Part shown: one piece after another, positions 1 through 64,000 of the stretch
How the letters are laid out: each line of letters opens with the position of its first letter
How positions within the stretch are numbered: the stretch's first letter is position 1
Virus record (IMG/VR): IMGVR_UViG_3300027967_000093
DNA: 64,000 nucleotides
Direction: 5' to 3' (one strand)
Source: a virus
Made by a program: the position numbers and the translations under genes
Notes under the pieces: generated by a model
What the model was told of the DNA's origin: nothing
The model's input: only the letters and a program-made list of their open reading frames with translations
Databases searched by the model: none

Positions 1-2
1 CA

Positions 3-656
3 AGTATTCGTAAGACAGATTCGCAAGTCAGTCCAATATTCTTTGGTGCGACAGTACCAGATACAATTGATAAACACTTAAAGAATGAATTTAATTATTA
101 TGATTCGACTAAGTGGAAGTGGTCATGGCCAACTGACCCAAGTCAGAATGGTCTTGATTTGAAAACAGGATTGTATAAGTTCTGCTACGAAGCGGCAGAC
201 CAACAAAAGAAACTTGCATGTACTTTATCTCATATGAGACTATGGGATAAGTGTGTTACTGATAACAAACCTATTCTTATTCTTGAAGCAGATGCACTAT
301 TCACACGTCAGTTCAATCTTGACGAGGTAAGGGGTACAGTCATTTGTGGATTGAATGACCCTCATAAAGCAACAAGACGTGCAAAGATATTTCATTCCAA
401 AGCAAGAGAGAAACATGGCATTCAATCAGTACCGACAGTGAATGGTATCGGTGAACCTCCAGTACCTCAAGGTATCGCAGGGAACAGTGCATACTATATA
501 ACACCAGAGGGAGCGAAAGCATTACTTGACTTTGTTTCAATTCACGGTGCATGGCCAAATGATGCATTAATGTGTAAAGAGATGTTCCCACAATTACGAA
601 TAGTTTATCCTTACTTCACAAGAGTGCAGGGTACAGAATCAACAACAACGAGGTAG
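3..656 (+). CDS. Glycosyltransferase family 25-like (5' partial; frame open to window start)
   Basis: ACTLSH..LW..C.....PILILEADA and AYYITPEGAKALL....PND motifs typical of GT25/LgtB; no stop upstream of 159 in this frame. Confidence 0.75.
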   Translation, partial: SIRKTDSQVSPIFFGATVPDTIDKHLKNEFNYYDSTKWKWSWPTDPSQNGLDLKTGLYKFCYEAADQQKKLACTLSHMRLWDKCVTDNKPILILEADALFTRQFNLDEVRGTVICGLNDPHKATRRAKIFHSKAREKHGIQSVPTVNGIGEPPVPQGIAGNSAYYITPEGAKALLDFVSIHGAWPNDALMCKEMFPQLRIVYPYFTRVQGTESTTTR

Positions 657-659
657 ATA

Positions 660-917
660 ATGAAAGTATTGCATGATTATGTCCTAGTGACCGAAGACAG
701 TAAAAAAGAAAAGACGACCGAGTTTGGATTAATCCTATCGTCTGATATTGAGACCGGAATGAAACCCGCAGTGGTAATTGCATTTGGTGACCAAGTAGAA
801 GGTCTTTCTCCCGAGAACAAAGTATACTTGGATTGGAAAGAAGCAATGCCTGTCGAACTAGATGGATTGAAGTGCGGTGTCATTAAGTTCGAACATATTA
901 AATTAATCGTGGACTAA
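660..917 (+). CDS. groES: Co-chaperonin GroES-like
   Basis: MKVLHDYVLV...EKTTEFGLIL...AVVIAFG motif, 85 aa, GAGG RBS. Confidence 0.8.
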   Translation: MKVLHDYVLVTEDSKKEKTTEFGLILSSDIETGMKPAVVIAFGDQVEGLSPENKVYLDWKEAMPVELDGLKCGVIKFEHIKLIVD

Positions 918-918
918 T

Positions 919-1572
919 ATGAAATCTTTTGTTATTACGATTGAAGACAATCACCTATCCCAACAAGCTGCGGATAGGTGTATTGCAAGTGCCAAACGAT
1001 ACGGTATCAAGGTAGAGAAGTTTCCGGCAATCACTCCTAGACATCCAGACTTCGAGTCTATGGTCAAGGATGCGGGTCTTCAAGTTCATATGTTTCAGGG
1101 TGGTTATTCTAAGACCGAGAATGCACTTGCGTGTTTCCTTTCACATATGTCACTATGGAAGTATTCAGTCGAGACCAAACAAGATGTGATGATATTAGAA
1201 CACGATGCAATATTCACTGGTCGTGTTCCGGTATTGTTTGGATTCCATAAGTGTGTTACAATTGGACAACCTAGTTACGGTAAGTTTAAGACACCGATGA
1301 CACTAGGTACGTCTCCGTTAGTACAGGCAGATTACTTTAAGGGTGCACACTCTTATATCGTCAGACCTTCTGGTGCAGAAGAGTTTCTGGAAAAGGTCTC
1401 TGACTATTCCCGACCCACCGATATCTATCTTAATCTAATGAACTTCCCTTGGTTAGAAGAGTATTACCCATGGCCTGTAGTGGTAGATGATTCGTTCAGT
1501 ACTATTCAGAATCAGCAAGGGTGTCTCGCAAAACACAACTATGGAAAAGGGATACACTTGGTAGAAGCATGA
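919..1572 (+). CDS. Glycosyltransferase family 25-like
   Basis: SFVITI, ACFLSHMSLW, MILEHDA, GAHSYIVRPSGA, PTD motifs. Confidence 0.8.
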   Translation: MKSFVITIEDNHLSQQAADRCIASAKRYGIKVEKFPAITPRHPDFESMVKDAGLQVHMFQGGYSKTENALACFLSHMSLWKYSVETKQDVMILEHDAIFTGRVPVLFGFHKCVTIGQPSYGKFKTPMTLGTSPLVQADYFKGAHSYIVRPSGAEEFLEKVSDYSRPTDIYLNLMNFPWLEEYYPWPVVVDDSFSTIQNQQGCLAKHNYGKGIHLVEA

Positions 1573-2282
1573 TTAACTTAATTACTGTATGTACAGATCA
1601 ATACCCCATGGAGTATGCCCGTAAGTTGATTACTCGATTCAAAGAGTTAACCAACTATGAAGTAACTTCGTGGTGTATTACCGACCGACCAGATGAGATT
1701 TCGGATATTGCGAATACCATCGAACCACCGTTTGGTTCAGGTAAAGGTTGGTGGAACAAGATGAAAGCATACGATTCATTCTACGAAGGGTATGCTGTCT
1801 ACCTTGATATCGACACTGTTCTAATCAAGAACTTCGATGATGAGATACGAGAGGCAATCCTTGCACTAGAGAGTGAGGTTGTTAAGGTCGCATGTGTGTC
1901 TGATGCGATTGGATGGAAGAACAATAAATACAGTTCTTCTATGATGGTTCTGAAGAGTGGTAAGATGCAGGAAGTATTCGACCTATTCTCGTTAGAAAGT
2001 TGGAAACTGTTTAACTATGATGGTGGTGACCAAGTATGGACGGGTCGTCTACTTAACGAGTGGAAGGCAGGTGGTTACTCCGAGATTTATTACATGGACG
2101 AAGAGTTCAACCAAAACCTTAAGCTCAATCTTAAATTCCATCTGGGGAGTAAGGTATTGGGTAATTGGATATTCCCTAAGTATATCCCAAGTGGATGTAA
2201 AATTGTAGATTGTGGAGGTAGACCTAAACCACATGATTTGGAATACTTACCGTATATAAAAAAGGCGTGGCACGATGTTTAG
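1569..2282 (+). CDS. GT-A fold glycosyltransferase-like (GT8-like)
   Basis: GWWNKM, VYLDIDTV (DxD), SSSMM, GGDQ and GRPKPH motifs; ATG at 1569 overlaps previous stop (ATGA). Confidence 0.65.
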   Translation: MINLITVCTDQYPMEYARKLITRFKELTNYEVTSWCITDRPDEISDIANTIEPPFGSGKGWWNKMKAYDSFYEGYAVYLDIDTVLIKNFDDEIREAILALESEVVKVACVSDAIGWKNNKYSSSMMVLKSGKMQEVFDLFSLESWKLFNYDGGDQVWTGRLLNEWKAGGYSEIYYMDEEFNQNLKLNLKFHLGSKVLGNWIFPKYIPSGCKIVDCGGRPKPHDLEYLPYIKKAWHDV

Positions 2283-2670
2283 TAAAATATTATTAGGAGT
2301 GGTACTTTGTATGGGTATCACTTTTGCAGGATTCTATCAGTTAATACACAAACCTTTGTTGGGTCAAGTTGCACAACAACAGGTACTTCTTGCGGCACAA
2401 GAGTTGCGTGAACAGGAACAAGTAAAGACGATAGAAGCGTTACAGAATAACCTACAGAAGACTTCCGAAGCATTGAATGCGATGTCCTCTCGTAATGCAG
2501 AGATTGAGGCAGAGTCTAAACGATACCTTGCAATCTTTGCACGACATAACCTATCACGACTTGCAGCTGCAAAACCGACTCTGATAGAAACAAGAATCAA
2601 CCGAGGAACTAAAGATGTATTCGACAGTATCGAAAACGACACTGCTGTTATTGATAACACTGATAAGTAG
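2275..2670 (+). CDS. Inner-membrane spanin (Rz/PseT.3-like)
   Basis: N-terminal TM helix then coiled coil; overlaps downstream lipoprotein gene. Confidence 0.65.
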   Translation: MFSKILLGVVLCMGITFAGFYQLIHKPLLGQVAQQQVLLAAQELREQEQVKTIEALQNNLQKTSEALNAMSSRNAEIEAESKRYLAIFARHNLSRLAAAKPTLIETRINRGTKDVFDSIENDTAVIDNTDK

Positions 2671-3031
2671 TGGTTGTACAACACTAGGTAACTGGGGTAA
2701 AGTACCAGAACCTATACCAGTAGAGATTAAGACAGTAGAGATAAAGGTTCCTATTATCCATCCTGCAATGCCTAGACAGATTGACCTCAAAGACCCTCAG
2801 TGGTATGTGGTCAGTGACAAGAACATTGACACTTTTCTAGAGGATATTGCGAAACGACACGAAGGTCAGTTGGTCTTTATTGCAATGTCGGTAGGTGATT
2901 ATGAGTTGATGTCATATAACATGCAGGAAATAAAACGATATATAAATCAACTAAAAGAAGTTGTGATATACTATCGCACTATGAATACAGATGAACCAGA
3001 GGTTGTAGAGAATGAGAAAACAGATAATTGA
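2615..3031 (+). CDS. Outer-membrane lipoprotein spanin (Rz1/PseT.2-like)
   Basis: Signal peptide with lipobox LLITLISSG-C, Pro-rich segment, overlap with i-spanin. Confidence 0.65.
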   Translation: MYSTVSKTTLLLLITLISSGCTTLGNWGKVPEPIPVEIKTVEIKVPIIHPAMPRQIDLKDPQWYVVSDKNIDTFLEDIAKRHEGQLVFIAMSVGDYELMSYNMQEIKRYINQLKEVVIYYRTMNTDEPEVVENEKTDN

Positions 3032-3209
3032 GTCGTTGACATCCCATGCGGTGGGTAAAATCAACAAACATAAAATGAACGTTGAAGTTTACTTGACCAA
3101 TCCTGCGGGTATTGGTGAACATCCTGATGTGATGGAAGCTATAGAACACGAGTTGAAGATTATTGCAGACTACCATGAACAGTTAGAGATTTTGGAGAGG
3201 TATTTTTAA
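3012..3209 (+). CDS. Conserved small hypothetical protein of marine T4-like phages
   Basis: NVEVYLTNPAGIGEHPDV motif; translationally coupled to neighbours. Confidence 0.6.
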   Translation: MRKQIIESLTSHAVGKINKHKMNVEVYLTNPAGIGEHPDVMEAIEHELKIIADYHEQLEILERYF

Positions 3210-3637
3210 TGTATGAATATTCTTGCAAAATCATTAGAGTTGTTGATGGTGATACTGTGGATGTCGATATTGATCTTGGTTTCGGTATCATTTATGCTAA
3301 TCAGCGTATTCGCCTATACGGTATTGATACTCCCGAGTCTCGTACTCGCGACCTTACAGAGAAAAAGTTTGGTAAACTCGCCTCCAGATTCCTTGCGGAC
3401 TCACTGGGAGAAACATGTGTCCTCCGTACAAGACTCGACAGTAAAGGAAAGTACGGACGCATCCTCGGAGAGTTCCTCGTCTATGACGCAGAAACCGACC
3501 GACAAATGACTGTCAATCAGATTATGATTCGTGAACATCTTGCGGTTGCATACCACGGTCAGTCCAAGGATGATGTTGAAGAAGAACATTTACGTAATCG
3601 CGAATTATTATTGAGTGAAGGTAAGTACGAAATATGA
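3209..3637 (+). CDS. Thermonuclease (SNase-like) nuclease
   Basis: RVVDGDTVDV, RIRLYGIDTPE, GKYGRILG motifs. Confidence 0.85.
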   Translation: MYEYSCKIIRVVDGDTVDVDIDLGFGIIYANQRIRLYGIDTPESRTRDLTEKKFGKLASRFLADSLGETCVLRTRLDSKGKYGRILGEFLVYDAETDRQMTVNQIMIREHLAVAYHGQSKDDVEEEHLRNRELLLSEGKYEI

Positions 3638-4266
3638 GATGGAATGTCTTAGGTAATGGTGACCACGCACATATGTTTAAACGTGGTACCGCAGGTAAGT
3701 TACTAATATGTAATATGCCTCCATTCGAGGTACCGAACAATGAAGTGTTTGCTACCTGTATGGTTGATTATAAAATGATGATGGCACTTGCCCAAGGTCA
3801 AATCAAACTAGACATGTATGATTGGATTCTTGGTACCCGCCCCCGTCACTGGATGGAGATGAATCCTACGTTCTATCTGAAGTACGCACCTAAGATAAAG
3901 GCGATGCATACCCACATACCCCAATACGCACAACTCCCTGGCCATAATGCAGCGCAAGCAGCAACCAACTACTCGTGTGGTCATATGGCAGTGGATTATG
4001 CGTGTCGTGTACAGAAGGCGACTGAAGTCCACATCTACGGATTCGACTCGATGTTTGATACCAGTCTCCGTAGTTATACCGACCTGTTATTAGAGTCTGA
4101 CCGTAGTTCACAGAACACACATCGTCTCGCAAACAACTGGAGACCAATCTGGACTAAGATGTTCGAAGAGTTTGCCAACACCAAGTTTTTCCTGTATCAT
4201 AGTCATGATAAAGTCAAGTTTCCTATTGGAGACAATGTTAATATAATTGTAACGGAGAAGAAATAA
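3634..4266 (+). CDS. Sialyltransferase/Maf-like (CstII-type GT-A) protein
   Basis: VLGNG..., ICN, SCGHMA...EVHIYGFD resemble CstII IAGNGPS / RCN / TSGVYM...EIYLSGID. Confidence 0.45.
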   Translation: MRWNVLGNGDHAHMFKRGTAGKLLICNMPPFEVPNNEVFATCMVDYKMMMALAQGQIKLDMYDWILGTRPRHWMEMNPTFYLKYAPKIKAMHTHIPQYAQLPGHNAAQAATNYSCGHMAVDYACRVQKATEVHIYGFDSMFDTSLRSYTDLLLESDRSSQNTHRLANNWRPIWTKMFEEFANTKFFLYHSHDKVKFPIGDNVNIIVTEKK

Positions 4267-4415
4267 TGCCTACTTTAGATGATGTAAAAGTTGTATTGGA
4301 AAAGTTTGGTGGATTTATAAGTGACACTGCATACGATTTTAAACAATGCTGGTCAGTATATCCTAATGTATTAATTTGGTGTGGTGTCGCAATCTTAATT
4401 GCTTATTTTGTATAA
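4266..4415 (+). CDS. Small membrane protein (49 aa, not in ORF track)
   Basis: ATG overlaps previous TAA; MPTLDDVKVVLEKFGG...VLIWCGVAILIAYFV with C-terminal hydrophobic helix. Confidence 0.5.
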   Translation: MPTLDDVKVVLEKFGGFISDTAYDFKQCWSVYPNVLIWCGVAILIAYFV

Positions 4416-4418
4416 ATA
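4411..4418 (+). promoter_or_regulatory. T4-type late promoter TATAAATA
   Basis: Exact consensus about 30 nt before ATG 4451. Confidence 0.75.
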
Positions 4419-4450
4419 GACTTATACAACAATTATTCAGGAATTATCAC

Positions 4451-5323
4451 ATGCAGTCATTCAACTCATTCTTAAAAGAAGAGGCATTCCTCGCAGAAGA
4501 GTCGAGTATACTTTTAGAGAAACTCATTACATTTGGTGGTGAGGCATATCCAAAGTTCGGTAACATTGTTATCATGGCCGGTGGTGCGGGTTCTGGTAAA
4601 GGGTTCATTCTGAGTAATCTGGTTGGTATCGAAGGAAAGACTTTCGATGTGGATGTACTGAAGACTCTTGCATCTAAGACTCCTGCTATTCAGAAACGAG
4701 TCAAGGATGAACTCGGTGTAGATATTCTTAAATTGTCACAGAACCTAAAAGACCCCGAGAACGTTGGTAAACTTCATGACATCATTGGTAACTACCTAAA
4801 GACTGATAAGAACAAAGAGAAGTTATTCTATCGTTCTGTATTGACCGCACCTGCTGACCGCAAACCAAACATCATCTTCGACATGACCTTCAAGGAATTG
4901 TCTAAGTTGGAGAAGGTTGCGAATGATGCGTCTAAGTTGGGTTACGACAAGAAGAACATCCATATCGTATGGGTTGTGAATGATATCGAAGTTGCGAAGG
5001 CACAGAACTTAAAACGTGCACGTGTTGTACCTACCGAGATTCTTGTTAACACTCACCGTGGTGCGGCTAATACTATGGGTGACATCATCAACATGGGTAA
5101 CAAACTCAAGAAGTATATGGATGGGGACATCGTGTTCGCATTCAACAAAGTTGGTGTAGATGCGAGTCTAGCTAAGTCTGGTAAGGGTGGTTCATACGTC
5201 AAAGACGCAAACTACTTCTATGTCAAGAGAGCAGGTAAGTCACCTACTCCCGTTGACAAACTAGATAAAGAGATTCGTTCTAAGATTGCAGGTTACGTAC
5301 CTAAGAACGTAGACTGGAATTAA
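4451..5323 (+). CDS. P-loop kinase (zeta-toxin/AAA_33-like) with capsid-targeting-like N-terminus
   Basis: Walker A GGAGSGKG, IIFD Walker B-like, KRARVVP lid; start MQSFNSFLKEE after AGGA RBS. Confidence 0.6.
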   Translation: MQSFNSFLKEEAFLAEESSILLEKLITFGGEAYPKFGNIVIMAGGAGSGKGFILSNLVGIEGKTFDVDVLKTLASKTPAIQKRVKDELGVDILKLSQNLKDPENVGKLHDIIGNYLKTDKNKEKLFYRSVLTAPADRKPNIIFDMTFKELSKLEKVANDASKLGYDKKNIHIVWVVNDIEVAKAQNLKRARVVPTEILVNTHRGAANTMGDIINMGNKLKKYMDGDIVFAFNKVGVDASLAKSGKGGSYVKDANYFYVKRAGKSPTPVDKLDKEIRSKIAGYVPKNVDWN

Positions 5324-6198
5324 GTCTTATATGAACTTATCGTGCCATCCAATATTGCATATTCGGTGGCACGGTCTTCATCTCCACTCTCTCTGAACTT
5401 ATCATCCCAAATACTTCTGGTAACAAACACTTCATTAAGATGTTCTTCGTTACTCTGTACGGCACCCTGAATATACTTGGATGCGTCTGGGTCTTGATAA
5501 CATAAGTCGATAAACTCAAAGTCTTTCGTGCAGTACGGTGCAAACACCGACTTCACATGGTGTAAAGAAAAGGACGTGTCTTCGGTCTCTTTGGGTACAC
5601 CCGCAAAGACAACTGCATCGTACTTGGTATCAGTCGGGATATCTATATCGATAGACCTACCATGTTTGTACTGTTGACTGCACGGAACCAAGTCTATCTC
5701 ATATCTCTTATAGATTGCATTCATCAACTTACGGTGACGAGACTCTGGTGGTACTAGGGTGTGCATTTCAAAGTTTGTGTATCCGTATGCCATACGTACA
5801 ATAGGAAGAAACTGCAACCATACATTGGGGTCTACCATGGTAGTCTTCAAAGAATGGTATGACGGGGTAGGATAGATGTTCCGGTCAGACTTTCTGTCCA
5901 TGACCCAACTCTTCTGACCTGAGTTGTAGTGACCCACGAATAGGATTTTCTTGTATCCTTTCAAAGACAGATAATTAAGAACCATAGGACAATAGTTAAA
6001 GACATCATTAACGGTGTGACAATGTTGGTCTTTCCAACGTAAGTCAATCTCGTTCTTCTTTATCTCACCAGTCATTAGGTAGTTAAGTTTACCCCACTGG
6101 TTCTTCTTGTGTTCCTTATGGACATAGGTTCCGGTTGAACTGTTATTATCGTCCCTAGGAGTTTTTATTGTCAGTTCATTTACTGGTCTGTAGAACAT
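5320..6198 (-). CDS. Hypothetical protein (possible Rossmann-like fold)
   Basis: 292-aa ORF; KILFVGH and YDAVVFAG strands; downstream of late promoters. Confidence 0.55.
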   Translation of the reverse strand: MFYRPVNELTIKTPRDDNNSSTGTYVHKEHKKNQWGKLNYLMTGEIKKNEIDLRWKDQHCHTVNDVFNYCPMVLNYLSLKGYKKILFVGHYNSGQKSWVMDRKSDRNIYPTPSYHSLKTTMVDPNVWLQFLPIVRMAYGYTNFEMHTLVPPESRHRKLMNAIYKRYEIDLVPCSQQYKHGRSIDIDIPTDTKYDAVVFAGVPKETEDTSFSLHHVKSVFAPYCTKDFEFIDLCYQDPDASKYIQGAVQSNEEHLNEVFVTRSIWDDKFRESGDEDRATEYAILDGTISSYKT

Positions 6199-6201
6199 GG
6201 G

Positions 6202-6480
6202 TTACCCTTTATAAATTTTTTGGATGTGACTCTCGAACTGTTCAATCTTCGCCAGTCGGTTAGGCCACAGAATGTATTCCTTCTCAGGATTCTGTTTCAG
6301 ATTATTCAGTAGAGGTTGAATCGCATTATACAGAGAGTCCAATTGTTTCTGGACTTCGGTAGATGTAGTCGATACCTCGTTCGCAACCTGTTGCGCTTCC
6401 TGTACTGCTTCAAGTTCATTCTCGTCTACGAGGGTAAACCCGAAATCGAATAGTTCGTCACTCATATTTATACCTATCAT
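6202..6480 (-). CDS. Conserved hypothetical protein
   Basis: FDFGFTLVDE...LYNAIQPLLNNLKQNPEKEYILWPNR; start may be 6465. Confidence 0.6.
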   Translation of the reverse strand: MIGINMSDELFDFGFTLVDENELEAVQEAQQVANEVSTTSTEVQKQLDSLYNAIQPLLNNLKQNPEKEYILWPNRLAKIEQFESHIQKIYKG

Positions 6481-6493
6481 TTGTATTTTTCTT

Positions 6494-6501
6494 TATTTAT
6501 A
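6494..6501 (-). promoter_or_regulatory. Late promoter TATAAATA (second copy at 6465-6472)
   Basis: TATTTATA on + strand upstream of the minus-strand operon. Confidence 0.65.
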
Positions 6502-6503
6502 TG

Positions 6504-6532
6504 TTGCCAACTCCCTAGATATGAGGTACAAT
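6504..6532 (+). promoter_or_regulatory. Sigma70-type early promoter
   Basis: TTGCCA-17 bp-TACAAT, followed by GAGGAG RBS. Confidence 0.7.
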
Positions 6533-6556
6533 GTTTACATAACTGAGGAGAATATC

Positions 6557-6745
6557 ATGTCTGCAATAGGTACTTTAATATTAGAAGTTCAAGAGTTCGT
6601 AGACCCGTTGGTCTACATGGGTGCAACAAACGAAACTATTATGCAACAGTTCGATGAATTGTATTCTGGTCATCCACACTACCAGTATATGCGAAACATC
6701 ATCGAAACCCAAATAACAAGTCGACAATTTCTTAGGGAAGGTTAA
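6557..6745 (+). CDS. Small early hypothetical protein
   Basis: ATG after GAGGAG RBS; MSAIGTLILEVQE. Confidence 0.6.
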   Translation: MSAIGTLILEVQEFVDPLVYMGATNETIMQQFDELYSGHPHYQYMRNIIETQITSRQFLREG

Positions 6746-6746
6746 C

Positions 6747-6962
6747 ATGACAATTAACTATGAGAGACGAAATGCGGTGAATCGTACTCGTGAATTTTTG
6801 GTAGATTTAATGAATCCTAAGAAGACCCCCCGAGTACCTAAAGAAATAAGACAAGAAGCATATCGATGCTTGAAACATTATCCACGCGAGTACGATATCG
6901 AACGAGCGGCAGAACAGGCACCTGAAATATTTGGTGATTTTGAGTGGTATAAAGATGAGTAA
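6747..6962 (+). CDS. Small conserved protein (BPSL0761-like)
   Basis: ER..AV..TREFL.DL..P..TPRVPK.IR..A...LKHYP pattern. Confidence 0.55.
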   Translation: MTINYERRNAVNRTREFLVDLMNPKKTPRVPKEIRQEAYRCLKHYPREYDIERAAEQAPEIFGDFEWYKDE

Positions 6963-7134
6963 GTGGTGGAGGATATGGGCAAAGAGTTTAGGTGAAAAGG
7001 TCGGTGAGACTGATAAACAAGCCAATACTGTTGCCGGTATCAGGACTGTCTGGTGGATTACTCATATGGCGACTTGTATATTCATTATCCTTAATGCGAT
7101 AGCGAATCACGGTTGGGGTCTCATTGGATTATAG
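6955..7134 (+). CDS. Small membrane protein
   Basis: MSKWWRIWAKSLGEKVG...hydrophobic C-terminus. Confidence 0.55.
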   Translation: MSKWWRIWAKSLGEKVGETDKQANTVAGIRTVWWITHMATCIFIILNAIANHGWGLIGL

Positions 7135-7711
7135 TACCAAGGGTTGGGTTCACCTACCCAATATGGTACCCCAATCTCAGATAGACCGGATACGAGAAAT
7201 AGGTATTGGTCTGAGATTGAACGCTCGCAAATACTCTGATTGGGATGGCATACCATGTGCGTCCAGATTCTCAAAAGAATTGTACGATTTTTACATCTCC
7301 GATACAATGTACACAGTATCCCAAAAGTATTTGGGTAACACCGTATATCTTTTCAACGACCAGATAGTTGTCAAGTTACCCCATGACACTATGGAGTTCG
7401 AACCTCATTATGACAACCAGTATGGCCCGGACAGTAACAGAGAAAAACACACAATTAATGTAAGTGTTATCCTAGACGATTTCACCGATGATAATGGCAC
7501 CCTGTCACTGAAGAACCTAGATGATGGTCAATGGGTCACCATATACCCCAAGAAGGGTGATCTGGTGGTCATTGGAGGTAACACCTACCATAAGTCAGGC
7601 ATGAACCTGACCGACTCCCCAAGGGGTTTGTATGCGTGTGTATACACCGACACCCCCATTATCATGGAAAATTATTATCGTTCCATATTCGAAAAAGTTA
7701 TAAACATATAA
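7124..7711 (+). CDS. Phytanoyl-CoA dioxygenase-like 2OG-Fe(II) oxygenase
   Basis: HxD (PHYD), DDFTDDNGTL, KKGD.V, distal His (YHKSG.N...PR). Confidence 0.8.
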   Translation: MDYSTKGWVHLPNMVPQSQIDRIREIGIGLRLNARKYSDWDGIPCASRFSKELYDFYISDTMYTVSQKYLGNTVYLFNDQIVVKLPHDTMEFEPHYDNQYGPDSNREKHTINVSVILDDFTDDNGTLSLKNLDDGQWVTIYPKKGDLVVIGGNTYHKSGMNLTDSPRGLYACVYTDTPIIMENYYRSIFEKVINI

Positions 7712-7792
7712 CAAATTGTTCTAAAAATAAGTGAAATAGTTGTTGACGAGAACTGAAAATGTGTTATAATAGTACCTCATTAGACAGAGAGA
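7710..7792 (+). promoter_or_regulatory. Early promoter cassette copy 1
   Basis: A-rich UP-like block, TTGACG at 7743, extended TG-n-TATAAT at 7765; duplicated at 8161. Confidence 0.7.
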
Positions 7793-7797
7793 CAATT

Positions 7798-7959
7798 ATG
7801 AAATACGAAATCGGTCAAGAAGTTTGGGTCAAGTGTGTCGGTACTGATGATTGGGTTGCCGGTGTTGTCACTGGTTTGACTCCCAAACGTGTTCGAGTCT
7901 TCAACGAAGTTCGTGGTCTCGAAGGTCTTTACGCTCCCCAGAATGTCGAGGTGAAATAA
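7798..7959 (+). CDS. Small SH3-like early protein
   Basis: YEIGQEVWVK....WVAGVV.G.TPKRVRV beta-barrel pattern. Confidence 0.55.
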   Translation: MKYEIGQEVWVKCVGTDDWVAGVVTGLTPKRVRVFNEVRGLEGLYAPQNVEVK

Positions 7960-8144
7960 TGAAAGTTCAAGTAGGTGACAAAGTTTATTGTAATTGGGGT
8001 GCCATGCATCCTACCGAAGAACGCACTATCTTAAAGATTGAAGATGGTCGTATATGGTGTGACGGAGGTTTGACGATGCCAATCTCTCACTTGCGTGATA
8101 TGAATGAGAAGTACCTAAGTCCTATCGGTGTTTATCTGTTATAA
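7959..8144 (+). CDS. Small early hypothetical protein
   Basis: TAATG coupling, GAGG RBS; VGDKVYCNWGAMHP...SPIGVY. Confidence 0.55.
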   Translation: MKVQVGDKVYCNWGAMHPTEERTILKIEDGRIWCDGGLTMPISHLRDMNEKYLSPIGVYLL

Positions 8145-8160
8145 GGAGACATGTTCTTAG

Positions 8161-8245
8161 AACAAAATGTTCTAAAAATAAGTGAAATAAGTGTTGCATT
8201 CTTGTTCTAATAATGAGATAATAGTACCCTATTGAGATGAGAGAG
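8161..8245 (+). promoter_or_regulatory. Early promoter cassette copy 2
   Basis: Same upstream block as 7710; TTGCAT-17 bp-GATAAT then AGTACC. Confidence 0.65.
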
Positions 8246-8419
8246 AAGATGATTATGGAATTTGAAGTTGTAGATATTAACGAAGTGACTCATATGCGTC
8301 CAGGCTGGGATTTGGTCGAGTACGAAGACGGTACAGATCCTTTAGATGGGTTTGTCCTGTATGGATTTGATGAAGTTGGTCAGTTCTGTCGTGAACCCAA
8401 GTACGCCTTTATTAAATAA
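8237..8419 (+). CDS. Small acidic hypothetical protein
   Basis: ORF after promoter cassette; start may be 8249 or 8255. Confidence 0.5.
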   Translation: MREKMIMEFEVVDINEVTHMRPGWDLVEYEDGTDPLDGFVLYGFDEVGQFCREPKYAFIK

Positions 8420-8431
8420 GAGAGGTTGATT

Positions 8432-8599
8432 ATGGAATTGTTAACTAATATACTAACTTGGTTGTTGGTAGTTATTTTTGCGGTGTTTGTGGTCAGTGGT
8501 TCTCTGGCTGCGATGTATGAAAGAGACGAAATTCGAAAAGGTATGCGTGAAGGTAAAAACGACTACTACGGTAATAAAATTGAAGAGGAAAATGAATAA
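8432..8599 (+). CDS. Small membrane protein (55 aa, not in ORF track)
   Basis: GAGG RBS; MELLTNILTWLLVVIFAVFVVSGSLAAMY...; TAATG coupling to next gene. Confidence 0.55.
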   Translation: MELLTNILTWLLVVIFAVFVVSGSLAAMYERDEIRKGMREGKNDYYGNKIEEENE

Positions 8600-9060
8600 T
8601 GTTTGGTAATCGCACTGTTAATGTTGTATATGGTTCTACTGGCGAACGTTCTATGTTCATGGGAATGGACTTGACCTGTGATATGAAAGTCTCTCACGCA
8701 CTTGGTGAACGCCCTGTCATTGACAAAGAAATCGCCCATGAAAAAAAGGTATATCAAGTGTCGGAACTTCTTCGGGAGGTTTCAAAACCATCTAAACCAA
8801 AACTCAAGAAAGACCCAACGTGTTATGATATATCACGTTACGAAGAACAACTCGAAAAGTATACGGATAACATCAGGTTGTATTCTGACTCTGGTAAATA
8901 TAACTTGATTCTTCGAATGATGATGAATGACAATATCATCAAACATACCACCAAAGTCAAGGTTGGTTCGAACGGTCGTCTTCGTGAAGTCTATCTTGTG
9001 AAAGAAAAACAAGCGTACCGCATCTGGGGTAAGACTTACTATGGGTTGTATACACAATGA
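8599..9060 (+). CDS. Hypothetical protein
   Basis: 153-aa ORF with GAGG RBS. Confidence 0.55.
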   Translation: MFGNRTVNVVYGSTGERSMFMGMDLTCDMKVSHALGERPVIDKEIAHEKKVYQVSELLREVSKPSKPKLKKDPTCYDISRYEEQLEKYTDNIRLYSDSGKYNLILRMMMNDNIIKHTTKVKVGSNGRLREVYLVKEKQAYRIWGKTYYGLYTQ

Positions 9061-9135
9061 TGTTTGCTGATATAATTTCTCTTGCCATATTCGGTGCACT
9101 TATGGTAATATGGTGGGAGATAAAGGGGAAAGGAG

Positions 9136-9327
9136 ATGACGAATAAAAAGAAACTTGGTTTAGGTAAGACTAATCCGGTCGCTAAGTTCCAACGGAAATA
9201 CAATAAGGCCGTGGTTCATCAAGACCGCAAAAAAGAATTGAAAAAGACTGGAAATGATAAGGGTCGCCGTTATTGTGTTGATGAAGACTTCTATGATTCC
9301 GCAGGAGGAGATTATGAACATTTTTAA
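9136..9327 (+). CDS. Small basic phage protein
   Basis: NPVAK....NKAVVHQDRKK motif; strong RBS; possible promoter TTGCCA(9082)..TAATAT(9106). Confidence 0.55.
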   Translation: MTNKKKLGLGKTNPVAKFQRKYNKAVVHQDRKKELKKTGNDKGRRYCVDEDFYDSAGGDYEHF

Positions 9328-9817
9328 ACTTGATGAGAGTCCGATACTCTCTGCTCAGTTTCAATGCGATAAACACGTGGTTAAGATGCCACTAGAGTCT
9401 GCACAGATGTTGTGTACTGTTCACCGTCTACTTGATGGTGACGAGGGTAACGAAGAACTGTACAAAGTTGCGCATCCCAAACATCCGTCTACTCTGTGGA
9501 CGATGGAAACTATTGCAAACTATCATTGGCACTACACCCACTGGGTTGCGCTGTGTAAGGAGTACACCCATAGGTATGGTAAGGTGCACCTATCGTTTCA
9601 AAAGTTCGGAGAACGACTCAAGGAACATCCTAAGAACATTCCTATGGGTACCCTGACACCTTTCCGTCTTGCAATGGGTTCTAATCCTGAGTGTATGTTC
9701 CCTGAGAATCCGGTCAAGTCCTACCGTGCATACTACAAAACAAAACAAGAACGTTTTGATATGAAGTGGACTAAACGAAATATTCCAAATTGGTTCTTGA
9801 CAAATGAGGCGGCATGA
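9314..9817 (+). CDS. Pyrimidine dimer DNA glycosylase / endonuclease V family
   Basis: MNIF.LD...SAQ..CDKHVVKMPLESAQML, HP...W, EYTHRYGK.H; GGAGGAG RBS. Confidence 0.75.
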   Translation: MNIFKLDESPILSAQFQCDKHVVKMPLESAQMLCTVHRLLDGDEGNEELYKVAHPKHPSTLWTMETIANYHWHYTHWVALCKEYTHRYGKVHLSFQKFGERLKEHPKNIPMGTLTPFRLAMGSNPECMFPENPVKSYRAYYKTKQERFDMKWTKRNIPNWFLTNEAA

Positions 9818-9825
9818 TATATAAT
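9797..9825 (+). promoter_or_regulatory. Consensus sigma70 promoter
   Basis: TTGACA-17 bp-TATAAT. Confidence 0.75.
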
Positions 9826-9954
9826 GAATAAACGATTGAGGTACCAGATGATTCGAAGTGCACAACAAAGAATTCAAAGTCAACGTAGAATGCACCGCAT
9901 TAATACCTTGTTTGAAAAAGAAGTAGATAACATTAACGGAGGAGTAGACCCATT

Positions 9955-10272
9955 ATGTACACAGAAAAAGAATTCAAAGAACACGTTGAAGTAGCCAAAC
10001 GTGTATTGAAAGACACGTATGTGAGTAATATCATTTACGTACAGGAACGCATCAAAGATGGTGCGGATGAAGCGGAAATCAAAAACATCGAAGAGTTAAT
10101 CATTGCAAATGAACGCATGATTGTTTATTTCGATGAGGGTGATGACTGGGTGAAAGAATTACATGAACAAGCAAAGGGGAATAGTGATGGAACAAGTGAT
10201 GACGGAAGTAACGAATGGTCAGGAGATGACGAAGCAGCAGTTACTCGAATCGAAGAAGCAAGGAATAGTTGA
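9955..10272 (+). CDS. Acidic hypothetical protein
   Basis: GGAGGAG RBS, 105 aa. Confidence 0.55.
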   Translation: MYTEKEFKEHVEVAKRVLKDTYVSNIIYVQERIKDGADEAEIKNIEELIIANERMIVYFDEGDDWVKELHEQAKGNSDGTSDDGSNEWSGDDEAAVTRIEEARNS

Positions 10273-10501
10273 GGCCTTAAAGGAAGGTAAGGTTCATCTT
10301 CAATTCAAAAAAGTGAATGGTGACTTGCGTAATATGGTCGCGACATTAAATGTTGACTATATACCAGAGAGTGACATTCCCGAGAAAGGTAAGGAACGAG
10401 TTTCCAACGAAGAGATTGTAGTACTCTACGACCTCGAAGTAAAAGGTTGGCGTTCATTCCGTACCGAAAACCTTATTGAATATCGGTGTGACAAATGGTA
10501 G
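10187..10501 (+). CDS. WYL_2/Sm-like SH3 barrel protein
   Basis: FKKVNGDLR.M.ATL...YDLEVKGWRSFR motif. Confidence 0.7.
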   Translation: MEQVMTEVTNGQEMTKQQLLESKKQGIVEALKEGKVHLQFKKVNGDLRNMVATLNVDYIPESDIPEKGKERVSNEEIVVLYDLEVKGWRSFRTENLIEYRCDKW

Positions 10502-11064
10502 CAAAACGTAAACGTAAACCAATGTCAGAGGAACAACGTGCTGCTGCGGTCGAAAGACTCGCAAAGGCACGTGAAGCCCGAGGACACGATGGTTCCGCTT
10601 CGGTTCATCCAGATCTATTAAACATGGATGAAGATCATCCTGTCCATTGGAAGAAAGTTCGACAGTGGGTAAAGGAAGTCGGAGAAGAACTCCGTGCGAA
10701 AAAGAATCAACGTCTGTCTAAGGACTCTAAGGAAAGACAAGAGTACCAGATATTGGAAGTTTACCTAGGCAACATGAAACGATATCTTGATAGTAGTATT
10801 TGGTTAGACCACCGATATGGTCGTCATCGTGAGGGTTTAACTAAAACCGTGGTCACTAGTATCGCATACTATCCAAATGGTCGTCCTAAGAGAGTTGTAG
10901 GAAATTACTATAAAGATATCGGTGAATATACAATGGAGATGAAAGAATATGACGACAGAGTTTACGGTACCGACACAAACGCCCGAAGAGTCGACAGAGA
11001 CATTCATGAACAAGAAACGGTTCTCGAAGATGGTGGAGAGAACAGTGAGGAGTTCGGGTCTTAA
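10495..11064 (+). CDS. Conserved hypothetical protein upstream of gp33
   Basis: KPMSEEQRAAAVERLAKAREAR; 189 aa. Confidence 0.6.
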   Translation: MVAKRKRKPMSEEQRAAAVERLAKAREARGHDGSASVHPDLLNMDEDHPVHWKKVRQWVKEVGEELRAKKNQRLSKDSKERQEYQILEVYLGNMKRYLDSSIWLDHRYGRHREGLTKTVVTSIAYYPNGRPKRVVGNYYKDIGEYTMEMKEYDDRVYGTDTNARRVDRDIHEQETVLEDGGENSEEFGS

Positions 11065-11215
11065 CTACATGGATTCAATTGTGCATCTATGTGAAAAGAA
11101 TAATATGGAAGTTGAAGATGTCAAGAAGTATTTGACAAATTCGATTATAGATTGTTTAGAATCTGAAGCAATGAATCTGAACTTTCTAGTCAAGGGTAAC
11201 ACATTGGATGTGTAA
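10949..11215 (+). CDS. 33: Late transcription coactivator gp33
   Basis: FSKMVE..V...LNYMDSIVHLCEKN..E.E.V.K......LE.EA..LNFL. Confidence 0.8.
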   Translation: MTTEFTVPTQTPEESTETFMNKKRFSKMVERTVRSSGLNYMDSIVHLCEKNNMEVEDVKKYLTNSIIDCLESEAMNLNFLVKGNTLDV

Positions 11216-11222
11216 TTACCAC

Positions 11223-11251
11223 TTGACAAATGTTATAAATAGTGTTACTAT
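11223..11251 (+). promoter_or_regulatory. Nested early (TTGACA-17-TACTAT) and late (TATAAATA 11234-11241) promoters for gp32
   Basis: Late consensus lies within the sigma70 spacer. Confidence 0.7.
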
Positions 11252-11316
11252 ATAATGGTATTCTTGAAATACAATTGTTAATAAACTGCATACGCTGAAC
11301 ATACTGGAGAAAACAT

Positions 11317-12237
11317 ATGTCTTTTGCAAATCTAAAAAGTCGCTCTGCCGACATCTCAAAACTTGTATCTGCCGCTCAAGAAGCATCTGGTGCAACTACC
11401 AAAACCAACAAATACGATGACGAACGTAAATGGAAACCTACTGTTGATGATAACGGTAATGGTTATGCCATCATTCGTTTCCTTCCTGCGACCGAAGGTA
11501 TGGACATGCCTTGGGCACGTTATTGGGATCACGGATTCAAAGGCCCTCAAGGTCAATGGTACATCGAGAAATCTTTGACTACCATCGGTCAGAAAGATCC
11601 TGTGTCCGAACTGAACTCACGTCTGTGGAACTCAGGTATCGAAGACGACAAAGAGACTGCACGTAAACAGAAACGCCGTTTACACTATGTGTCGAATATC
11701 TTGGTTGTTAACGACCCAGCTAACCCTTCGAATAATGGTAAAGTATTCTACTACGAATACGGTAAGAAAATCTTTGACAAAATCATGGATTTGATGCAAC
11801 CACAATTCCCAGGCGAAGAACCTGTCAATCCATTTGATTTCTGGAAGGGTGCTGACTTTGAACTGAAGATTCGTAATGTTGCGGGTTATCGTAACTATGA
11901 TAAGTCGGAGTTCAAGTCCGTTTCTGCATTATATGAAGCGGATGAGACTCGTCTCGAAGCAACATACAATCAGATGCACGACCTCAATGAGTTCGTTGAC
12001 CCTGCTAACTTCAAGTCATACGAAGAGTTAGAAGGTCGTCTACAACTAGTATTGGGTACTGCGGTAGGTCATAACGTCACTCAACGTAATGAGGCACTCA
12101 CACAGACTGCTGAATCAAACGTTGGACGTTCTGCTCCTGAACCTGAGATTGTCTCTGCACCTGCACCTAGTGTTGGTGCTGCGGATGAAGAGGATGACAC
12201 CCTGTCCTACTTTGCCAAGATGGCTCAAGAAGACTAA
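11317..12237 (+). CDS. 32: Single-stranded DNA-binding protein gp32
   Basis: DERKWKP...GNGYAIIRFLP, HGFKGP.GQWYIE, YGKKIFDKI, NPFDFWKGADF, acidic tail LSYFAKMA. Confidence 0.95.
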   Translation: MSFANLKSRSADISKLVSAAQEASGATTKTNKYDDERKWKPTVDDNGNGYAIIRFLPATEGMDMPWARYWDHGFKGPQGQWYIEKSLTTIGQKDPVSELNSRLWNSGIEDDKETARKQKRRLHYVSNILVVNDPANPSNNGKVFYYEYGKKIFDKIMDLMQPQFPGEEPVNPFDFWKGADFELKIRNVAGYRNYDKSEFKSVSALYEADETRLEATYNQMHDLNEFVDPANFKSYEELEGRLQLVLGTAVGHNVTQRNEALTQTAESNVGRSAPEPEIVSAPAPSVGAADEEDDTLSYFAKMAQED

Positions 12238-12242
12238 TCAAG

Positions 12243-12266
12243 AAGGGGACGCAAGTCCCCTTTTTT
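12243..12266 (+). terminator. Rho-independent (probably bidirectional) terminator
   Basis: AAGGGGAC-GCAA-GTCCCCTT followed by a T run, between convergent genes. Confidence 0.85.
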
Positions 12267-12269
12267 ATG

Positions 12270-14417
12270 TTACATTGCGTAGTGATAAGTTCTATCGTTG
12301 TTATCAACAGTCGGTAGGTTACTGTCTATAATCGCAGCAGTCGACTGACTATTGTTAGTGACGTTTGATTGAGACGGTGCACTAATAACAACCGGAGAAC
12401 CACCCTTCGCAAGGTTCTTAGACATTTCATCTAATTCAGCACCACGATTTGATTTATCAGTACCAATACCTTCTCTCTTACGGAAGTCTTCTAACATCCT
12501 TTCGTTGATTCCTAACAGAAATCTTGCACCGTCTTCTTCTAACGAGGAGTGACCTGATTCTTCTAGTGCTGAAAGTTCTGATTTTGAGTCAGCGACACGT
12601 TGAAGAAGTTCGGCCTCGGTATACTTTCTACCCAACAACTCTTCATCTGATTCAAGAGCGGACTGTTTTCCTTTTACCTGACCATTATCGGTTTCCTTCG
12701 TCTTGCTATCGATCGCACCATCAATCTCGTTGTCGATGTCACCGGCAGTCTCTTTCTTAACTTCTTTGGGAGGAGGAACAGGTGCATCCACAAACTCATA
12801 CAGTGCATTTGGTACAACTTTTGCTAATATACTATCGGGGTCTGGTAGTAGAGACCGGACAAAATCTTTCATTTTCTGTGCAGCCATAGACGCAAAGTCA
12901 CCGAGACCACTAAACATGTCACCAATGTCAAAACCTTCTAGTAAAGACATCAAACCATCCATCGCCTTTGCAGGTAGTGTCTTGACCCAATCGATAACCT
13001 TGTTCATCTCGTCCGAGAAACTAAAACTCTCGAGAGACTTCTGCATATCAGTGGCACCGAATAACCCCAGTAATCCACTGAGTCCAGTCTTCATTAAGTC
13101 AAGGAATCCTGCATATAGTTTTAATGGAATAGTGTAAACAAACTCTATCAATCCACCAAAACTAAATCCACCTTCGAAAGGTTTCATGATGTTAGCAAAG
13201 ATGTTCTTGAGGTTGTAGACGATACCATCGGTAAACCCTACAAAGAAGTCTGATATACCATCACCAATCTTTTGGATGATTCCAGAAAAACTAAACGAGT
13301 CAAGAGCCTTAGAGAAGTTCTCGAATCCGAGTTTACCTGCAATCCACGAAATCAAATCTTTGATTAGGTCGAGTGGCATACCTATAAGTCCCTTCACAAC
13401 ACCTGTGAAGATACCTACGAAACCACCAACCAGTTTATTAAAGAAACCTTCCTGACGTTTCGCACCTGCAAACATACCCTTGATACCATCGATGAGACCC
13501 ATGATGATAGTAAGAGGGAATGCAACAAAACGACCGATGAATTTAAACGCACCGAAGAACTTACCTAAAGCTTTACCTAACTTAGATGTAGATTCCCCAA
13601 CACCACGGATACCCCTCATGAAGTTCTGGAATGGTTTAATTAACTTTTCACTGAATAAGTTTTTAAGTCCTTTGAATGCATCCATTTCTTTAAATGAAAC
13701 GAAGTTTACCGCAATTGATTGGACAACCTTAAATGCCTTAACTATACTAGAGACACCTTGACCAACTGTTCGGAAAAGTTTTTCAAAACCATTCAGTGAA
13801 CGAAATGTACCATTCACAGACCTAGACAATCCCTTAACACCGTTCATACCAGCCTTAAACGAATTTGTTAGGTTGGTGAATATACGGGTGACATTCTTAT
13901 TGAATTTAGTAAAGGTATCTTTTATAAAGGTTGACACCTTTCCGGCAACTCCTTCTAGAGGAGAGAAGATATTCTTCAGTCCTTTGATTGCCTTAGAATT
14001 CATCAACTTTTTAACTTGACTATTAATCACAGAACGTAGACTAGCAGTGGCAAACTTAATCATGTTGCCGATACCCGCTGCGATACCAACCACAAAACCT
14101 GCAAGTGACGCACCTATACCAGCAACTATCTGAAGGATACCTTTTAGTTCAAAACCATCATCCTTCTCTGGACTTTCTGGTTTTGTTTTATCGGGGGCAG
14201 AAGCACCAGACTTACCGGATTCTCTACGTTGTTCTTCGGCATCTTTAACGCCGTCAGAACGCATACCTCGGAATTCTTCCAGAAGTTGACCCACAGTCTT
14301 TGTAAGTTCCTGTGAGTTCTTTGTCTGTGTCTTTTGCTCATCGAAATTCGCGCTATGATACTGTGAGTTTTCATACCGCAATCTTTCTATCGCATCGAAT
14401 AGTTGTACTTCTGCCAT
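12270..14417 (-). CDS. 29: Tape measure / baseplate hub protein (gp29-like)
   Basis: 715 aa helical, G/F/A-rich hydrophobic middle, low-complexity C-terminus; follows gp26-like gene. Confidence 0.6.
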   Translation of the reverse strand: MAEVQLFDAIERLRYENSQYHSANFDEQKTQTKNSQELTKTVGQLLEEFRGMRSDGVKDAEEQRRESGKSGASAPDKTKPESPEKDDGFELKGILQIVAGIGASLAGFVVGIAAGIGNMIKFATASLRSVINSQVKKLMNSKAIKGLKNIFSPLEGVAGKVSTFIKDTFTKFNKNVTRIFTNLTNSFKAGMNGVKGLSRSVNGTFRSLNGFEKLFRTVGQGVSSIVKAFKVVQSIAVNFVSFKEMDAFKGLKNLFSEKLIKPFQNFMRGIRGVGESTSKLGKALGKFFGAFKFIGRFVAFPLTIIMGLIDGIKGMFAGAKRQEGFFNKLVGGFVGIFTGVVKGLIGMPLDLIKDLISWIAGKLGFENFSKALDSFSFSGIIQKIGDGISDFFVGFTDGIVYNLKNIFANIMKPFEGGFSFGGLIEFVYTIPLKLYAGFLDLMKTGLSGLLGLFGATDMQKSLESFSFSDEMNKVIDWVKTLPAKAMDGLMSLLEGFDIGDMFSGLGDFASMAAQKMKDFVRSLLPDPDSILAKVVPNALYEFVDAPVPPPKEVKKETAGDIDNEIDGAIDSKTKETDNGQVKGKQSALESDEELLGRKYTEAELLQRVADSKSELSALEESGHSSLEEDGARFLLGINERMLEDFRKREGIGTDKSNRGAELDEMSKNLAKGGSPVVISAPSQSNVTNNSQSTAAIIDSNLPTVDNNDRTYHYAM

Positions 14418-14423
14418 TTTAGT

Positions 14424-14618
14424 TTATCCGTGATTCATTTGTTCTTGTTTTATACGGTCGTTTTCTTCCTTCACATAATCAATTAACATACTAACGTAAA
14501 TCTCCCTTTCCCACGGCATCATCATGTCTAGTTCTGTCAGACTGTAATGATGATGTTGCATTAACGAAAAATTGGTCTTATAATGATTGACCAAATTATC
14601 GTGAGAAAGGTTTATGAT
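14424..14618 (-). CDS. Small 'gp51-like' hub assembly ORF, probably translated as a -1 frameshift extension of gp26 (not in ORF track)
   Basis: LSHDNLVNHYKTNFSLMQHHHYSLTELDMMMPWEREIYVSMLIDY; no ATG or RBS before the conserved part; begins at slippery T-TTT-TTA. Confidence 0.7.
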   Translation of the reverse strand: MINLSHDNLVNHYKTNFSLMQHHHYSLTELDMMMPWEREIYVSMLIDYVKEENDRIKQEQMNHG

Positions 14619-15316
14619 AAAAAATCGCTAATCCCTTTCAAGGTTGTTGAGTTCGGGTGATTACACTTCTCGCAGTCAAACTCCACATCTTTATTCAGTG
14701 AAGGCATGTCCTGCAAGAACTCTGACACCTTTTTAAACTGGTCGGTCGTCATCTGTTCGATGAAGTCCATAAGTTCTTCTTTCTTAACATCCCGTGTGTC
14801 GATACGTTCATCTTCAGTAAGGATGGCTGCAATTGATTGACCTAACATTTCAAAACCAAGTTCGGTTTCATTACCTTCTAAGTCCATACCAATAACTGTT
14901 GCGTATGTCGGGTACTTCATCTCCACACTAATACTCGGAGTCAATTCAATGATGTTAGAGACCTCCGGAATATCAACGTGAATCTCTGATAGTACGATGT
15001 CATTCTCGTTCTTGTGTCCGCACCCACTGCATGGGATAAGAATAGTTGCGACTTCACCTACTGACTTCGAACGTACCTGAGTGAATAGGAACTCGATATC
15101 AAAGGTACTAAATTCTTTAATGTTGATATCTTCGGTGATACATGCCTGTAGGGTATCTACAATCGCACCCAGTGCTGCCTTTTGGTCACCTGTTTCAAAC
15201 GCAATCATCAACACCTTTTCTTCTTTCACCAAGTACGGACGGTAGGTGACTGTTTCACCTGTCGAAGGTACTTTGGTACTATAACTCGGTGCTGAATTTA
15301 ACTTAGGTAATGCCAT
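14612..15316 (-). CDS. 26: Baseplate hub assembly protein gp26-like
   Basis: MALPKL..P.Y...VPSTG..V.YRPYLVKEEK, FDIEFLF..VRSKSVGE, two CxxC motifs. Confidence 0.85.
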   Translation of the reverse strand: MALPKLNSAPSYSTKVPSTGETVTYRPYLVKEEKVLMIAFETGDQKAALGAIVDTLQACITEDINIKEFSTFDIEFLFTQVRSKSVGEVATILIPCSGCGHKNENDIVLSEIHVDIPEVSNIIELTPSISVEMKYPTYATVIGMDLEGNETELGFEMLGQSIAAILTEDERIDTRDVKKEELMDFIEQMTTDQFKKVSEFLQDMPSLNKDVEFDCEKCNHPNSTTLKGISDFLS

Positions 15317-15331
15317 GATATTCTCCAATAA

Positions 15332-16069
15332 TTAACTTAATAAATTTCCAAGTAATCCTGCACCCGTTCCAAGAATAGAACGAGCGGTGGATTCATTTTG
15401 GTTTGTAAACTTCCCAACTTCACTTTCCCAATCGGTGAATGATAATTGTACTGTCAACTCCATCAAACCTTCTTGTGCATTACCCAACGCTTGGTCATTC
15501 AATGTGGTCGGATAACACTCTTGTAATCTACAAGTAAAGGTTTTCTGTTTGTCGATTTGTCCACCGAAGTCTATCTCACCTTGAGATAAATCCACCGGCC
15601 CCAAATCTGGGAGTCTGTTCTTAATAAAACTCGGAACTTTGTCCAAGAATTTTAGTTGTTTCTTATATACCCCAAATCTAATTCCACGTTCTACTGTGGA
15701 GATTGTTACAGGATATGTATACTCATCGAAATAACCGACTTCTTTGGTGACAGGGTTATGCGCCTCTGCTTGCCATGCTTCGAAGTACTGACGAACTATG
15801 TGGTTATTTGCGACTAAGAAAGTGAGAGATATGTCAGTAGTCGCAAAACCACTCGCAATCTTACGCATGGTCGTTCCTATCTGATAGTCCTGAGACATTA
15901 TCTGTCGGCCAGGAAGTGCAGCAGTAGTACACATTAGGTTCAACTCATTTGCATCTACCTGATATGTTCTTAACTGGGGCAACTGAATCATAAACTGATT
16001 CGCCATTGCCATACCACCTGACTGCGATAACTGAGACTTTAAGTCTTCTATTCCGAACCCTGCACTCAT
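15332..16069 (-). CDS. 54: Tail tube initiator / tube-like protein (gp54-like)
   Basis: GG.A.ANQF, C..AALPG, YPTT, TVQLSF.DW: gp19/gp54 family pattern. Confidence 0.6.
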   Translation of the reverse strand: MSAGFGIEDLKSQLSQSGGMAMANQFMIQLPQLRTYQVDANELNLMCTTAALPGRQIMSQDYQIGTTMRKIASGFATTDISLTFLVANNHIVRQYFEAWQAEAHNPVTKEVGYFDEYTYPVTISTVERGIRFGVYKKQLKFLDKVPSFIKNRLPDLGPVDLSQGEIDFGGQIDKQKTFTCRLQECYPTTLNDQALGNAQEGLMELTVQLSFTDWESEVGKFTNQNESTARSILGTGAGLLGNLLS

Positions 16070-16650
16070 CGTATCATGTTCCTACTGTCGTAATAAACTT
16101 TATAATTGTTTGCCTTGCGGAACTGTGCGGTTGGTAGGAATACTGCAATCTCCCACTCGGGTGCTGGCACTTCTGCAAAACTACTTTGTACCTGACTAGA
16201 GAGGTAGTGTTTGATACATGGTTTAAAGTATCGTAACTTTGAACTCTTCTGCAACATACGATACGTCAGAGCAAACTTCGCATCTTCGGTCATCTTACTA
16301 CCCTGTATATCCATCAAGTTTGAGAAGAATTGTAATCTCAATCTAGGAGGTAGGTAGTGTAGATTCAATCCTAAGAATCCACCCTTCGCAGGGCCAATCA
16401 CAATAACCAAAGGAAACGCATCGTAGTACGGTAGTTTGTCTTTATGTTTCGGGTCGTAAGAGAACATGTACATACCACCAATAACCTGTGTCTTCCGATT
16501 CTTGATGGGGTCTTCTTTCATTAGTTTATCGCGGTCAATCGAACGCATGTTCTTTGCTTTCGCTTGGAACCATTTACGTGACTCTTCGGTGCGTGGTGTA
16601 ATACCCGCACGGAATGCCTGTCGTTCTAACCTGTTAAAGATGTCTGACAT
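16066..16650 (-). CDS. 2: DNA end protector gp2
   Basis: GGMYMFSYDPKHKDKLPYYDAFPL, GLNLHYLPP, W.IA.FLPTAQF. Confidence 0.9.
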   Translation of the reverse strand: MSDIFNRLERQAFRAGITPRTEESRKWFQAKAKNMRSIDRDKLMKEDPIKNRKTQVIGGMYMFSYDPKHKDKLPYYDAFPLVIVIGPAKGGFLGLNLHYLPPRLRLQFFSNLMDIQGSKMTEDAKFALTYRMLQKSSKLRYFKPCIKHYLSSQVQSSFAEVPAPEWEIAVFLPTAQFRKANNYKVYYDSRNMIR

Positions 16651-16675
16651 CTACCTTCCTCTAATTCTCTTCCTT

Positions 16676-16683
16676 TATTTATA
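16676..16683 (-). promoter_or_regulatory. Late promoter for the gp2-gp54-gp26-gp29 operon
   Basis: TATTTATA on + strand overlapping the sulfotransferase stop. Confidence 0.7.
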
Positions 16684-17260
16684 ATGTTTTTCCAACGTGT
16701 CCCCAATGTTTTTCGTTGAGGAAAAAGTCGGGTTTAAGGAAGTTGATGAAGGTTTCAATCGAATCCTTTTCAATATCATACTGTAGGAATTTATCGTTGT
16801 TTTTAAAATAACTTAATACATTACTATGGTGTTCGTCTCGGTCTTTCTCGAACCAATCTATCATTTCATCATCGTTCAGACCCCAGTATTGTTTGCACCG
16901 TTCAATATATGCGCCTTTCTTATGTCTTTTCTTACTCAATAACCAGTCATACATGTTTCTTGTTTGTAAAATAAAATATGCATCTGGATACTCTTGGTGA
17001 AGTTCACGGTAGAACTTGACACCATCAATCCACATATTCTCTCGGTGCCAGAACATATCACTGTATGCATGTGCATCGTCCATCTTGTGGAGTATGGGGT
17101 AGAAGTTATTGACATTCTCTAACATTTGGTCTGCAAGTATTACTGCCCGTCCATCCCATGCACAACTGTAGTGATGAGAGACATAACCAGACTTCTTGAA
17201 CAACTGGTGAAATGATTTGGTGGCACACCTGTTCATACCGATAAAAAAGACTTTCTTCAC
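16679..17260 (-). CDS. Sulfotransferase family protein
   Basis: KVFFIGMNRCATKS (5'-PSB-like), YPDAYFILQTR...WL.S (3'-PB-like). Confidence 0.7.
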   Translation of the reverse strand: MKKVFFIGMNRCATKSFHQLFKKSGYVSHHYSCAWDGRAVILADQMLENVNNFYPILHKMDDAHAYSDMFWHRENMWIDGVKFYRELHQEYPDAYFILQTRNMYDWLLSKKRHKKGAYIERCKQYWGLNDDEMIDWFEKDRDEHHSNVLSYFKNNDKFLQYDIEKDSIETFINFLKPDFFLNEKHWGHVGKTL

Positions 17261-17766
17261 TTCTTAGGTTTCCTGTAGGGTTTCATTTTCTTCAAGGGTT
17301 TAAATTGTTTTTTACCGAGTGGCTTCGGAAGTATTCCTAGACTTCTTAATTCTTTTTCTGTCCATATCTCGAAGTGCCATCCTCGGTCTGCAACATACTT
17401 CTCGGTTGCATTCCATTTACTCATGTTCTTTATATAGGTCATTGTTTCGGTAAGTACTTGTCGTCTCGGTCTACCAACACCGGACTTAGGTTTTACCGTT
17501 TCTTTGTGTGGTTTGACCTCAATCAATACAGTACGGCCGTCTTTGTACTTGACCATAAAATCCATAAAGTATCTGTGTGGTCTTTTGTCTGTCTCGCATA
17601 TATAAGGTATAACAATCTCTTCACTAACCCAACCAACAACATTAGGGTTGTCGTCTAAGTATATACAGACCGACCTTTCCCACCCCGAACGATATACAAC
17701 ATTCTTGGGGTCACCAAGATACTTGGATTCATTCCTAACTTTGTATTTTCCTTTGTAAGTTTTCAT
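17257..17766 (-). CDS. 4: Head completion nuclease gp4
   Basis: YKGKY...N..KY.GDP..VVYRS.WE, SEE.VIPY, HRYFMDF, LIEVKP; true start MKTYKG at 17766. Confidence 0.9.
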   Translation of the reverse strand: MKTYKGKYKVRNESKYLGDPKNVVYRSGWERSVCIYLDDNPNVVGWVSEEIVIPYICETDKRPHRYFMDFMVKYKDGRTVLIEVKPHKETVKPKSGVGRPRRQVLTETMTYIKNMSKWNATEKYVADRGWHFEIWTEKELRSLGILPKPLGKKQFKPLKKMKPYRKPKK

Positions 17767-17800
17767 ATAAATAGTTCTAAAGAATTTACACCTATTTATG
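17766..17800. promoter_or_regulatory. Face-to-face late promoters for divergent gp4 and gp48
   Basis: TATAAATA (+) at 17766-17773 and CATAAATA (-) at 17793-17800. Confidence 0.65.
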
Positions 17801-17811
17801 GACTTAGTTAA

Positions 17812-18834
17812 ATGGCAGAACAAAAGAAAGAACCCGTACAGTTTCGATACCCTATAGACAACAGCGAATATAGAGCATGTGTCGTTTTCTCTCTGTTTAC
17901 CCAAGAACCAACGGACGATGCTACCCAAGAAAATTATGGTGCACGTGTCGCAAGTGGTGAGAAGGATGTCGAAGCACTGAGGAAACAATACAATCAGTTG
18001 TTAGCTGACATTAGGGCATCGGGTAAGTCCGAGTCTGAATTCAAAGAAAAGAGAGATGCGCTTATTGCACAGATTCGGGAACTTGAGAACAGTATTACTG
18101 TATGGAAGGGTCTTGACGCATCTAGTGCAAAGGGTAAGTCCATTAACATCTCTGGAAATAGTGTAAGATTGTATATGCCTCTTGGTCTCGCATTCCGTGA
18201 TAACGTAACCTACGAGAACTTTGACCTTGGTGCAACTGGTGCTGCGATGGAAGCAGGTTCCAGTTTTGCACAGTCCATGGTGAAAGGGGTAGGTTCTTTT
18301 GTTCAGGGTATTACTGGTTCGTCTGGTGCAGATGTTGCAAAACTTGCAGGTATTCAAGTTGCGTCTAAGTTTGGTAGTTTCGCAGATGAAGCAGTTGCTG
18401 CACAAAAGATTGTTGGGGGTGTGACACTTAATCCTAACTCACGTACTCTTTTCAAACAACCTAATATACGTGACTTCTCTTTCTCGTTCAAGATGATTGC
18501 AAAGTCCCCCGAAGAGGCCGCGATGATAAATGATATCGTTAAGTTTCTTCGTACCGAACTGTATCCAGATGAAATTAGTGTGGAAGTGGGTGGTACATCA
18601 CTATCACTAGGTTACAGGTTCCCCAACAAATTTAATATCGAATTTGATTATAAGGGTGACCCAATTAAGGGGTTGGCAAAAATACAACCGTGTTATTTGC
18701 GTGAAGTATCCACCACCTATAATGCCACTAATATGGCAATGCACTCTGACGGTAACTTCATGGAGGTAGACATGAACCTGTCATTCCAAGAAACCAGAGC
18801 GCTTACCCGCAAGAAAATTGAGGAAGGTTTTTAA
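17812..18834 (+). CDS. 48: Baseplate tail tube cap gp48
   Basis: RYP, LYMP, NPN...LFK.P..R.FSFSFK, IVKFLR, YNAT, L.FQE. Confidence 0.8.
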   Translation: MAEQKKEPVQFRYPIDNSEYRACVVFSLFTQEPTDDATQENYGARVASGEKDVEALRKQYNQLLADIRASGKSESEFKEKRDALIAQIRELENSITVWKGLDASSAKGKSINISGNSVRLYMPLGLAFRDNVTYENFDLGATGAAMEAGSSFAQSMVKGVGSFVQGITGSSGADVAKLAGIQVASKFGSFADEAVAAQKIVGGVTLNPNSRTLFKQPNIRDFSFSFKMIAKSPEEAAMINDIVKFLRTELYPDEISVEVGGTSLSLGYRFPNKFNIEFDYKGDPIKGLAKIQPCYLREVSTTYNATNMAMHSDGNFMEVDMNLSFQETRALTRKKIEEGF

Positions 18835-19898
18835 TGTCGTACTTTAAGAATTTCAATCCTGCACTGTATAAGTTTGGTAACGAGACATCATACTCGTTAA
18901 CTACCAACCTGACACAGTACGTAGACCTGATTGACGAAATCAAATCGCAGTCCTTGTTTCTGGATGACTACACGATACCTGTCAACGAACGACCAGACCA
19001 GACATCATTTCGTTTATACGGTACGACCGATTACTACTGGACATTCTTCTTAGTCAATGACCATATCCGAGAGAACGGATGGCCACTGACACTTAACGAA
19101 GTAGATACTGCGGCACGTAAAAGATATCCTCATCGTATGGTCACCGTCCAACTACAACAGGCAGATGTAATTGATTATTATGATGATGACAATCTTCCTA
19201 TCTTTCGTACTAAGATTGTAGGTACTGCACCTGACCAGTTTGCTGTAGGTACTACCGTGACAGGTAACGTCTCTGGTACACGTGGTATCATAATCAAACG
19301 TGACCTATCACTAGGCACTTTTGTTATCGACACTGAAAATGTAGTAACTAGGTCTGAGGTCACCGACCAAGTTGTGGTACCTAACTCTAATGGCATACTT
19401 GAACTTACACGTACAGATATACTAGAGGCAGAGACATTTACCAGTCCTTTGTTGTGGACATTAATTAAAGATGGACAATCAATCAATGGGTACACTGTAG
19501 AGGTCGACTCATTCGGTAGAACCGCAACAATATCTAACATACCATTTGACCCCAATTCGACTTATGCATTGACATACTTTATTAACACTAAGAACTTGAC
19601 TGACGGTACATTCACCGCAGGAGAAGAGTTATCATATACCAATCCTGCCGGTACATCTACCTCTATGGTTGTGTACGGAGAGATGCCTCAGTACTTGGGT
19701 ACCCATCACTACGAGGATTCTGATGGTAACTGGATTGACATTAATCCTTTATCTCAGGTCAAACCTTCTGGTGCTGTTGAAGTTACCATGAAAGATTACC
19801 TCAATACGAAGAATGAGTTACTAAGACAAATCAAGTTAATTAAACCTAGTGCAATTAAAGGTATAGTCAACGATTTCGCTGAATTAATGAGAGAGTAA
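18834..19898 (+). CDS. 53: Baseplate wedge gp53
   Basis: MSYFKNF, ERPD..S..LYG...YYWTF.LVN...WPL, HHYED, NE..RQIK.IKP. Confidence 0.85.
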   Translation: MSYFKNFNPALYKFGNETSYSLTTNLTQYVDLIDEIKSQSLFLDDYTIPVNERPDQTSFRLYGTTDYYWTFFLVNDHIRENGWPLTLNEVDTAARKRYPHRMVTVQLQQADVIDYYDDDNLPIFRTKIVGTAPDQFAVGTTVTGNVSGTRGIIIKRDLSLGTFVIDTENVVTRSEVTDQVVVPNSNGILELTRTDILEAETFTSPLLWTLIKDGQSINGYTVEVDSFGRTATISNIPFDPNSTYALTYFINTKNLTDGTFTAGEELSYTNPAGTSTSMVVYGEMPQYLGTHHYEDSDGNWIDINPLSQVKPSGAVEVTMKDYLNTKNELLRQIKLIKPSAIKGIVNDFAELMRE

Positions 19899-21253
19899 TG
19901 CAAAGACAACAACAGTTTAAATACCAAGTTGCGAACATCACATCGGACAGGTCTGACCTTATTACAGACATCCGGTCGTTGATTATCGAACTTGTATTCT
20001 TTGAGTCACTGGACAAACCGTATGTGACGGGTCAGATTGCTATCTCTGATGACCAAGCCGTATTTGACTCTATGGGATTCTCGGGTACCGAACGACTCCA
20101 TATCAAAATGTTAACTGAGTTGGGTTCTTCCGAAGCAGAGCAGGTCGTGATGGATAGGTCGTTTTTGTTAACAGGTATCGAGACAATTATTAAATCCTCT
20201 AACTCCGGTGGTTCGTCTATCTATGTATTCTCGTTCATGGATGAACATGCACTTGTTTCTAAAACGAAGTCTATCTCACGTGCGATACGTGACAATATTA
20301 GTACTGAGATTTTAAAACTATGTCAGAACGAAGTAGGTAAGTCAGTAGACCTATCCTATGCAAATGATTCTATCCAGAATAACTTCAAGGGTGTCATACC
20401 TTATATGCGTCCTCTCGAGGCTGCATCGTGGTTAACCCAAAAGGCAACTACCGAATTAGGTATGCCATTTTTCTTGTATGCATCTATCCATGACCAGAAC
20501 CTAAGACTAGGTAGTTTAGATAAGATGTTACAACAACCTGCATGGAACAGAGAGATTCCTTTCTTATTCTCTCCTGCAAATACACAGAAACAAGAAGAAG
20601 ACGGTGACCCGACTGCACAGTACTTCCAAGTACAGTCAATGAAGTCAACCAAACTACAGAACACTATGCAACAATTGATGTCGGGTGGTATTGGTTCTTT
20701 ATATACGGTCACTGATATTGCAAGTGGTCGAACAACTGCACAACACTTCAGTCTTGATAACCTGTTAGAAAAGGCAGACGATAACGGTGCGATTAATAAG
20801 TCTAAACAAAACATATATGATGATGCATACCGAACACCTGATTACGAAGAAGTGAATATTAGTGGGAACCATCTTCATGATACAAATGCAGAGGTATTCC
20901 ACACCATAGTATCGCGTGGGGTATATGGTGACCGTAAGAGTATTAGCGAAGAAACCACTCCATCGATGTATCTCAAGAAGATTGAGAATCTTGCACTTAG
21001 AAATGCGGTGTTCAAAAACATGATTGATGTGACAGTGCCTGGGCCAGGATTCATTAAGTCCGGTGGTACCGTAGGTGATAAGATTCGTATCAATGTTCTG
21101 TCTGACGACAATGACCCTGATACTGACAACAATCTTGACAAACTTAGAAGTGGTGACTTCCTTGTTTATAATACAAGACATACATTTAAAGACACTCGTC
21201 ATGATGTTGCAATGACTGTATTCAAATTAGAGAGAGGGCCGAACGTTGATTAA
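19898..21253 (+). CDS. Baseplate hub protein (gp27-like)
   Basis: FESLDKPYVTG.I.I.D, I.VPG...G..I.I, SGDFLV..TRH; lies between gp53 and gp5. Confidence 0.55.
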   Translation: MQRQQQFKYQVANITSDRSDLITDIRSLIIELVFFESLDKPYVTGQIAISDDQAVFDSMGFSGTERLHIKMLTELGSSEAEQVVMDRSFLLTGIETIIKSSNSGGSSIYVFSFMDEHALVSKTKSISRAIRDNISTEILKLCQNEVGKSVDLSYANDSIQNNFKGVIPYMRPLEAASWLTQKATTELGMPFFLYASIHDQNLRLGSLDKMLQQPAWNREIPFLFSPANTQKQEEDGDPTAQYFQVQSMKSTKLQNTMQQLMSGGIGSLYTVTDIASGRTTAQHFSLDNLLEKADDNGAINKSKQNIYDDAYRTPDYEEVNISGNHLHDTNAEVFHTIVSRGVYGDRKSISEETTPSMYLKKIENLALRNAVFKNMIDVTVPGPGFIKSGGTVGDKIRINVLSDDNDPDTDNNLDKLRSGDFLVYNTRHTFKDTRHDVAMTVFKLERGPNVD

Positions 21254-22115
21254 GTATTACGGTGATAATGTTCGTTGGTTTGTCGCAGATGTTATTGATG
21301 CGTCCCCTCCGTTCGGACTAGAAGGTCGGGTACGTGTGCGCGTACACGGGGTACACAATCCCTCTACCAGACAGATAAGACAGAATGACCTACCATGGGC
21401 ACAGGTAGTATTACCATCGACCGAAGGTGGTGTATCTGGTATAGGTTCTACACCAAATTTAGAAGCGGGTGCACTGGTATTTGGTTTCTTCATGGACGGA
21501 AAAGAATCTCAGGTTCCTTTGGTGTTGGGTTCATTACCTCGTACCGAGTATCCGACTCCGGTTCAACAGTCCCTTGCATACAACGACTTGATAGAACGAG
21601 TAAATCCTGACGTAGAGTTCTACAACCAGTCGATAGGTTCTATCGATGAAAAAGATATTGCACTACAAAACGAATTGCGTGATACCGTTCCGTCTGGTGC
21701 GACTACCTTATATCGAAAAGATATTGCAGTTAAGTTCTTTCTATCCAACGGATATACAATTAAACAGGCATGTGCGATTGTTGGGTGTATAACACGAACT
21801 AACCATACACTAGAGACTTCTCGTGAGAATAATGGTGGTACTGGTCTGGTTGGTTGGAGTGGTATTAGATTCACTCGACTTAAACAGTTCAATAGTAACT
21901 GGTGGCACTTCTCGGTACAACTTGCGTTTATTATGTTTGAACTAAATACTACTCATGTTGATGCGAACATACGTATCCTTAACTCTGATGTTGTCGACCC
22001 TGCAAAGGGTAAGGCACTAGGTGATATCCTCGGACGATATTATGCACCTGTCCAAGACGATTACAACGGTGAGGTAAAGAGAATTTACGAACTGTACGCA
22101 AATAAAAAGGTTTAG
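21246..22115 (+). CDS. 5: gp5 N-terminal OB-fold fused to a degenerate phage-tail-lysozyme domain
   Basis: W.....D..P..LEGRVRVRVHG.H, LPWA, G..VFGFFMDG..SQ.P.VLG; C-terminal GY....ACAIVG...GL.GW...R...QL.FI..EL. Confidence 0.75.
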   Translation: MIKYYGDNVRWFVADVIDASPPFGLEGRVRVRVHGVHNPSTRQIRQNDLPWAQVVLPSTEGGVSGIGSTPNLEAGALVFGFFMDGKESQVPLVLGSLPRTEYPTPVQQSLAYNDLIERVNPDVEFYNQSIGSIDEKDIALQNELRDTVPSGATTLYRKDIAVKFFLSNGYTIKQACAIVGCITRTNHTLETSRENNGGTGLVGWSGIRFTRLKQFNSNWWHFSVQLAFIMFELNTTHVDANIRILNSDVVDPAKGKALGDILGRYYAPVQDDYNGEVKRIYELYANKKV

Positions 22116-22117
22116 AG

Positions 22118-24088
22118 ATGTCACAAGATATTAACACATTAAATTCTTACTTGAAAGCAAAGACATCTGATGGTGATGCAAAGTCTGTTGTATCGGTAAC
22201 TGCGAAACAAGCAAATGACGGATTCATTGCTGACGTATCTACCCTTATGGGCGCGAATACCATTGGTGGTTACATAAACGGATATCAAAGTCTTGCAAAC
22301 AATGACATAATGACTGCGAGTGGAGGAGTAAACGCTGCGGGTGTTCCGGTATTATTGTCTAATGCTGCATTCGATATGCCAAGTTCTAATCCAAATCTAT
22401 TCTTTGTTGATGTGTCTGCGGGAACCTTTACGGTCATTGACTCTGCCGGTGCAATCCAAATACTAGTGAATGATAGTGCGGGAGCACCAATAGAAGACAG
22501 TGCGGGTAATCCTATCACTGTACCATCATTCGAAGTTCCTTCACTCAATGTTACTTCGATTGGTACTGATGCAGTTGCAACACTCAACGAAACAATTGGT
22601 TCACTTACAGGTATCACTCCTCCGACCGAAGCAATCACTATTGTGTCGTTGGGTGGTGGTGCAGTGAGTCAATTGACAGGTGCAATCAAAGAGGCAACCG
22701 AACGAAAGTCATCTCTCCTATCATCAATCAAAGAGACTGCGGCCGCCACTTCTGTTGAGGGTTTGGGTGAATCTGTTACGTCTGGAATAGATGACGTGAA
22801 AGGTCAGATGGACGAGGTTGTAAACTCATCAACACTTACCCAAGACGTGATGAATTCGGTATCTGCGGTAGAAGGTTTGGCAGGTGATGTTGCTGCCGAG
22901 ATTGCAACTGCAACAGACTCTCTGGTCGGTGCATTAGAATCAACTATCGGTGAAGTAACTTCTGCGATTGAAGATGGATTCAATGATGTTATTGGGAATG
23001 TTACGGGTGCGGTAGGTGACCTTGTGGGTGGTATTATTCCTGACATCCAAACGGATTTCGGTTTCGCACAAAATCTATTCGAAGACTTGACAGGTGCGGT
23101 AGGTTCTACTCTACAGGGTATATTCGGTTCGACCACCACACTTGACAAAAGATTTCTTTCTGGTATACTGAATGATGTGTTGCAAGGAGGTGATATAAAT
23201 CTCACCAAGGCAGCGAAGGCATTATCACTAAGAGACACTACTCTCAGTCCTGCGATGCGTGAAGTGATTCAAACCACTGACGCAGAATCTATTCAGGATT
23301 TTGATAAGACTGTTGCGTCTCGTGCGGCTGCGCGGGGAGTACCTCAGGCAGAGATTGATAAATTTAAGTCAAAGACCGCTGAGATTGAGACTGCGTTAAG
23401 TAAGGTAGATACAACTATCTCTGGTACCATCGTATCCGAGGTTGGTGAATTCTATGTGGAAGACAAAGACCTTGCTGAACTGGTTAAGAGATACCTTGGC
23501 GCAGAAACCGAAGACTTCGAGTTTGTTGATTCCAAGGAAGAACTTGGACTAGAGTTCCGTAAAATAACTCGTTCCGTCAGTGAAGTTATTGTACATGCGA
23601 CCGAGACTTACACTAATGCAAACATTGGTTCCGAAGAGATTCACCTCAGACATAACGAGGCAGGTCATGACGGTATCCAATATCATTATGTCATTAGACG
23701 TGACGGTAGACTACAACGTGGTATGCCAATCGATAATATCAGTGATGCGTCTCAGATATTGGGTCACAATATAAATTGTATTGATGTTGCACTAGTGGGT
23801 GGGGTGAACGTACCGAGTGATGCAGATAACCCTCTGTTGAACCTCTCGTCAAGTTCATTCACTCAGACACAGATGAAGACTCTAGAAGCACTATTGGAAG
23901 TGTTCTATCGCAGCCAACCAGGCGGTCAAGTACTTGGACATAATGCAATTGACATTAACTCTCAAGACCCATACTTCGATGTTATCACTTTTGTTGAGAA
24001 CAAGTTTGGTAAGAAGAGTGTGTACAAAGACCCATTGACCGAACAATCCATATCCGCGAAAGACTTGATTAGTAAGAGACCAGTATGA
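22118..24088 (+). CDS. Virion-associated protein with C-terminal N-acetylmuramoyl-L-alanine amidase (T7 lysozyme/PGRP fold)
   Basis: VIVHAT, GIQYHYVIRRDG.LQRG.P, I.VALVGG, Q...L..L, VLGHN, DPYFDV. Confidence 0.75.
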   Translation: MSQDINTLNSYLKAKTSDGDAKSVVSVTAKQANDGFIADVSTLMGANTIGGYINGYQSLANNDIMTASGGVNAAGVPVLLSNAAFDMPSSNPNLFFVDVSAGTFTVIDSAGAIQILVNDSAGAPIEDSAGNPITVPSFEVPSLNVTSIGTDAVATLNETIGSLTGITPPTEAITIVSLGGGAVSQLTGAIKEATERKSSLLSSIKETAAATSVEGLGESVTSGIDDVKGQMDEVVNSSTLTQDVMNSVSAVEGLAGDVAAEIATATDSLVGALESTIGEVTSAIEDGFNDVIGNVTGAVGDLVGGIIPDIQTDFGFAQNLFEDLTGAVGSTLQGIFGSTTTLDKRFLSGILNDVLQGGDINLTKAAKALSLRDTTLSPAMREVIQTTDAESIQDFDKTVASRAAARGVPQAEIDKFKSKTAEIETALSKVDTTISGTIVSEVGEFYVEDKDLAELVKRYLGAETEDFEFVDSKEELGLEFRKITRSVSEVIVHATETYTNANIGSEEIHLRHNEAGHDGIQYHYVIRRDGRLQRGMPIDNISDASQILGHNINCIDVALVGGVNVPSDADNPLLNLSSSSFTQTQMKTLEALLEVFYRSQPGGQVLGHNAIDINSQDPYFDVITFVENKFGKKSVYKDPLTEQSISAKDLISKRPV

Positions 24089-25521
24089 CAACAACGACTA
24101 AAAAGACCGAATTAGGAAGTAATCCGGCAGTAGAGAATACCGAAGGTGTACCTATTGATGGATTCCAAGACCCGACTGGCGAGTATCCTAAACGGGAGTA
24201 TCATTACGGTTCTTCTATAAACAAGTCTGCACGTGGATTGAAGGTAGAGAATCTTTATCTTGGGGGCGGTACACTCGATGTATCACTTGACCTCGAAGAC
24301 CAAGAACCTTCTAGATTCCCGTTCAACCAAGTAAAAGAAACTGCATCTGGACATATCATCTCATACGATGACACGCCTGGTGGTGAACGTATTCTTATCA
24401 AACATCGAAAGGGTGCGGGCGTAGAAGTACGTGCGGACGGGTCAGTTATCATATCTGCATTGAATAATAAGGTAGAAGTAACTGGAGGTGACCAAACACT
24501 TATCGTTGAAGGTAACGGTAAAATGGTGTATAATGGTAATCTCAATCTACAAGTATCTGGTGACTTCAATGTTGATGTTGGAGGAGACTATAACGTCAAT
24601 GTCAATGGTGACACCAACACCGAGATACGTAAAAACAATAACACTACTGTTGGTTTAAATACAAACTATACGACCAAGGGTACCGCTGCATACAAGACAG
24701 TCGAACACGAGGCACGAGTCATACTCGGTAACGAAGACCATATCGTCAAAGGTTACTGGAAGAATAATGTGGGTTCACAGATTGAGATGTTCACTGCAAA
24801 CCGTTTCCAAGTATCTGCGGAAGAAGAGTTTGCACTATCTGCACTACAAGGTAACATCTCTGCGACCGAAATCTCTGTACTTGGTATGAAAGGTGTAATT
24901 GGTGGTGAACAAGTCGAGATGACTTCTCCGGTTTACATGGGGCCAAAAGGTGCAGTTCCGTTTACCTCTGGTGCTGCGTTCTATGGTTCATTCCACGGAC
25001 AAGCACTTGAAGCAATCAAATCCAAGTATGCATATAAAGCAGAAAATGCGAAGACTTCCCAACTCGCATCTAAGGAGAAGGGAGGACAACCATCCGGAGG
25101 TGCACCTGATGTACCTAAGAACATGGAAAGTCCCACCCCCAAAAAACCTGTACCTAAGACTGATGCAGTTGCAGGTATTCTGTCTGACGGACACTTGTCA
25201 ATTAAAGCAATTGTCATCGATGGTCAAGACGAACTGCGCAACTCAATACTATTGCGTGATGACTATGCAGGTCTATATGAGAAAGAACCTACTATCAACG
25301 AGATACGTTCTTCTCTAAGAGATCCCGCGAATCGTTCTATTGCTAATGATGAGGGGACTAAGTTTGTCGATATCCTTATTCAACGAGAGATGTTGAATCC
25401 CGAGTGGAATAATCCCGCACCTCCGAAGGTTGGACGTATTGCGAAGAAATCTGTATCACCTCGTTTTGGTTATACCGCACTTGGTAACTCAGTGAATAAT
25501 AGAGGTAAGAGATTCAAATGA
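24085..25521 (+). CDS. 5: gp5 C-terminal part (spike beta-helix)
   Basis: FQDPTGEYP, PFNQVKET.SGH...YDDTPGGERI...H..G, V.G..N..V.G repeats. Confidence 0.8.
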   Translation: MTTTTKKTELGSNPAVENTEGVPIDGFQDPTGEYPKREYHYGSSINKSARGLKVENLYLGGGTLDVSLDLEDQEPSRFPFNQVKETASGHIISYDDTPGGERILIKHRKGAGVEVRADGSVIISALNNKVEVTGGDQTLIVEGNGKMVYNGNLNLQVSGDFNVDVGGDYNVNVNGDTNTEIRKNNNTTVGLNTNYTTKGTAAYKTVEHEARVILGNEDHIVKGYWKNNVGSQIEMFTANRFQVSAEEEFALSALQGNISATEISVLGMKGVIGGEQVEMTSPVYMGPKGAVPFTSGAAFYGSFHGQALEAIKSKYAYKAENAKTSQLASKEKGGQPSGGAPDVPKNMESPTPKKPVPKTDAVAGILSDGHLSIKAIVIDGQDELRNSILLRDDYAGLYEKEPTINEIRSSLRDPANRSIANDEGTKFVDILIQREMLNPEWNNPAPPKVGRIAKKSVSPRFGYTALGNSVNNRGKRFK

Positions 25522-26123
25522 TTATAATTCCAGACCAGAAATATAACCCTAACTTTGCAGACACTATCACGACTGCGACTAAACTGTCGCCTGGCGTATC
25601 ACTTGCAAAGTTCTTTGGTACTAAGGGTAACCCATGTAGTATGACCACAGTCGAGAAGTATCGAACTGACCAAACTGCAAGGAAACAACTTGCACGTAAT
25701 CTATATCTCCATGCAGAATTGTTTCGTAGTATCAACGGAAACATTGACTTCTTCAAGGATGTTAGATTGGTTGTGGTTGAAGGTATCTACCGTGGTGGCC
25801 CACTCGAGACTGTATCAGGTGATAACCAGAAGAAACAAGATGGTCAACTGGTGGTCTATAGAGTAGTAGACGAAGAAGGTAAGGTTGACTACGAAAGAAC
25901 ATTTGATCTCGCAGAGTACTGGAAAGACTATGCAAACTACAACAAATTGACTTTGGAGTATGATGTATGGAACCCTACCGGAGAACTCAATGCACAGATT
26001 GCGGTAGAGATGCCTGTTGTTCCCGAGAACTTTGATATCTCGTTTGATATGAACATCGAGACTTTGTATAATGGACAACTTTTCAGTAAGAATGAACTGA
26101 TAGAAGTTCTCGTAGACGTATAA
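25518..26123 (+). CDS. Hypothetical baseplate-locus protein (possibly degenerate peptidase M15-like)
   Basis: LS....L..F...RNL...AE...EG.YR weakly recalls M15; no Zn motif seen. Confidence 0.35.
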   Translation: MIIIPDQKYNPNFADTITTATKLSPGVSLAKFFGTKGNPCSMTTVEKYRTDQTARKQLARNLYLHAELFRSINGNIDFFKDVRLVVVEGIYRGGPLETVSGDNQKKQDGQLVVYRVVDEEGKVDYERTFDLAEYWKDYANYNKLTLEYDVWNPTGELNAQIAVEMPVVPENFDISFDMNIETLYNGQLFSKNELIEVLVDV

Positions 26124-26126
26124 ATA
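26119..26126 (+). promoter_or_regulatory. Late promoter TATAAATA
   Basis: Exact consensus upstream of gp25. Confidence 0.7.
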
Positions 26127-26153
26127 GAATTATAATAATTTTAGGAAACACTA

Positions 26154-26603
26154 ATGTCACGCGCATTTTCCATAGAGGACGGTGGACTTGCCCAGACTTC
26201 TACAGTCAAGGCAACTCGAAACCGAGAATATATCGATATAGACCTTTCGTTTGCAGCGAAGGGTTCCGGTGACGTTTACAAGAAAAATGCAGTTGCATCT
26301 GTAAAACAAGCCCTCAAGAGTTTGTTGATGACTAACCGTACTGAGAAACCATTCGCACCTTACTTTGGTGCAAATCTGCAAGAAATACTTTTTGAACTTG
26401 CTGACCAAAACAGTTCGAGAGAAATACAGTTTGCAATCATAGAAAACATCAAGGCATTTGAACCAAGGATTAATCCTTCGAGTGTAAGAGTTTTCCCTGA
26501 TGTCGACCCAGACAATAACACACTTAACATCACAATAATTTTTAACGTGGTGAACTCAAGCGAAACTATTGAATTCACAACAAGACTGAACAGGTTACGA
26601 TAA
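26154..26603 (+). CDS. 25: Baseplate wedge gp25
   Basis: Y.DIDLSF, VKQAL..L.MTN..EKPF.P.FGA.L...LFE, FEPRI. Confidence 0.9.
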   Translation: MSRAFSIEDGGLAQTSTVKATRNREYIDIDLSFAAKGSGDVYKKNAVASVKQALKSLLMTNRTEKPFAPYFGANLQEILFELADQNSSREIQFAIIENIKAFEPRINPSSVRVFPDVDPDNNTLNITIIFNVVNSSETIEFTTRLNRLR

Positions 26604-28453
26604 TGGCAACGACTATCAATTCTTCATCATTAGATTTTCAGGCGATTAAAAACAACCTGAAGACCTATCTAAAACAACAGTCAGAGTTTAAGGACTATGA
26701 CTTCGAAGCGTCTGGTCTTTCTAACCTGTTAGACGTTCTTGCATATAACACGCACATGAATGGTCTAACCGCAAACTTTGCACTGAACGAGAGTTTCCTT
26801 AATACCGCACAATTGCGTTCATCGGTAGTTTCTCATGCAGAGACTTTAGGTTATATTCCATCTTCCAAGACTGCCGCACAAGCAACAATCAATATGTCAT
26901 TTAATATTGGTATTGGCCAAGCAGACGTACCCGAGAAACTACAGATTGCATCTGGATATAAATTCACGGGTGATGTTGATGATGCAGCATACACATTCCA
27001 AACTCAGGAGTTGGTTGAAGCGGTCAATGATGGTAACAACTTCTTCCAGTTCCAGACACTAGAGGGAAGTACCAACATCCCTATTTACGAAGGTATTGCA
27101 AAGACCAAGACCTTCTATGCAGGTGAGGACGGTGAGTCGGTATTGTACATCATACCTGACCCTAACCTTGACCGTGCAACTGCGGTAGTTCGTATCTATG
27201 AAAGTGCGACCTCTTCGGATTTCACGACTTATGTGAATCTAGAGACCGCGACCAACATTACAACTACCACCCCCGCATATGTCCTGAAGGAAGCTCCGAA
27301 CGGATTCTACGAACTGACCTTTGGTAATGGTTCAACACTCGGTGCAGTTCCTCAAGCAGGTTCTAAGATTACTGTCGAGTATCTTGCGGTAGATGGTGCG
27401 AATGCAAACGGTGCACGTACTTTCGAACCACTGAATACTGTGGAGATTACTGAACCTACAAGTGGTATCGGTCTACAGAGACTTCCTGTTGTTTCTACAA
27501 CAAGTAGGTCTGCCGGTGGTGCTGACAAAGAAACACTAGATTCAATCCGAAGAAATGCACCGTTCCGATATGCATCTCAGAATCGAATGGTTACCCACGT
27601 AGATTACTCTAACCTAATCTTACGTAACTATGGTACCCTGATTCGTGATATCATTGCATGGGGTGGAGAGGACAATATCTCACCTGAGTTCGGTGTAACG
27701 TTCCTTTCGATTGAATTTAATGGAGATGTGACTGCTGCACTTCAGAGTCAGACCAAAGACAATATCCGACTTCTGGTCGACCAGTTATCAATCGCATCGT
27801 TTGATTTGAAGTTTACTGACCCAGTCAAAACGTTTGTTGAGACTAATGTATTCTTCCAGTATAACCCAGATTACACCAACTTGTCAATCAATGCATTGCA
27901 AGAACAAGTACGTAATGTGATGACCAACTACTTCTCCTCTAATACAGGTAAGTTCGGTCAGGCATTCCGTAGGTCTAACCTGTTGGCACTGGTGGATGAC
28001 GTGAGTCCTGCAATCCTTTCGTCAAGAATGGATAATAAGATGCAACAAAGATTCACTCCTTCGGCTGGTGTTGAACAAAACTTCACGTTTAGTTATCCTG
28101 TTCCAATCTCTGTTCCGGATGATGTTGAAACTATCGTAGAATCATCTACATTTAAACTGACCGTGTCCGGTGTTCAATATCTGTCATGTAAAGTAATAAA
28201 CTTACTCACTAGTACCAAACTTCAAATCATTGATGTGGGTAGTGGTGATGTTGTAGTTGACAATGTTGGTTCTTATGACCCGTCTGCGGGTACGATAAGT
28301 CTGGTTGGATTTAAGACTGACGAAGCAAAACTACTTAAATTAAGTTGTACACCCGCAAATGCAAGTGCAATCGTACCAGAGAGAGAATACATCCTTGACT
28401 ACGATAACACTAGATTAAGTGCGAAAGGTATCCGTACTACGGCGAGTAACTAA
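26603..28453 (+). CDS. 6: Baseplate wedge gp6
   Basis: LDF..IKNNLK.YL..Q.EFKDYDFE.SGLS.LLDVLAYNTH, ESFL.TAQLRSSVVSHA, ET..SIR.NAP, QNR.VT..DY. Confidence 0.95.
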   Translation: MATTINSSSLDFQAIKNNLKTYLKQQSEFKDYDFEASGLSNLLDVLAYNTHMNGLTANFALNESFLNTAQLRSSVVSHAETLGYIPSSKTAAQATINMSFNIGIGQADVPEKLQIASGYKFTGDVDDAAYTFQTQELVEAVNDGNNFFQFQTLEGSTNIPIYEGIAKTKTFYAGEDGESVLYIIPDPNLDRATAVVRIYESATSSDFTTYVNLETATNITTTTPAYVLKEAPNGFYELTFGNGSTLGAVPQAGSKITVEYLAVDGANANGARTFEPLNTVEITEPTSGIGLQRLPVVSTTSRSAGGADKETLDSIRRNAPFRYASQNRMVTHVDYSNLILRNYGTLIRDIIAWGGEDNISPEFGVTFLSIEFNGDVTAALQSQTKDNIRLLVDQLSIASFDLKFTDPVKTFVETNVFFQYNPDYTNLSINALQEQVRNVMTNYFSSNTGKFGQAFRRSNLLALVDDVSPAILSSRMDNKMQQRFTPSAGVEQNFTFSYPVPISVPDDVETIVESSTFKLTVSGVQYLSCKVINLLTSTKLQIIDVGSGDVVVDNVGSYDPSAGTISLVGFKTDEAKLLKLSCTPANASAIVPEREYILDYDNTRLSAKGIRTTASN

Positions 28454-29538
28454 TGTCAATATTCGATAAAACATTAAAAGATACAAATAGACGGGATATT
28501 AACCTGAGAGAGCCTCAGGTTGATTCTCTGTTACCTTCGTATATTCAAACTGAATATCCTAAGTTTGTATCGTTCCTCAAGGACTACTTTGACTTTGAAG
28601 AACAAAATACTTCGACTACCAGATTCCTAAATAACATTTTCGAAACAAGAGATGTCACCCAAACAGATATTGATTTGTTGACATTCTTCGAAGATGAGTA
28701 TCTGTTGGGTCAAAACTATTTCCAAGGGTTCACAGATAAAAGAACCGCAGTAAAATACTCAAGTTATCTGTATCGTGCAAAAGGTACTCGTTATAGTATA
28801 CAACAGTTCTTCAAGACATTCTTTGATATTGAACCAGATGTTGTTTACACGAAACAATACATATTCACACTAAATGATTCAAAGATTGGTGCGGAATCTG
28901 CGCGATATCTAACAGATAACAAATTATATCAGACCTATGCACTACAGATTAGGTCAGAACTTTCGGTTGCACAGTGGCGTGATGCATACAAACTATTGGT
29001 ACATCCTGCGGGAATGTATCTTGGTGGTCTTACTCAGATTGTTGGTACTGCGTCATTAGACCAACTACAGTATGACCCAGGCGAAGCCATCAAACCACCA
29101 ATTGTATTGGAAGGTATTGGAGGACTTACTCCACTTGGTTTCGCACAAAATACTGCACTGTTCGACTTTGGTATCAGAGATGCGGATGATGATATAGTGA
29201 AATACAGAACAAACATGGGTAGTTCAGGTGACTACCCAAGTCCAGGCGGTAACGATATCAATGACGTAGGTGACTTGACAATCGATAACCTCGATAGACT
29301 ATACTCAAGTATGGCAGAGTATCTAACTCCAGACTCACCGACACTTGATGAAGACAGTGATGGAACAACTCAGTATGCAGGTTTCGATATCTCAAGTACA
29401 GAGACAATCGACCAAGAGATATTCACGTGGAACCCAACGGTTTCTCGTGTAGACTCTGATAACCTTGCGTTCCAGACTCCGGTTGGTGATTCAGATGGAG
29501 AAATTTCTCTCCGTGAAGTAATAGATGGTAATTATTAG
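28453..29538 (+). CDS. 7: Baseplate wedge gp7-like (short)
   Basis: LP.YI..EYP.FV.FL..Y, Y..KGT..S...FF...F, YQ.Y...I.S, W...YK.LVHPAG. Confidence 0.7.
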   Translation: MSIFDKTLKDTNRRDINLREPQVDSLLPSYIQTEYPKFVSFLKDYFDFEEQNTSTTRFLNNIFETRDVTQTDIDLLTFFEDEYLLGQNYFQGFTDKRTAVKYSSYLYRAKGTRYSIQQFFKTFFDIEPDVVYTKQYIFTLNDSKIGAESARYLTDNKLYQTYALQIRSELSVAQWRDAYKLLVHPAGMYLGGLTQIVGTASLDQLQYDPGEAIKPPIVLEGIGGLTPLGFAQNTALFDFGIRDADDDIVKYRTNMGSSGDYPSPGGNDINDVGDLTIDNLDRLYSSMAEYLTPDSPTLDEDSDGTTQYAGFDISSTETIDQEIFTWNPTVSRVDSDNLAFQTPVGDSDGEISLREVIDGNY

Positions 29539-29546
29539 TATAAATA
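29539..29546 (+). promoter_or_regulatory. Late promoter TATAAATA
   Basis: Exact consensus upstream of the gp9-like gene. Confidence 0.7.
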
Positions 29547-29574
29547 GATGTAATAATCTTTAGGTAAAAAGAGA

Positions 29575-30570
29575 ATGACTAGACAAGTATTAAACAGAGG
29601 CACAATCGCGAACGATGGTACGGGTGATACACTTCGTACTGCATCGTTGAAGATTGAACAGAACTTCCAAGAGTTGTATGATAAACTTGGGGATGGTTCT
29701 GCACTAATGCCATTAATCGATTTCGATTCCGCTGCTGTTGTATTCGGTACTACCGCAAACAACTTCAAGAGTCGAGTTCGAGTAGACACATTGTCTGCTA
29801 ATCGTAGTGTGCGTATTCCTAACTATGGCGGAAGTCTGGTTATGGATTCTGCAACTCAGACCTTGTCTAATAAGACTTTGTTGAGTCCAGTCATTACTAC
29901 ACCTCAGATTAATGACACAAGTTCTGACCACCAATATATTGTTGCGGTTAATGAACTGAGTGCAGATAGAACAATCACCCTTCCGTTATTGGGTGCGTCT
30001 GATACATTCGTATTCAATAGTCACACTGCAACATTATCTAATAAGACTCTTCTGAGTCCTACTATCAACAATCCGATTATTGGTTCTCAGATTTTGGATA
30101 GTGCGGGTAACGAATTAATTCAGTTCCAAGATTCTGGTTCTGCGGTTAACTTCATTCGAGTTGCGAATGCGACTACCGGACTACCTGCCGTGGTTCAGGC
30201 TGCGGGTGAAGCAAACTCTTCCTTATCTTTGAAAGGTACAGGAAATGGTGGTATTAAATTAGACTCTAAAATGATTCTGAAAACTCAGGGTCTTAATAGT
30301 GCAGGAACAATAAACTCAAACAATCCGATAACATTATTTAATAATGCATCTACTGCAAGTCATACATTGGCTAGTGGTACCACAGGTCAGAATGGTGAGA
30401 TAAAACATCTCGTCAATAAAGGTGCGGGAACACAGACAGTAAATGAAACGTCAAACAACGTTGCGGCATATGCAAGTTTCACTATGCCTCAAAACTCTGC
30501 AATTACGTTGGCGTGGTTTTCCTCTCAGTGGTTCGTTATAAATAATCTCGGTGCAACATTAAACGCGTAG
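29575..30570 (+). CDS. gp9/gp10-like baseplate fibre connector
   Basis: RQ.LN.G..ANDGTGDTLR.A..KI..NF.ELY N-terminus; TLSNKTLLSP repeats. Confidence 0.7.
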   Translation: MTRQVLNRGTIANDGTGDTLRTASLKIEQNFQELYDKLGDGSALMPLIDFDSAAVVFGTTANNFKSRVRVDTLSANRSVRIPNYGGSLVMDSATQTLSNKTLLSPVITTPQINDTSSDHQYIVAVNELSADRTITLPLLGASDTFVFNSHTATLSNKTLLSPTINNPIIGSQILDSAGNELIQFQDSGSAVNFIRVANATTGLPAVVQAAGEANSSLSLKGTGNGGIKLDSKMILKTQGLNSAGTINSNNPITLFNNASTASHTLASGTTGQNGEIKHLVNKGAGTQTVNETSNNVAAYASFTMPQNSAITLAWFSSQWFVINNLGATLNA

Positions 30571-30579
30571 GACATATAA

Positions 30580-31962
30580 ATGCCAGTAATTACCGATCAA
30601 TTTAAAAAGCAGGTTCTAGACGACCTACTCACTGACTTCAGAGATTCTGATAACAGTGTACGATATTATGCAGCAATTGGTAGATCCGAAGATTGGAATG
30701 ATTCTGATGTTCCTACTGTTCCTACCAATGACCTTGCGTCAGCCAGAGAATCTCGAGGTTCGTTACAGTCAATTAAATTGATTGAAGACGCATCTTATGT
30801 TATTCCTCGTAGGGTTTGGGTTGCAAACTTAATCTACTCTCCGTATGACGACAATGATGTTGGGTTTCCCGAGAATCCTTTCTATGTTATCAACTCGAAT
30901 AACGAAGTCTACATCTGCCTAGAACAAGGTAAGAGACAGGACGGTACTTCTCAGTTGTCGACTGTGCAACCTACTGGTAACACCACCGGCACGGCATTCC
31001 GTACTTCGGATGGTTACACTTGGAAGTTCTTGTATACTATCGGTGCACTTCGTGCAGATAAGTTCTTGTCTTCTGGTTATATGCCAGTTCAATTCGTTGC
31101 AACGACTGACTCGGATAGTCCGGCAGAAGATTTGCAACAAGAGATGGTACAGAACAATGCAGTCAAGGGACAGATTTTAGGTTATCGTATTATCAACGGT
31201 GGTTCTGGTTATACATCTAACCCAACTGTTAGTGTTATTGGTAATGGTACTGGCGCAAGTGCGTATGCAGTACGTGCTGGCGAGACTATCGTTGACATCA
31301 AAGTTAAAGAAGATTCCTCGGGTAATGCCGGTTCATCTTACTTTGGTACCGGATACAACTATGCGAATATAGTTGTGACTGGAGGTGGTGGTGACTCTTG
31401 TACTGTTCGTCCTATTATAGGTCAACCTAATGGCATGGGTTCTAATCCTGTCATCGACCTTAAAGCGAACGGTATGATGTTCAACTCTAAACCTGATGGT
31501 GTAGAGAATGATGACTTCATTACTGGTGATGAGATTTTCCGTCAAGTAATGTTGTTGCGTAACCCTAGAGTAGATAGTTCAGAAGGTACTTTACTTACAT
31601 CTACTTCCGCCCTTGCACTAGATAAGATTATACACGATGGAAGTGGATTTGTCAAGTCTACTGTGCAAAAATCTCAAATACAAGGTGTGACCTCTGGTGC
31701 AGTAGCCATCATTGATGACACCAACGATTCAGATACAATTTGGTATCACCAAAATGCAGAGACCGGATTTATTCCGTTCCAAAGTTCACCACCAGAAGAA
31801 ATACAAGTGGTTGGTAATACTGGTATCAACGGAACTATTACAAGTTTGGTAGAAGGTGAGTTTAATCCATACACTGGAGACTTACTATATATTGATAACC
31901 GTTCTGCTGTTACTCGTTCAAACGACCAAACCGAAGACTTGAAAATCGTAATTACTCTCTAG
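30580..31962 (+). CDS. 8: Baseplate wedge gp8
   Basis: YVIPRR.W, FYV.NS..EVYICL, T.DGY.WKFLY, GDLLYIDNR..V.RS.DQTEDLKIV. Confidence 0.85.
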   Translation: MPVITDQFKKQVLDDLLTDFRDSDNSVRYYAAIGRSEDWNDSDVPTVPTNDLASARESRGSLQSIKLIEDASYVIPRRVWVANLIYSPYDDNDVGFPENPFYVINSNNEVYICLEQGKRQDGTSQLSTVQPTGNTTGTAFRTSDGYTWKFLYTIGALRADKFLSSGYMPVQFVATTDSDSPAEDLQQEMVQNNAVKGQILGYRIINGGSGYTSNPTVSVIGNGTGASAYAVRAGETIVDIKVKEDSSGNAGSSYFGTGYNYANIVVTGGGGDSCTVRPIIGQPNGMGSNPVIDLKANGMMFNSKPDGVENDDFITGDEIFRQVMLLRNPRVDSSEGTLLTSTSALALDKIIHDGSGFVKSTVQKSQIQGVTSGAVAIIDDTNDSDTIWYHQNAETGFIPFQSSPPEEIQVVGNTGINGTITSLVEGEFNPYTGDLLYIDNRSAVTRSNDQTEDLKIVITL

Positions 31963-31971
31963 GATTAAGAA

Positions 31972-34900
31972 ATGCCAAACACGTTTACAGAACAAACATT
32001 CAGATCAACCTATAAGGATGATTATAAGGATAGTGACAACTATTCTCGTATTCTGTTCAATGCAGGTCGAGCACTACAGGCGCGTGAACTTACGCAACTA
32101 CAGACTATCATTCAATCAGAGATTAAACGGTTTGCAGATAACATCTTCCAGAAAGACGGTGTTCCTGTTTCTGCCGGTGGTGTTTCAATCAACAATTCAT
32201 ATGCTTTCATCAAGATTTCAAACGACCAGAATAACTCGTTTGATGATGTATCTGCACTGAAAGGTGTTGTACTTACGGGTGCAGACTCTTCAATTAAAGT
32301 AAAAGTTTATGAAGCAGTTGCTTCAGAAAACGGTGACCCTGATACCCTGTATGTACAATACACCGAGAACCCTAATACAATTAGTCCTAGTACGACATAT
32401 AACTCAGCCACACGTGTAACTCCAGGCGAGATTCTGTCGAACGGTTCTAACATCAATCTTACTGTACAGACCACTAACACTGCTGCAAACCCTGCAATTG
32501 GTTTCGGTAGTAATCTGTCTATTGGTGAATCACAATTTTATGTTAAGGGTCATTTCGTATTCGTTCCTAAACAAAGTATTTTCCTTGCGAAGTACGAGAG
32601 ATCTAAGACCGCTGACCTCGGATTTAAACTTGTTCAAGATATTGTAACTGTATCTGATACTGATACTTTATATGACAACCAGAATGCGACACCTAACCGT
32701 TCTTCGCCTGGCGCAGACCGTTATCGCATTAGACTTGTTCTTGCAAGACGAGACGAGGTTACATCGGGTGATACCTTTGTATACTTCTGTCGTGTAGAAG
32801 GCGGTGTAATTACTCATCAATTAACTTCTTCTGAAAACTACAATCAAATAAAAGAATTTGTTGCAACTCGCATCAAAGAGATTAACGGTGACTTCATTAA
32901 GAAGTACTGGAAACTTCGTGTAGAGCCCAATGGTTCAAATGCGAACTCCACTCTTATGTTGCGTATCGACCCAGGCACTGCATACATCGAAGGTAAACGT
33001 GTTGCGACTACTGTAACTCGAAGTCTTCCTATTCCAAAGGCAACAGACACTATTACTCGTGACGAAGAACAGATTGGTCTGGACTACGGTAATTACTACT
33101 ATTGGGATAGTGGTGTTGGTATGTTAGATATTGATACTGCCGAACAGGTAGTATTGTATGCAGGATTTGATGGCGCAGACTCTGCGATTGGTACTGCAAA
33201 CATTCGTGCAATTACCGAAGGGACTAATGCACTTCGTACTGGTGGATATACGTATACTCGTTCTCCATTATATAAAGCACACCTATTCAACATACATAGA
33301 ACCAACTTTAACCACACTTTACGTGACGTTAAGTCGGTCAAATCGAACACCAATACCCACTTAATTAACCTTGTTCAGGTTGCGGATAGTAGTGCCTATA
33401 TAGGTTCTGTTCTTCACGAACCAAAACAGAATGCACTTATCTTTGATACTCCGTTAAGTAGACCAAAAGGTTTCACTGACGTATCAATGACGTTTATGAA
33501 GAAGTATAACTTCACTGCTGATGGGGAAAACCATACTATTACCCTGACAGACTCAGGTGAAAGTTTCAACCGTGAAGCGGACATCTTAGTTGCATCTGCT
33601 ACCGAGTTTGCACCTGCGGGTGTATCTGGTTCAATCCAGTCCGGTAATAAAGACATCGTATTCTCTGGTCTGACCAATGGTGTCGCATACGAAGCAATCG
33701 TCTTTGTACGCAAGACTAATGCATCGGTCAAAACTAAGACTCTGACCGAAACTACTATCACTACGTCTCTAGATTCTAATGGTGCTGGTATTAAAGGTAT
33801 CAACCTAAGTCAGTCTGACATTTACTCTATCGAACGTGTAAGAAAGAATGACTCTGACGGTGAAGATATCTTCCCACACTTCATGTTCGATGCAGGACAC
33901 CATGTAACTCACTATGACGATGGTCGTCTGGTTTGGTCTGGTGGTGGTATCGATAGTGCTAACCAACCTATATTCGTTCGGTTTAAATACTTCGAACACT
34001 CGGTAAGTGGTCAGTTCTTTGCGGTTAACTCTTATGATGGTCAATTAGACTATCTTGATATCCCCGCACAGAAACTAGACAATGGTAACAAGGTTTCATT
34101 GCGTGACGTAATCGATTTCCGTCCTGCAACCGATGGTAGTGGTTCATACTCAGGTGGAACAGTTTGTCCTCTACCTGTCCCAGCTGACACTATCGAAGTG
34201 GATGCGGAATACTACTTGCCTCGTGCAGACAGATTGGTTATTTCTAAAGATGGTGAAATCCGTTATATTACTGGTTCATCTTCACTGAATCCAAAATATC
34301 CTGATGTACCTGTTGATTGTATCGACCTTTATAAAGTAAGGTTGAACCCTAACACGTTACATTCCCAAGATTTAAAAACTACCCTTATTCCACGTAAGGG
34401 TTATACCATGGCAGACATTAATAAGTTGGAAGAGAAGGTCGACCGTCTCGAAGAGATGACCACACTTTCACTTCTTGAACTTAATACCAAGTTCCTTTCG
34501 GTACTTGACTCTGCGGGTAATGACAGAACTAAGGCTGGTTTCTTTGTAGACAACTTCAAGAACCACCAACATTCACAAACTACTTCTCCGGAATATCGTG
34601 CTGCAATTGACAAACGTTCATTGTTGTTACGTCCTACTTTCGTAGAAGACTGTGCTGACTTGTTCTATGACAGTGGAAATGCAGGTCAACTTAGAACTAT
34701 TAAGAAAGATGATTTCTTGATGTTGGACTATAGTAATGTTGCATATGAGTCACAAGAACTTGCATCTAGTACTGAAAACCTTGCACCATTCTTCGTACCG
34801 CAAACAGTTGGTAACTTACTTCTTTCTCCTGAGACTGACTCTTGGAAAGAAACCGATAAGATTGGTGAGACTGTTGTTGGTCGTTCTACTGAATTTGACC

Positions 34901-37863
34901 TTAAACACGCACTCAACTGGAACAACTCGGAAAACGAGTGGTTCGGTGTCGACCCATCTGACCTCGAGGCCGGTGATGCTGCTACGTCATTCGTAAGTGG
35001 TACATCTACTGTTGTCACTCACAACTCTCTTGACACTGTCCTAATTGGTACAGAAACTACCGAGAAACTTGGTGAGTGGGTTAAGGTTGGTAACGTCACT
35101 GATGTTGAAACTCTGTATACCGAGACTGTAGAAATTTCACGTGAACGCGAAGAAGAGATTTCTCGTACTGCGATAGATTCATGGTGGGACGAGTATGGTT
35201 ACTATAGTAACAATTGGAATTTTTATGGTGATAATCAATATTATAATAGCAGTTACTTCTCCGGTCTAAATTGGAGTTGGTGGTGGTGGGCTGGTGAAGA
35301 AGTCACAACTGACATGTGGGATGTTGTTACGTCCGAGACACGTGACCGTGTAAAAACCACCAACACTTCTACATATGAAACTACTAAGACTATTCAGACT
35401 GAAAATACGTATGAAGGTACTGCTGAGGTTGTTACTTCAACTTCAACATCAAATACCGTCAACCGTATTGCGAGCGAATCAACTATACGTGACGTAGTCG
35501 GTAAGAAAGTTATTGATGTATCGGTCATTCCTTTCATGCGTTCAATCGAAATTCGATTCAAGGCTGAAGGTCTTCGTCCTAATACACAGTACTTCCCATT
35601 CTTTGATGGGTCTAACGTATCTTCATTCTGTAGAGAAGTTGCTACTCACCAATCGTTCTCTGATAATAAATACACCACTGCACAAGGTACTGGTGATGGT
35701 GAAGGTACTCAACGTACTACCCAAGAACATAGTGATGGTAAAGGTAACCTAGTATCTGATGCTGAAGGTACTATCATCGGTTCTTTCGAAGTACCGAATA
35801 ACGTTGCAATGCGTTTCCATACTGGACAACGTGAGTTTGTACTATTAGACGTAAATGCGCACGACTTCGGTGGTGCAATGTCTTATGCACGTGCAATGTT
35901 CTACTCACAAGGTGTACTTGAAGAGTATGAAGATGAAGTTAAACTAACTCGTGTACTTAAAGTTGTTGGTAGTCAAGATACTGAGATTGACCGTAGTGTG
36001 GATGTCCAATCTACTGTGTGGACAGAAACTCTTATTGATACTGAGATTGCAACTGACGTTAAGTCAAGTAACACTGTTACTACTCTTGTTACCGATACAA
36101 CAACTACAAGAGAACATGTTGGAACAGACGTTGCTTATGACTATAATTATTGGGATTGGATCACTCCTGTCGACCATACAACTGATACAACAACTCCGGC
36201 TGGTGCAACTGTTCAAGGTACACCAAACTCTGCGAGTTCTGTGCAGTATGACCCAGGCAACCGTGGTTCTGGTCACGCGCAAATAAACTTCTATGCAGAT
36301 CCACTTGCACAGACCTTCTTGATAACACAAAATAGTGGTGTGTTTGTTACTTCGATGGAGTTCTACTTCTCGAGTAAGGCAGACACTGCACCTGTATTCT
36401 GTGAGATTCGTCCTACAGTAAATGGTGTTCCGTCTTCTAGTAAGATTATTGCATACACCAAATTGTCACCTAGTCAAGTTAACTTGGTACCTGCGGGTGC
36501 GAATAACAAGACTATGTTGCAGAATGGTACTACCTTTACCTTTGACTCTCCTGTGTATCTTGCACAAGGTGAGTATGCGATGGTATTGCGTCCAGGCAAC
36601 AATGACCCTAGTTACAACGTTTATGTTGGTACTGTGGGTGAACGTCAACTTGGTTCTTCGGAAGCATTTATTTCACAACAACCTACTCTGGGTGGATTCT
36701 TTAAGTCTCAGAATGGTAAGTTGTGGGAACCTTCTTCTGGTCAAGATTTGTCATATAGAATCAATGTTGCACAGTTTGTATCTTCTGGTAACGCAATCCT
36801 CGAGAATGCTAACATTCCTCCGGTTGCATTGTCAAGAGACCCACTAGTAGTTGATTCTGGTTCTAACTCTGTACGAGTAATGTTGAAAGGTCATGGTCTC
36901 CGTGATGGTGACAAGACTTGGATTCGTGGTATTGACTCTGCGACTGACTTTGGTAACGGACTGACAGGTGCGGATGTAAATGGTGTACGTACTGTTATCG
37001 ACTATGATAACTCTGGTTACACTTATCAAGCAACTTCTTCTGCAACTTCACGTAAGTGGTTCGGTGGTTCTTCTGTCACTTCACAGAGAAACATCAACTT
37101 TGAAGAACTTCGTCCTGAGATTGATATCACCCAACCAAGTAATACCAATGTGACACTTTCTGCGAAGACAACTTCACAACAGTCATTGGCTGGTAGTGAG
37201 ACTCGATTCGTGAAAGAAAGTCAGTATCAAATCATCGAGAACAAGAAGAACAATGTCTTCTCAAGTGCTCGTGCGATTTATAATAGAAGAACCGAGAATC
37301 TTACTGGTGCAGGTAAACTTGCAGGTGAACGTTCTGCGACTGTACAGGTAACAATGAAATCAACTAACCCGTTTGTTTCACCTGTAATTGATTTACAACG
37401 TGCGAAACTGAACTGTGTTCACAACTTGATATCTAAACAAGATTCTTCTGCGACTGATGGTTTCAATGTTCCATTGACTTATATCGGAGAGAACAATCCT
37501 TCTTATGGTACTGAGTCTGCGAAACATATTACTAAGGTAACTACTCTTACCGAAGAGTCAGTTGGTCTGAAGATATTGTTGGCTGCAAACAAACCACCAC
37601 AGTCTGACTTCCTTGTATACTATAGAGTTGCGACTGCGGCAGATAACATTCAGAGTTCACAATGGTTCTTGGTATCACCTGAGAATAACTTACAACCAGA
37701 CACTAACAAAAATGTCTTCCGTGAGTATCGTTATCTGGTAGGTGGTGACGGTGGAACTATGAGACCATTCACTAAATTCCAAGTTAAGATTGTGATGAGG
37801 TCTACTAGTTCTGCTAAAGTCCCATCGTTCCGTGACTTGAGGATTATATCACTGGCAGTATAA
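31972..37863 (+). CDS. Large virion structural protein (VrlC/DUF4815-like)
   Basis: Y.DDY....Y.RILF..GRALQARELTQLQ, PGADRY.I.L, YLPR.D, YTMADI.KLE..V..LE..T.LS.LE, GFFVDNF, DPLAQTF. Confidence 0.8.
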   Translation: MPNTFTEQTFRSTYKDDYKDSDNYSRILFNAGRALQARELTQLQTIIQSEIKRFADNIFQKDGVPVSAGGVSINNSYAFIKISNDQNNSFDDVSALKGVVLTGADSSIKVKVYEAVASENGDPDTLYVQYTENPNTISPSTTYNSATRVTPGEILSNGSNINLTVQTTNTAANPAIGFGSNLSIGESQFYVKGHFVFVPKQSIFLAKYERSKTADLGFKLVQDIVTVSDTDTLYDNQNATPNRSSPGADRYRIRLVLARRDEVTSGDTFVYFCRVEGGVITHQLTSSENYNQIKEFVATRIKEINGDFIKKYWKLRVEPNGSNANSTLMLRIDPGTAYIEGKRVATTVTRSLPIPKATDTITRDEEQIGLDYGNYYYWDSGVGMLDIDTAEQVVLYAGFDGADSAIGTANIRAITEGTNALRTGGYTYTRSPLYKAHLFNIHRTNFNHTLRDVKSVKSNTNTHLINLVQVADSSAYIGSVLHEPKQNALIFDTPLSRPKGFTDVSMTFMKKYNFTADGENHTITLTDSGESFNREADILVASATEFAPAGVSGSIQSGNKDIVFSGLTNGVAYEAIVFVRKTNASVKTKTLTETTITTSLDSNGAGIKGINLSQSDIYSIERVRKNDSDGEDIFPHFMFDAGHHVTHYDDGRLVWSGGGIDSANQPIFVRFKYFEHSVSGQFFAVNSYDGQLDYLDIPAQKLDNGNKVSLRDVIDFRPATDGSGSYSGGTVCPLPVPADTIEVDAEYYLPRADRLVISKDGEIRYITGSSSLNPKYPDVPVDCIDLYKVRLNPNTLHSQDLKTTLIPRKGYTMADINKLEEKVDRLEEMTTLSLLELNTKFLSVLDSAGNDRTKAGFFVDNFKNHQHSQTTSPEYRAAIDKRSLLLRPTFVEDCADLFYDSGNAGQLRTIKKDDFLMLDYSNVAYESQELASSTENLAPFFVPQTVGNLLLSPETDSWKETDKIGETVVGRSTEFDLKHALNWNNSENEWFGVDPSDLEAGDAATSFVSGTSTVVTHNSLDTVLIGTETTEKLGEWVKVGNVTDVETLYTETVEISREREEEISRTAIDSWWDEYGYYSNNWNFYGDNQYYNSSYFSGLNWSWWWWAGEEVTTDMWDVVTSETRDRVKTTNTSTYETTKTIQTENTYEGTAEVVTSTSTSNTVNRIASESTIRDVVGKKVIDVSVIPFMRSIEIRFKAEGLRPNTQYFPFFDGSNVSSFCREVATHQSFSDNKYTTAQGTGDGEGTQRTTQEHSDGKGNLVSDAEGTIIGSFEVPNNVAMRFHTGQREFVLLDVNAHDFGGAMSYARAMFYSQGVLEEYEDEVKLTRVLKVVGSQDTEIDRSVDVQSTVWTETLIDTEIATDVKSSNTVTTLVTDTTTTREHVGTDVAYDYNYWDWITPVDHTTDTTTPAGATVQGTPNSASSVQYDPGNRGSGHAQINFYADPLAQTFLITQNSGVFVTSMEFYFSSKADTAPVFCEIRPTVNGVPSSSKIIAYTKLSPSQVNLVPAGANNKTMLQNGTTFTFDSPVYLAQGEYAMVLRPGNNDPSYNVYVGTVGERQLGSSEAFISQQPTLGGFFKSQNGKLWEPSSGQDLSYRINVAQFVSSGNAILENANIPPVALSRDPLVVDSGSNSVRVMLKGHGLRDGDKTWIRGIDSATDFGNGLTGADVNGVRTVIDYDNSGYTYQATSSATSRKWFGGSSVTSQRNINFEELRPEIDITQPSNTNVTLSAKTTSQQSLAGSETRFVKESQYQIIENKKNNVFSSARAIYNRRTENLTGAGKLAGERSATVQVTMKSTNPFVSPVIDLQRAKLNCVHNLISKQDSSATDGFNVPLTYIGENNPSYGTESAKHITKVTTLTEESVGLKILLAANKPPQSDFLVYYRVATAADNIQSSQWFLVSPENNLQPDTNKNVFREYRYLVGGDGGTMRPFTKFQVKIVMRSTSSAKVPSFRDLRIISLAV

Positions 37864-37864
37864 T

Positions 37865-38098
37865 ATGAAACAGAGACAATTGACAGCAGTAAAAGATGAA
37901 CCCGACTTTGCGAGAGATCCTGAGTCGGGTGCCATAATTAATATAAATAGAACTGAGATACAGAATGCACGTGAAGCGAAAAAACACAGAAAGCGCAAAG
38001 CACAAGAAGAAAGAAATCTGAAAGACAAGGTGAATAATCTCGAGAATGATATGAGAGATATAAAATCCTTACTTTCCCAACTAGTAGAGAAACTATAG
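37865..38098 (+). CDS. Small coiled-coil protein
   Basis: RDPESGAIIN...DIKSLL; contains internal TATAAATA at 37942. Confidence 0.65.
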   Translation: MKQRQLTAVKDEPDFARDPESGAIININRTEIQNAREAKKHRKRKAQEERNLKDKVNNLENDMRDIKSLLSQLVEKL

Positions 38099-41002
38099 AT
38101 GGCACGTCCTTTTACAAAACTAAGTGACTCGTTCAAGATTTTACGGGATAATGTTAATACTATCTCGTATAATGTTGGTGACCCTGACGACCTAAACACC
38201 TATGGTGATAGTGATGTCGTTCAGGCAATCAATGAAATCGAACGTGTCTTCGATGCCTCTGCGGGTGAAATCCTATATCCTACTGGTGCAGCAGGTGAAA
38301 CTCAAACTCGACTCCTTATTAGTACCGCACAATCAAGTGGTACAGATATCCAGTTTAATGTTGGTGCAAACTTCAACATTGATGCAGTAGGTGACATCAA
38401 CTTAGATGCCGGTGGCGCGAACATCAACTTCCTTGATGATTCTTCTAACCGTATTGCATTTACTTTGGGTGCGACTAACACTGTTGGTGTGACTGGTGTA
38501 CTTGACCTTGATGTCTCTTCTAATCTCGACATCGATGTGTCTGGTAATACGACTCTTACCTCCACCGGCACAACTACTATCGAAACAACTACATTCACTG
38601 TAGACGCGTCCGGAGATGTAATCCTTGACGCAGACGGTGGAAATGTAACATTCAAAGATGGTGGAACTACAGACTATAACTTTGCAACTGATGGTACAGT
38701 TTCTCGTACCGGAGACTTGACATTTGACATCTCGGGTGATATAATCCTTGATGCAGATGGCGGGAACATTACATACAAAGATGGTGGAACTGATCGTATA
38801 GCATATATGATGGGTACAACCAACACTGCGGCTGTAACTGGTAACCTTACCTATGACGTTTCGGGTGATATTGTACTCGATGCGGGAACCAATAACGTAG
38901 ACCTAAAAGGTGCAGGAACTACTCGTTTCGCATACGGACTTGGTACGTCTAATACCCTAGACGTTACAGGTAATCTTACACAAACTGTCTCAGGTAACTT
39001 CTCAGACAGTGCTGATGGTACTTATCATATAGGTGCGACTGGTCTTGTAGATGTTATTACTTCTGGTAACTTCGACACTACCTCGAACCAACAAACACAT
39101 TCTACCACTGGTAACTTCACTATCGATGCCGGTGGTGATATTATACTAGATGCGGATGGTGCGGATATAAGTTTCAAGGATGACGGAACTACTCGTTTCC
39201 AATATAACCTTGGTACAACTAACACTATCACCACAACTGGTGCTATCGACCACAATGTATCAGGTGGATATGACATCGATGTTAACGGTGCGTTTGAAGT
39301 TGATGCGAATGGTTCCATCACTATGGATGCGACTGGTGACTTTGATATCAAAGGTTCTGGTACAACTCGTTTTGCATATGGTCTTGGTACATCAAACACA
39401 TTAGACGTTACAGGTAATCTCACTCAAACAGTATCAGGTAACTATTCTGATTCTGCTAATGGCACATACCACATTGGTGCGACTGGTGCTACCGACATTC
39501 AAACGTCTGGTACATTCCAAACTAATACTGGTGCACAGACTCATACTGTTACTGGTGCATACACCGTTGACGCATCTACTGATATTGTCCTTGATGCAGA
39601 TGGTGCAAATGTCACTCTGAAAGATGGGGGTGCGACTCGATTCGACTTCCAAATGGGTGCGAACCAAGAACTAGACATTCCTACTGGCAACTTCACTTTA
39701 GATGTTGCGGGTAATATTGTACTAGACGCAGACGGTGCGAACATCGACTTTCAAGACGGTGGTGTTGCACGATTCGAATATGGTCTAGGTACAACTAACA
39801 CTTTAGATATCTCAGGTAACTTAACTCAGTCTGTATCGGGTGACCACACTGACAGTGCAGATGGTATTCGTACTATCAATGCAACTGACGGTCTTACTTT
39901 CGAAGCAACACACGGCCCACTAACGGTTACTGCAAGTGGTAATGGTACTGTGTCGGTAGGTGGTAACTACCTAGTAGATGCAGAAGGTGATATTACACTT
40001 GATGCAAACGGTGCAGATATTGTATTTAAAGATGCGGGTGTTACAGAACTAACATTCAACTTAGACTCTGACCAAACTATTGAAGCACGAAATAGTCTGA
40101 TTCTTGATGCCGACCAAGATATTACTCTTGAAGCGAACGGTAAAGATATCAACTTCAACGATGGTACTCAGAACAACTTTGTATTCAACCTTGGTACTAA
40201 CCAAGAAGTTGATGTTGTAGGTAATCTAACTGTAGATGTTGCGGGTGATATTACACTTGATGCAGGTGGTACTCAGGTAAACCTTGCAGACGGAACCGCA
40301 AACCGTATTGTTCACAACCTTGGTACAAACCAAGAGATTGACTATACTGGTGACCTTACCCAAGACATTGGTGGTGATTTAATCATTGATGTTGATGGTG
40401 GAGATGTTTACCTCAAAGATGCAGGTACTCAGTTCGGTCGTCTGAAGAATACTAGTAACCAACTAGACATTTACTCTGGCTCTACTCTTGCACTTGAGAT
40501 GACTGCGAATACTATCGAAGTTCATAACCGTGCATTGTTCTTAGACTCTGCACTAGATACTGTTGCATCAAATGTTGCAGGTTCTATTAATGAAATTCAT
40601 ACAGAACTCGATTCTGCATCTGGTGAGATAGAGTCTGTCAAAGATACTATCGAACAGATGTTGAAAACATTTGATTCGGGTGGAACTAGTGCAAACATTT
40701 CTGCGACTGGTATCTCTACTCTCAATACTCTCGATAAGACTTTTGTTGGTGGTATCAACGAGATTGATACTCGACTAGATTCTGCGGTTGATGAAATTCA
40801 AGTCGTAAAAAGTAGAGTCACAAGTAATGCCACAGACATTCTAAACTTGAGTAATCGAGTTGGTCAGTTGAATACACTTGACAGTTCTGCGCCAGGCAAC
40901 TTCTTCGAAGGTATAAATAACGATAGTATAGTAAACGCGATAAACGAATTAGCAAGAAGAACTGTCCTAATCTATGATGAGAACGGTACTCTTCTGAACT
41001 AA
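38099..41002 (+). CDS. Fibre protein with beta-repeat shaft and helical C-terminus
   Basis: About a dozen DI.LDA.G..I.FKD.G repeats; C-terminal AINE motifs; ends IYDENGTLLN; internal TATAAATA at 40912. Confidence 0.7.
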   Translation: MARPFTKLSDSFKILRDNVNTISYNVGDPDDLNTYGDSDVVQAINEIERVFDASAGEILYPTGAAGETQTRLLISTAQSSGTDIQFNVGANFNIDAVGDINLDAGGANINFLDDSSNRIAFTLGATNTVGVTGVLDLDVSSNLDIDVSGNTTLTSTGTTTIETTTFTVDASGDVILDADGGNVTFKDGGTTDYNFATDGTVSRTGDLTFDISGDIILDADGGNITYKDGGTDRIAYMMGTTNTAAVTGNLTYDVSGDIVLDAGTNNVDLKGAGTTRFAYGLGTSNTLDVTGNLTQTVSGNFSDSADGTYHIGATGLVDVITSGNFDTTSNQQTHSTTGNFTIDAGGDIILDADGADISFKDDGTTRFQYNLGTTNTITTTGAIDHNVSGGYDIDVNGAFEVDANGSITMDATGDFDIKGSGTTRFAYGLGTSNTLDVTGNLTQTVSGNYSDSANGTYHIGATGATDIQTSGTFQTNTGAQTHTVTGAYTVDASTDIVLDADGANVTLKDGGATRFDFQMGANQELDIPTGNFTLDVAGNIVLDADGANIDFQDGGVARFEYGLGTTNTLDISGNLTQSVSGDHTDSADGIRTINATDGLTFEATHGPLTVTASGNGTVSVGGNYLVDAEGDITLDANGADIVFKDAGVTELTFNLDSDQTIEARNSLILDADQDITLEANGKDINFNDGTQNNFVFNLGTNQEVDVVGNLTVDVAGDITLDAGGTQVNLADGTANRIVHNLGTNQEIDYTGDLTQDIGGDLIIDVDGGDVYLKDAGTQFGRLKNTSNQLDIYSGSTLALEMTANTIEVHNRALFLDSALDTVASNVAGSINEIHTELDSASGEIESVKDTIEQMLKTFDSGGTSANISATGISTLNTLDKTFVGGINEIDTRLDSAVDEIQVVKSRVTSNATDILNLSNRVGQLNTLDSSAPGNFFEGINNDSIVNAINELARRTVLIYDENGTLLN

Positions 41003-41016
41003 CAGTAGGAAGTAGA

Positions 41017-43884
41017 ATGTCAGATAATAAGGCATTACCGTTAAAGTTAAAAGACAGTGATGGTAATCTCCAACAGATAACTGCATCGGAAAAGAACTAT
41101 GTTGCTTACCTTGCGGGTCTCCAAACCGCACAAGCAGATAGTTCTGATGTAGGACTTCTTACACTCTCATCGGGTGGGAATCGTCTCATCGGTTCTCTAA
41201 CCGATACCTATTACCCTGAACCTGTTGGGACTCACCCATACAACCAAACATCTGTTGTTACCACAACAACAAACATGTATCAGATAAACGGTACTGTACT
41301 TGAAAATGACAGTGACTGGAGAAAACCAGTAGGTCATTATGATGGTAATGTTTATGAGATGTCAGAGACTGACTTAAATACTTTCGTTGATGACCTCAAT
41401 GGACGTATTGCATTATCAGACTATCCTGGCTCACTGAAATTATCTTCTACACGTCCAAGTGCAGACTATGATATTCTTATCCCGAGTGTACTGACCGACC
41501 AACGTGCAGATTCTTCTGGTTCTCCTTTTACTGTAAATGATTATAGTATCTGGCGCAGAACTAGTATGACCGCCCCCACATCTATTCGGGATGACCTGAA
41601 TGGTGTGAGTAGTATTGTTGGTATCAAAAGAAGTTTCGGTGACAGTGGTGACTACCAAGGTCTGACTAAACTTACTGATCGTCAAGTTCAAGTAACTATT
41701 GGTCAACGTGCAAAGACAAGACGTGCGATTGATAACAATGTCGGTTCATACGAATTAAGAACATCTTCTCAGGGTGCACCTGTTGTTGGTACTTGGAAGA
41801 ATGTTGGTGCAGCAGTAAATACTATTCGTCTTGTTGACGAACAGAACTATACGCGCACCCGCGTAAGTGCGTACACGCGTGACCGCAACTCTGCATATAC
41901 TCGTGTCAGTTCAAGAACAATCAATAGTTCCTTTGCGGGTAACTATATTGGTAATTATACAAGAGACTTTGCCGGTAACTATACAAGGGGATTCCTTGGT
42001 AATTATGTTGGTGATTTCACTGGTAACTATACTCGTGACTTTGCAGGTAATTATACAAGAGATGTACAAACTAACTTTGCGGGGGATTACGTAGGTAATT
42101 ACTCTCGTGGATTTATCGGAAACTATTCAAGAGATTTTGCAGGTGAATATAGTCGCAACTTCGTAGGTAACTTCCTTGGGGAATATACGAGAACCTCTAC
42201 AAGAGGAAGACCATCTGCATTTAGTAGAGTAAGAAGTTCTAACTATTCACGAAACTTTGCGGGTAATTACACTCGTGGATTTATTGGAGACTATGCGGGT
42301 AACTTCGTAGGGGAATATTTAAGAACCTCTACTCGCACTCGTACTTCTAATTATGCGCGTACCTCAACACGAATCCGAGAATCCGCGTATGTTAGAATAC
42401 GCACATCGATATATGCGGCCGACTATACTCGTACTCGTAATTCTAATTATACTAGAACCAGTACTCGTACTCGTAATTCTAACTATACTAGAACATCTAC
42501 TAGAACAAATGCGGCAGATTTCATCGGAAATTATATTCGATTAAGAACCTCTTCGTATACAAGAAATAGTACTAGAACACGTACATCTTCATATCTAAGA
42601 GGATTTACTGGAACTACTGATTATATTGGGAACTACTCTCGTACCGACTTTACCCGAATTAGAATAACTAATATCGAAGGACAAAACTTCTATTATACTG
42701 GTAACTATATCGGCCCAAGTCAGTCTTTCACTGGGAACTTCATAGGTACATCACAATCTGTTCGTTACTCTATGGCCGCAGTTGAGGTTGGTGTGTATGA
42801 TGATGAACGTTGGGTAAAAACCAATTACACTTCTTCCGGATATACAACATTCAGTGTATATTGGGGTAATGTTGAAGTGTATAATTCTGGAGTTCAACCA
42901 TTATATACTGACAGTACGGTGGCTGTTGCTGGTGGTTATGTTTACAGTAGACAAGGAGACCCCATCACTGGTGGCGGTGGTTCTGGGTTTAGTTACTCAA
43001 TATACAATGTAAATCGTAATATTGCTGGTAGTTATACGGGTAATTATATTACCACCCGACAGTCTGCGTTCAGTAGAGGTTTCACCGGAGACTTTACTGG
43101 TAATTATACTCGTAATGTTACCGATGACTATACCAGAACAAGAACTTCTAGTTATGCCGGAGACTTTGTAGGCGACTACACACGTGACTTCGCAGGTAAT
43201 TACGTAGGTGATTATACGCGTGACTTCGCAGGTAATTACATTGGCGACTACACTAGAGACTTTAGTGGTGATTATGCACGTGATTTCATAGGTAACTACA
43301 CTGGTGATTATACAAGAGATTTCGCAGGAAATTATGTTGGAGACTATACCCGAGTATCTACTCGAACATCTGCACGTACTAGATTCTCTGCATATGCTCG
43401 TACCCGTGTATCAAACTATTCACGTGACTTCATAGGAAACTACTCAAGAACTTTTGCAGGAGATTATATTGGTGATTATGCCCGTATTTCTACACGTACT
43501 CGAGTAAGTTCATATAGTCGTCTGAGAAATTCTGCATACACTAGAACAAGAACTTCTACATACACTGACAATTACGTTGGAGATTATGTTGGTAACTTCA
43601 TCGGTGAATATACGCGTACCAGAAACTCTGCGTTTACTCGTAATGACACCTTAGATTCTACTCGCACTAGAGTATCAACTTATACCAGAGGTAGAAACTC
43701 AGCCTATACCCGAGACTCTACTCGTTCACGTTCATCCAGTTATGTCGGAGAATATACAGGGAACTACTCTAGGGCGTTTGTCGGAAACTACTCAAGGTCT
43801 TTTGTAGGTGATTATATAGGTCAGACAATTGGTAACACAACTTACGCAGTAGAAACGTATACCTTGTATGTAAGAACTGCATAA
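41017..43884 (+). CDS. Self-complementary repeat (hairpin) fibre-like protein A, 955 aa
   Basis: ~278-aa N-domain, 63-tetrapeptide arm, ~150-aa centre, 63-tetrapeptide complementary arm, C-terminal ETYTLYVRTA. Confidence 0.8.
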   Translation: MSDNKALPLKLKDSDGNLQQITASEKNYVAYLAGLQTAQADSSDVGLLTLSSGGNRLIGSLTDTYYPEPVGTHPYNQTSVVTTTTNMYQINGTVLENDSDWRKPVGHYDGNVYEMSETDLNTFVDDLNGRIALSDYPGSLKLSSTRPSADYDILIPSVLTDQRADSSGSPFTVNDYSIWRRTSMTAPTSIRDDLNGVSSIVGIKRSFGDSGDYQGLTKLTDRQVQVTIGQRAKTRRAIDNNVGSYELRTSSQGAPVVGTWKNVGAAVNTIRLVDEQNYTRTRVSAYTRDRNSAYTRVSSRTINSSFAGNYIGNYTRDFAGNYTRGFLGNYVGDFTGNYTRDFAGNYTRDVQTNFAGDYVGNYSRGFIGNYSRDFAGEYSRNFVGNFLGEYTRTSTRGRPSAFSRVRSSNYSRNFAGNYTRGFIGDYAGNFVGEYLRTSTRTRTSNYARTSTRIRESAYVRIRTSIYAADYTRTRNSNYTRTSTRTRNSNYTRTSTRTNAADFIGNYIRLRTSSYTRNSTRTRTSSYLRGFTGTTDYIGNYSRTDFTRIRITNIEGQNFYYTGNYIGPSQSFTGNFIGTSQSVRYSMAAVEVGVYDDERWVKTNYTSSGYTTFSVYWGNVEVYNSGVQPLYTDSTVAVAGGYVYSRQGDPITGGGGSGFSYSIYNVNRNIAGSYTGNYITTRQSAFSRGFTGDFTGNYTRNVTDDYTRTRTSSYAGDFVGDYTRDFAGNYVGDYTRDFAGNYIGDYTRDFSGDYARDFIGNYTGDYTRDFAGNYVGDYTRVSTRTSARTRFSAYARTRVSNYSRDFIGNYSRTFAGDYIGDYARISTRTRVSSYSRLRNSAYTRTRTSTYTDNYVGDYVGNFIGEYTRTRNSAFTRNDTLDSTRTRVSTYTRGRNSAYTRDSTRSRSSSYVGEYTGNYSRAFVGNYSRSFVGDYIGQTIGNTTYAVETYTLYVRTA
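41851..43815 (+). repeat. Coding 12-nt-period degenerate repeat (xGNY/xRDF/xRTR/xSAY words)
   Basis: Tetrapeptide periodicity in frame with the ORF; arms 41851-42606 and 43060-43815, 756 nt each. Confidence 0.9.
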
Positions 43885-43899
43885 ATAGACTTATAAATA
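43880..43899 (+). promoter_or_regulatory. Tandem late promoters (CATAAATA, TATAAATA)
   Basis: Between the two hairpin-fibre genes. Confidence 0.7.
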
Positions 43900-43928
43900 C
43901 AAACATTAAGTCTAAGAGAGTATGATCT

Positions 43929-46900
43929 GTGGCGGCATCTGATATACCATTAAAAAGTTATGGAGTTAACGGAGACCTTCAGGAGGTAACCCCTTCTGAA
44001 GAGAACTACCTTGCATATCGTGCAGGACTTCATATATCGACAAGTCAGGGAACTGATGAGGGCGACCTGACTCTTACTAATAGTGGCCATTCTGTCGGTC
44101 AATTCGTTGATACCTATTTTAATCAGGCGGATGGAACACACCCCGCAACTTCTATTACTTCTGGTTCAACAACCACTACATTATATCAACGTGACGGAAC
44201 TGCACCTTACAATGGTCTTGACTATCTAAGACCTATTGGATATAATACAAGTGGTGATGTGGGTTTCCACGAATTCACCGATTCTGATATGGATACCTTA
44301 TGTACTCGTCTGAATGCACGTATTGCAGTATCAGACTATCCTGGCACATACTACCTTGGTACCTCTGCACCTAGTGCGGATTATAGTGTGGACATTGCGG
44401 ATGTCTATACCGACACCGTAGGTAACGGAACATCTACAACATATAACATCTATCAAAGAGACACAATGACTGCCCCCACGACTGTTCGTCCGATAGGGAT
44501 TAAGTACAGTGGTGGTTCTTATGATGGATTGATTGAGTTAAATGATGCCCAGATAAACTATACACTTGGACAACACTGTAGAACTTTACGTGGTAAAGAT
44601 GGTGCGATTGGTTCGTACCAACTAAGAAGTTCTGCACAGGGTGTTCCGGTATCGCCAGGCACATGGGCTTCGAAGGGTACTGCGACCAATACCAAAAGGA
44701 CTACGTCTGAGGTTGCATACACCAGAACGCGTTCATCTTCTTATACAAGAGACCGTTCTTCTACATATGCAAGAACCCGAAATTCAATATACACCAGAAA
44801 TAGTACCGCAGTTTTTGCAGGTGACTTTGTTGGCAATTACGTTGGTGATTATACAAGAGATTTTGCGGGTAACTATGCAAGAGACTTTGCAGGTAATTAT
44901 GCAGGGGAATACGTAGGAAATTATTCACGTACAAGAACATCTGCATTTACTCGTAATAGTACAGACACCTTTACTCGCGATTTTACCGGAAACTATGCAC
45001 GTACTCGTGTGTCGACCTATACTCGAGATAGTCTGAATATCTTCACTGGTAACTTTATCGGGAACTACACTCGCACCAGAATAAGTGCATATTCTCGTAA
45101 CAGTACTCGAAATAGAATAAGTGCATATTCACGTACAAGAACATCAACATACACCACAGTGTTTTCCGGCAACTATATCGGAAACTTTATTGGTGATTAT
45201 ACACGTACCCGAGTTTCCAACTATGCAGGAACATATACAAGAACACGTAACTCAGCCTATACTCGCACACGCGTGTCTGCATATACACGCGACCGTGTAA
45301 CTGATTTCACCGGAGATTATATCGGTGATTATGCAAGAACTCGTGTATCTGCGTACAGCCGAACCAGTACCCGTACCAGAACTTCTGCATACAGTAGAAC
45401 TAGATCCTCCACATATACACGTGACCGTACATCAACCTTCACGGGTGACTTCGTTGGTAATTACTCACGGAACCGAAATTCTGCATATACCAGAACTCGT
45501 GTATCAAATTATGCGGGGGACTTCACTGGCAATTATTCGCGTACTCGTGTATCCGCATATACTAGAGACAGAGTAACAAACTTTACCGGAGACTTCATTG
45601 GTAACTATACCCGTGGTCGCATCTCTACATATACACGTGACAGATTACAGACTTTTACTGGTGACTTTGTTGGAAACTATTCGCGCACCTTTATTGGCGA
45701 TTATTCACGTACCTTTATCGGAAACTATTCTCGTGCGTTCGCTGGTGACTATGTCGGAAACTATGCACGGACTCGCGTAACAGATTCAACTAGAACTCGA
45801 AACTCAAACTATACACGCGCATCAACAAGAAACCGTTCCTCTGCATATTCGCGTGACCGTGTTACTGATTTTGCAGGTAACTTTGTTGGGAACTACACTC
45901 GTGATTTTGTCGGTAACTTTGTCGGTAATTATTCTCGTGGATTTGCAGGTGAATATACTGGTAACTATGCAAGGTCATTCTTAGGCAATTACACCGGAAA
46001 CTACACAAGAGGATTCCTTGGTAATTATGTCGGTGATTTCGTAGGCAATTATGCTCGTGGGTATGGCGGTAACTTTACTGGAAACTATGCTCGTGGATTT
46101 GTGGGTAACTATGGAAGAACACGAAACTCAGCATATACCCGAGATAGTACTCGTACATCTACCCGTGTTCTGAACTATCAAAGAATTTCGACTCGAACTT
46201 CGACTCGTGTATTTGACTACACTAGAATCAGTACAAGGACTTCGACTCTTACATTGTCATATAGTCGTGTAGTTTCATACAGTGGTGACTTTACGGGTAA
46301 CTATACCCGCACCCGCACGGCAGTAGGTGACTATACGCGAACCCGCACCGCAACTGGTACCTATACTCGTACTCGTACTGCGACCGGAGATTATACTCGT
46401 GCACGTGCCGAAGGTGTAACATATACCGGAAACTACACCAGAACATTGTACTATGCAGGTGACTTTACTGGTAATTACACTCGTACCTTGTACTATGTTG
46501 GTAACTTTACGCCTACTGCCGACTACACTCGAGTTAGCACTGCAATTGCGTACTATACAGGGAACTACACACGTACCGGATACTATGTCAGATACAGTAT
46601 TTCTGGTGGGACGTATGTCGGAAACTATACTCGTGTTTTGTTATTCGCAAGAAGTCCACCGTCTGATCCATATGCGATTGAATATTACACAAAAACATCC
46701 GCATATACTCGTACTCGTTCTGGAACAACAAGTTACATAGGTAACTATACTCGTACACTTGATTACACGAGAGTTCGAACCCCGACATTATACTACTTAG
46801 GTAACTATGTTGGTGCATCTGATGGTACCGCAGAATATACTCGTTCACGCGCAGGTGGTACAGTCGAAGGCCAAACGATTTACTATGTCGGTAACTATTC

Positions 46901-48776
46901 ACGTGTCTTGCCGGCCTCCACTCGTACTAGTACTGCGACCGGAGATTATACTAGGGTTTCTACTCGTACTAGTACTGCGACCGGAACTTATACTCGTGCA
47001 CGTGCGTCTACGTTATATTACACAGGCAACTATACTCGTACATTATATTACGTAGGCGACTACACTCGCACATTGTATTATGTTGGTAACTATACTCGTA
47101 CACTGTATTACGTAGGTGACTATACGCGCAACTCTACTCGTGTTTCTACGGCAACAGTGTATTATACCCGTACCGGATACTATGCAGGTGACTTTACTGG
47201 TAACTATACTAGATTAGGTTATTATGCAGGAGAATTTGTCGGTGATTATACACGTACCGGATACTATGCAGGAAACTTCATAGGTGATTATTCTCGTGCG
47301 TTCGCTGGTAATTACTCAAGAACTCGTAACTCGGCATACGCACGTATATCAACACGTACTCGTTATTCTGCATATGCTCGTACTCGTATTACTGACTCTA
47401 CAAGGACTAGAGTATCTGCTTACGCTGCGGACTACACTCGCAGCCGTTCTTCTGCATATACTAGAGTATCAAGTAGAACAAGATTTTCTGCGTACACTCG
47501 TGACAGATTACAGACCTTTACTGGTAACTTTACACGTGACCGAGTGACAAACTATGCGGGTAACTTTATTGGAAACTATGCACGTACCTTTGTAGGGAAC
47601 TATACCGGAGATTACACTCGAGATTTCGCAGGAAATTATGTCGGGGATTTCATTGGAGAATACGCACGTACATCAACACGTACTCGTTTCTCTGCGTACA
47701 CCCGTGACCGTATTTCTACTTACTCAAGGAATCGTGTGTCTGCATACGCTAGAACTCGTATAACCGATTATATTGCAAACTATGTGGGTAACTACTCAAG
47801 AACATTTACTGGTAACTATACTCGTAATAGTACCGCAGTTTTTGCAGGTAACTTTGTAGGTAATTACTCACGTGACTTTGCAGGTGAATACACTAGAGTA
47901 TCAACCAGAACTTCTACTCGTGACTTTGTGGGTGACTATACTCGTGACTTCACTGGTAACTATGCAAGAACTCGTATAACCGATTATATTGCAAACTATG
48001 TTGGTAATTATTCTCGCAACTTTGCAGGAAACTATACCAGAGACTTTGGTGGAAATTATGTGGGTGATTATACCCGAGACTTTGCAGGTGAATACACTCG
48101 CAACAGTACAGTAGATTTCGCAGGTAATTTCGTAGGTAATTACAGTAGAAACTTTGCAGGTAACTACGCCAGAGACTTTGCCGGTAATTATGTTGGCGAT
48201 TACACCCGAGACTTTGCAGGTGAATATTCAAGAGACCGACAAACCGACTTTATTGGAGAGTACACTGGTAACTTCGCAAGAGACTTTGCGGGTAACTATA
48301 CCAGAACTTTCGTAGGTGATTTTACTGGCAACTATACTCGTGGATTCCTTGGTGAATATACGCGTGACTCTCTGCAAGACTTTACTGGTAACTTTGTTGG
48401 GAACTACTCACGTGACTTTGCAGGAGAATATACAAGGGTTCGTGTATCCAACTATGTTGGGGACTTCACTGGTAACTACAGCCGAGACTTCATTGGTGAG
48501 TATACACGAACGTCTACTCGTACTTCTACTAGAACTCGTGTATCAACATTTAGTAGAACTAGAACTTCTGCGTATTCTGCGGACTATACACGTAATCGCG
48601 TAACTGATTTCACCGGAGACTTCTCAGGAAATTATTCTCGCAACTTTGCAGGTAATTATTCTAGGTCGTTTATCGGCAATTATTCTCGTGACTTTGTAGG
48701 GAACTATGTTGGTACCACACTAGACTCGGGAACTGAGGTTATTGAAACCTATACACTTTATGTAAGAACTGCATAA
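43929..48776 (+). CDS. Self-complementary repeat (hairpin) fibre-like protein B, 1615 aa (GTG start)
   Basis: Paralogous N-domain (PLK...G.LQ..T.SE.NY.AY.AGL; RIA.SDYPG; GSY.LR.S.QG.P) and identical C-terminus ETYTLYVRTA. Confidence 0.8.
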   Translation: MAASDIPLKSYGVNGDLQEVTPSEENYLAYRAGLHISTSQGTDEGDLTLTNSGHSVGQFVDTYFNQADGTHPATSITSGSTTTTLYQRDGTAPYNGLDYLRPIGYNTSGDVGFHEFTDSDMDTLCTRLNARIAVSDYPGTYYLGTSAPSADYSVDIADVYTDTVGNGTSTTYNIYQRDTMTAPTTVRPIGIKYSGGSYDGLIELNDAQINYTLGQHCRTLRGKDGAIGSYQLRSSAQGVPVSPGTWASKGTATNTKRTTSEVAYTRTRSSSYTRDRSSTYARTRNSIYTRNSTAVFAGDFVGNYVGDYTRDFAGNYARDFAGNYAGEYVGNYSRTRTSAFTRNSTDTFTRDFTGNYARTRVSTYTRDSLNIFTGNFIGNYTRTRISAYSRNSTRNRISAYSRTRTSTYTTVFSGNYIGNFIGDYTRTRVSNYAGTYTRTRNSAYTRTRVSAYTRDRVTDFTGDYIGDYARTRVSAYSRTSTRTRTSAYSRTRSSTYTRDRTSTFTGDFVGNYSRNRNSAYTRTRVSNYAGDFTGNYSRTRVSAYTRDRVTNFTGDFIGNYTRGRISTYTRDRLQTFTGDFVGNYSRTFIGDYSRTFIGNYSRAFAGDYVGNYARTRVTDSTRTRNSNYTRASTRNRSSAYSRDRVTDFAGNFVGNYTRDFVGNFVGNYSRGFAGEYTGNYARSFLGNYTGNYTRGFLGNYVGDFVGNYARGYGGNFTGNYARGFVGNYGRTRNSAYTRDSTRTSTRVLNYQRISTRTSTRVFDYTRISTRTSTLTLSYSRVVSYSGDFTGNYTRTRTAVGDYTRTRTATGTYTRTRTATGDYTRARAEGVTYTGNYTRTLYYAGDFTGNYTRTLYYVGNFTPTADYTRVSTAIAYYTGNYTRTGYYVRYSISGGTYVGNYTRVLLFARSPPSDPYAIEYYTKTSAYTRTRSGTTSYIGNYTRTLDYTRVRTPTLYYLGNYVGASDGTAEYTRSRAGGTVEGQTIYYVGNYSRVLPASTRTSTATGDYTRVSTRTSTATGTYTRARASTLYYTGNYTRTLYYVGDYTRTLYYVGNYTRTLYYVGDYTRNSTRVSTATVYYTRTGYYAGDFTGNYTRLGYYAGEFVGDYTRTGYYAGNFIGDYSRAFAGNYSRTRNSAYARISTRTRYSAYARTRITDSTRTRVSAYAADYTRSRSSAYTRVSSRTRFSAYTRDRLQTFTGNFTRDRVTNYAGNFIGNYARTFVGNYTGDYTRDFAGNYVGDFIGEYARTSTRTRFSAYTRDRISTYSRNRVSAYARTRITDYIANYVGNYSRTFTGNYTRNSTAVFAGNFVGNYSRDFAGEYTRVSTRTSTRDFVGDYTRDFTGNYARTRITDYIANYVGNYSRNFAGNYTRDFGGNYVGDYTRDFAGEYTRNSTVDFAGNFVGNYSRNFAGNYARDFAGNYVGDYTRDFAGEYSRDRQTDFIGEYTGNFARDFAGNYTRTFVGDFTGNYTRGFLGEYTRDSLQDFTGNFVGNYSRDFAGEYTRVRVSNYVGDFTGNYSRDFIGEYTRTSTRTSTRTRVSTFSRTRTSAYSADYTRNRVTDFTGDFSGNYSRNFAGNYSRSFIGNYSRDFVGNYVGTTLDSGTEVIETYTLYVRTA
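44721..48707 (+). repeat. Coding degenerate tetra/hexapeptide repeat
   Basis: Outer arms 44721-46160 and 47268-48707 (1440 nt each); inner arms 46161-46508 and 46920-47267 (348 nt each). Confidence 0.9.
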
Positions 48777-48778
48777 AA

Positions 48779-48811
48779 ACCCTTGACAACAAGGGTGATA
48801 TATAGTATTAT
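48779..48811 (+). promoter_or_regulatory. Sigma70 promoter whose -35 lies in a hairpin
   Basis: TTGACA(48783)-17 bp-TATTAT(48806); ACCCTTG-ACAA-CAAGGGT inverted repeat. Confidence 0.6.
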
Positions 48812-48841
48812 AAAATTTAATATATCATAGGAGAATGATGA

Positions 48842-49306
48842 ATGAGTTTTAAACGATGGATGGATAATGCATTTTGGGAAAATCCTGAGAAATCCAAAGT
48901 CAATTGTATCCTTGAGATGGAAGATGATATTGGTCGTCAAACCAAACAAGTGATGTTATTGAGTCGTCTTAATAAAGACGGTAGTGAAAATGAAATGTTC
49001 GCTGAAGTTGTGGGTGCACTAGGTGAAGAATCTATTGACCGAAATACCGAAGACCGTAAAGTTCGGAAAGCTGCAGAAATCGAAGAACGTAAACAACGTG
49101 ACACCGAACATGCACGTGCACGTAAACTCGAAGAACTTTTTAACTACAAACTAGAAGTCTTTGAGACAGAAGAGATTAAAAATTCCAAGAACCGGAAGTT
49201 AAAGGCAAAACTTAGACGCGCAAAATCTAAAGTTGAAGTTAACCTATATGCAATGATGTTGTTACAAGAAGCACTTGAGGCGAATGAGAATGTCGGAGAA
49301 GAGTAG
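48842..49306 (+). CDS. Hypothetical protein, possible fibre assembly chaperone
   Basis: NAFWENPEKSKVNCILE recalls tail-fibre-assembly protein N-termini; charged helical C-half; directly after fibre genes. Confidence 0.4.
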   Translation: MSFKRWMDNAFWENPEKSKVNCILEMEDDIGRQTKQVMLLSRLNKDGSENEMFAEVVGALGEESIDRNTEDRKVRKAAEIEERKQRDTEHARARKLEELFNYKLEVFETEEIKNSKNRKLKAKLRRAKSKVEVNLYAMMLLQEALEANENVGEE

Positions 49307-50024
49307 AGGTTATGTACTTGTTGCATCTAACAAGATAAACTTCTATCGATATGCAATTAACCTTGCAGAGTCGATTCTAGATTATTATGAAGACGCAAAG
49401 ATTACATTGTTTTGTGAACCATGGATGTTCGAGGAACAACACCGAGAACTATTTGATAATGTCGAATGGTGCAGTAGTCACTATCGTGCTAAACTCGAAG
49501 GTATGGCTCGTTCTCCTTATGACCTGACTATGTACCTCGATGTTGATATGGAATGTGAACACGAAGACATTGCGATATGTTTCGATGAACTGGAGAGACG
49601 CGAAGAGGATATTCTATTCTCTGAACTCACAGATGACCGCGAGTATGTCTATGCAGAACGTCAGTTTGATACACCTGAAGGTAAGACTAAATTTACCTTG
49701 TGTGGGGGTGTCGCTCTATACGACATGACTAAACCTATCGTAAGAGAGTTTATGTCTGACTGGGAGATGCTCACTAAAGACCAAATGGATGGTAATTGGT
49801 GGCCTGACGGATACATCGATAGTCTCAAGTCATGGGATCAGTTTAGTCTCTGGTGGTTGACTGAAAGAGAAGATAAATACAAAGACCTCAAGTACGGTAT
49901 ACTTGAAGACGATTTGCGTTGGAACTATTATAACGCATTCAACTGGGCAATCACCAAACCGACTGGCCCTGTTGTTATTCGACACTACTCTTGTGGTTTA
50001 GATAAAGACGGATATATCATATGA
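49290..50024 (+). CDS. GT-A fold glycosyltransferase-like
   Basis: RGYVLVA, SPYDLTMYLDVD (DxD), GGV.LY, WDQFSL, RWN, VIRHY. Confidence 0.65.
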   Translation: MSEKSRGYVLVASNKINFYRYAINLAESILDYYEDAKITLFCEPWMFEEQHRELFDNVEWCSSHYRAKLEGMARSPYDLTMYLDVDMECEHEDIAICFDELERREEDILFSELTDDREYVYAERQFDTPEGKTKFTLCGGVALYDMTKPIVREFMSDWEMLTKDQMDGNWWPDGYIDSLKSWDQFSLWWLTEREDKYKDLKYGILEDDLRWNYYNAFNWAITKPTGPVVIRHYSCGLDKDGYII

Positions 50025-50716
50025 GTTATATGCAGGACATCCCTGTTAAGAATAGGGACTTATTAAAAATATTGAATCGATATCGAGACTTCTTGATGAA
50101 GGATGTCGATTCTTTCAAAGAGACATTTCACCTACAATGTCAAGAAGATGCAAGTAATAGACATTACTGGGCAGGTGACACTCACCTACAAGAAATTCTT
50201 GACCAAGGTACTCGACACGAAGGGTTTCCGGATTCTATCTACGGGTACGAACTTGGAGTGCATAGAAAAGACCACGAGTTTTATGAACGTGGTGTGCATC
50301 CATCTATCCGCAAAGACAGGACTGCGGAACTTGCGTGGATGCAACAAGAGATTCTTGGATGGTTGGGAGTAAGACACAATGCACTTACCGCATTCTATCC
50401 ACCTGGCGGTTATATCTCTTGGCACAATAATGCGAACGCCCCCGCATACAATCTAATATTCTCATGGTCAGAGACTGGAGACGGTCAATTTAATTATGTT
50501 GACCCTACCACCAAAGAAGTCGTGGAGATGAAGGATAAACAAGGTTGGAACTGTAAAGCCGCATACTTTGGACATTATGAAGAACCCGAACGACTATTCT
50601 ACCACTCAGCAAAAACTGACTGTTGGAGAGTGACGGTATCATTCATTTTCGATACCTCGGAATTGTCCTCGGTTATCAGAGATGATTTAATCGAAGATAT
50701 AATGTCTGAAGAGTAA
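50021..50716 (+). CDS. 2OG-Fe(II)/cupin-like oxygenase
   Basis: FYPPGGYISWHNN, G.F.Y, distal YH and R.T.S motif. Confidence 0.55.
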   Translation: MSYMQDIPVKNRDLLKILNRYRDFLMKDVDSFKETFHLQCQEDASNRHYWAGDTHLQEILDQGTRHEGFPDSIYGYELGVHRKDHEFYERGVHPSIRKDRTAELAWMQQEILGWLGVRHNALTAFYPPGGYISWHNNANAPAYNLIFSWSETGDGQFNYVDPTTKEVVEMKDKQGWNCKAAYFGHYEEPERLFYHSAKTDCWRVTVSFIFDTSELSSVIRDDLIEDIMSEE

Positions 50717-50726
50717 TTTTCTGTAT

Positions 50727-50793
50727 TTTCCAGTTTCGAAATCATATAAATAAAACCATAGACACTACATTGGTTTGATGGAAACTGGAAATG
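50727..50793 (+). promoter_or_regulatory. Late promoter (TATAAATA 50745-50752) inside an RBS-sequestering hairpin
   Basis: TTTCCAGTTTC (50727-50737) is complementary to GAAACTGGAAA (50781-50791), which includes the GGA and the A of ATG. Confidence 0.7.
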
Positions 50794-51150
50794 GCAGATT
50801 ACGAAGATTTTACAATTGACCAAGGCGCAGATGTTGCAATCGAATTGCACCTTCAGGAAACTGATGGTTCTAAAAAAGATTTGACAGCACACTCTGCGTC
50901 TGCGAAAATGAAAAGAAGTTACAACTCAGTTGACGATAACGATATCGTAACTTTCACTACTGCAATAACAGATCCTCCCGAAGACGGTATTCTTGTACTC
51001 GCTCTCACCAATGCTGAAACCGATTTACTGAACCCTAGAAACCGATATGTCTATGACGTAGAACTGTCATTTGATGACAGTGATGGAAATACAATCATCG
51101 AAAGAATACTGGAAGGTAAGATTAAAGTCACACCTTCGGTAACAAGGTAA
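50791..51150 (+). CDS. Small virion structural protein (Ig/BppU-N-like)
   Basis: IDQGAD, DLT...A.AKM, YVYDVE, RILEG.I.VTP.VT. Confidence 0.65.
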   Translation: MADYEDFTIDQGADVAIELHLQETDGSKKDLTAHSASAKMKRSYNSVDDNDIVTFTTAITDPPEDGILVLALTNAETDLLNPRNRYVYDVELSFDDSDGNTIIERILEGKIKVTPSVTR

Positions 51151-51154
51151 TCTA

Positions 51155-51379
51155 ATGGCAGTCACGGTATCCCTCAGAGGAAAAACGAAAGTAAAACGCG
51201 TTGTTGTTGGTAAACCAATAAGACGTATCAACACTACACAAGGTAATATCAACAATCTTGCAGGAGTGGATACTTCAGGAGTAACTGATGGTGCTATTTT
51301 AGTTTATAACGAATCCACAGAAAATTTCGAAGCGACACCCACATTAAACAATCAAGAAGTTAACGGAGGCCAATACTAA
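51155..51379 (+). CDS. Small fibre-associated protein
   Basis: L.GVD....DGA.LVYN.....F; ends NGGQY. Confidence 0.55.
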   Translation: MAVTVSLRGKTKVKRVVVGKPIRRINTTQGNINNLAGVDTSGVTDGAILVYNESTENFEATPTLNNQEVNGGQY

Positions 51380-53382
51380 TGGCATCATTATTAAGAATAA
51401 AAAGATCGGGAACTGCGGGAGACCCGACCACACTTGGTCAAGGTGAATTAGCATATTCATACTTAACCGATAATGGTTCCAATGGTGGTGACCGATTATA
51501 TATTGGTACTGGTACTGAAATCGCAGGTAATGCAGTTAATCACGAAGTCATTGGTGGTAAATTCTTCACCAGTATGTTAGACCATGCGAAAGGTACACTG
51601 ACCCCGAACAGTGCACTTATCGTAGACGCTAGTAGTAAAATTGATACTATTAATGTTGGTAGTAGCAACTTCATCACACTTTCAGATGGCACAATTACCT
51701 CTGTTAGTGGATTGACCTTTGACACCAACGGTAACGAAATTGACTTTGGTAATGTGGGACTTCATGGTGTCGCAACTCCTACTCACGATTCTGATGCTGC
51801 GAACAAGGCATATGTTGATGCACTTGCCGCAGAATTCCTCGCAACCGCAGCTGCGGATAATGGTTCGTTTACCTTTATTCCTTCGATAGAGTTTATCACT
51901 TATGCCGGTGGTAATGCGATTACTACCATTGCAGACAGTGGTACCAATACAATCACCTTTGACTTAGATGTCACAGGTGTGACCGCAGGAACATACGGTT
52001 CACAAACCGCAATCCCATCATTCACGGTTGACTCTGATGGTCGATTGACTGCTGCGTCCGAAGTTAGTGTTGCAACCAACCTGACTATTAACAGTGACCC
52101 AATCAGTCTCCTAGATTCAGATGTAACCTTTACCGCAACAGGTAATGGTTTAACTCTTACTTACACCAGTTCTACTAACACGATTGATTATGCAATCGAT
52201 GATGCGACCACTTCTTCGAAGGGTGTTGCACAATTCCTTAGTGCAGACTTTGGTGTATCTTCGGGTGAAGTATCCCTGAATGATGCGGTACTAAAAGGTA
52301 TCAGCACTGATTCTGGTGATGTAACTCCGGTAACCCATGCATTAACTATCGGTGGTAACTCAGTACAGGGTATCGTCACAGAAGGAACTGGTTCGACTAT
52401 AACTGTCGATGCATTGAATGCAACTTACACCCAACGTGGTGTTGCCAAATTCCAGTCTGCGGACTTCACACTTAACTCGGGTGATGTAAGTCTTGATTCT
52501 GCGGTAGTTAAACAAATCACTACCGATGACGGTAATGTTCCTATCACTGGTCACATGATATCTATCCTTGGTGGAGAAGGTATCAATGTAAACCATGCAG
52601 GTACTAACATCTCGGTATCTGGTGAAGATGCAGACGGTAACAACAAAGGTATTGCGTCTTTCGAAGACACTGACTTCACAATCTCGAATGGTCATGTAAG
52701 TCTGAAGGCTGGGTCTGTTGCAAATGCTGACCTCGTCAATGATGATATAACTATTGGCGATAATGCGGTTGCACTTGGTGCGACTGTTACTGACCTTACC
52801 GGACTTACTGGTGCGACTGTAGATAACATCCGTATTGACGGTAATAAGATATCTACTAATACTGCAACTAATGTACTTGTACTTGACCCTAAGAGTGGAG
52901 ACTCAAACGGTGGACAGGTTCTTGTACTGGGTGACCTTGTTGTACAGGGTACTCAAACAATCATTAACTCGACCACTATGTCGATTAATGACCTTAATCT
53001 TGTCCTTGCAGATAGTGCCGCAGATGCGACTGCTGCGAATGGTGCAGGTATTACGGTCAATGGTGCGGCTGCGACAATTACATACTCTGTTGCAGGAGAC
53101 AAGTGGAACACCAATAAAGACTTAGATGTTGGTGGTGAGATTTACCGTAATGGCGTGGTTCTTAGTGAATATATCGAAGACCACCTTGGTAACAGTTTCT
53201 TTGCCGCAGGTGAAGGACTTGATATCACATACGGTTCTTCACAGGACAGTGATAACACTATTGTATTCGCTGCCGAGATTGCAAGTTATTCCAACAAAGG
53301 TGTTGCGTCTTTTGATTCAGACCAATTCACCGTGACATCTGGGTTCGCGACTATCTCGACCCTTGATGGCGGAACATACTAA
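51379..53382 (+). CDS. Tail fibre protein
   Basis: IKRS....P..L.QGELAY N-domain, DAANKAYVD, A....KG(V/I)A.F repeats, ends DGGTY. Confidence 0.8.
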   Translation: MASLLRIKRSGTAGDPTTLGQGELAYSYLTDNGSNGGDRLYIGTGTEIAGNAVNHEVIGGKFFTSMLDHAKGTLTPNSALIVDASSKIDTINVGSSNFITLSDGTITSVSGLTFDTNGNEIDFGNVGLHGVATPTHDSDAANKAYVDALAAEFLATAAADNGSFTFIPSIEFITYAGGNAITTIADSGTNTITFDLDVTGVTAGTYGSQTAIPSFTVDSDGRLTAASEVSVATNLTINSDPISLLDSDVTFTATGNGLTLTYTSSTNTIDYAIDDATTSSKGVAQFLSADFGVSSGEVSLNDAVLKGISTDSGDVTPVTHALTIGGNSVQGIVTEGTGSTITVDALNATYTQRGVAKFQSADFTLNSGDVSLDSAVVKQITTDDGNVPITGHMISILGGEGINVNHAGTNISVSGEDADGNNKGIASFEDTDFTISNGHVSLKAGSVANADLVNDDITIGDNAVALGATVTDLTGLTGATVDNIRIDGNKISTNTATNVLVLDPKSGDSNGGQVLVLGDLVVQGTQTIINSTTMSINDLNLVLADSAADATAANGAGITVNGAAATITYSVAGDKWNTNKDLDVGGEIYRNGVVLSEYIEDHLGNSFFAAGEGLDITYGSSQDSDNTIVFAAEIASYSNKGVASFDSDQFTVTSGFATISTLDGGTY

Positions 53383-53395
53383 ATAATAAAACATC

Positions 53396-53415
53396 ACCCC
53401 CTTCTTTAAGGGGGT
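53396..53415 (+). terminator. GC-rich intergenic hairpin (terminator or mRNA stabiliser)
   Basis: ACCCCCTT-CTTT-AAGGGGGT; weak U tail; followed by palindrome TCCAATATTGGA. Confidence 0.5.
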
Positions 53416-53442
53416 TATCCAATATTGGAACGAGGTTGACAA

Positions 53443-56400
53443 ATGTCTACAACTTTTAGACTGAAGCGAAGTGCTGTCAAGGGTAAAGCACCCACGACAT
53501 CAAATATAGAACTAGGCGAACTGGCCATCAATACAAATGATGGTCGTCTTTTTTTTAAAACAATTGATAGTGCATCTTCCAGTTCAGTAGTAACACTTCG
53601 AGAGGTTTCTGGCGGTACGGGTATAACCGAAACCGCAGGGGAAATCTCTATCACCAATACTGGCGTATCTGCCGGAAGTGTTGGTTCATCAACCTCAATT
53701 CCTGTATTAACAGTTAATGCACAAGGTCAAATCACTGCGATTGACAGTGCAACTGTTGCGGGTGTTAATGCATTCACCTTTGATTCTGCAAGTGCGACTC
53801 TTAATATATCCACCGCAGATGGTGGTTCTTTTAATGCACGTATTGGATTGTCTTCTTTTTCTACTTCTGATTTATCAGAGGGGACTAACTTATATTGGAC
53901 TACTGCTCGTGGCGAGAGTATGTTCGATACTAGACTTGGAACCAAAACAACAGACGACCTAACTGAAGGTTCGTCTAATCTTTATTACAAAACAACTTAT
54001 TTCGATTCGGACTTAGGGGATAAAACCACCGATGACCTGACACAGGGTCAGACTAACCTCTATTATGATTCCGATAGAACTATCACTACTGCACGTCATG
54101 CAATCAGTGCAACAGGTAGTATCGCATATAATGCAACTACTGGTATAATCTCCTATGAAGAACAACCTTATAGTGGGTTTGATTCTGACTTTGGTCAGAA
54201 AACAACTACTCAATTAACCGAGGGAGATAACCTCTACTTCACTACCCAACGTGCACGTAATGTATTGTCGGTTCAGAATCCTAGTGGTGATGGAAGTCTT
54301 GCATATGATAGTGCAACAGGGGTATTGGTTTATACTGGCCCAAGTGCAAGTGAGACTCGTGCACACTTCTCTGGTGGAACTGGAGTAACAATCAGCAATG
54401 GTGAAGTTGCAATTGCACAGTCTGTCGGAACAACCGATGATGTTGTATTCGGTAAGGTAACTGTTGACTCTGCACAAATCTCTTGTTTACACTTGGACAA
54501 ACTTCCTGACGCACCTAACAGTCTGCGTGGATTATTGTATTATGATTCAGACCCTCAGAAAGGTCTGTCTTTCATTCCGACAACCAATGAGTTGGTCGAA
54601 GATGTAACTATCAACTTAGGTCAAGAAACATTAATATATGTTCATAACTTGACTGGTGCACAGATTAATAACGGTCAAGCAGTTTACATATCCGGTGTTG
54701 CGCATGGTGCGCACCCTCAAGTAACTCTTGCAAAGGCAGATGCCGCATCTACTGCAAGTCCTATCGGTCTTGCGACTATGGACATTCCTGATGGTGCGCA
54801 TGGTTATGTAACTAAAGTTGGTTTGGTTCGTGATGTAAATACTACAGGTATGACTGCGGGTGCAACTGCATATCTATCAAAAGACTCTGCGGGTGAGTGG
54901 AGTACAACTGAAGTATCTGTTGACAGTGGTTATCCTACTCACTTGGGTACAGTACTAACTGTCGGTGCACAAGGTAGTATCTTAGTTAACGTAGAAAAAG
55001 AACACTTCGAGTATCTACGTGTTCAAGACAAGATTATTACACACGATCTTGTAGCGCCAGATATCTACGGTTCGCATATTCACTTTGATGGTAAATCGCC
55101 AGGATACTATGAAGAGGGTCAGGTTTACTACGATTCTGCGAACGGTGCACTTGTAGTTAAGAATGATGTCGAAGACGTTACTCTACAGGTAGGTCAAGAA
55201 GAATGGATTCGAGTTTATAACAACTCTGGTTCAACTATCATAAATGGTACACCTGTTTATCTGTCTGGTGAAGTGGGTTCGGTTCCTTCTATTGCTACTG
55301 CCGATGCAACAGAAGCAACTTCCGCAGTAGGTCTTGCGACACATGATATCACCAATGGTAGTATCGGTTACGTCACTACTCGTGGTCTTGTTGCTGATAT
55401 TGATACACAGAACTTGACTGTTGGTGAAAAAGTACACGTTGCGGTAGGTGGCGGGTTAACTACAACTGCACCACAATATCCTTACTATCCAACCGATATG
55501 GGCATCTGTCTGATTCAAGATAGTGCACTGGGTTGTGTATACGTTGATGTTATTGACCACACGATGGAAACTATTCGTGTAACTCAAGACGCACGATTCG
55601 ATGCAAACGTGACCGTTGGTGGTAACTTAAACATTCTTGGTGTCACAACCGAAGTTCTTTCGCAGTCTCTTACAACTAGTGGTAACTTACTTCAGTTACT
55701 TGATGGTGATACTGTTGGTACTGCATATCAGAGCAGTGGTGGCCTAAACGATGCGACTTTCAAGGGTAAGTATCTGGGTGACAGTGATGTATTCTACTTT
55801 GTCCGTATGGTCTCTGTTGATTCTGCGGGTGTTGGTGACACAATCGAGTGGGGTATTTCCGACTCTGATGCGATGTCTTATGGTTCACTTGCAGGACTAT
55901 ATGGATATGGTACAGGATTTGATTCTGCGAATGGTCAAACAACTTGGAATCTGAAGACTGACGGTCTAACTGCACCTTTACGTAATGGTCTATCAATTCA
56001 GTTTATTAACTTGTCTGGTCACGATAGTGCAGACCTTTGGTGTGCACACCCAACAGAACTTAATCTTGACTTGGGTCTTATTGGTAACTACAACCAACAA
56101 AACGAACCCCTAAAGTATGCGGGTGTTGTGCGTGACGCAACAGATGAACGTTGGAAATTCTTTGACGCATATCCTGCCGCAAACGTTGACTCCTCTAGTT
56201 CTCAGTTCGATATTAACTTTGACTCTGCATCTCTTGCTGATGTTCAGTTTGCTACTGCATATGGTAACCTGTCAGGTAATGCAACTTCTGCGACCTCTGC
56301 GGTTCAACTTGCAAACTCTAGAAACTTCTCGTTGACCGGAAACATAACTTCGGCCGCAATTGGATTCAATGGTACTGGTAATGTTAGTTTAACAACAAGT

Positions 56401-56865
56401 ATTGCAAGCAATGTCATCACCAATGCGATGATTAATGCAACTGCGAATATCGCAGACACTAAACTTGCAACTATTTCGACTTCAGGTAAAGTACAGAACT
56501 CTGCAACTACTGCGACTTCTTCTAATACTGGTTCGACAATTGTTGCACGTGATATTTCTGGTAACTTTACTGCGGGTACTATTACTGCAAACTTAACTGG
56601 TGATGTTACTGGTACTGTGTCAAGTCTGTCTAACCACACATCCACAATTCGTGGGGTAATGGTTGCGGGTTCGGGTATTGCATATGACTCTGCATCTGGT
56701 GTTATTAGTACTATAGAGACGTACTCAACTCCAACCGAACTATTGACCGCAATCAAAACCGTGGACGGTGCGGGTTCTGGATTAGATGCTGACACACTAG
56801 ATGGACAACAAGGTTCACATTACAGAATTAACGTGTATAACTCTTCGGGTACACTACTTAACTAA
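53443..56865 (+). CDS. Tail fibre protein, 1140 aa
   Basis: LKRS...K.P.....GELAINT.DG.LF N-domain, T.DL.EG.NLY repeats, duplicated internal domain, DGAGSGLDADTLDG, ends VYNSSGTLLN. Confidence 0.8.
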   Translation: MSTTFRLKRSAVKGKAPTTSNIELGELAINTNDGRLFFKTIDSASSSSVVTLREVSGGTGITETAGEISITNTGVSAGSVGSSTSIPVLTVNAQGQITAIDSATVAGVNAFTFDSASATLNISTADGGSFNARIGLSSFSTSDLSEGTNLYWTTARGESMFDTRLGTKTTDDLTEGSSNLYYKTTYFDSDLGDKTTDDLTQGQTNLYYDSDRTITTARHAISATGSIAYNATTGIISYEEQPYSGFDSDFGQKTTTQLTEGDNLYFTTQRARNVLSVQNPSGDGSLAYDSATGVLVYTGPSASETRAHFSGGTGVTISNGEVAIAQSVGTTDDVVFGKVTVDSAQISCLHLDKLPDAPNSLRGLLYYDSDPQKGLSFIPTTNELVEDVTINLGQETLIYVHNLTGAQINNGQAVYISGVAHGAHPQVTLAKADAASTASPIGLATMDIPDGAHGYVTKVGLVRDVNTTGMTAGATAYLSKDSAGEWSTTEVSVDSGYPTHLGTVLTVGAQGSILVNVEKEHFEYLRVQDKIITHDLVAPDIYGSHIHFDGKSPGYYEEGQVYYDSANGALVVKNDVEDVTLQVGQEEWIRVYNNSGSTIINGTPVYLSGEVGSVPSIATADATEATSAVGLATHDITNGSIGYVTTRGLVADIDTQNLTVGEKVHVAVGGGLTTTAPQYPYYPTDMGICLIQDSALGCVYVDVIDHTMETIRVTQDARFDANVTVGGNLNILGVTTEVLSQSLTTSGNLLQLLDGDTVGTAYQSSGGLNDATFKGKYLGDSDVFYFVRMVSVDSAGVGDTIEWGISDSDAMSYGSLAGLYGYGTGFDSANGQTTWNLKTDGLTAPLRNGLSIQFINLSGHDSADLWCAHPTELNLDLGLIGNYNQQNEPLKYAGVVRDATDERWKFFDAYPAANVDSSSSQFDINFDSASLADVQFATAYGNLSGNATSATSAVQLANSRNFSLTGNITSAAIGFNGTGNVSLTTSIASNVITNAMINATANIADTKLATISTSGKVQNSATTATSSNTGSTIVARDISGNFTAGTITANLTGDVTGTVSSLSNHTSTIRGVMVAGSGIAYDSASGVISTIETYSTPTELLTAIKTVDGAGSGLDADTLDGQQGSHYRINVYNSSGTLLN

Positions 56866-56875
56866 GGTATAGAAA

Positions 56876-57637
56876 ATGGCAACTCCAGACACTAGAGACG
56901 AACTAATTGATTATTGCTTGAGAGCCTTGGGTTCTCCGGTATTGGAAATTAATGTTGCGGATGAACAAGTAGAAGACCGTGTGGACGAAGCACTACAATG
57001 GTTCCGTGAACATCATCCGGACGGTAAGAGACGGTATTATATCACCAAAGAAATCACTCAGGCAATGATTGATAATAAGTATGTCGATTTGGATACTGAG
57101 GTGATGACAGTTGTTCGAATGTTCAGAGTGGATAACGCATCTGCGTCTACCAACTTCTTTGACATAAAATATCAGATGCGATTGAATGATATTGCAGACC
57201 TAAATAGATTCAGCGGTGACATGGGATACTATGAACAGATGCAACAACATCTGTCACTGTTGGATATGAAACTAAGTGGTGAACCACAGATTACATTTGA
57301 TAGACAGGCAGATCGTGTATACTTCTATCATGATGCAGGTGACTTCACCGTAGGTAACTATGTAATATTTGAAGTATATGGTACACGTGACCCTGATACG
57401 GGTGCTAACTCTGATTATAATTCTCTGTGGAACCACAAGTTTCTCAAGGCATATACAACCGCATTGATTCGCCGTCAGTGGGGACAAAACATGTCCAAGT
57501 TCGAAGGTATGCAGTTGCCAGGCGGTGTTACTATCTCGGGTAGACAAATACTCGAAGATGCGAATACTGAAATTGAACAACTTATGACCAAGTTTAGAGA
57601 AGAAGAAGACATTGGCCCAATGTTCTTCGTGGGGTAA
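56876..57637 (+). CDS. 13: Neck protein gp13
   Basis: R.ELIDYCLRALG.PVLEINV..EQ.EDR.DEAL, Y.TALI..QWG.N..KF.G.QLPGGV. Confidence 0.92.
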   Translation: MATPDTRDELIDYCLRALGSPVLEINVADEQVEDRVDEALQWFREHHPDGKRRYYITKEITQAMIDNKYVDLDTEVMTVVRMFRVDNASASTNFFDIKYQMRLNDIADLNRFSGDMGYYEQMQQHLSLLDMKLSGEPQITFDRQADRVYFYHDAGDFTVGNYVIFEVYGTRDPDTGANSDYNSLWNHKFLKAYTTALIRRQWGQNMSKFEGMQLPGGVTISGRQILEDANTEIEQLMTKFREEEDIGPMFFVG

Positions 57638-57640
57638 AAG

Positions 57641-59383
57641 ATGGCAACAAATCCTTGGATTTCACAATCAGTACGTGCTGAACAGAATTTATATGAGGAC
57701 ATAGTAATAGAGTCCTTACAATTCTATGGTCAGGACGTATACTATTTACCTCGAGAAATTGTTAACAAGGATAAAATATTCCTTGATGACGTTCCTTCGC
57801 ATTTTTCTGACGCATATAAAATCGAGATGTATATCGAGAATGCAGAAGCGTTTGGAGGAGAGGGTGACCTCTTCTCTAAGTTTGGTGTGGAGTTGCGTGA
57901 CCAAGCAACATTTGTATGCGCACGTAGACGATGGAAGAAACTCATCGGTGACAAACTAGATGCATATAACTTCCGTCCTCGTGAAGGCGACTTAATCTAT
58001 CTTCCTTTATCACAATCAATCTTTGAGATATATAAAGTAGAGACCGAGACTCCGTTCTATCAGTTGAGTCAACTACCTACATTCAGACTTCAATGTGAAT
58101 TATTCGAATATAATGACGAAGACTTTGATACCGACATTGAAGGTATCGATGACGTTGAAGAAGAATCTGCATACCAGTACAAACTGGTTATGGAATCTCC
58201 CGCAGCATCTACTGCAACTGCATTATCACGAATTGATGTTGATGGTGCGGTAGTTGGATTTGATGTTCAGACTACAGGTAGAGGTTATGTTACTGCACCC
58301 ACATTAACTATTGGTGCAGCTTTAGGAAGTAATTCTAAGTTCGGTAATGCGTCACTTAACGTGACTCGTGGTCGAGGTTCTGAGGGTACGTATGCGCAGA
58401 CAGGTGCGCATGGTAGTATCGAAGCATGGGTATATATTAACAACCTTCCTTCATCTGGTCAAGATATTATTTTCAAAACAGGTGGTGGAGACGGTGACCT
58501 AACAAATACCTATTACTGGGGTGTTGACCCAACGGGTCAATTAGTGTATAGTAGAGGAGATAACCAAGGTGGGGGTGTAACAAATCTCACCGGAAGTTCA
58601 ATCTTATTCGAAGAAGATACTTGGCACCATATTCTTATTGCGGGTGTAGGAACTAACAACCTAGTAATCTACTTCGACTTCGTAAGAAAACTGGACGCGA
58701 CCCTCGCAGGTGTCACTTTCAACTGGGTGAGTGATGAAGGTTACTCGGTAGGTGCAACTGCTGCACGTACTGTTGATGGTATAGACTGGACTGCAATGGA
58801 CGGATTCATTGATGAGTTCCGTGTACAAGTCGGTAGTAAAGCACAGATACTCGAACCTAGATATGCGACTGTAGGTAATGATACTACTCTTACCATACAA
58901 TCAATAGAGTGGGAAGATGACGTAACTTACGATGCGAAACTACTACACTTCAATGCAATAAGTGCAACTGCAACCACAACAATCACAGATGGTGGTATAC
59001 TAGAGTCAATAGCACTTACCGAATCTGGTATATACTATGATGAAGAACCAATAGTAACTATTGATGCACCTTCTGCCGGTGGTAATTATCAACGTAATAC
59101 TATCGTAAGTCAAGACCAAGGGACATTCACCATGAAAGGTGAAGTTGCGAAATGGTCTGACTCGGACAACACGTTGTACCTAGTACACGTTGGTTCGGAC
59201 GATGGTGTATATCATACGTTTAATACAAGCAATGCGGTAGTCAGTGAGGATGCGTCCTATGCACCTTCTTTGGTACAGGAATTGCAGAACATACAACTGG
59301 CTGCATAGAACGATTTCTTCGATGACTTTGAAGGGGACTTCCTTGATTTCAGCGAGAGTAATCCATTCGGAGATATATCATAA
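57641..59383 (+). CDS. 14: Neck protein gp14 with LamG-like insertion; interrupted by in-frame TAG at 59306-59308
   Basis: EQ.L.ED..IES...YG..VYYLPR, SKFG....D, RPREGDLIY.P; conserved tail DFSESNPFG lies in frame after the TAG. Confidence 0.85.
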
Positions 59384-60165
59384 TGTTAGGAAATTGGTTT
59401 TATCATAAGAGGGTAAGAACTGCGGTATCGGTATTCGGTTCCATGTTTAATAACATCTATGTACTTCGTCAAAACTCTTCGGGAGAGACTATCTCTCAAG
59501 TTAAGGTACCTTTGTCCTACGCCCCCAAGAAGAGTTTCATCGAAAGATTAGGTGAGATGGCTAATGGTGAGGAAGCAGAACGCAGGGTTGCAATTAAACT
59601 ACCTCGTATGTCGTTCGAGATTACTTCTATGACATATGACCCAGTGAGACAACTACCCAAGATGAATTCATTCTCATCTACGGTAGGTGGTGACGCGACT
59701 AAAAAGAATCAATTCTATTCTTCTGTACCATACGATATTGGGTTTGAGGTTAATATCTACGCAAAGTCTCAGGATGATGCATTGCAGATGGTCGAACAGA
59801 TTCTACCTTACTTCAATCCTCAGTACACGATATCGGTCAAACCATTCAACACAGACCACCCAGAAATCTCCGAAGATGTACCTATTATATTGTCAGGTGT
59901 TTCTTTCAGTGATGGTTATGAGGGTTCTATCGGAGACCGAAGAACAATTATATACACTCTGTCATTCAACATGAAGATTAACTTTTATGGCCCGATGTCC
60001 ACTCGTGGTGTTATCCGTGAAGTTAATAATAACCTATATATTTTATCGGGTGATAGTGACAGGGAAGATTTCCAACTACGTTTACAAACCACACCGACAC
60101 CTGTTGGGGTTGGTGCTGACAGTGACTATGGATTCAGTACTGTATACTTGGATAGTGAATTTTAA
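59383..60165 (+). CDS. 15: Tail sheath stabiliser/terminator gp15
   Basis: FYH......FG..FNNI, KVPLSYAPK, LPRMSFE, Q.VEQILPYF.P, RR.I.YTL.F. Confidence 0.92.
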   Translation: MLGNWFYHKRVRTAVSVFGSMFNNIYVLRQNSSGETISQVKVPLSYAPKKSFIERLGEMANGEEAERRVAIKLPRMSFEITSMTYDPVRQLPKMNSFSSTVGGDATKKNQFYSSVPYDIGFEVNIYAKSQDDALQMVEQILPYFNPQYTISVKPFNTDHPEISEDVPIILSGVSFSDGYEGSIGDRRTIIYTLSFNMKINFYGPMSTRGVIREVNNNLYILSGDSDREDFQLRLQTTPTPVGVGADSDYGFSTVYLDSEF

Positions 60166-60509
60166 TGACAGATAAAAAGATGGATGACGATTACGAGTTT
60201 TCTCGTGACGTTTATTATGACCTAATCGAAAAGGGTAGAGATGGTATCGAAGAGATGTTGGAACTGGCAAAACAGTCCGAACATCCTCGTGCGTTCGAAG
60301 TTCTGTCCGGTATGATTAAAAACGTATCGGATGTTTCTGACCGTCTGATGGCATTGAATAAAACAAAGAAACAAATCGAACAACTAGACAAACCAAAAGA
60401 ACTACCTAACGGTACGACCAATAATAATATATTCATTGGGTCTACAACTGAACTACAACGATTCCTACACAATGAAAAACAAGTGATTCCTCATGACGAC
60501 TCAGACTAA
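60165..60509 (+). CDS. 16: Terminase small subunit gp16
   Basis: DY..SR....LIEKG, A..SEHPRAFEV, NNN.FIGST.ELQ. Confidence 0.9.
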   Translation: MTDKKMDDDYEFSRDVYYDLIEKGRDGIEEMLELAKQSEHPRAFEVLSGMIKNVSDVSDRLMALNKTKKQIEQLDKPKELPNGTTNNNIFIGSTTELQRFLHNEKQVIPHDDSD

Positions 60510-62106
60510 GGAATCGTATCTTGGAAACCCCCAAGTTAAACGAGATGGGGTTGCCGAGGAATGGACAGAAGAGAAAATAAAAGAGTACCAGAAGTGTATG
60601 GGTGATGCCGCATACTTTTGTCGTACATATGTAAAGGTGGTGCATCTTGACCGTGGTCTGGTTAACTTCGATCTATATCCATATCAAGAAAAAATGTTCG
60701 ACCATTTCGATGAGAATAGGTTTTCTATTGTACTCGCTTGTAGACAATCTGGCAAGTCTATTTCTTCGGTTGGTTACCTCCTTTGGTTTGCTTGTTTCCA
60801 TTCTGAGAAAACTATTGCAGTCCTTGCAAACAAAGGTGCAACAGCACGAGAGATGCTCGCACGTGTTACACTCATGCTCGAGAATCTACCATTTTTTCTC
60901 CAGCCAGGTTGTAAAGCCCTTAACAAGGGTTCTATTGAATTCTCTAATAATAGTCGTATCATCGCTGCTGCTACTTCTGGGTCTTCTATTCGTGGTATGT
61001 CTGTCAATCTTCTATTTCTTGATGAGTTTGCGTTCGTAGATAATGCGACAGAATTCTATACTTCTACATACCCTGTAGTATCTTCTGGTAAAGACACCAA
61101 GGTAATCATCACATCTACCGCAAACGGTATCGGTAATCAGTTCGAGAAGATCTGGACAGGTGCAGTACAAGGTACCAATGAATACAAACCATTCCGAGTG
61201 GATTGGTGGGACGTGCCTGGCCGTGACGAGAAATGGAAGAATGAAACCATTTCGAATACATCTCAGTTACAGTTCGATCAGGAATTCGGCAATACTTTTT
61301 TCGGTACGGGTGATACCTTAATCAGTGCAGAAACACTGATGTCATTACGTGCAGTTCCATACAAAAATCAGTATGAAGGTGGTAGTGTTCTAATATATAA
61401 TGAACCCATCAAAGACCATGAATATATCATGACAGTTGATGTGTCGAAGGGAAGAGGACAGGATTATTCTACGTTTAACGTAATCGATATTACCGAGAGA
61501 CCATTTAAACAGGTCGCCGTGTATCGCAACAATACTATTTCTCCATTGCTCTTTCCTAATATTATATATAAGTATGCAACTCTCTACAATGAATCATGGG
61601 TTGTTGTTGAATCGAATGACCAAGGGACTGTAGTATGTAATGGTTTATATTATGATTTAGAATATGAGAATCTCCACACTTCCAGTGCAACCAAAGCAAA
61701 CGCACTCGGTATAGAAATGACTCGTAAGGTCAAACGTCTAGGTTGTTCTGCTATCAAGGACATTATCGAGACGGGTAAACTTGACATATACGATGAACAG
61801 ACCATACTAGAGATATCTACATTCATCGGTAAGGGACAATCATACGAAGCCTCAGATGGTAACCATGACGATCTCATGATGAATTTGGTTATGTTTGGTT
61901 ACTTTGTGTCTACACAGTTCTTTGCAGATATGACAGATATAAATCTCAAACAAATGATGTTTGAAGAAAAGATGCAAGCAATTCAAGATGATATTGTTCC
62001 GTTCGGGTATATTGATGATGGTTCGGATTACATCGAAGAACAGAATACTACCCATCACAATCAAGGATGGCACCAGATGGACACTGTAATCGACCGCGAC
62101 TGGTAA
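60493..62106 (+). CDS. 17: Terminase large subunit gp17
   Basis: YLGNP..K, RQSGKS, LDEFAF, STANG, DVS.GRG.DYS, HDDL.M. Confidence 0.97.
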   Translation: MTTQTKESYLGNPQVKRDGVAEEWTEEKIKEYQKCMGDAAYFCRTYVKVVHLDRGLVNFDLYPYQEKMFDHFDENRFSIVLACRQSGKSISSVGYLLWFACFHSEKTIAVLANKGATAREMLARVTLMLENLPFFLQPGCKALNKGSIEFSNNSRIIAAATSGSSIRGMSVNLLFLDEFAFVDNATEFYTSTYPVVSSGKDTKVIITSTANGIGNQFEKIWTGAVQGTNEYKPFRVDWWDVPGRDEKWKNETISNTSQLQFDQEFGNTFFGTGDTLISAETLMSLRAVPYKNQYEGGSVLIYNEPIKDHEYIMTVDVSKGRGQDYSTFNVIDITERPFKQVAVYRNNTISPLLFPNIIYKYATLYNESWVVVESNDQGTVVCNGLYYDLEYENLHTSSATKANALGIEMTRKVKRLGCSAIKDIIETGKLDIYDEQTILEISTFIGKGQSYEASDGNHDDLMMNLVMFGYFVSTQFFADMTDINLKQMMFEEKMQAIQDDIVPFGYIDDGSDYIEEQNTTHHNQGWHQMDTVIDRDW

Positions 62107-62119
62107 AGAACTGGTTTGT

Positions 62120-62127
62120 TATAAATA
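62120..62127 (+). promoter_or_regulatory. Late promoter TATAAATA
   Basis: Exact consensus upstream of gp18. Confidence 0.75.
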
Positions 62128-62193
62128 AAGGTATTGAATATAACCGTATTATGATTCTCGTATTATTCGTTAACGAAAACAAAGGAAAATGCT

Positions 62194-64000
62194 ATGGCTG
62201 TTAAACCCGCATCTCCTCGGATCAATATCAGCGAAATCGACAAAACAGGCATAGTACCTGCGGTCGGTTCATCTGGTGGTGGTTTCGTAGGTAACTTCCG
62301 TTGGGGCCCAGTACACGAAAGAACATTGATTGCAGACGAAACAGGTCTGGTATCAACTTTTGGTGCACCTGACGACACGAACTCAGTGGATTTCCATTCC
62401 GCTGCGTACTTTCTTAAATACTCACAAACTCTACAGGTTGTTCGCGAGAACAATGGTGGACAGAACGCACACGGTGCAGTAACTAAATTTGCTGGTGATT
62501 CTGACGGTAACTCAATGTTGGTTAATAACCTTGACCATTGGGAAAACTCTGTCAGTTCTGCGGTAGGTGAAGGTGCAGCTGCAACTTCTTCTGGTACTTG
62601 GATTGCAAAATATCCAGGCGAATTGGGTAACGCATTGACAGTTTCTTTCTGTCCTGCCGGAGACTCTGCGAGTGTAGACCACTTTACTGGTTGGGCATAT
62701 GCGTCTAACTTCAATGGTGCTCCAGGCACTTCTGCGTATGCAACCAGCAATGGTGCAGCTAACGATGAAGTTCACGTTGCAATCATTGACCGTACTGGTG
62801 CTATCACTGGTACTGTTGGTTCTGTTCTCGAGAAGTTTGAATACCTCTCTGTTGCACGTGGTGCAGTAACTCCTGATAATTCACCTAACTATATCTCTGA
62901 CGTATTGAACCAAAACTCTCAATACATCTGGAATGGTTACTTCGGTGATGACTCTGCATTCGGTTCCGATTACTTGGATCTGGGTGGAAACTGGGGAACT
63001 ACTCCTGATACCGACACCGCAGTAAACTACGGTCTAGGTACTGGTCTTGTGGACGGTGTTCGCACAGTAAACCTTGGTGGTGGACAAGAGTCTGCAACTT
63101 TGGGTACTGGTGAATTCGCTGAAGGTTACGATCTGTTCGAAGACAAACTCACTACTGAGATTGACTTCCTGATTGCACCTCAACATAGTTCTGAGGCAAA
63201 CGGCACTTCTGTAGTAAATGACCTTGTATCAATCGCTGAATCACGTAAAGACTGTGTTGTTATTACTTCAGTAGATAGAGCAGGTGTTGTGGGTAAGACT
63301 GATGCACAGGCACAAACCAATGCAGTTTCGTTCGCGAATACTCTTACAAAATCATCTTACTTAGTAGTAGATAACAACTTCTTCAAAGTGTTCGATAAGT
63401 ACAACGATAAGTACATCAACATTCCTGCTGCGTCAAGCACTGCGGGTCTGATGGCTGCTACTGACGTTATCGCAGACCCATGGTATTCACCTGCCGGTCA
63501 AAGACGTGGTAACTATCGTGGTATTACGGGTATCTTGACGAATCCAAACCAAACCCAACGTGATGCCCTATATAAGGCAGGTGTTAATCCTATCGCAAAC
63601 ATTCCAGGCACTGGTCTGATTCTGTTTGGTGATAAGACGTTGGAAAGCAGACCTTCTGCATTTGACCGTATCAACGTAAGACGTTTGTTCATTGCGATTG
63701 AGAAGTCAATTGGTGAAGCTGCTAAAAATGTAATGTTCGAATTCAATGACGAGTTTACTCGTGCAGAATTCGTAAACATTGTAGAACCTTTCCTCCGTAG
63801 AGTTAAGGGTCGTAGAGGTATAACTGACTTCCGTGTTGTATGTGATGAAACAAACAACAATCAAGAAGTTGTGGACAATAACCAATTCGTTGCAAGCATC
63901 TTTGTGAAACCTGCACGTTCTATCAACTTCGTTCAATTGAACTTTGTTGCAGTTAGAACTGGTGTAGACTTCGAAGAAGTTGTTGGCACGGTAGGAGCAT
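62194..64000 (+). CDS. 18: Tail sheath protein gp18 (runs to window end; not in ORF track)
   Basis: Hand translation: SP.INISEID.T, G.FRWGP, AKYPG.LGN, PWYSPAG..RG, FGDKT, SAFDRINVRRLF, FEFNDEFTR, KPARSINF. Confidence 0.95.
   Translation, partial: MAVKPASPRINISEIDKTGIVPAVGSSGGGFVGNFRWGPVHERTLIADETGLVSTFGAPDDTNSVDFHSAAYFLKYSQTLQVVRENNGGQNAHGAVTKFAGDSDGNSMLVNNLDHWENSVSSAVGEGAAATSSGTWIAKYPGELGNALTVSFCPAGDSASVDHFTGWAYASNFNGAPGTSAYATSNGAANDEVHVAIIDRTGAITGTVGSVLEKFEYLSVARGAVTPDNSPNYISDVLNQNSQYIWNGYFGDDSAFGSDYLDLGGNWGTTPDTDTAVNYGLGTGLVDGVRTVNLGGGQESATLGTGEFAEGYDLFEDKLTTEIDFLIAPQHSSEANGTSVVNDLVSIAESRKDCVVITSVDRAGVVGKTDAQAQTNAVSFANTLTKSSYLVVDNNFFKVFDKYNDKYINIPAASSTAGLMAATDVIADPWYSPAGQRRGNYRGITGILTNPNQTQRDALYKAGVNPIANIPGTGLILFGDKTLESRPSAFDRINVRRLFIAIEKSIGEAAKNVMFEFNDEFTRAEFVNIVEPFLRRVKGRRGITDFRVVCDETNNNQEVVDNNQFVASIFVKPARSINFVQLNFVAVRTGVDFEEVVGTVGA

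Follow-up and report, generated by a model that had tools for sequence, protein, structure and literature searches.

Long, thin, single-layer beta rods that lack a conventional hydrophobic core and are held by side-chain contacts across strands are known from Borrelia OspA and staphylococcal SasG; to our knowledge, rods of this type are short many-strand meanders, and none is a single hairpin of hundreds of residues with a complementary code. The triple beta-helix and beta-spiral shafts of phage and adenovirus are parallel trimers of local turns, without long-range intrachain pairing. In the needle domain of gp37, the tip protein of the T4 long tail fibre (PDB entry 2XGF), the chain runs out and back, which makes its strands antiparallel and leaves both of its ends on the proximal side. 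This needle is a six-stranded antiparallel trimer (PMC7291167) and is stapled by iron and His at HxH-iron sites (PMC6957217). No description of a word-by-word pairing code or barcode for gp37 was found in the literature.

The window analyzed here is a 64,000-nucleotide stretch of viral DNA (IMG/VR record IMGVR_UViG_3300027967_000093). An open reading frame at 43929..48776 (+ strand), starting at a GTG codon, encodes a protein of 1615 aa, referred to as fibre B. The gene probably specifies a fold-back beta-ribbon fibre belonging to a baseplate or tail-fibre module of an uncultured T4-like marine phage, with a side-chain code that sets the register of the ribbon.

The fibre genes and their surroundings

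Fibre B was divided into the parts given below, together with the neighbouring paralogue, fibre A.

41017..43884, + strand: paralogue fibre A, 955 aa, with N-domain type and C-tail as in fibre B, mirror arms and a globular tip domain
43929..44720, + strand: N-terminal globular domain of fibre B, aa 1-264, non-repetitive; defines the fibre family and is matched by homologues
44721..46160, + strand: outer N-arm, aa 265-744, 120 tetrapeptide words, from word parsing and mirror scoring
46161..46508, + strand: inner N stem, aa 745-860, 24 words (tetra- and hexapeptides), pairing with aa 998-1113 at i+j=1858
46509..46919, + strand: irregular tip, aa 861-997, 137 aa, rich in Tyr, Thr and Gly
46920..47267, + strand: inner C stem, aa 998-1113, in register with the inner N stem
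47268..48707, + strand: outer C-arm, aa 1114-1593, 120 tetrapeptide words, mirror-complementary to the N-arm
48708..48776, + strand: C-terminal tail, aa 1594-1615 (end motif ETYTLYVRxA, conserved in the family), and stop codon

On re-parsing, the outer arms were in frame with 120 words each at the coordinates that an earlier note on this DNA had assigned to them (44721-46160 and 47268-48707). The last strand of the N-domain is predicted to be the start of the hairpin, and the C-tail is predicted to pair with it. The stem (1192 residues) uses 14 amino-acid types only, with Cys, His, Lys, Met, Pro and Trp all absent; outside the N-domain, prolines are confined to the tip (aa 861-997). Arg in the stem exceeds Asp plus Glu by about 85 (net charge about +85), and a hydrophobic core is not obvious. 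Scoring of the tip with the outer-arm matrix gave local scores of 15 or less and no convincing sub-hairpins, and the idea of a branched tip is therefore not endorsed.

The N-domain was without a match in Pfam (E <= 0.01) and PDB sequence searches. Foldseek comparison of the same domain to the PDB and BFVD returned nothing at E <= 1e-3, and VIA-align gave no clear relative (best Z 5.8, of MABP / perforin-2 P2 type; T4 gp11, 2.7). PHROG 15773 (function unknown) matched fibre B at E = 1e-6 over aa 439-527 only, inside the low-complexity arm.

Upstream of the fibre genes lie homologues of T4-type baseplate wedge and hub/lysozyme proteins, and the wedge protein is closest to that of Phage C48C1 (38%), with about 28% identity to cyanophage proteins. 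The two genes directly downstream encode proteins of 154 aa and 249 aa, which are 69% and 66% identical to those following the C48C1 fibre homologue and are far better conserved than the fibre itself. Searches of three downstream proteins against Pfam, PHROGs and the PDB produced sub-threshold hints only, including GT2 at E = 0.11. This DNA was present in marine sediment and seawater metagenomes; no RNA sequencing runs were listed among those carrying it.

Mirror complementarity of the fibre-B arms

Repeat words were assigned to five classes: R (xRx[RS]), S (xSx[YF]), G (xG[NDE][YF]), F (xRxF) and T (x[TQNAD]x[FY]). The N-arm (aa 265-744) and C-arm (aa 1114-1593) were cut into 120 words each, and the C-arm was read backwards. 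In this antiparallel arrangement R:G and S:F pairs accounted for 94/120 positions, and for 111/120 when T:G was added, which agrees with the hand count of about 95 pairs by two rules in the earlier note and with its remark that a third rule covers most of the others. Word order was shuffled 20,000 times, giving 35.0±4.7 pairs with a maximum of 57 (vs 111 observed); shuffles that preserved RS, FG and RT units gave 35.3±5.5 with a maximum of 60. Registers offset by 1-12 words yielded 21-44% pairing, and the arms read in parallel yielded 31/120. The word order is aperiodic, as had been described, and the match greatly exceeds chance, with all shuffles at or below 60 and all shifted registers at or below 44%.

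The pairing continued inward at the register i+j=1858, where aa 745-860 lie opposite aa 998-1113 with coinciding word boundaries over 24 words. All tetramer pairs of the inner stem (14/14) were R:G, and 10 hexamers stood opposite hexamers (e.g., TRTLYY vs TAxGxY), with Leu or Phe opposite Gly at position 4 in 8/10. As these 24 further words pair at i+j=1858, each arm amounts to 596 aa, as had been proposed, with zero indels around the 137-aa tip.

At the residue level, the mutual information of mirrored residues was maximal at offsets -1 (1.41 bits) and +1 (1.39 bits) over a periodic background of about 1.0, which indicates that the even word positions of the two arms face each other. At offset -1, position 2 was paired with position 2 as R:G (64), R:S (32), G:T (11), R:R (0) and G:G (2), and position 4 with position 4 as Y:Y (40) and R:F (42); the most frequent pairs at offset +1 were R:Y (89), G:R (45) and S:F (31). 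These residue statistics are consistent with putative contacts of Arg:Tyr (offset +1) and of Arg:Gly/Ser, Arg:Phe and Tyr:Tyr (offset -1). The informative residues of the stem alternate with T/S/A/V/I and N/D/T positions, and this two-residue alternation is that of a beta strand which carries the code on one face. Given the word-by-word correspondence of the two halves in opposite order, the most likely course of the chain is outward, through a turn and back along itself, zipped into one very long two-stranded ribbon.

The match might instead reflect no physical pairing and be an evolutionary by-product, for example of the compositional constraints on a low-complexity repeat, or of an old inverted duplication in the DNA that is now translated in a different frame. 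The repeats are low in complexity (14 residue types), and the local RS/FG alternation raises the background at even shifts to about 40%; unit-preserving shuffles nevertheless reached no more than 60 of the 111 pairs observed. At the DNA level, the longest inverted matches in the gene were only 14-20 nt, the N-arm was 28% identical to the reverse complement of the C-arm at the mirror register (equal to background, with no gain over other shifts), and all three reverse frames of the arms contained stops throughout. The complementarity is thus confined to the protein level, and the earlier note was correct that the DNA is not an inverted repeat. Together with the behavior of the relatives described below, these results make a by-product origin extremely improbable.

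Relatives, covariation and structure prediction

The fibre family was defined by an N-domain with a GTAxDTK motif, repeat arms and an ETYTLYV C-tail. The N-domain (about 260 aa) matched 354 representatives of 50%-identity clusters at E <= 1e-3 (identities 36-69%), 274 at E <= 1e-10 and 163 at E <= 1e-30; 25 near-length homologues matched it. The ETYTLYV tail was found in fibre B, fibre A, the C48C1 homologue and 92 complete relatives, these 92 being the members among those listed that have both N motif and tail (381 to 2282 aa). In 25 of the 63 complete relatives tested, the best local mirror alignment began equally far from the two anchors (within ±1, mostly 0/0), and many of these alignments ran without gaps over equal spans (61/61 around a 5-residue turn, 122/122 and 146/146). 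Different words occur in some subfamilies, for example xGTF facing ETTF and GVRDVNF facing GPQPQNF. By a crude fixed-frame test, the best partner of the N-arm was the protein's own C-arm in 18/87 representatives, against a chance expectation of about 1. The mirror property holds across the family, in the paralogue, in the C48C1 homologue and in many of the 92 complete relatives.

Plain mutual information at the anchored register gave no discrimination in distant relatives, and the window-trained matrix gave weak scores only in relatives with other word codes. A log-odds matrix summed along whole anti-diagonals was too noisy for use. A 'structural protein' of Synechococcus phage S-RIM2 was also matched; its repeats are unrelated, of a TGNV low-complexity type, and as it has neither N-domain nor C-tail it was placed outside the family.

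Fibre A has arms of 63 words each, of which 53/63 pair (vs 15.7±3.3 in shuffles), and its mirror alignment covers 266 residues and begins exactly at both anchors. Its arms are shorter than those of fibre B. Its word order also differs, so that each N-arm fits its own C-arm only: cognate pairing was 84% in fibre A and 92.5% in fibre B, and cross-pairing of A with B never exceeded 51%.

The sole full-length homologue in the phage collection was WJE88074.1, a hypothetical protein of Phage C48C1 (OQ984149.1; record taxonomy Kyanoviridae), which has 3347 aa and is 35% identical to fibre B over 94% of the query. Both proteins have the N-domain, the C-tail, the R/S/G/F word code and mirror-complementary arms; WJE88074.1 differs in being twice as long, in having arms of about 1000 aa and in the several globular domains that bulge from its C-arm only. 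Its annotation is hypothetical only, with the architecture unrecorded, and no description of the fibre family or of C48C1 was found in the literature. Using a matrix trained on the window protein alone, N 267-1275 was aligned to reversed C 3324-1371; every large gap falls on a globular insert of the C-arm, and the N-arm is continuous. Two ungapped stretches (about 260 residues) scored 275 and 169, where word shifts scored at most 61 and 60. Unequal arms, which the earlier note had named as evidence that would count against it, were not found among homologues: lengths shift together by matched indels, and the C48C1 arms align over their whole length once the bulges are skipped.

Matched changes on the two arms were seen in three comparisons. 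In a set of four relatives with 84-88% mutual identity (P0009-P0012), P0010 and P0011 carry 36 additional aa after aa 347 and 38 additional aa after aa 1202 relative to P0009 and P0012; by the anchor rule, the mirror of aa 347 is 1206, and the C-arm insertion is seen after 1202. P0017 and P0018 differ by one-word indels in both strands, flanking an inserted globular domain. Between fibre A and its orthologue P0120 (59% identical), the pair at word 9 is inverted (G:R vs R:G), and words 18-22 are changed on both arms and are still complementary within each protein. Such matched indels and word flips are the protein counterpart of compensatory changes in RNA stems and are hard to explain without arm-arm pairing. 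As mirror indels and compensatory flips need selection on the pair, and as the property recurs with different word codes in distant relatives, these comparisons weigh directly against the by-product explanation raised above. Contigs from four sequencing runs contained exact copies of the DNA or fragments of variants, a set too sparse to test covariation. Many 'joints' in those contigs look like assembly breaks induced by the repeats.

Structures were predicted with AF2. A single-sequence model of fibre-B aa 665-1193 had a pLDDT of 28.5 and was unusable. The longest strand runs in that model, aa 716-747 and 1117-1148, are in mirror placement only roughly. A minimal relative of 420 aa (P0042) was modeled from a 105-sequence family alignment, with a mean pLDDT of 82.5 and pTM of 0.74 (N-domain pLDDT > 90). 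This model contains uninterrupted strands at 256-290 and 382-418 (35-37 residues), the ends of which add up to 674 and 672 (673 by the anchor rule). The pLDDT was 90-98 in the first ~25 residues of each arm and in the C-tail, the latter lying in strand 382-418 at 97-98; it was < 50 in the distal two thirds of the arms, where the alignment is uninformative. As confidence is high near the base alone, a confident fold-back hairpin, running from inside the N-domain to the C-tail, is claimed for the base only.

A beta-solenoid, beta-helix or meander with local contacts only, in which the mirror symmetry would reflect two oppositely graded halves, was weighed against these models. Short repeats containing Gly and Asn are common in beta-helical fibres, and the low-confidence model of aa 665-1193 has some short 8-residue strand runs. 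Such a fold would leave the antiparallel word complementarity over 1300 residues and the matched indels unexplained, and the globular domains of WJE88074.1 interrupt one arm and leave the other continuous. A solenoid with local contacts was not seen, the sole confident model (the confident part of P0042) being a long two-stranded hairpin at the base with unbroken strands of 35-37 residues, and this alternative is considered very unlikely.

The arms could also pair between chains, the N-arm of one subunit with the C-arm of another, in a domain-swapped or antiparallel duplex or in a six-stranded trimeric needle with each N-arm touching two C-arms. Sequence complementarity alone cannot separate intra- from inter-chain pairing, and mutual information maxima at both -1 and +1 would also fit two flanking strands. 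A purely antiparallel duplex would be bipolar, unlike phage fibres. The hairpin of the P0042 monomer model closes within one chain, with high confidence at its base; in minimal relatives the 61-aa arms are joined by turns of about 5 residues, and the N-domain and C-tail are always conserved jointly. Pairing between chains is therefore held to be unlikely, even with the six-stranded antiparallel trimer of the T4 gp37 needle as a precedent (PMC7291167). A trimer of hairpins is compatible with the preferred fold-back reading.

The proposed fold-back fibre and known systems

The giant antiparallel beta-hairpin fibre proposed in the earlier note is supported by these analyses, and none of the tests it had named (shuffled and shifted registers, arm lengths in homologues, a solenoid structure) went against it. 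In the proposed fold, an N-terminal domain of ~245 aa would come first, followed by ~615 residues running outward as an extended beta strand, made up of the last N-domain strand and the 596-aa N stem. After the irregular tip of 137 aa, ~615 residues would return antiparallel to the first, and the conserved C-tail would dock on the N-domain. The even positions of both arms would share one face and fit into each other by size and chemistry (Arg:Gly/Ser, Arg:Phe and Tyr:Tyr), with Arg as a diagonal neighbour of Tyr and, in the inner stem, Leu or Phe opposite Gly. The order of word types being aperiodic, a single register would satisfy the code. Beta-ribbon geometry may extend over the whole stem, and the 615 paired residues at ~0.33 nm per residue would give fibre B a length of up to ~200 nm, with ~90 nm for fibre A and ~20 nm for arms of 61 aa; a role in host recognition is presumed. 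A two-stranded ribbon of 600 residues that carries a net charge near +85 and lacks an evident hydrophobic core may be unstable alone, and the real assembly may be more elaborate, such as a bundle of three hairpins on the pattern of the six-stranded T4 gp37 needle.

We lean, with some reserve, toward a broader interpretation, in which a digital side-chain code resembling base pairing zips the chain over hundreds of residues. The code would act as a barcode that sets the register and bars mispairing between co-expressed paralogues, its evolution would resemble that of RNA stems, and the codes would differ among subfamilies. If the arms do zip in this way, a natural protein has the kind of addressable pairing code that has so far marked out nucleic acids, and the code would account for the single register and single length reached by so long a fibre of such low complexity. 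The code would supply rules by which stems, bulges and tip domains can be read from sequence in hundreds of uncharacterized marine phage proteins, as well as design rules for programmable beta-ribbon materials. Register choice in repetitive beta structures becomes testable, as short natural relatives of about 400 aa exist.

Mirror covariation and the 35-37-residue strands of the P0042 model argue against a triple beta-helix or beta-spiral shaft; the fold searches gave no match for or against one. The T4 gp37 needle, the closest known design, belongs to a T4-type phage fibre, and its chain runs to the tip and returns, as proposed for fibre B. It is about ten times shorter per arm and has HxH iron sites, whereas the fibre-B stem is without His; gp37-type similarity of fibre B was not detected in Pfam (cut-off E <= 0.01) or among PDB chains (E <= 0.1). 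The earlier statement that no described fibre is built this way consequently stands for the code and the scale and not for the topology, for which the gp37 needle is a small precedent. Nucleic-acid stem-loops are a conceptual analogue and not a homologue, sharing antiparallel self-complementarity, a small alphabet, an aperiodic order that fixes the register, compensatory changes and matched indels, along with the bulges and the stems flanking inserted domains seen in fibre relatives. Unlike stem-loops, the fibre would pair through the side chains that line one face of its presumed beta ribbon, in words of four or six residues, and its pairing rules would be steric and cation-pi, where those of stem-loops are hydrogen bonds between bases.

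Stem composition and alternative repeat chemistries

The paired stem of the 1615-aa fibre (44721-46508 plus 46920-48707) is built from an alphabet of 14 residue types, contains no Lys, His, Cys, Met, Pro or Trp, and is very basic in composition (~170 Arg versus 85 Asp plus Glu). Quite different repeat chemistries replace the Arg and Gly words in some relatives sharing the N-domain, namely P0030, P0105, P0153 and P0071. In this set the repeats were DPCTF/PAQPT units that contain Cys, GVRDVNF opposite GPQPQNF, NPPG units rich in Pro, Gly and Asn, or GNPxIxY units, and this divergence suggests that a single scaffold accommodates several different pairing codes across the family.

Tip and inter-stem domains

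A globular domain of ~90–110 aa, with motifs like ...YWN..V......GYTYYR.G..., recurs at stem tips or between stems. It was listed for the family members P0017, P0020 and P0023 and, in the window, for the upstream paralogue:

42760-43060, tip of fibre A

In P0014, FG-GAP-type repeats were observed at the corresponding site in place of this domain. Both domain types are likely receptor-binding modules.

Neighbouring genes and the phage C48C1 counterpart

31972-37863, + strand, gene of a 1963-aa protein, lying between those for the baseplate wedge and hub
48842-49306, + strand, small gene directly 3' of the fibre gene
49275-50024, + strand, second small gene

The 1963-aa protein, which matched PHROG 358 strongly (1025 bits), is a further giant, putative structural protein.

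The products of the two small genes might assist the folding of the fibres or modify them; the sole hint for the 249-aa downstream protein was a sub-threshold match to GT2 glycosyltransferase (E=0.11).

Within the C-arm of the phage C48C1 homologue (WJE88074.1; aa ~2010–2130; L001:6001-16044), a ~75-aa block running from RKTRHRSYLYY... to ...NFSGQY was found as two near-identical tandem copies. These reflect a recent duplication, or else the repeat was misassembled. Counterparts of the two small genes follow this homologue, and their identities of 69% and 66%, respectively, are far above the 35% of the fibre itself.

What the first reader, a model, noticed from the sequence alone, without database searches (positions are those of the whole stretch)
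46161..47267. Second hexapeptide pairing code and a branched, RNA-multiloop-like tip in protein B
Seen directly: inside the tetrapeptide stem, 116-aa inner arms (46161-46508 and 46920-47267) mix 4-mers with 6-mers, and 6-mers always face 6-mers. TA(T/V)G(D/T)Y pairs with TRTLYY, and TRV(L/F)xY pairs with TRxGYY, so Gly sits opposite a large hydrophobe. The centre (46509-46919) parses as two sub-hairpins. One is TGNY TRTGYY..VGNY TRVLLF, loop ARSPPSDPYAIE, then TKTSAY TRTR..IGNY TRTLDY TRVR. The other is LGNY, loop VGASDGTAEY, then TRSR. Inference: a distal segment with different twist and exposed Tyr-Tyr, ending in a forked tip that may bind a receptor or glycan.
Basis: partly seen in the sequence, partly recalled or inferred. 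Interest (0 to 1): 0.75.

Follow-up and report, generated by a model that had tools for sequence, protein, structure and literature searches.

The report
Six-residue pairing zone near fibre tip
A 1615-residue tail-fibre protein of an uncultured T4-like phage appears to fold back on itself, and near its tip the four-residue pairing units are joined by six-residue units that always face each other; the proposed forked tip reads better as one longer hairpin plus a short extra loop on the returning strand.

Summary
In fibre B (window 43929-48776), the two 116-residue inner arms each parse into 24 words, 10 of them six-residue words. All ten 6-mers face 6-mers on the same gap-free antidiagonal as the outer stem. 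A pairing matrix trained without any fibre-B data picks that register (72 bits against 22). The same 6-mer pairs occur in Phage C48C1 and in IMG/VR homologues. Each 6-mer pair has exactly one word ending in YY. Eight of ten pairs set Gly against Leu or Phe at position 4.

The forked tip is only partly supported. The same matrix strongly supports one hairpin with 40-residue arms (aa 867-906 and 921-960, 14-residue loop; 25.4 bits, 0 of 3000 word shuffles reach it). What remains is a 31-37-residue insertion on the returning strand. C48C1 carries five knob insertions on its returning strand.

This scan has already noted the fold-back fibre family on other DNA. New here are the conserved distal 6-mer/YY zone and the return-strand insertion reading.

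The parts
43929..48776 (+). Fibre B gene, 1615 aa. It has an N-terminal domain of about 264 aa, two 596-residue complementary arms, a 137-residue centre and a 22-residue C-terminal peptide ending in the family motif YTLYVRTA.
   Evidence: ORF and translation. N-domain is 41% identical to fibre A. It lies in a T4-like baseplate/fibre module. The homologue in Phage C48C1 matches at 35% over 94% of the query.
44721..46160 (+). Outgoing outer arm, aa 265-744, four-residue words only.
   Evidence: Pairs with aa 1114-1593 on antidiagonal 1858.
46161..46508 (+). Outgoing inner arm, aa 745-860: 14 four-mers and 10 six-mers.
46509..46526 (+). Six-residue word TPTADY, aa 861-866. It connects the main stem to the terminal hairpin on the outgoing strand, and its partner is uncertain.
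46527..46646 (+). Outgoing strand of the terminal hairpin, aa 867-906: four 10-residue units, each a 4-mer plus a 6-mer.
   Evidence: Best antidiagonal segment in the centre: 25.4 bits with a matrix free of fibre-B data, and 0 of 3000 word shuffles reach it.
46647..46688 (+). Proposed true fibre tip: a 14-residue Pro/acid/Tyr loop, aa 907-920 (ARSPPSDPYAIEYY).
   Evidence: It is enclosed by the terminal hairpin. It aligns with the Pro/acid-rich terminal loop of the unbranched homologue in L004.
46689..46808 (+). Returning strand of the terminal hairpin, aa 921-960.
46809..46919 (+). Insertion on the return strand, aa 961-997 (31-37 residues depending on the alignment), irregular and Gly/Ala/Glu-rich. 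It may hold a one-word mini-hairpin, TRSR facing VGNY.
   Evidence: It is the only gap in the global fold-back alignment, and it lies on the return strand. It overlaps the only stretch of the repeat region flagged as non-word, aa 947-989. The mini-hairpin scores +4.1 bits, which is not significant.
46920..47267 (+). Returning inner arm, aa 998-1113: 14 four-mers and 10 six-mers, 8 of which end in YY.
47268..48707 (+). Returning outer arm, aa 1114-1593.
46296..46366 (+). 30-nt tandem array (2.4 copies) encoding the TRTR + TAxGxY units of the outgoing arm.
47009..47125 (+). 30-nt tandem array (3.9 copies) encoding the facing TRTLYY + VGxY units of the returning arm.
   Evidence: It faces the array at 46296-46366 in the pairing.
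41017..43884 (+). Fibre A, a 955-aa paralogue with the same pairing code and a globular knob at its tip. It served as an independent training set.

Best explanation
Fibre B is a receptor-binding tail fibre of an uncultured T4-like phage related to Kyanoviridae. It belongs to an unsolved family that I call fold-back word fibres.

Shown from sequence:
- From a conserved N-terminal domain the chain runs out for about 640 residues with a strict two-residue alternation. One face carries R, Y, G, F and S. The other carries T, N, A, D and V.
- The two halves are complementary, read antiparallel, without a single indel in the main stem.
- The code sits on the R/Y/G/F/S face. RxR words face GxY words, and SxY words face RxF words.
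- In the distal 130-190 residues, six-residue words add a third coded position (Leu or Phe against Gly) and exactly one extra Tyr on the other face per pair.
- The centre contains one statistically solid hairpin with 40-residue arms.
- All word lengths are even.

Inferred:
- The chain is an extended beta strand. It turns in a 14-residue Pro/acid/Tyr loop (aa 907-920) and runs back beside itself to end next to its start.
- Six-mers must face six-mers, or every unit distal to the mismatch would fall out of register; the even word lengths would also keep the two faces of a strand in phase.
- That hairpin is the continuation of the shaft to the real tip.
- The remaining 31-37 residues are a lateral bulge on the returning strand, roughly 40 residues below the tip. 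The knobs of relatives sit in the equivalent position.
- The loop, the bulge and the Tyr-rich distal zone are the likely host-contact surfaces.
- The fibre is probably a trimer, like all solved phage fibres.
For: - Word parse and 6-mer/6-mer facing.
- One gap-free antidiagonal over 596 residues.
- Cross-validated code: fibre A to B 345 against 197 bits, B to A 184 against 105, outer arms to inner arms 44 against 2.
- Matrix trained on other phages only: 72 against 22 bits for the inner arms.
- Strict parity of the two faces, with odd-face aromatics only distal.
- YY doublets lie within about 210 residues of the fold-back midpoint in 5 of 6 B-like arm pairs of 415-694 residues; the sixth, L006, has one outlier at 579.
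- Mutual information is concentrated on the R/Y/G/F face at offsets +1 and -1.
- The same 6-mer pairs occur on gap-free diagonals in Phage C48C1 and in L004.
- Terminal hairpin: 23.2 bits with P = 0.003; 25.4 bits with the B-free matrix and 0 of 3000 shuffles.
- Dynamic programming and global fold-back alignments give a continuous outgoing strand and a single return-strand gap of 31 residues.
- C48C1: the outgoing strand 262-849 is nearly continuous, while the return strand has four 125-180-residue knob gaps within that alignment. A fifth knob stretch, aa 1809-2130, lies between it and the distal hairpin.
- The unbranched homologue L004 has a similar Pro/acid terminal loop.
- Context is a T4-like baseplate and fibre module.
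- gp37 precedent for a chain that goes out and returns, and for Gly packing against Phe across strands: PMC6957217.
Against: - There is no reliable 3D model. AlphaFold2 without an alignment gave pLDDT 27.5 and 31.6, so strand pairing, register and oligomer state are all inferred.
- No close relative of the centre exists in the collections searched. No compensatory change inside the terminal hairpin could therefore be observed.
The 6-mer part of my matrix rests on few pair types, so its negative scores for novel 6-mer pairs are soft.
- An extended ribbon of about 640 residues would be about 0.2 micrometres long, which is long for a tail fibre.
- Receptor binding is inferred from context only.
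Confidence: 0.55

Rival explanations
1. The centre is a perfect three-way junction: a closing stem (aa 861-876 with 981-996), a first hairpin (aa 877-950) and a second hairpin (aa 951-980). This would give a forked tip.
For: The parse is exact in word lengths (6,4,6 / 4,6,4,6,4,6 / 6,4) and leaves no unpaired residue at the junction. Its two 4-mer pairs fit the code, at +3.1 and +3.6 bits. Its first hairpin is the core of the segment that is statistically supported.
Against: With the matrix free of fibre-B data, the closing stem scores -12.7 and the second hairpin -11.0 bits, while the competing pairings of the same words score +4.6 and +4.1. Dynamic programming, global alignment and the low-confidence AlphaFold2 strand pattern all prefer the longer single hairpin. 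The closest simple homologue, L004, has an unbranched tip.
Confidence: 0.15
2. The 137-residue centre folds into a small compact tip domain, a degenerate counterpart of the knob seen in fibre A and most relatives. Its word-like sequence would only reflect descent from repeats.
For: Most family members carry a globular knob at the fold-back point. The centre is richer in Pro, Leu, Glu and Lys than the arms.
Against: The centre lacks the conserved knob motifs of relatives (W-N/G-G and YYWRG-like). It keeps word periodicity and parity. It also contains a significant antiparallel complementary segment.
Confidence: 0.15
3. The arms do not pair within one chain. The words build a parallel homotrimeric shaft, and the mirror complementarity is a by-product of repeat evolution.
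For: Solved phage fibres are mostly parallel trimers (general knowledge).
Against: Position-specific antiparallel complementarity cross-validates between paralogues and between phages. It holds without indels over 380-640 residues in at least six proteins of different arm length. The arms are not DNA inverted repeats. Facing 30-nt arrays expanded in both arms. The global alignment places C48C1's inter-knob word blocks opposite its outgoing arm.
Confidence: 0.07

Closest known systems
Needle (domains D10-D11) of the phage T4 long-tail-fibre tip protein gp37 (PDB 2XGF recalled from my own knowledge; description in PMC6957217)
   Same: Both are distal fibre proteins of T4-like phages. In gp37 the chain leaves a proximal domain, runs to the tip and returns: D10 is built from residues 811-881 and 1010-1026, so the receptor-binding tip lies in mid-sequence. 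In the gp37 stem a Gly packs against a Phe of a neighbouring strand.
   Different: The gp37 needle is about 130 residues and is held by seven iron ions bound to His. Fibre B has no His, Cys, Met or Trp in 1329 residues. It has arms about five times longer and a discrete 4-mer/6-mer word code. It shows no sequence similarity to any Pfam family or PDB chain.
Other fold-back word fibres: fibre A of this window, the 3347-aa protein of Phage C48C1 (OQ984149), and the IMG/VR homologues in L004, L005, L006 and L026
   Same: They share the N-terminal domain, the C-terminal YTLYVR-type peptide, the four-residue code and a distal zone with 6-mers and YY doublets. They also share gap-free arms.
   Different: Fibre B has no knob at all. 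Its tip is made of words plus a 14-residue loop, and it has a short insertion on the return strand. Fibre A and L005 have a knob at the tip. C48C1 has one tip knob and five return-strand knobs.
RNA stem-loops with bulges or multiloops (an analogy, not a family)
   Same: Register is set by pairwise complementarity of units read antiparallel. Paired segments keep equal length, and unpaired material is tolerated as loops or bulges.
   Different: The units are 4- or 6-residue words. The code is based on side-chain size and charge on one face of a presumed beta strand. A true multiloop is not supported here.

Membership tests
Fold-back word fibre family (no published name found) | Conserved N-terminal domain of about 260 aa | tested here: met
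   41% identity to fibre A over 276 residues. Similar N-termini occur in many database relatives.
Fold-back word fibre family (no published name found) | C-terminal YTLYVR-type peptide | tested here: met
   Present in fibres A and B, in C48C1 and in about 50 further retrieved relatives; the tally of 54 counts fibre B twice.
Fold-back word fibre family (no published name found) | Two equal arms, complementary when read antiparallel, under a code that transfers between proteins | tested here: met
Fold-back word fibre family (no published name found) | Distal zone in which 6-mers face 6-mers, with one YY word per pair | tested here: met
   Fibre B: 10 of 10 pairs. C48C1 and L004 have the same zone on gap-free diagonals. 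YY doublets are distal in all six arm pairs apart from one outlier in L006.
T4 gp37 needle | Chain runs to the tip and returns, so both ends are proximal | tested here: inconclusive
   Strongly implied by sequence complementarity, but there is no structure.
T4 gp37 needle | His-x-His motifs that bind iron along the axis | tested here: not met
   No His in aa 265-1593.
T4 gp37 needle | Detectable sequence similarity to gp37 or related Pfam/PDB entries | tested here: not met
   No Pfam family at E <= 0.01. The only PDB matches, at E about 0.5, are to an unrelated SH3 protein.
T4 gp37 needle | Homotrimer | not testable with these tools
   -12.7 bits with the matrix free of fibre-B data; only TRVS/VGNY is positive.
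   18.6-20.4 bits for the core. The best segment in the centre has P = 0.003, and 0 of 3000 shuffles reach it with the B-free matrix.
   -11.0 bits; only LGNY/TRSR is positive, at +3.6.

The most novel reading that the evidence does not exclude
The word code is a general, programmable register system for very long beta ribbons that also allows true branch points. Fibre B would then carry a sequence-encoded three-way junction near its tip, a protein analogue of an RNA multiloop, and the six-residue words would switch the local geometry of the ribbon to present a Tyr-lined binding surface.
Probability: 0.15. Interest if true: 0.85.

Novelty: new variant of a known kind. Interest (0 to 1): 0.6.

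Why it matters
If the arms pair as the sequence implies, the register of a roughly 0.2-micrometre protein ribbon is written in a small side-chain code. The code has two word lengths that must be matched across about 250-730 residues of chain in the 6-mer zone. The 6-mer/YY zone is conserved next to the tip in fibres from different phages. It marks where shaft turns into host-recognition module, and so tells where to look for host-range determinants in uncultured marine T4-like phages. The return-strand insertion reading gives a simple rule for how these fibres take on knobs without disturbing the stem. It also gives testable residue pairs for structural work. Such a code could also serve as a design principle for long beta-ribbon materials.

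Tried and rejected
- AlphaFold2 without an alignment on aa 745-1113 (pLDDT 27.5) and on aa 853-1005 (pLDDT 31.6). Both are too poor to count. I did not send them to fold search, because matches to such models are meaningless.
- No whole genome is held for this window.
- Pfam, PHROGs, PDB sequence search and the ESM Atlas gave nothing informative for the fibre.
- Searches for a close relative of the centre found only repeat-level matches of 31-48% identity: 5.8-billion and 1.8-billion protein libraries, IMG/VR and JGI metagenomes. Covariation inside the tip could therefore not be tested.
- I tried to fix the physical register from side-chain volume sums; the result was inconclusive.
- Dynamic programming with low loop penalties on the centre alone over-predicts tiny local hairpins, so I used it only with the flanking arms.
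- Sub-hairpins that I parsed by eye in the centre of L006 are not supported by the matrix: 10.5 bits at best, and -11 for the parse.
- An apparent side hairpin in C48C1 (aa 2577-2642 with 2819-2884) is out of word frame, and the two segments are direct repeats that each precede a knob. I replaced it by the return-strand knob alignment.
- Self-fold alignments of more distant family members were fragmentary. The rule that insertions sit on the return strand is therefore shown only for fibre B, C48C1 and L026.
- The tblastn hits in Synechococcus phage S-RIM2 are an unrelated VTGN-type low-complexity repeat.
- Literature searches found no description of this fibre design.

Full report
**Context**

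The finding lies inside one ORF, window 43929-48776 (+), 1615 aa. Upstream genes match T4-type baseplate families: tube cap, wedge subunits, hub/lysozyme and a DUF4815 protein. The window has no megablast match among 50,697 phage records. The fibre's only full-length relative there is a 3347-aa protein of Phage C48C1, family Kyanoviridae (35% identity over 94% of the query). Two downstream genes are 66-69% identical to their C48C1 counterparts, in the same order. So this is an uncultured T4-like phage related to cyanomyoviruses. The gene just upstream (41017-43884, fibre A) is a paralogue whose N-terminal domain is 41% identical.

**Check of the observation**

In protein numbering the finding is aa 745-1113.
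- The outgoing inner arm (aa 745-860) and the returning inner arm (aa 998-1113) each cut into 24 words: 14 four-mers and 10 six-mers.
- Read antiparallel, every 6-mer faces a 6-mer. For word lengths alone the chance is 1 in 1.96 million.
- TRTLYY faces TA[TV]G[DT]Y five times. TRV[LF]xY or TLTLSY faces TRxGYY three times.
- Two further regularities appear. Each of the ten pairs has exactly one word with Tyr at position 5, that is, one YY word. Eight of ten pairs have exactly one Gly at position 4, set against Leu or Phe.
- The inner arms lie on the same antidiagonal (i+j = 1858) as the outer arms, so the whole stem, aa 265-860 with aa 998-1593, has no indel.

**Is it more than chance?**

I built a log-odds matrix of facing residues and cross-validated it.
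- Trained on fibre A, it finds the right diagonal in fibre B (345 bits against 197). Trained on B, it finds the right diagonal in A (184 against 105).
- Trained only on 4-mer regions, it finds the right diagonal for the inner arms (44 against 2).
- Shuffling word order in the C arm gives -38 +/- 16, and 0 of 20000 shuffles reach 44. Shuffling only within length classes gives P = 0.003.
- After adding stems from C48C1 and four IMG/VR or metagenome homologues and removing all fibre-B data, the inner arms still score 72 bits against 22 for the next diagonal.
- There is no DNA inverted repeat. Facing 30-nt tandem arrays exist in both arms.

**Conservation**

- C48C1 has a distal hairpin, aa 857-1296 with aa 1369-1808. 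It is gap-free at 281 bits and surrounds a 72-residue knob.
- Its 6-mers also face 6-mers: TRVLDY and TRTLVY face TRTGYY, TRTLYY faces TNTGYY, and so on.
- The 1115-aa protein in L004 has 383-residue gap-free arms. There TRTLYY faces T[PRA]TGxY nine or so times next to the tip.
- In six arm pairs of 415-694 residues, YY doublets lie within about 210 residues of the fold-back midpoint, apart from one outlier at 579 in L006.

The 6-mer zone is therefore a conserved distal module, not a quirk of this gene.

**Anatomy of the code**

- Across both 596-residue arms the two-residue parity never breaks. Even word positions are R, Y, G, F and S (plus L and A in 6-mers). Odd positions are T, N, A, D, V, S and I.
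- Aromatic residues at odd positions occur almost only between aa 841 and 1112.
- All word lengths are even, which keeps the parity.
- Mutual information between facing positions is concentrated on the even face and peaks at offsets +1 and -1 (1.03 and 0.96 bits).
- This fits two neighbouring beta strands with like faces on the same side. An attempt to fix it from volume sums failed.
- The repeat region has no His, Cys, Met or Trp.

**The centre (aa 861-997)**

- Only its first hairpin is statistically supported. It is the best antidiagonal segment in the centre (23.2 bits; word-shuffle null 14.1 +/- 2.2; P = 0.003).
- With the matrix that saw no fibre-B data, the best segment lengthens to aa 865-907 with aa 920-962 (25.4 bits; 0 of 3000 shuffles).
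- The competing pairings of the same words are positive: TRVS with LGNY and TAIAYY with TPTLYY, which extend the first hairpin to 40-residue arms, and TRSR with VGNY.
- An RNA-style dynamic program on the 369 residues gives the same picture. So do a global fold-back alignment and a self-fold of the whole protein.
- That picture is a continuous outgoing strand, one terminal hairpin closed by the 14-residue loop aa 907-920, and a single gap of 31 residues on the return strand.
- AlphaFold2 on aa 853-1005 is unreliable (pLDDT 31.6). Its strands do form one symmetric hairpin over aa 864-960, followed by coil.
- The loop aligns with the Pro/acid-rich terminal loop of the unbranched homologue L004.

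**Branching in relatives**

- A global fold-back alignment of C48C1 pairs a nearly continuous outgoing strand (aa 262-849) with five to six return-strand word blocks. Four knob gaps of 125-180 residues separate them.
- A further knob stretch, aa 1809-2130, lies before the distal hairpin.
- L026 has a 44-residue unmatched word insertion, also on the return strand.
- Fibre B is the only family member examined with essentially no globular segment.
- I therefore read fibre B's extra 31-37 residues as the minimal form of a return-strand insertion rather than a coded branch. More distant relatives gave fragmentary alignments, so the rule is not general.

**Mechanism**

Shown: the complementarity, its transfer between proteins, the parity, the 6-mer rules, the terminal hairpin statistics and the side of the insertion.

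Inferred:
- The arms are extended beta strands lying side by side.
- Matched 6-mers are needed to keep everything distal in register.
- The distal zone presents one extra Tyr per 6-mer pair on the otherwise small, polar face.
- The loop aa 907-920 is the tip.
- The tip, the bulge and the Tyr zone contact the host.
- The fibre is a trimer.

T4 gp37 gives a precedent for a chain that goes out and returns, and for Gly-Phe packing between strands (PMC6957217). Fibre B fails the defining His-iron feature and has no sequence similarity to gp37.

**Novelty**

I found no description of this design in the paper library. Earlier notes of this scan report the same fold-back family on several other genomes, so the family is not new to the scan. 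New here are three points: the conserved distal 6-mer/YY zone with its two rules, the re-reading of the 'fork' as a longer terminal hairpin plus a return-strand insertion, and the C48C1 architecture with knobs on the return strand only.

**Limits**

There is no trustworthy structure, no close homologue of the centre, and no expression or population data.

Noticed in passing
window 48842-50716: Three small genes directly after fibre B. At least the first two are conserved in the same order after the C48C1 fibre (69% and 66% identity), far better than the fibres themselves (35%). The 249-aa protein has only a sub-threshold glycosyltransferase family 2 hit (E = 0.11). The others have no family. 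They may be fibre assembly or modification factors.
   Followed up: partly
L001:8001-18044 (Phage C48C1, 3347-aa protein): The outgoing strand aa 262-849 is nearly continuous, while the return strand is interrupted by knob domains of about 125-320 residues. The protein also contains an exact internal duplication of about 80 residues around aa 2015-2180. That duplication could be real or an assembly artefact.
   Followed up: partly
L026 ORF 277-4743, aa 1115-1158: A 44-residue stretch of ordinary words on the return strand has no partner on the outgoing strand and looks like a recent tandem duplication. It would be an uncompensated length change in an otherwise matched stem.
   Followed up: no
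database proteins P0003-P0010 and similar: A second large family has the same word repeats and a central knob, but a different N-terminal domain (starting MSYGLQITGND-like) and a different C-terminal domain of about 170 residues. This suggests that the word stem is a module shared by at least two fibre types.
   Followed up: no
L002:3500-5581 (Synechococcus phage S-RIM2 structural protein): It contains a long run of VTGN-type four-residue repeats. That run caused the weak tblastn hits, but it lacks the R/Y code and the mirror arrangement.
   Followed up: partly
window 42600-43060 (fibre A tip, about aa 531-681): A globular knob at the fold-back point carries W-G-N and GGYVY-like motifs that recur in the knobs of C48C1, L005 and the second family. 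Its fold was not determined.
   Followed up: no
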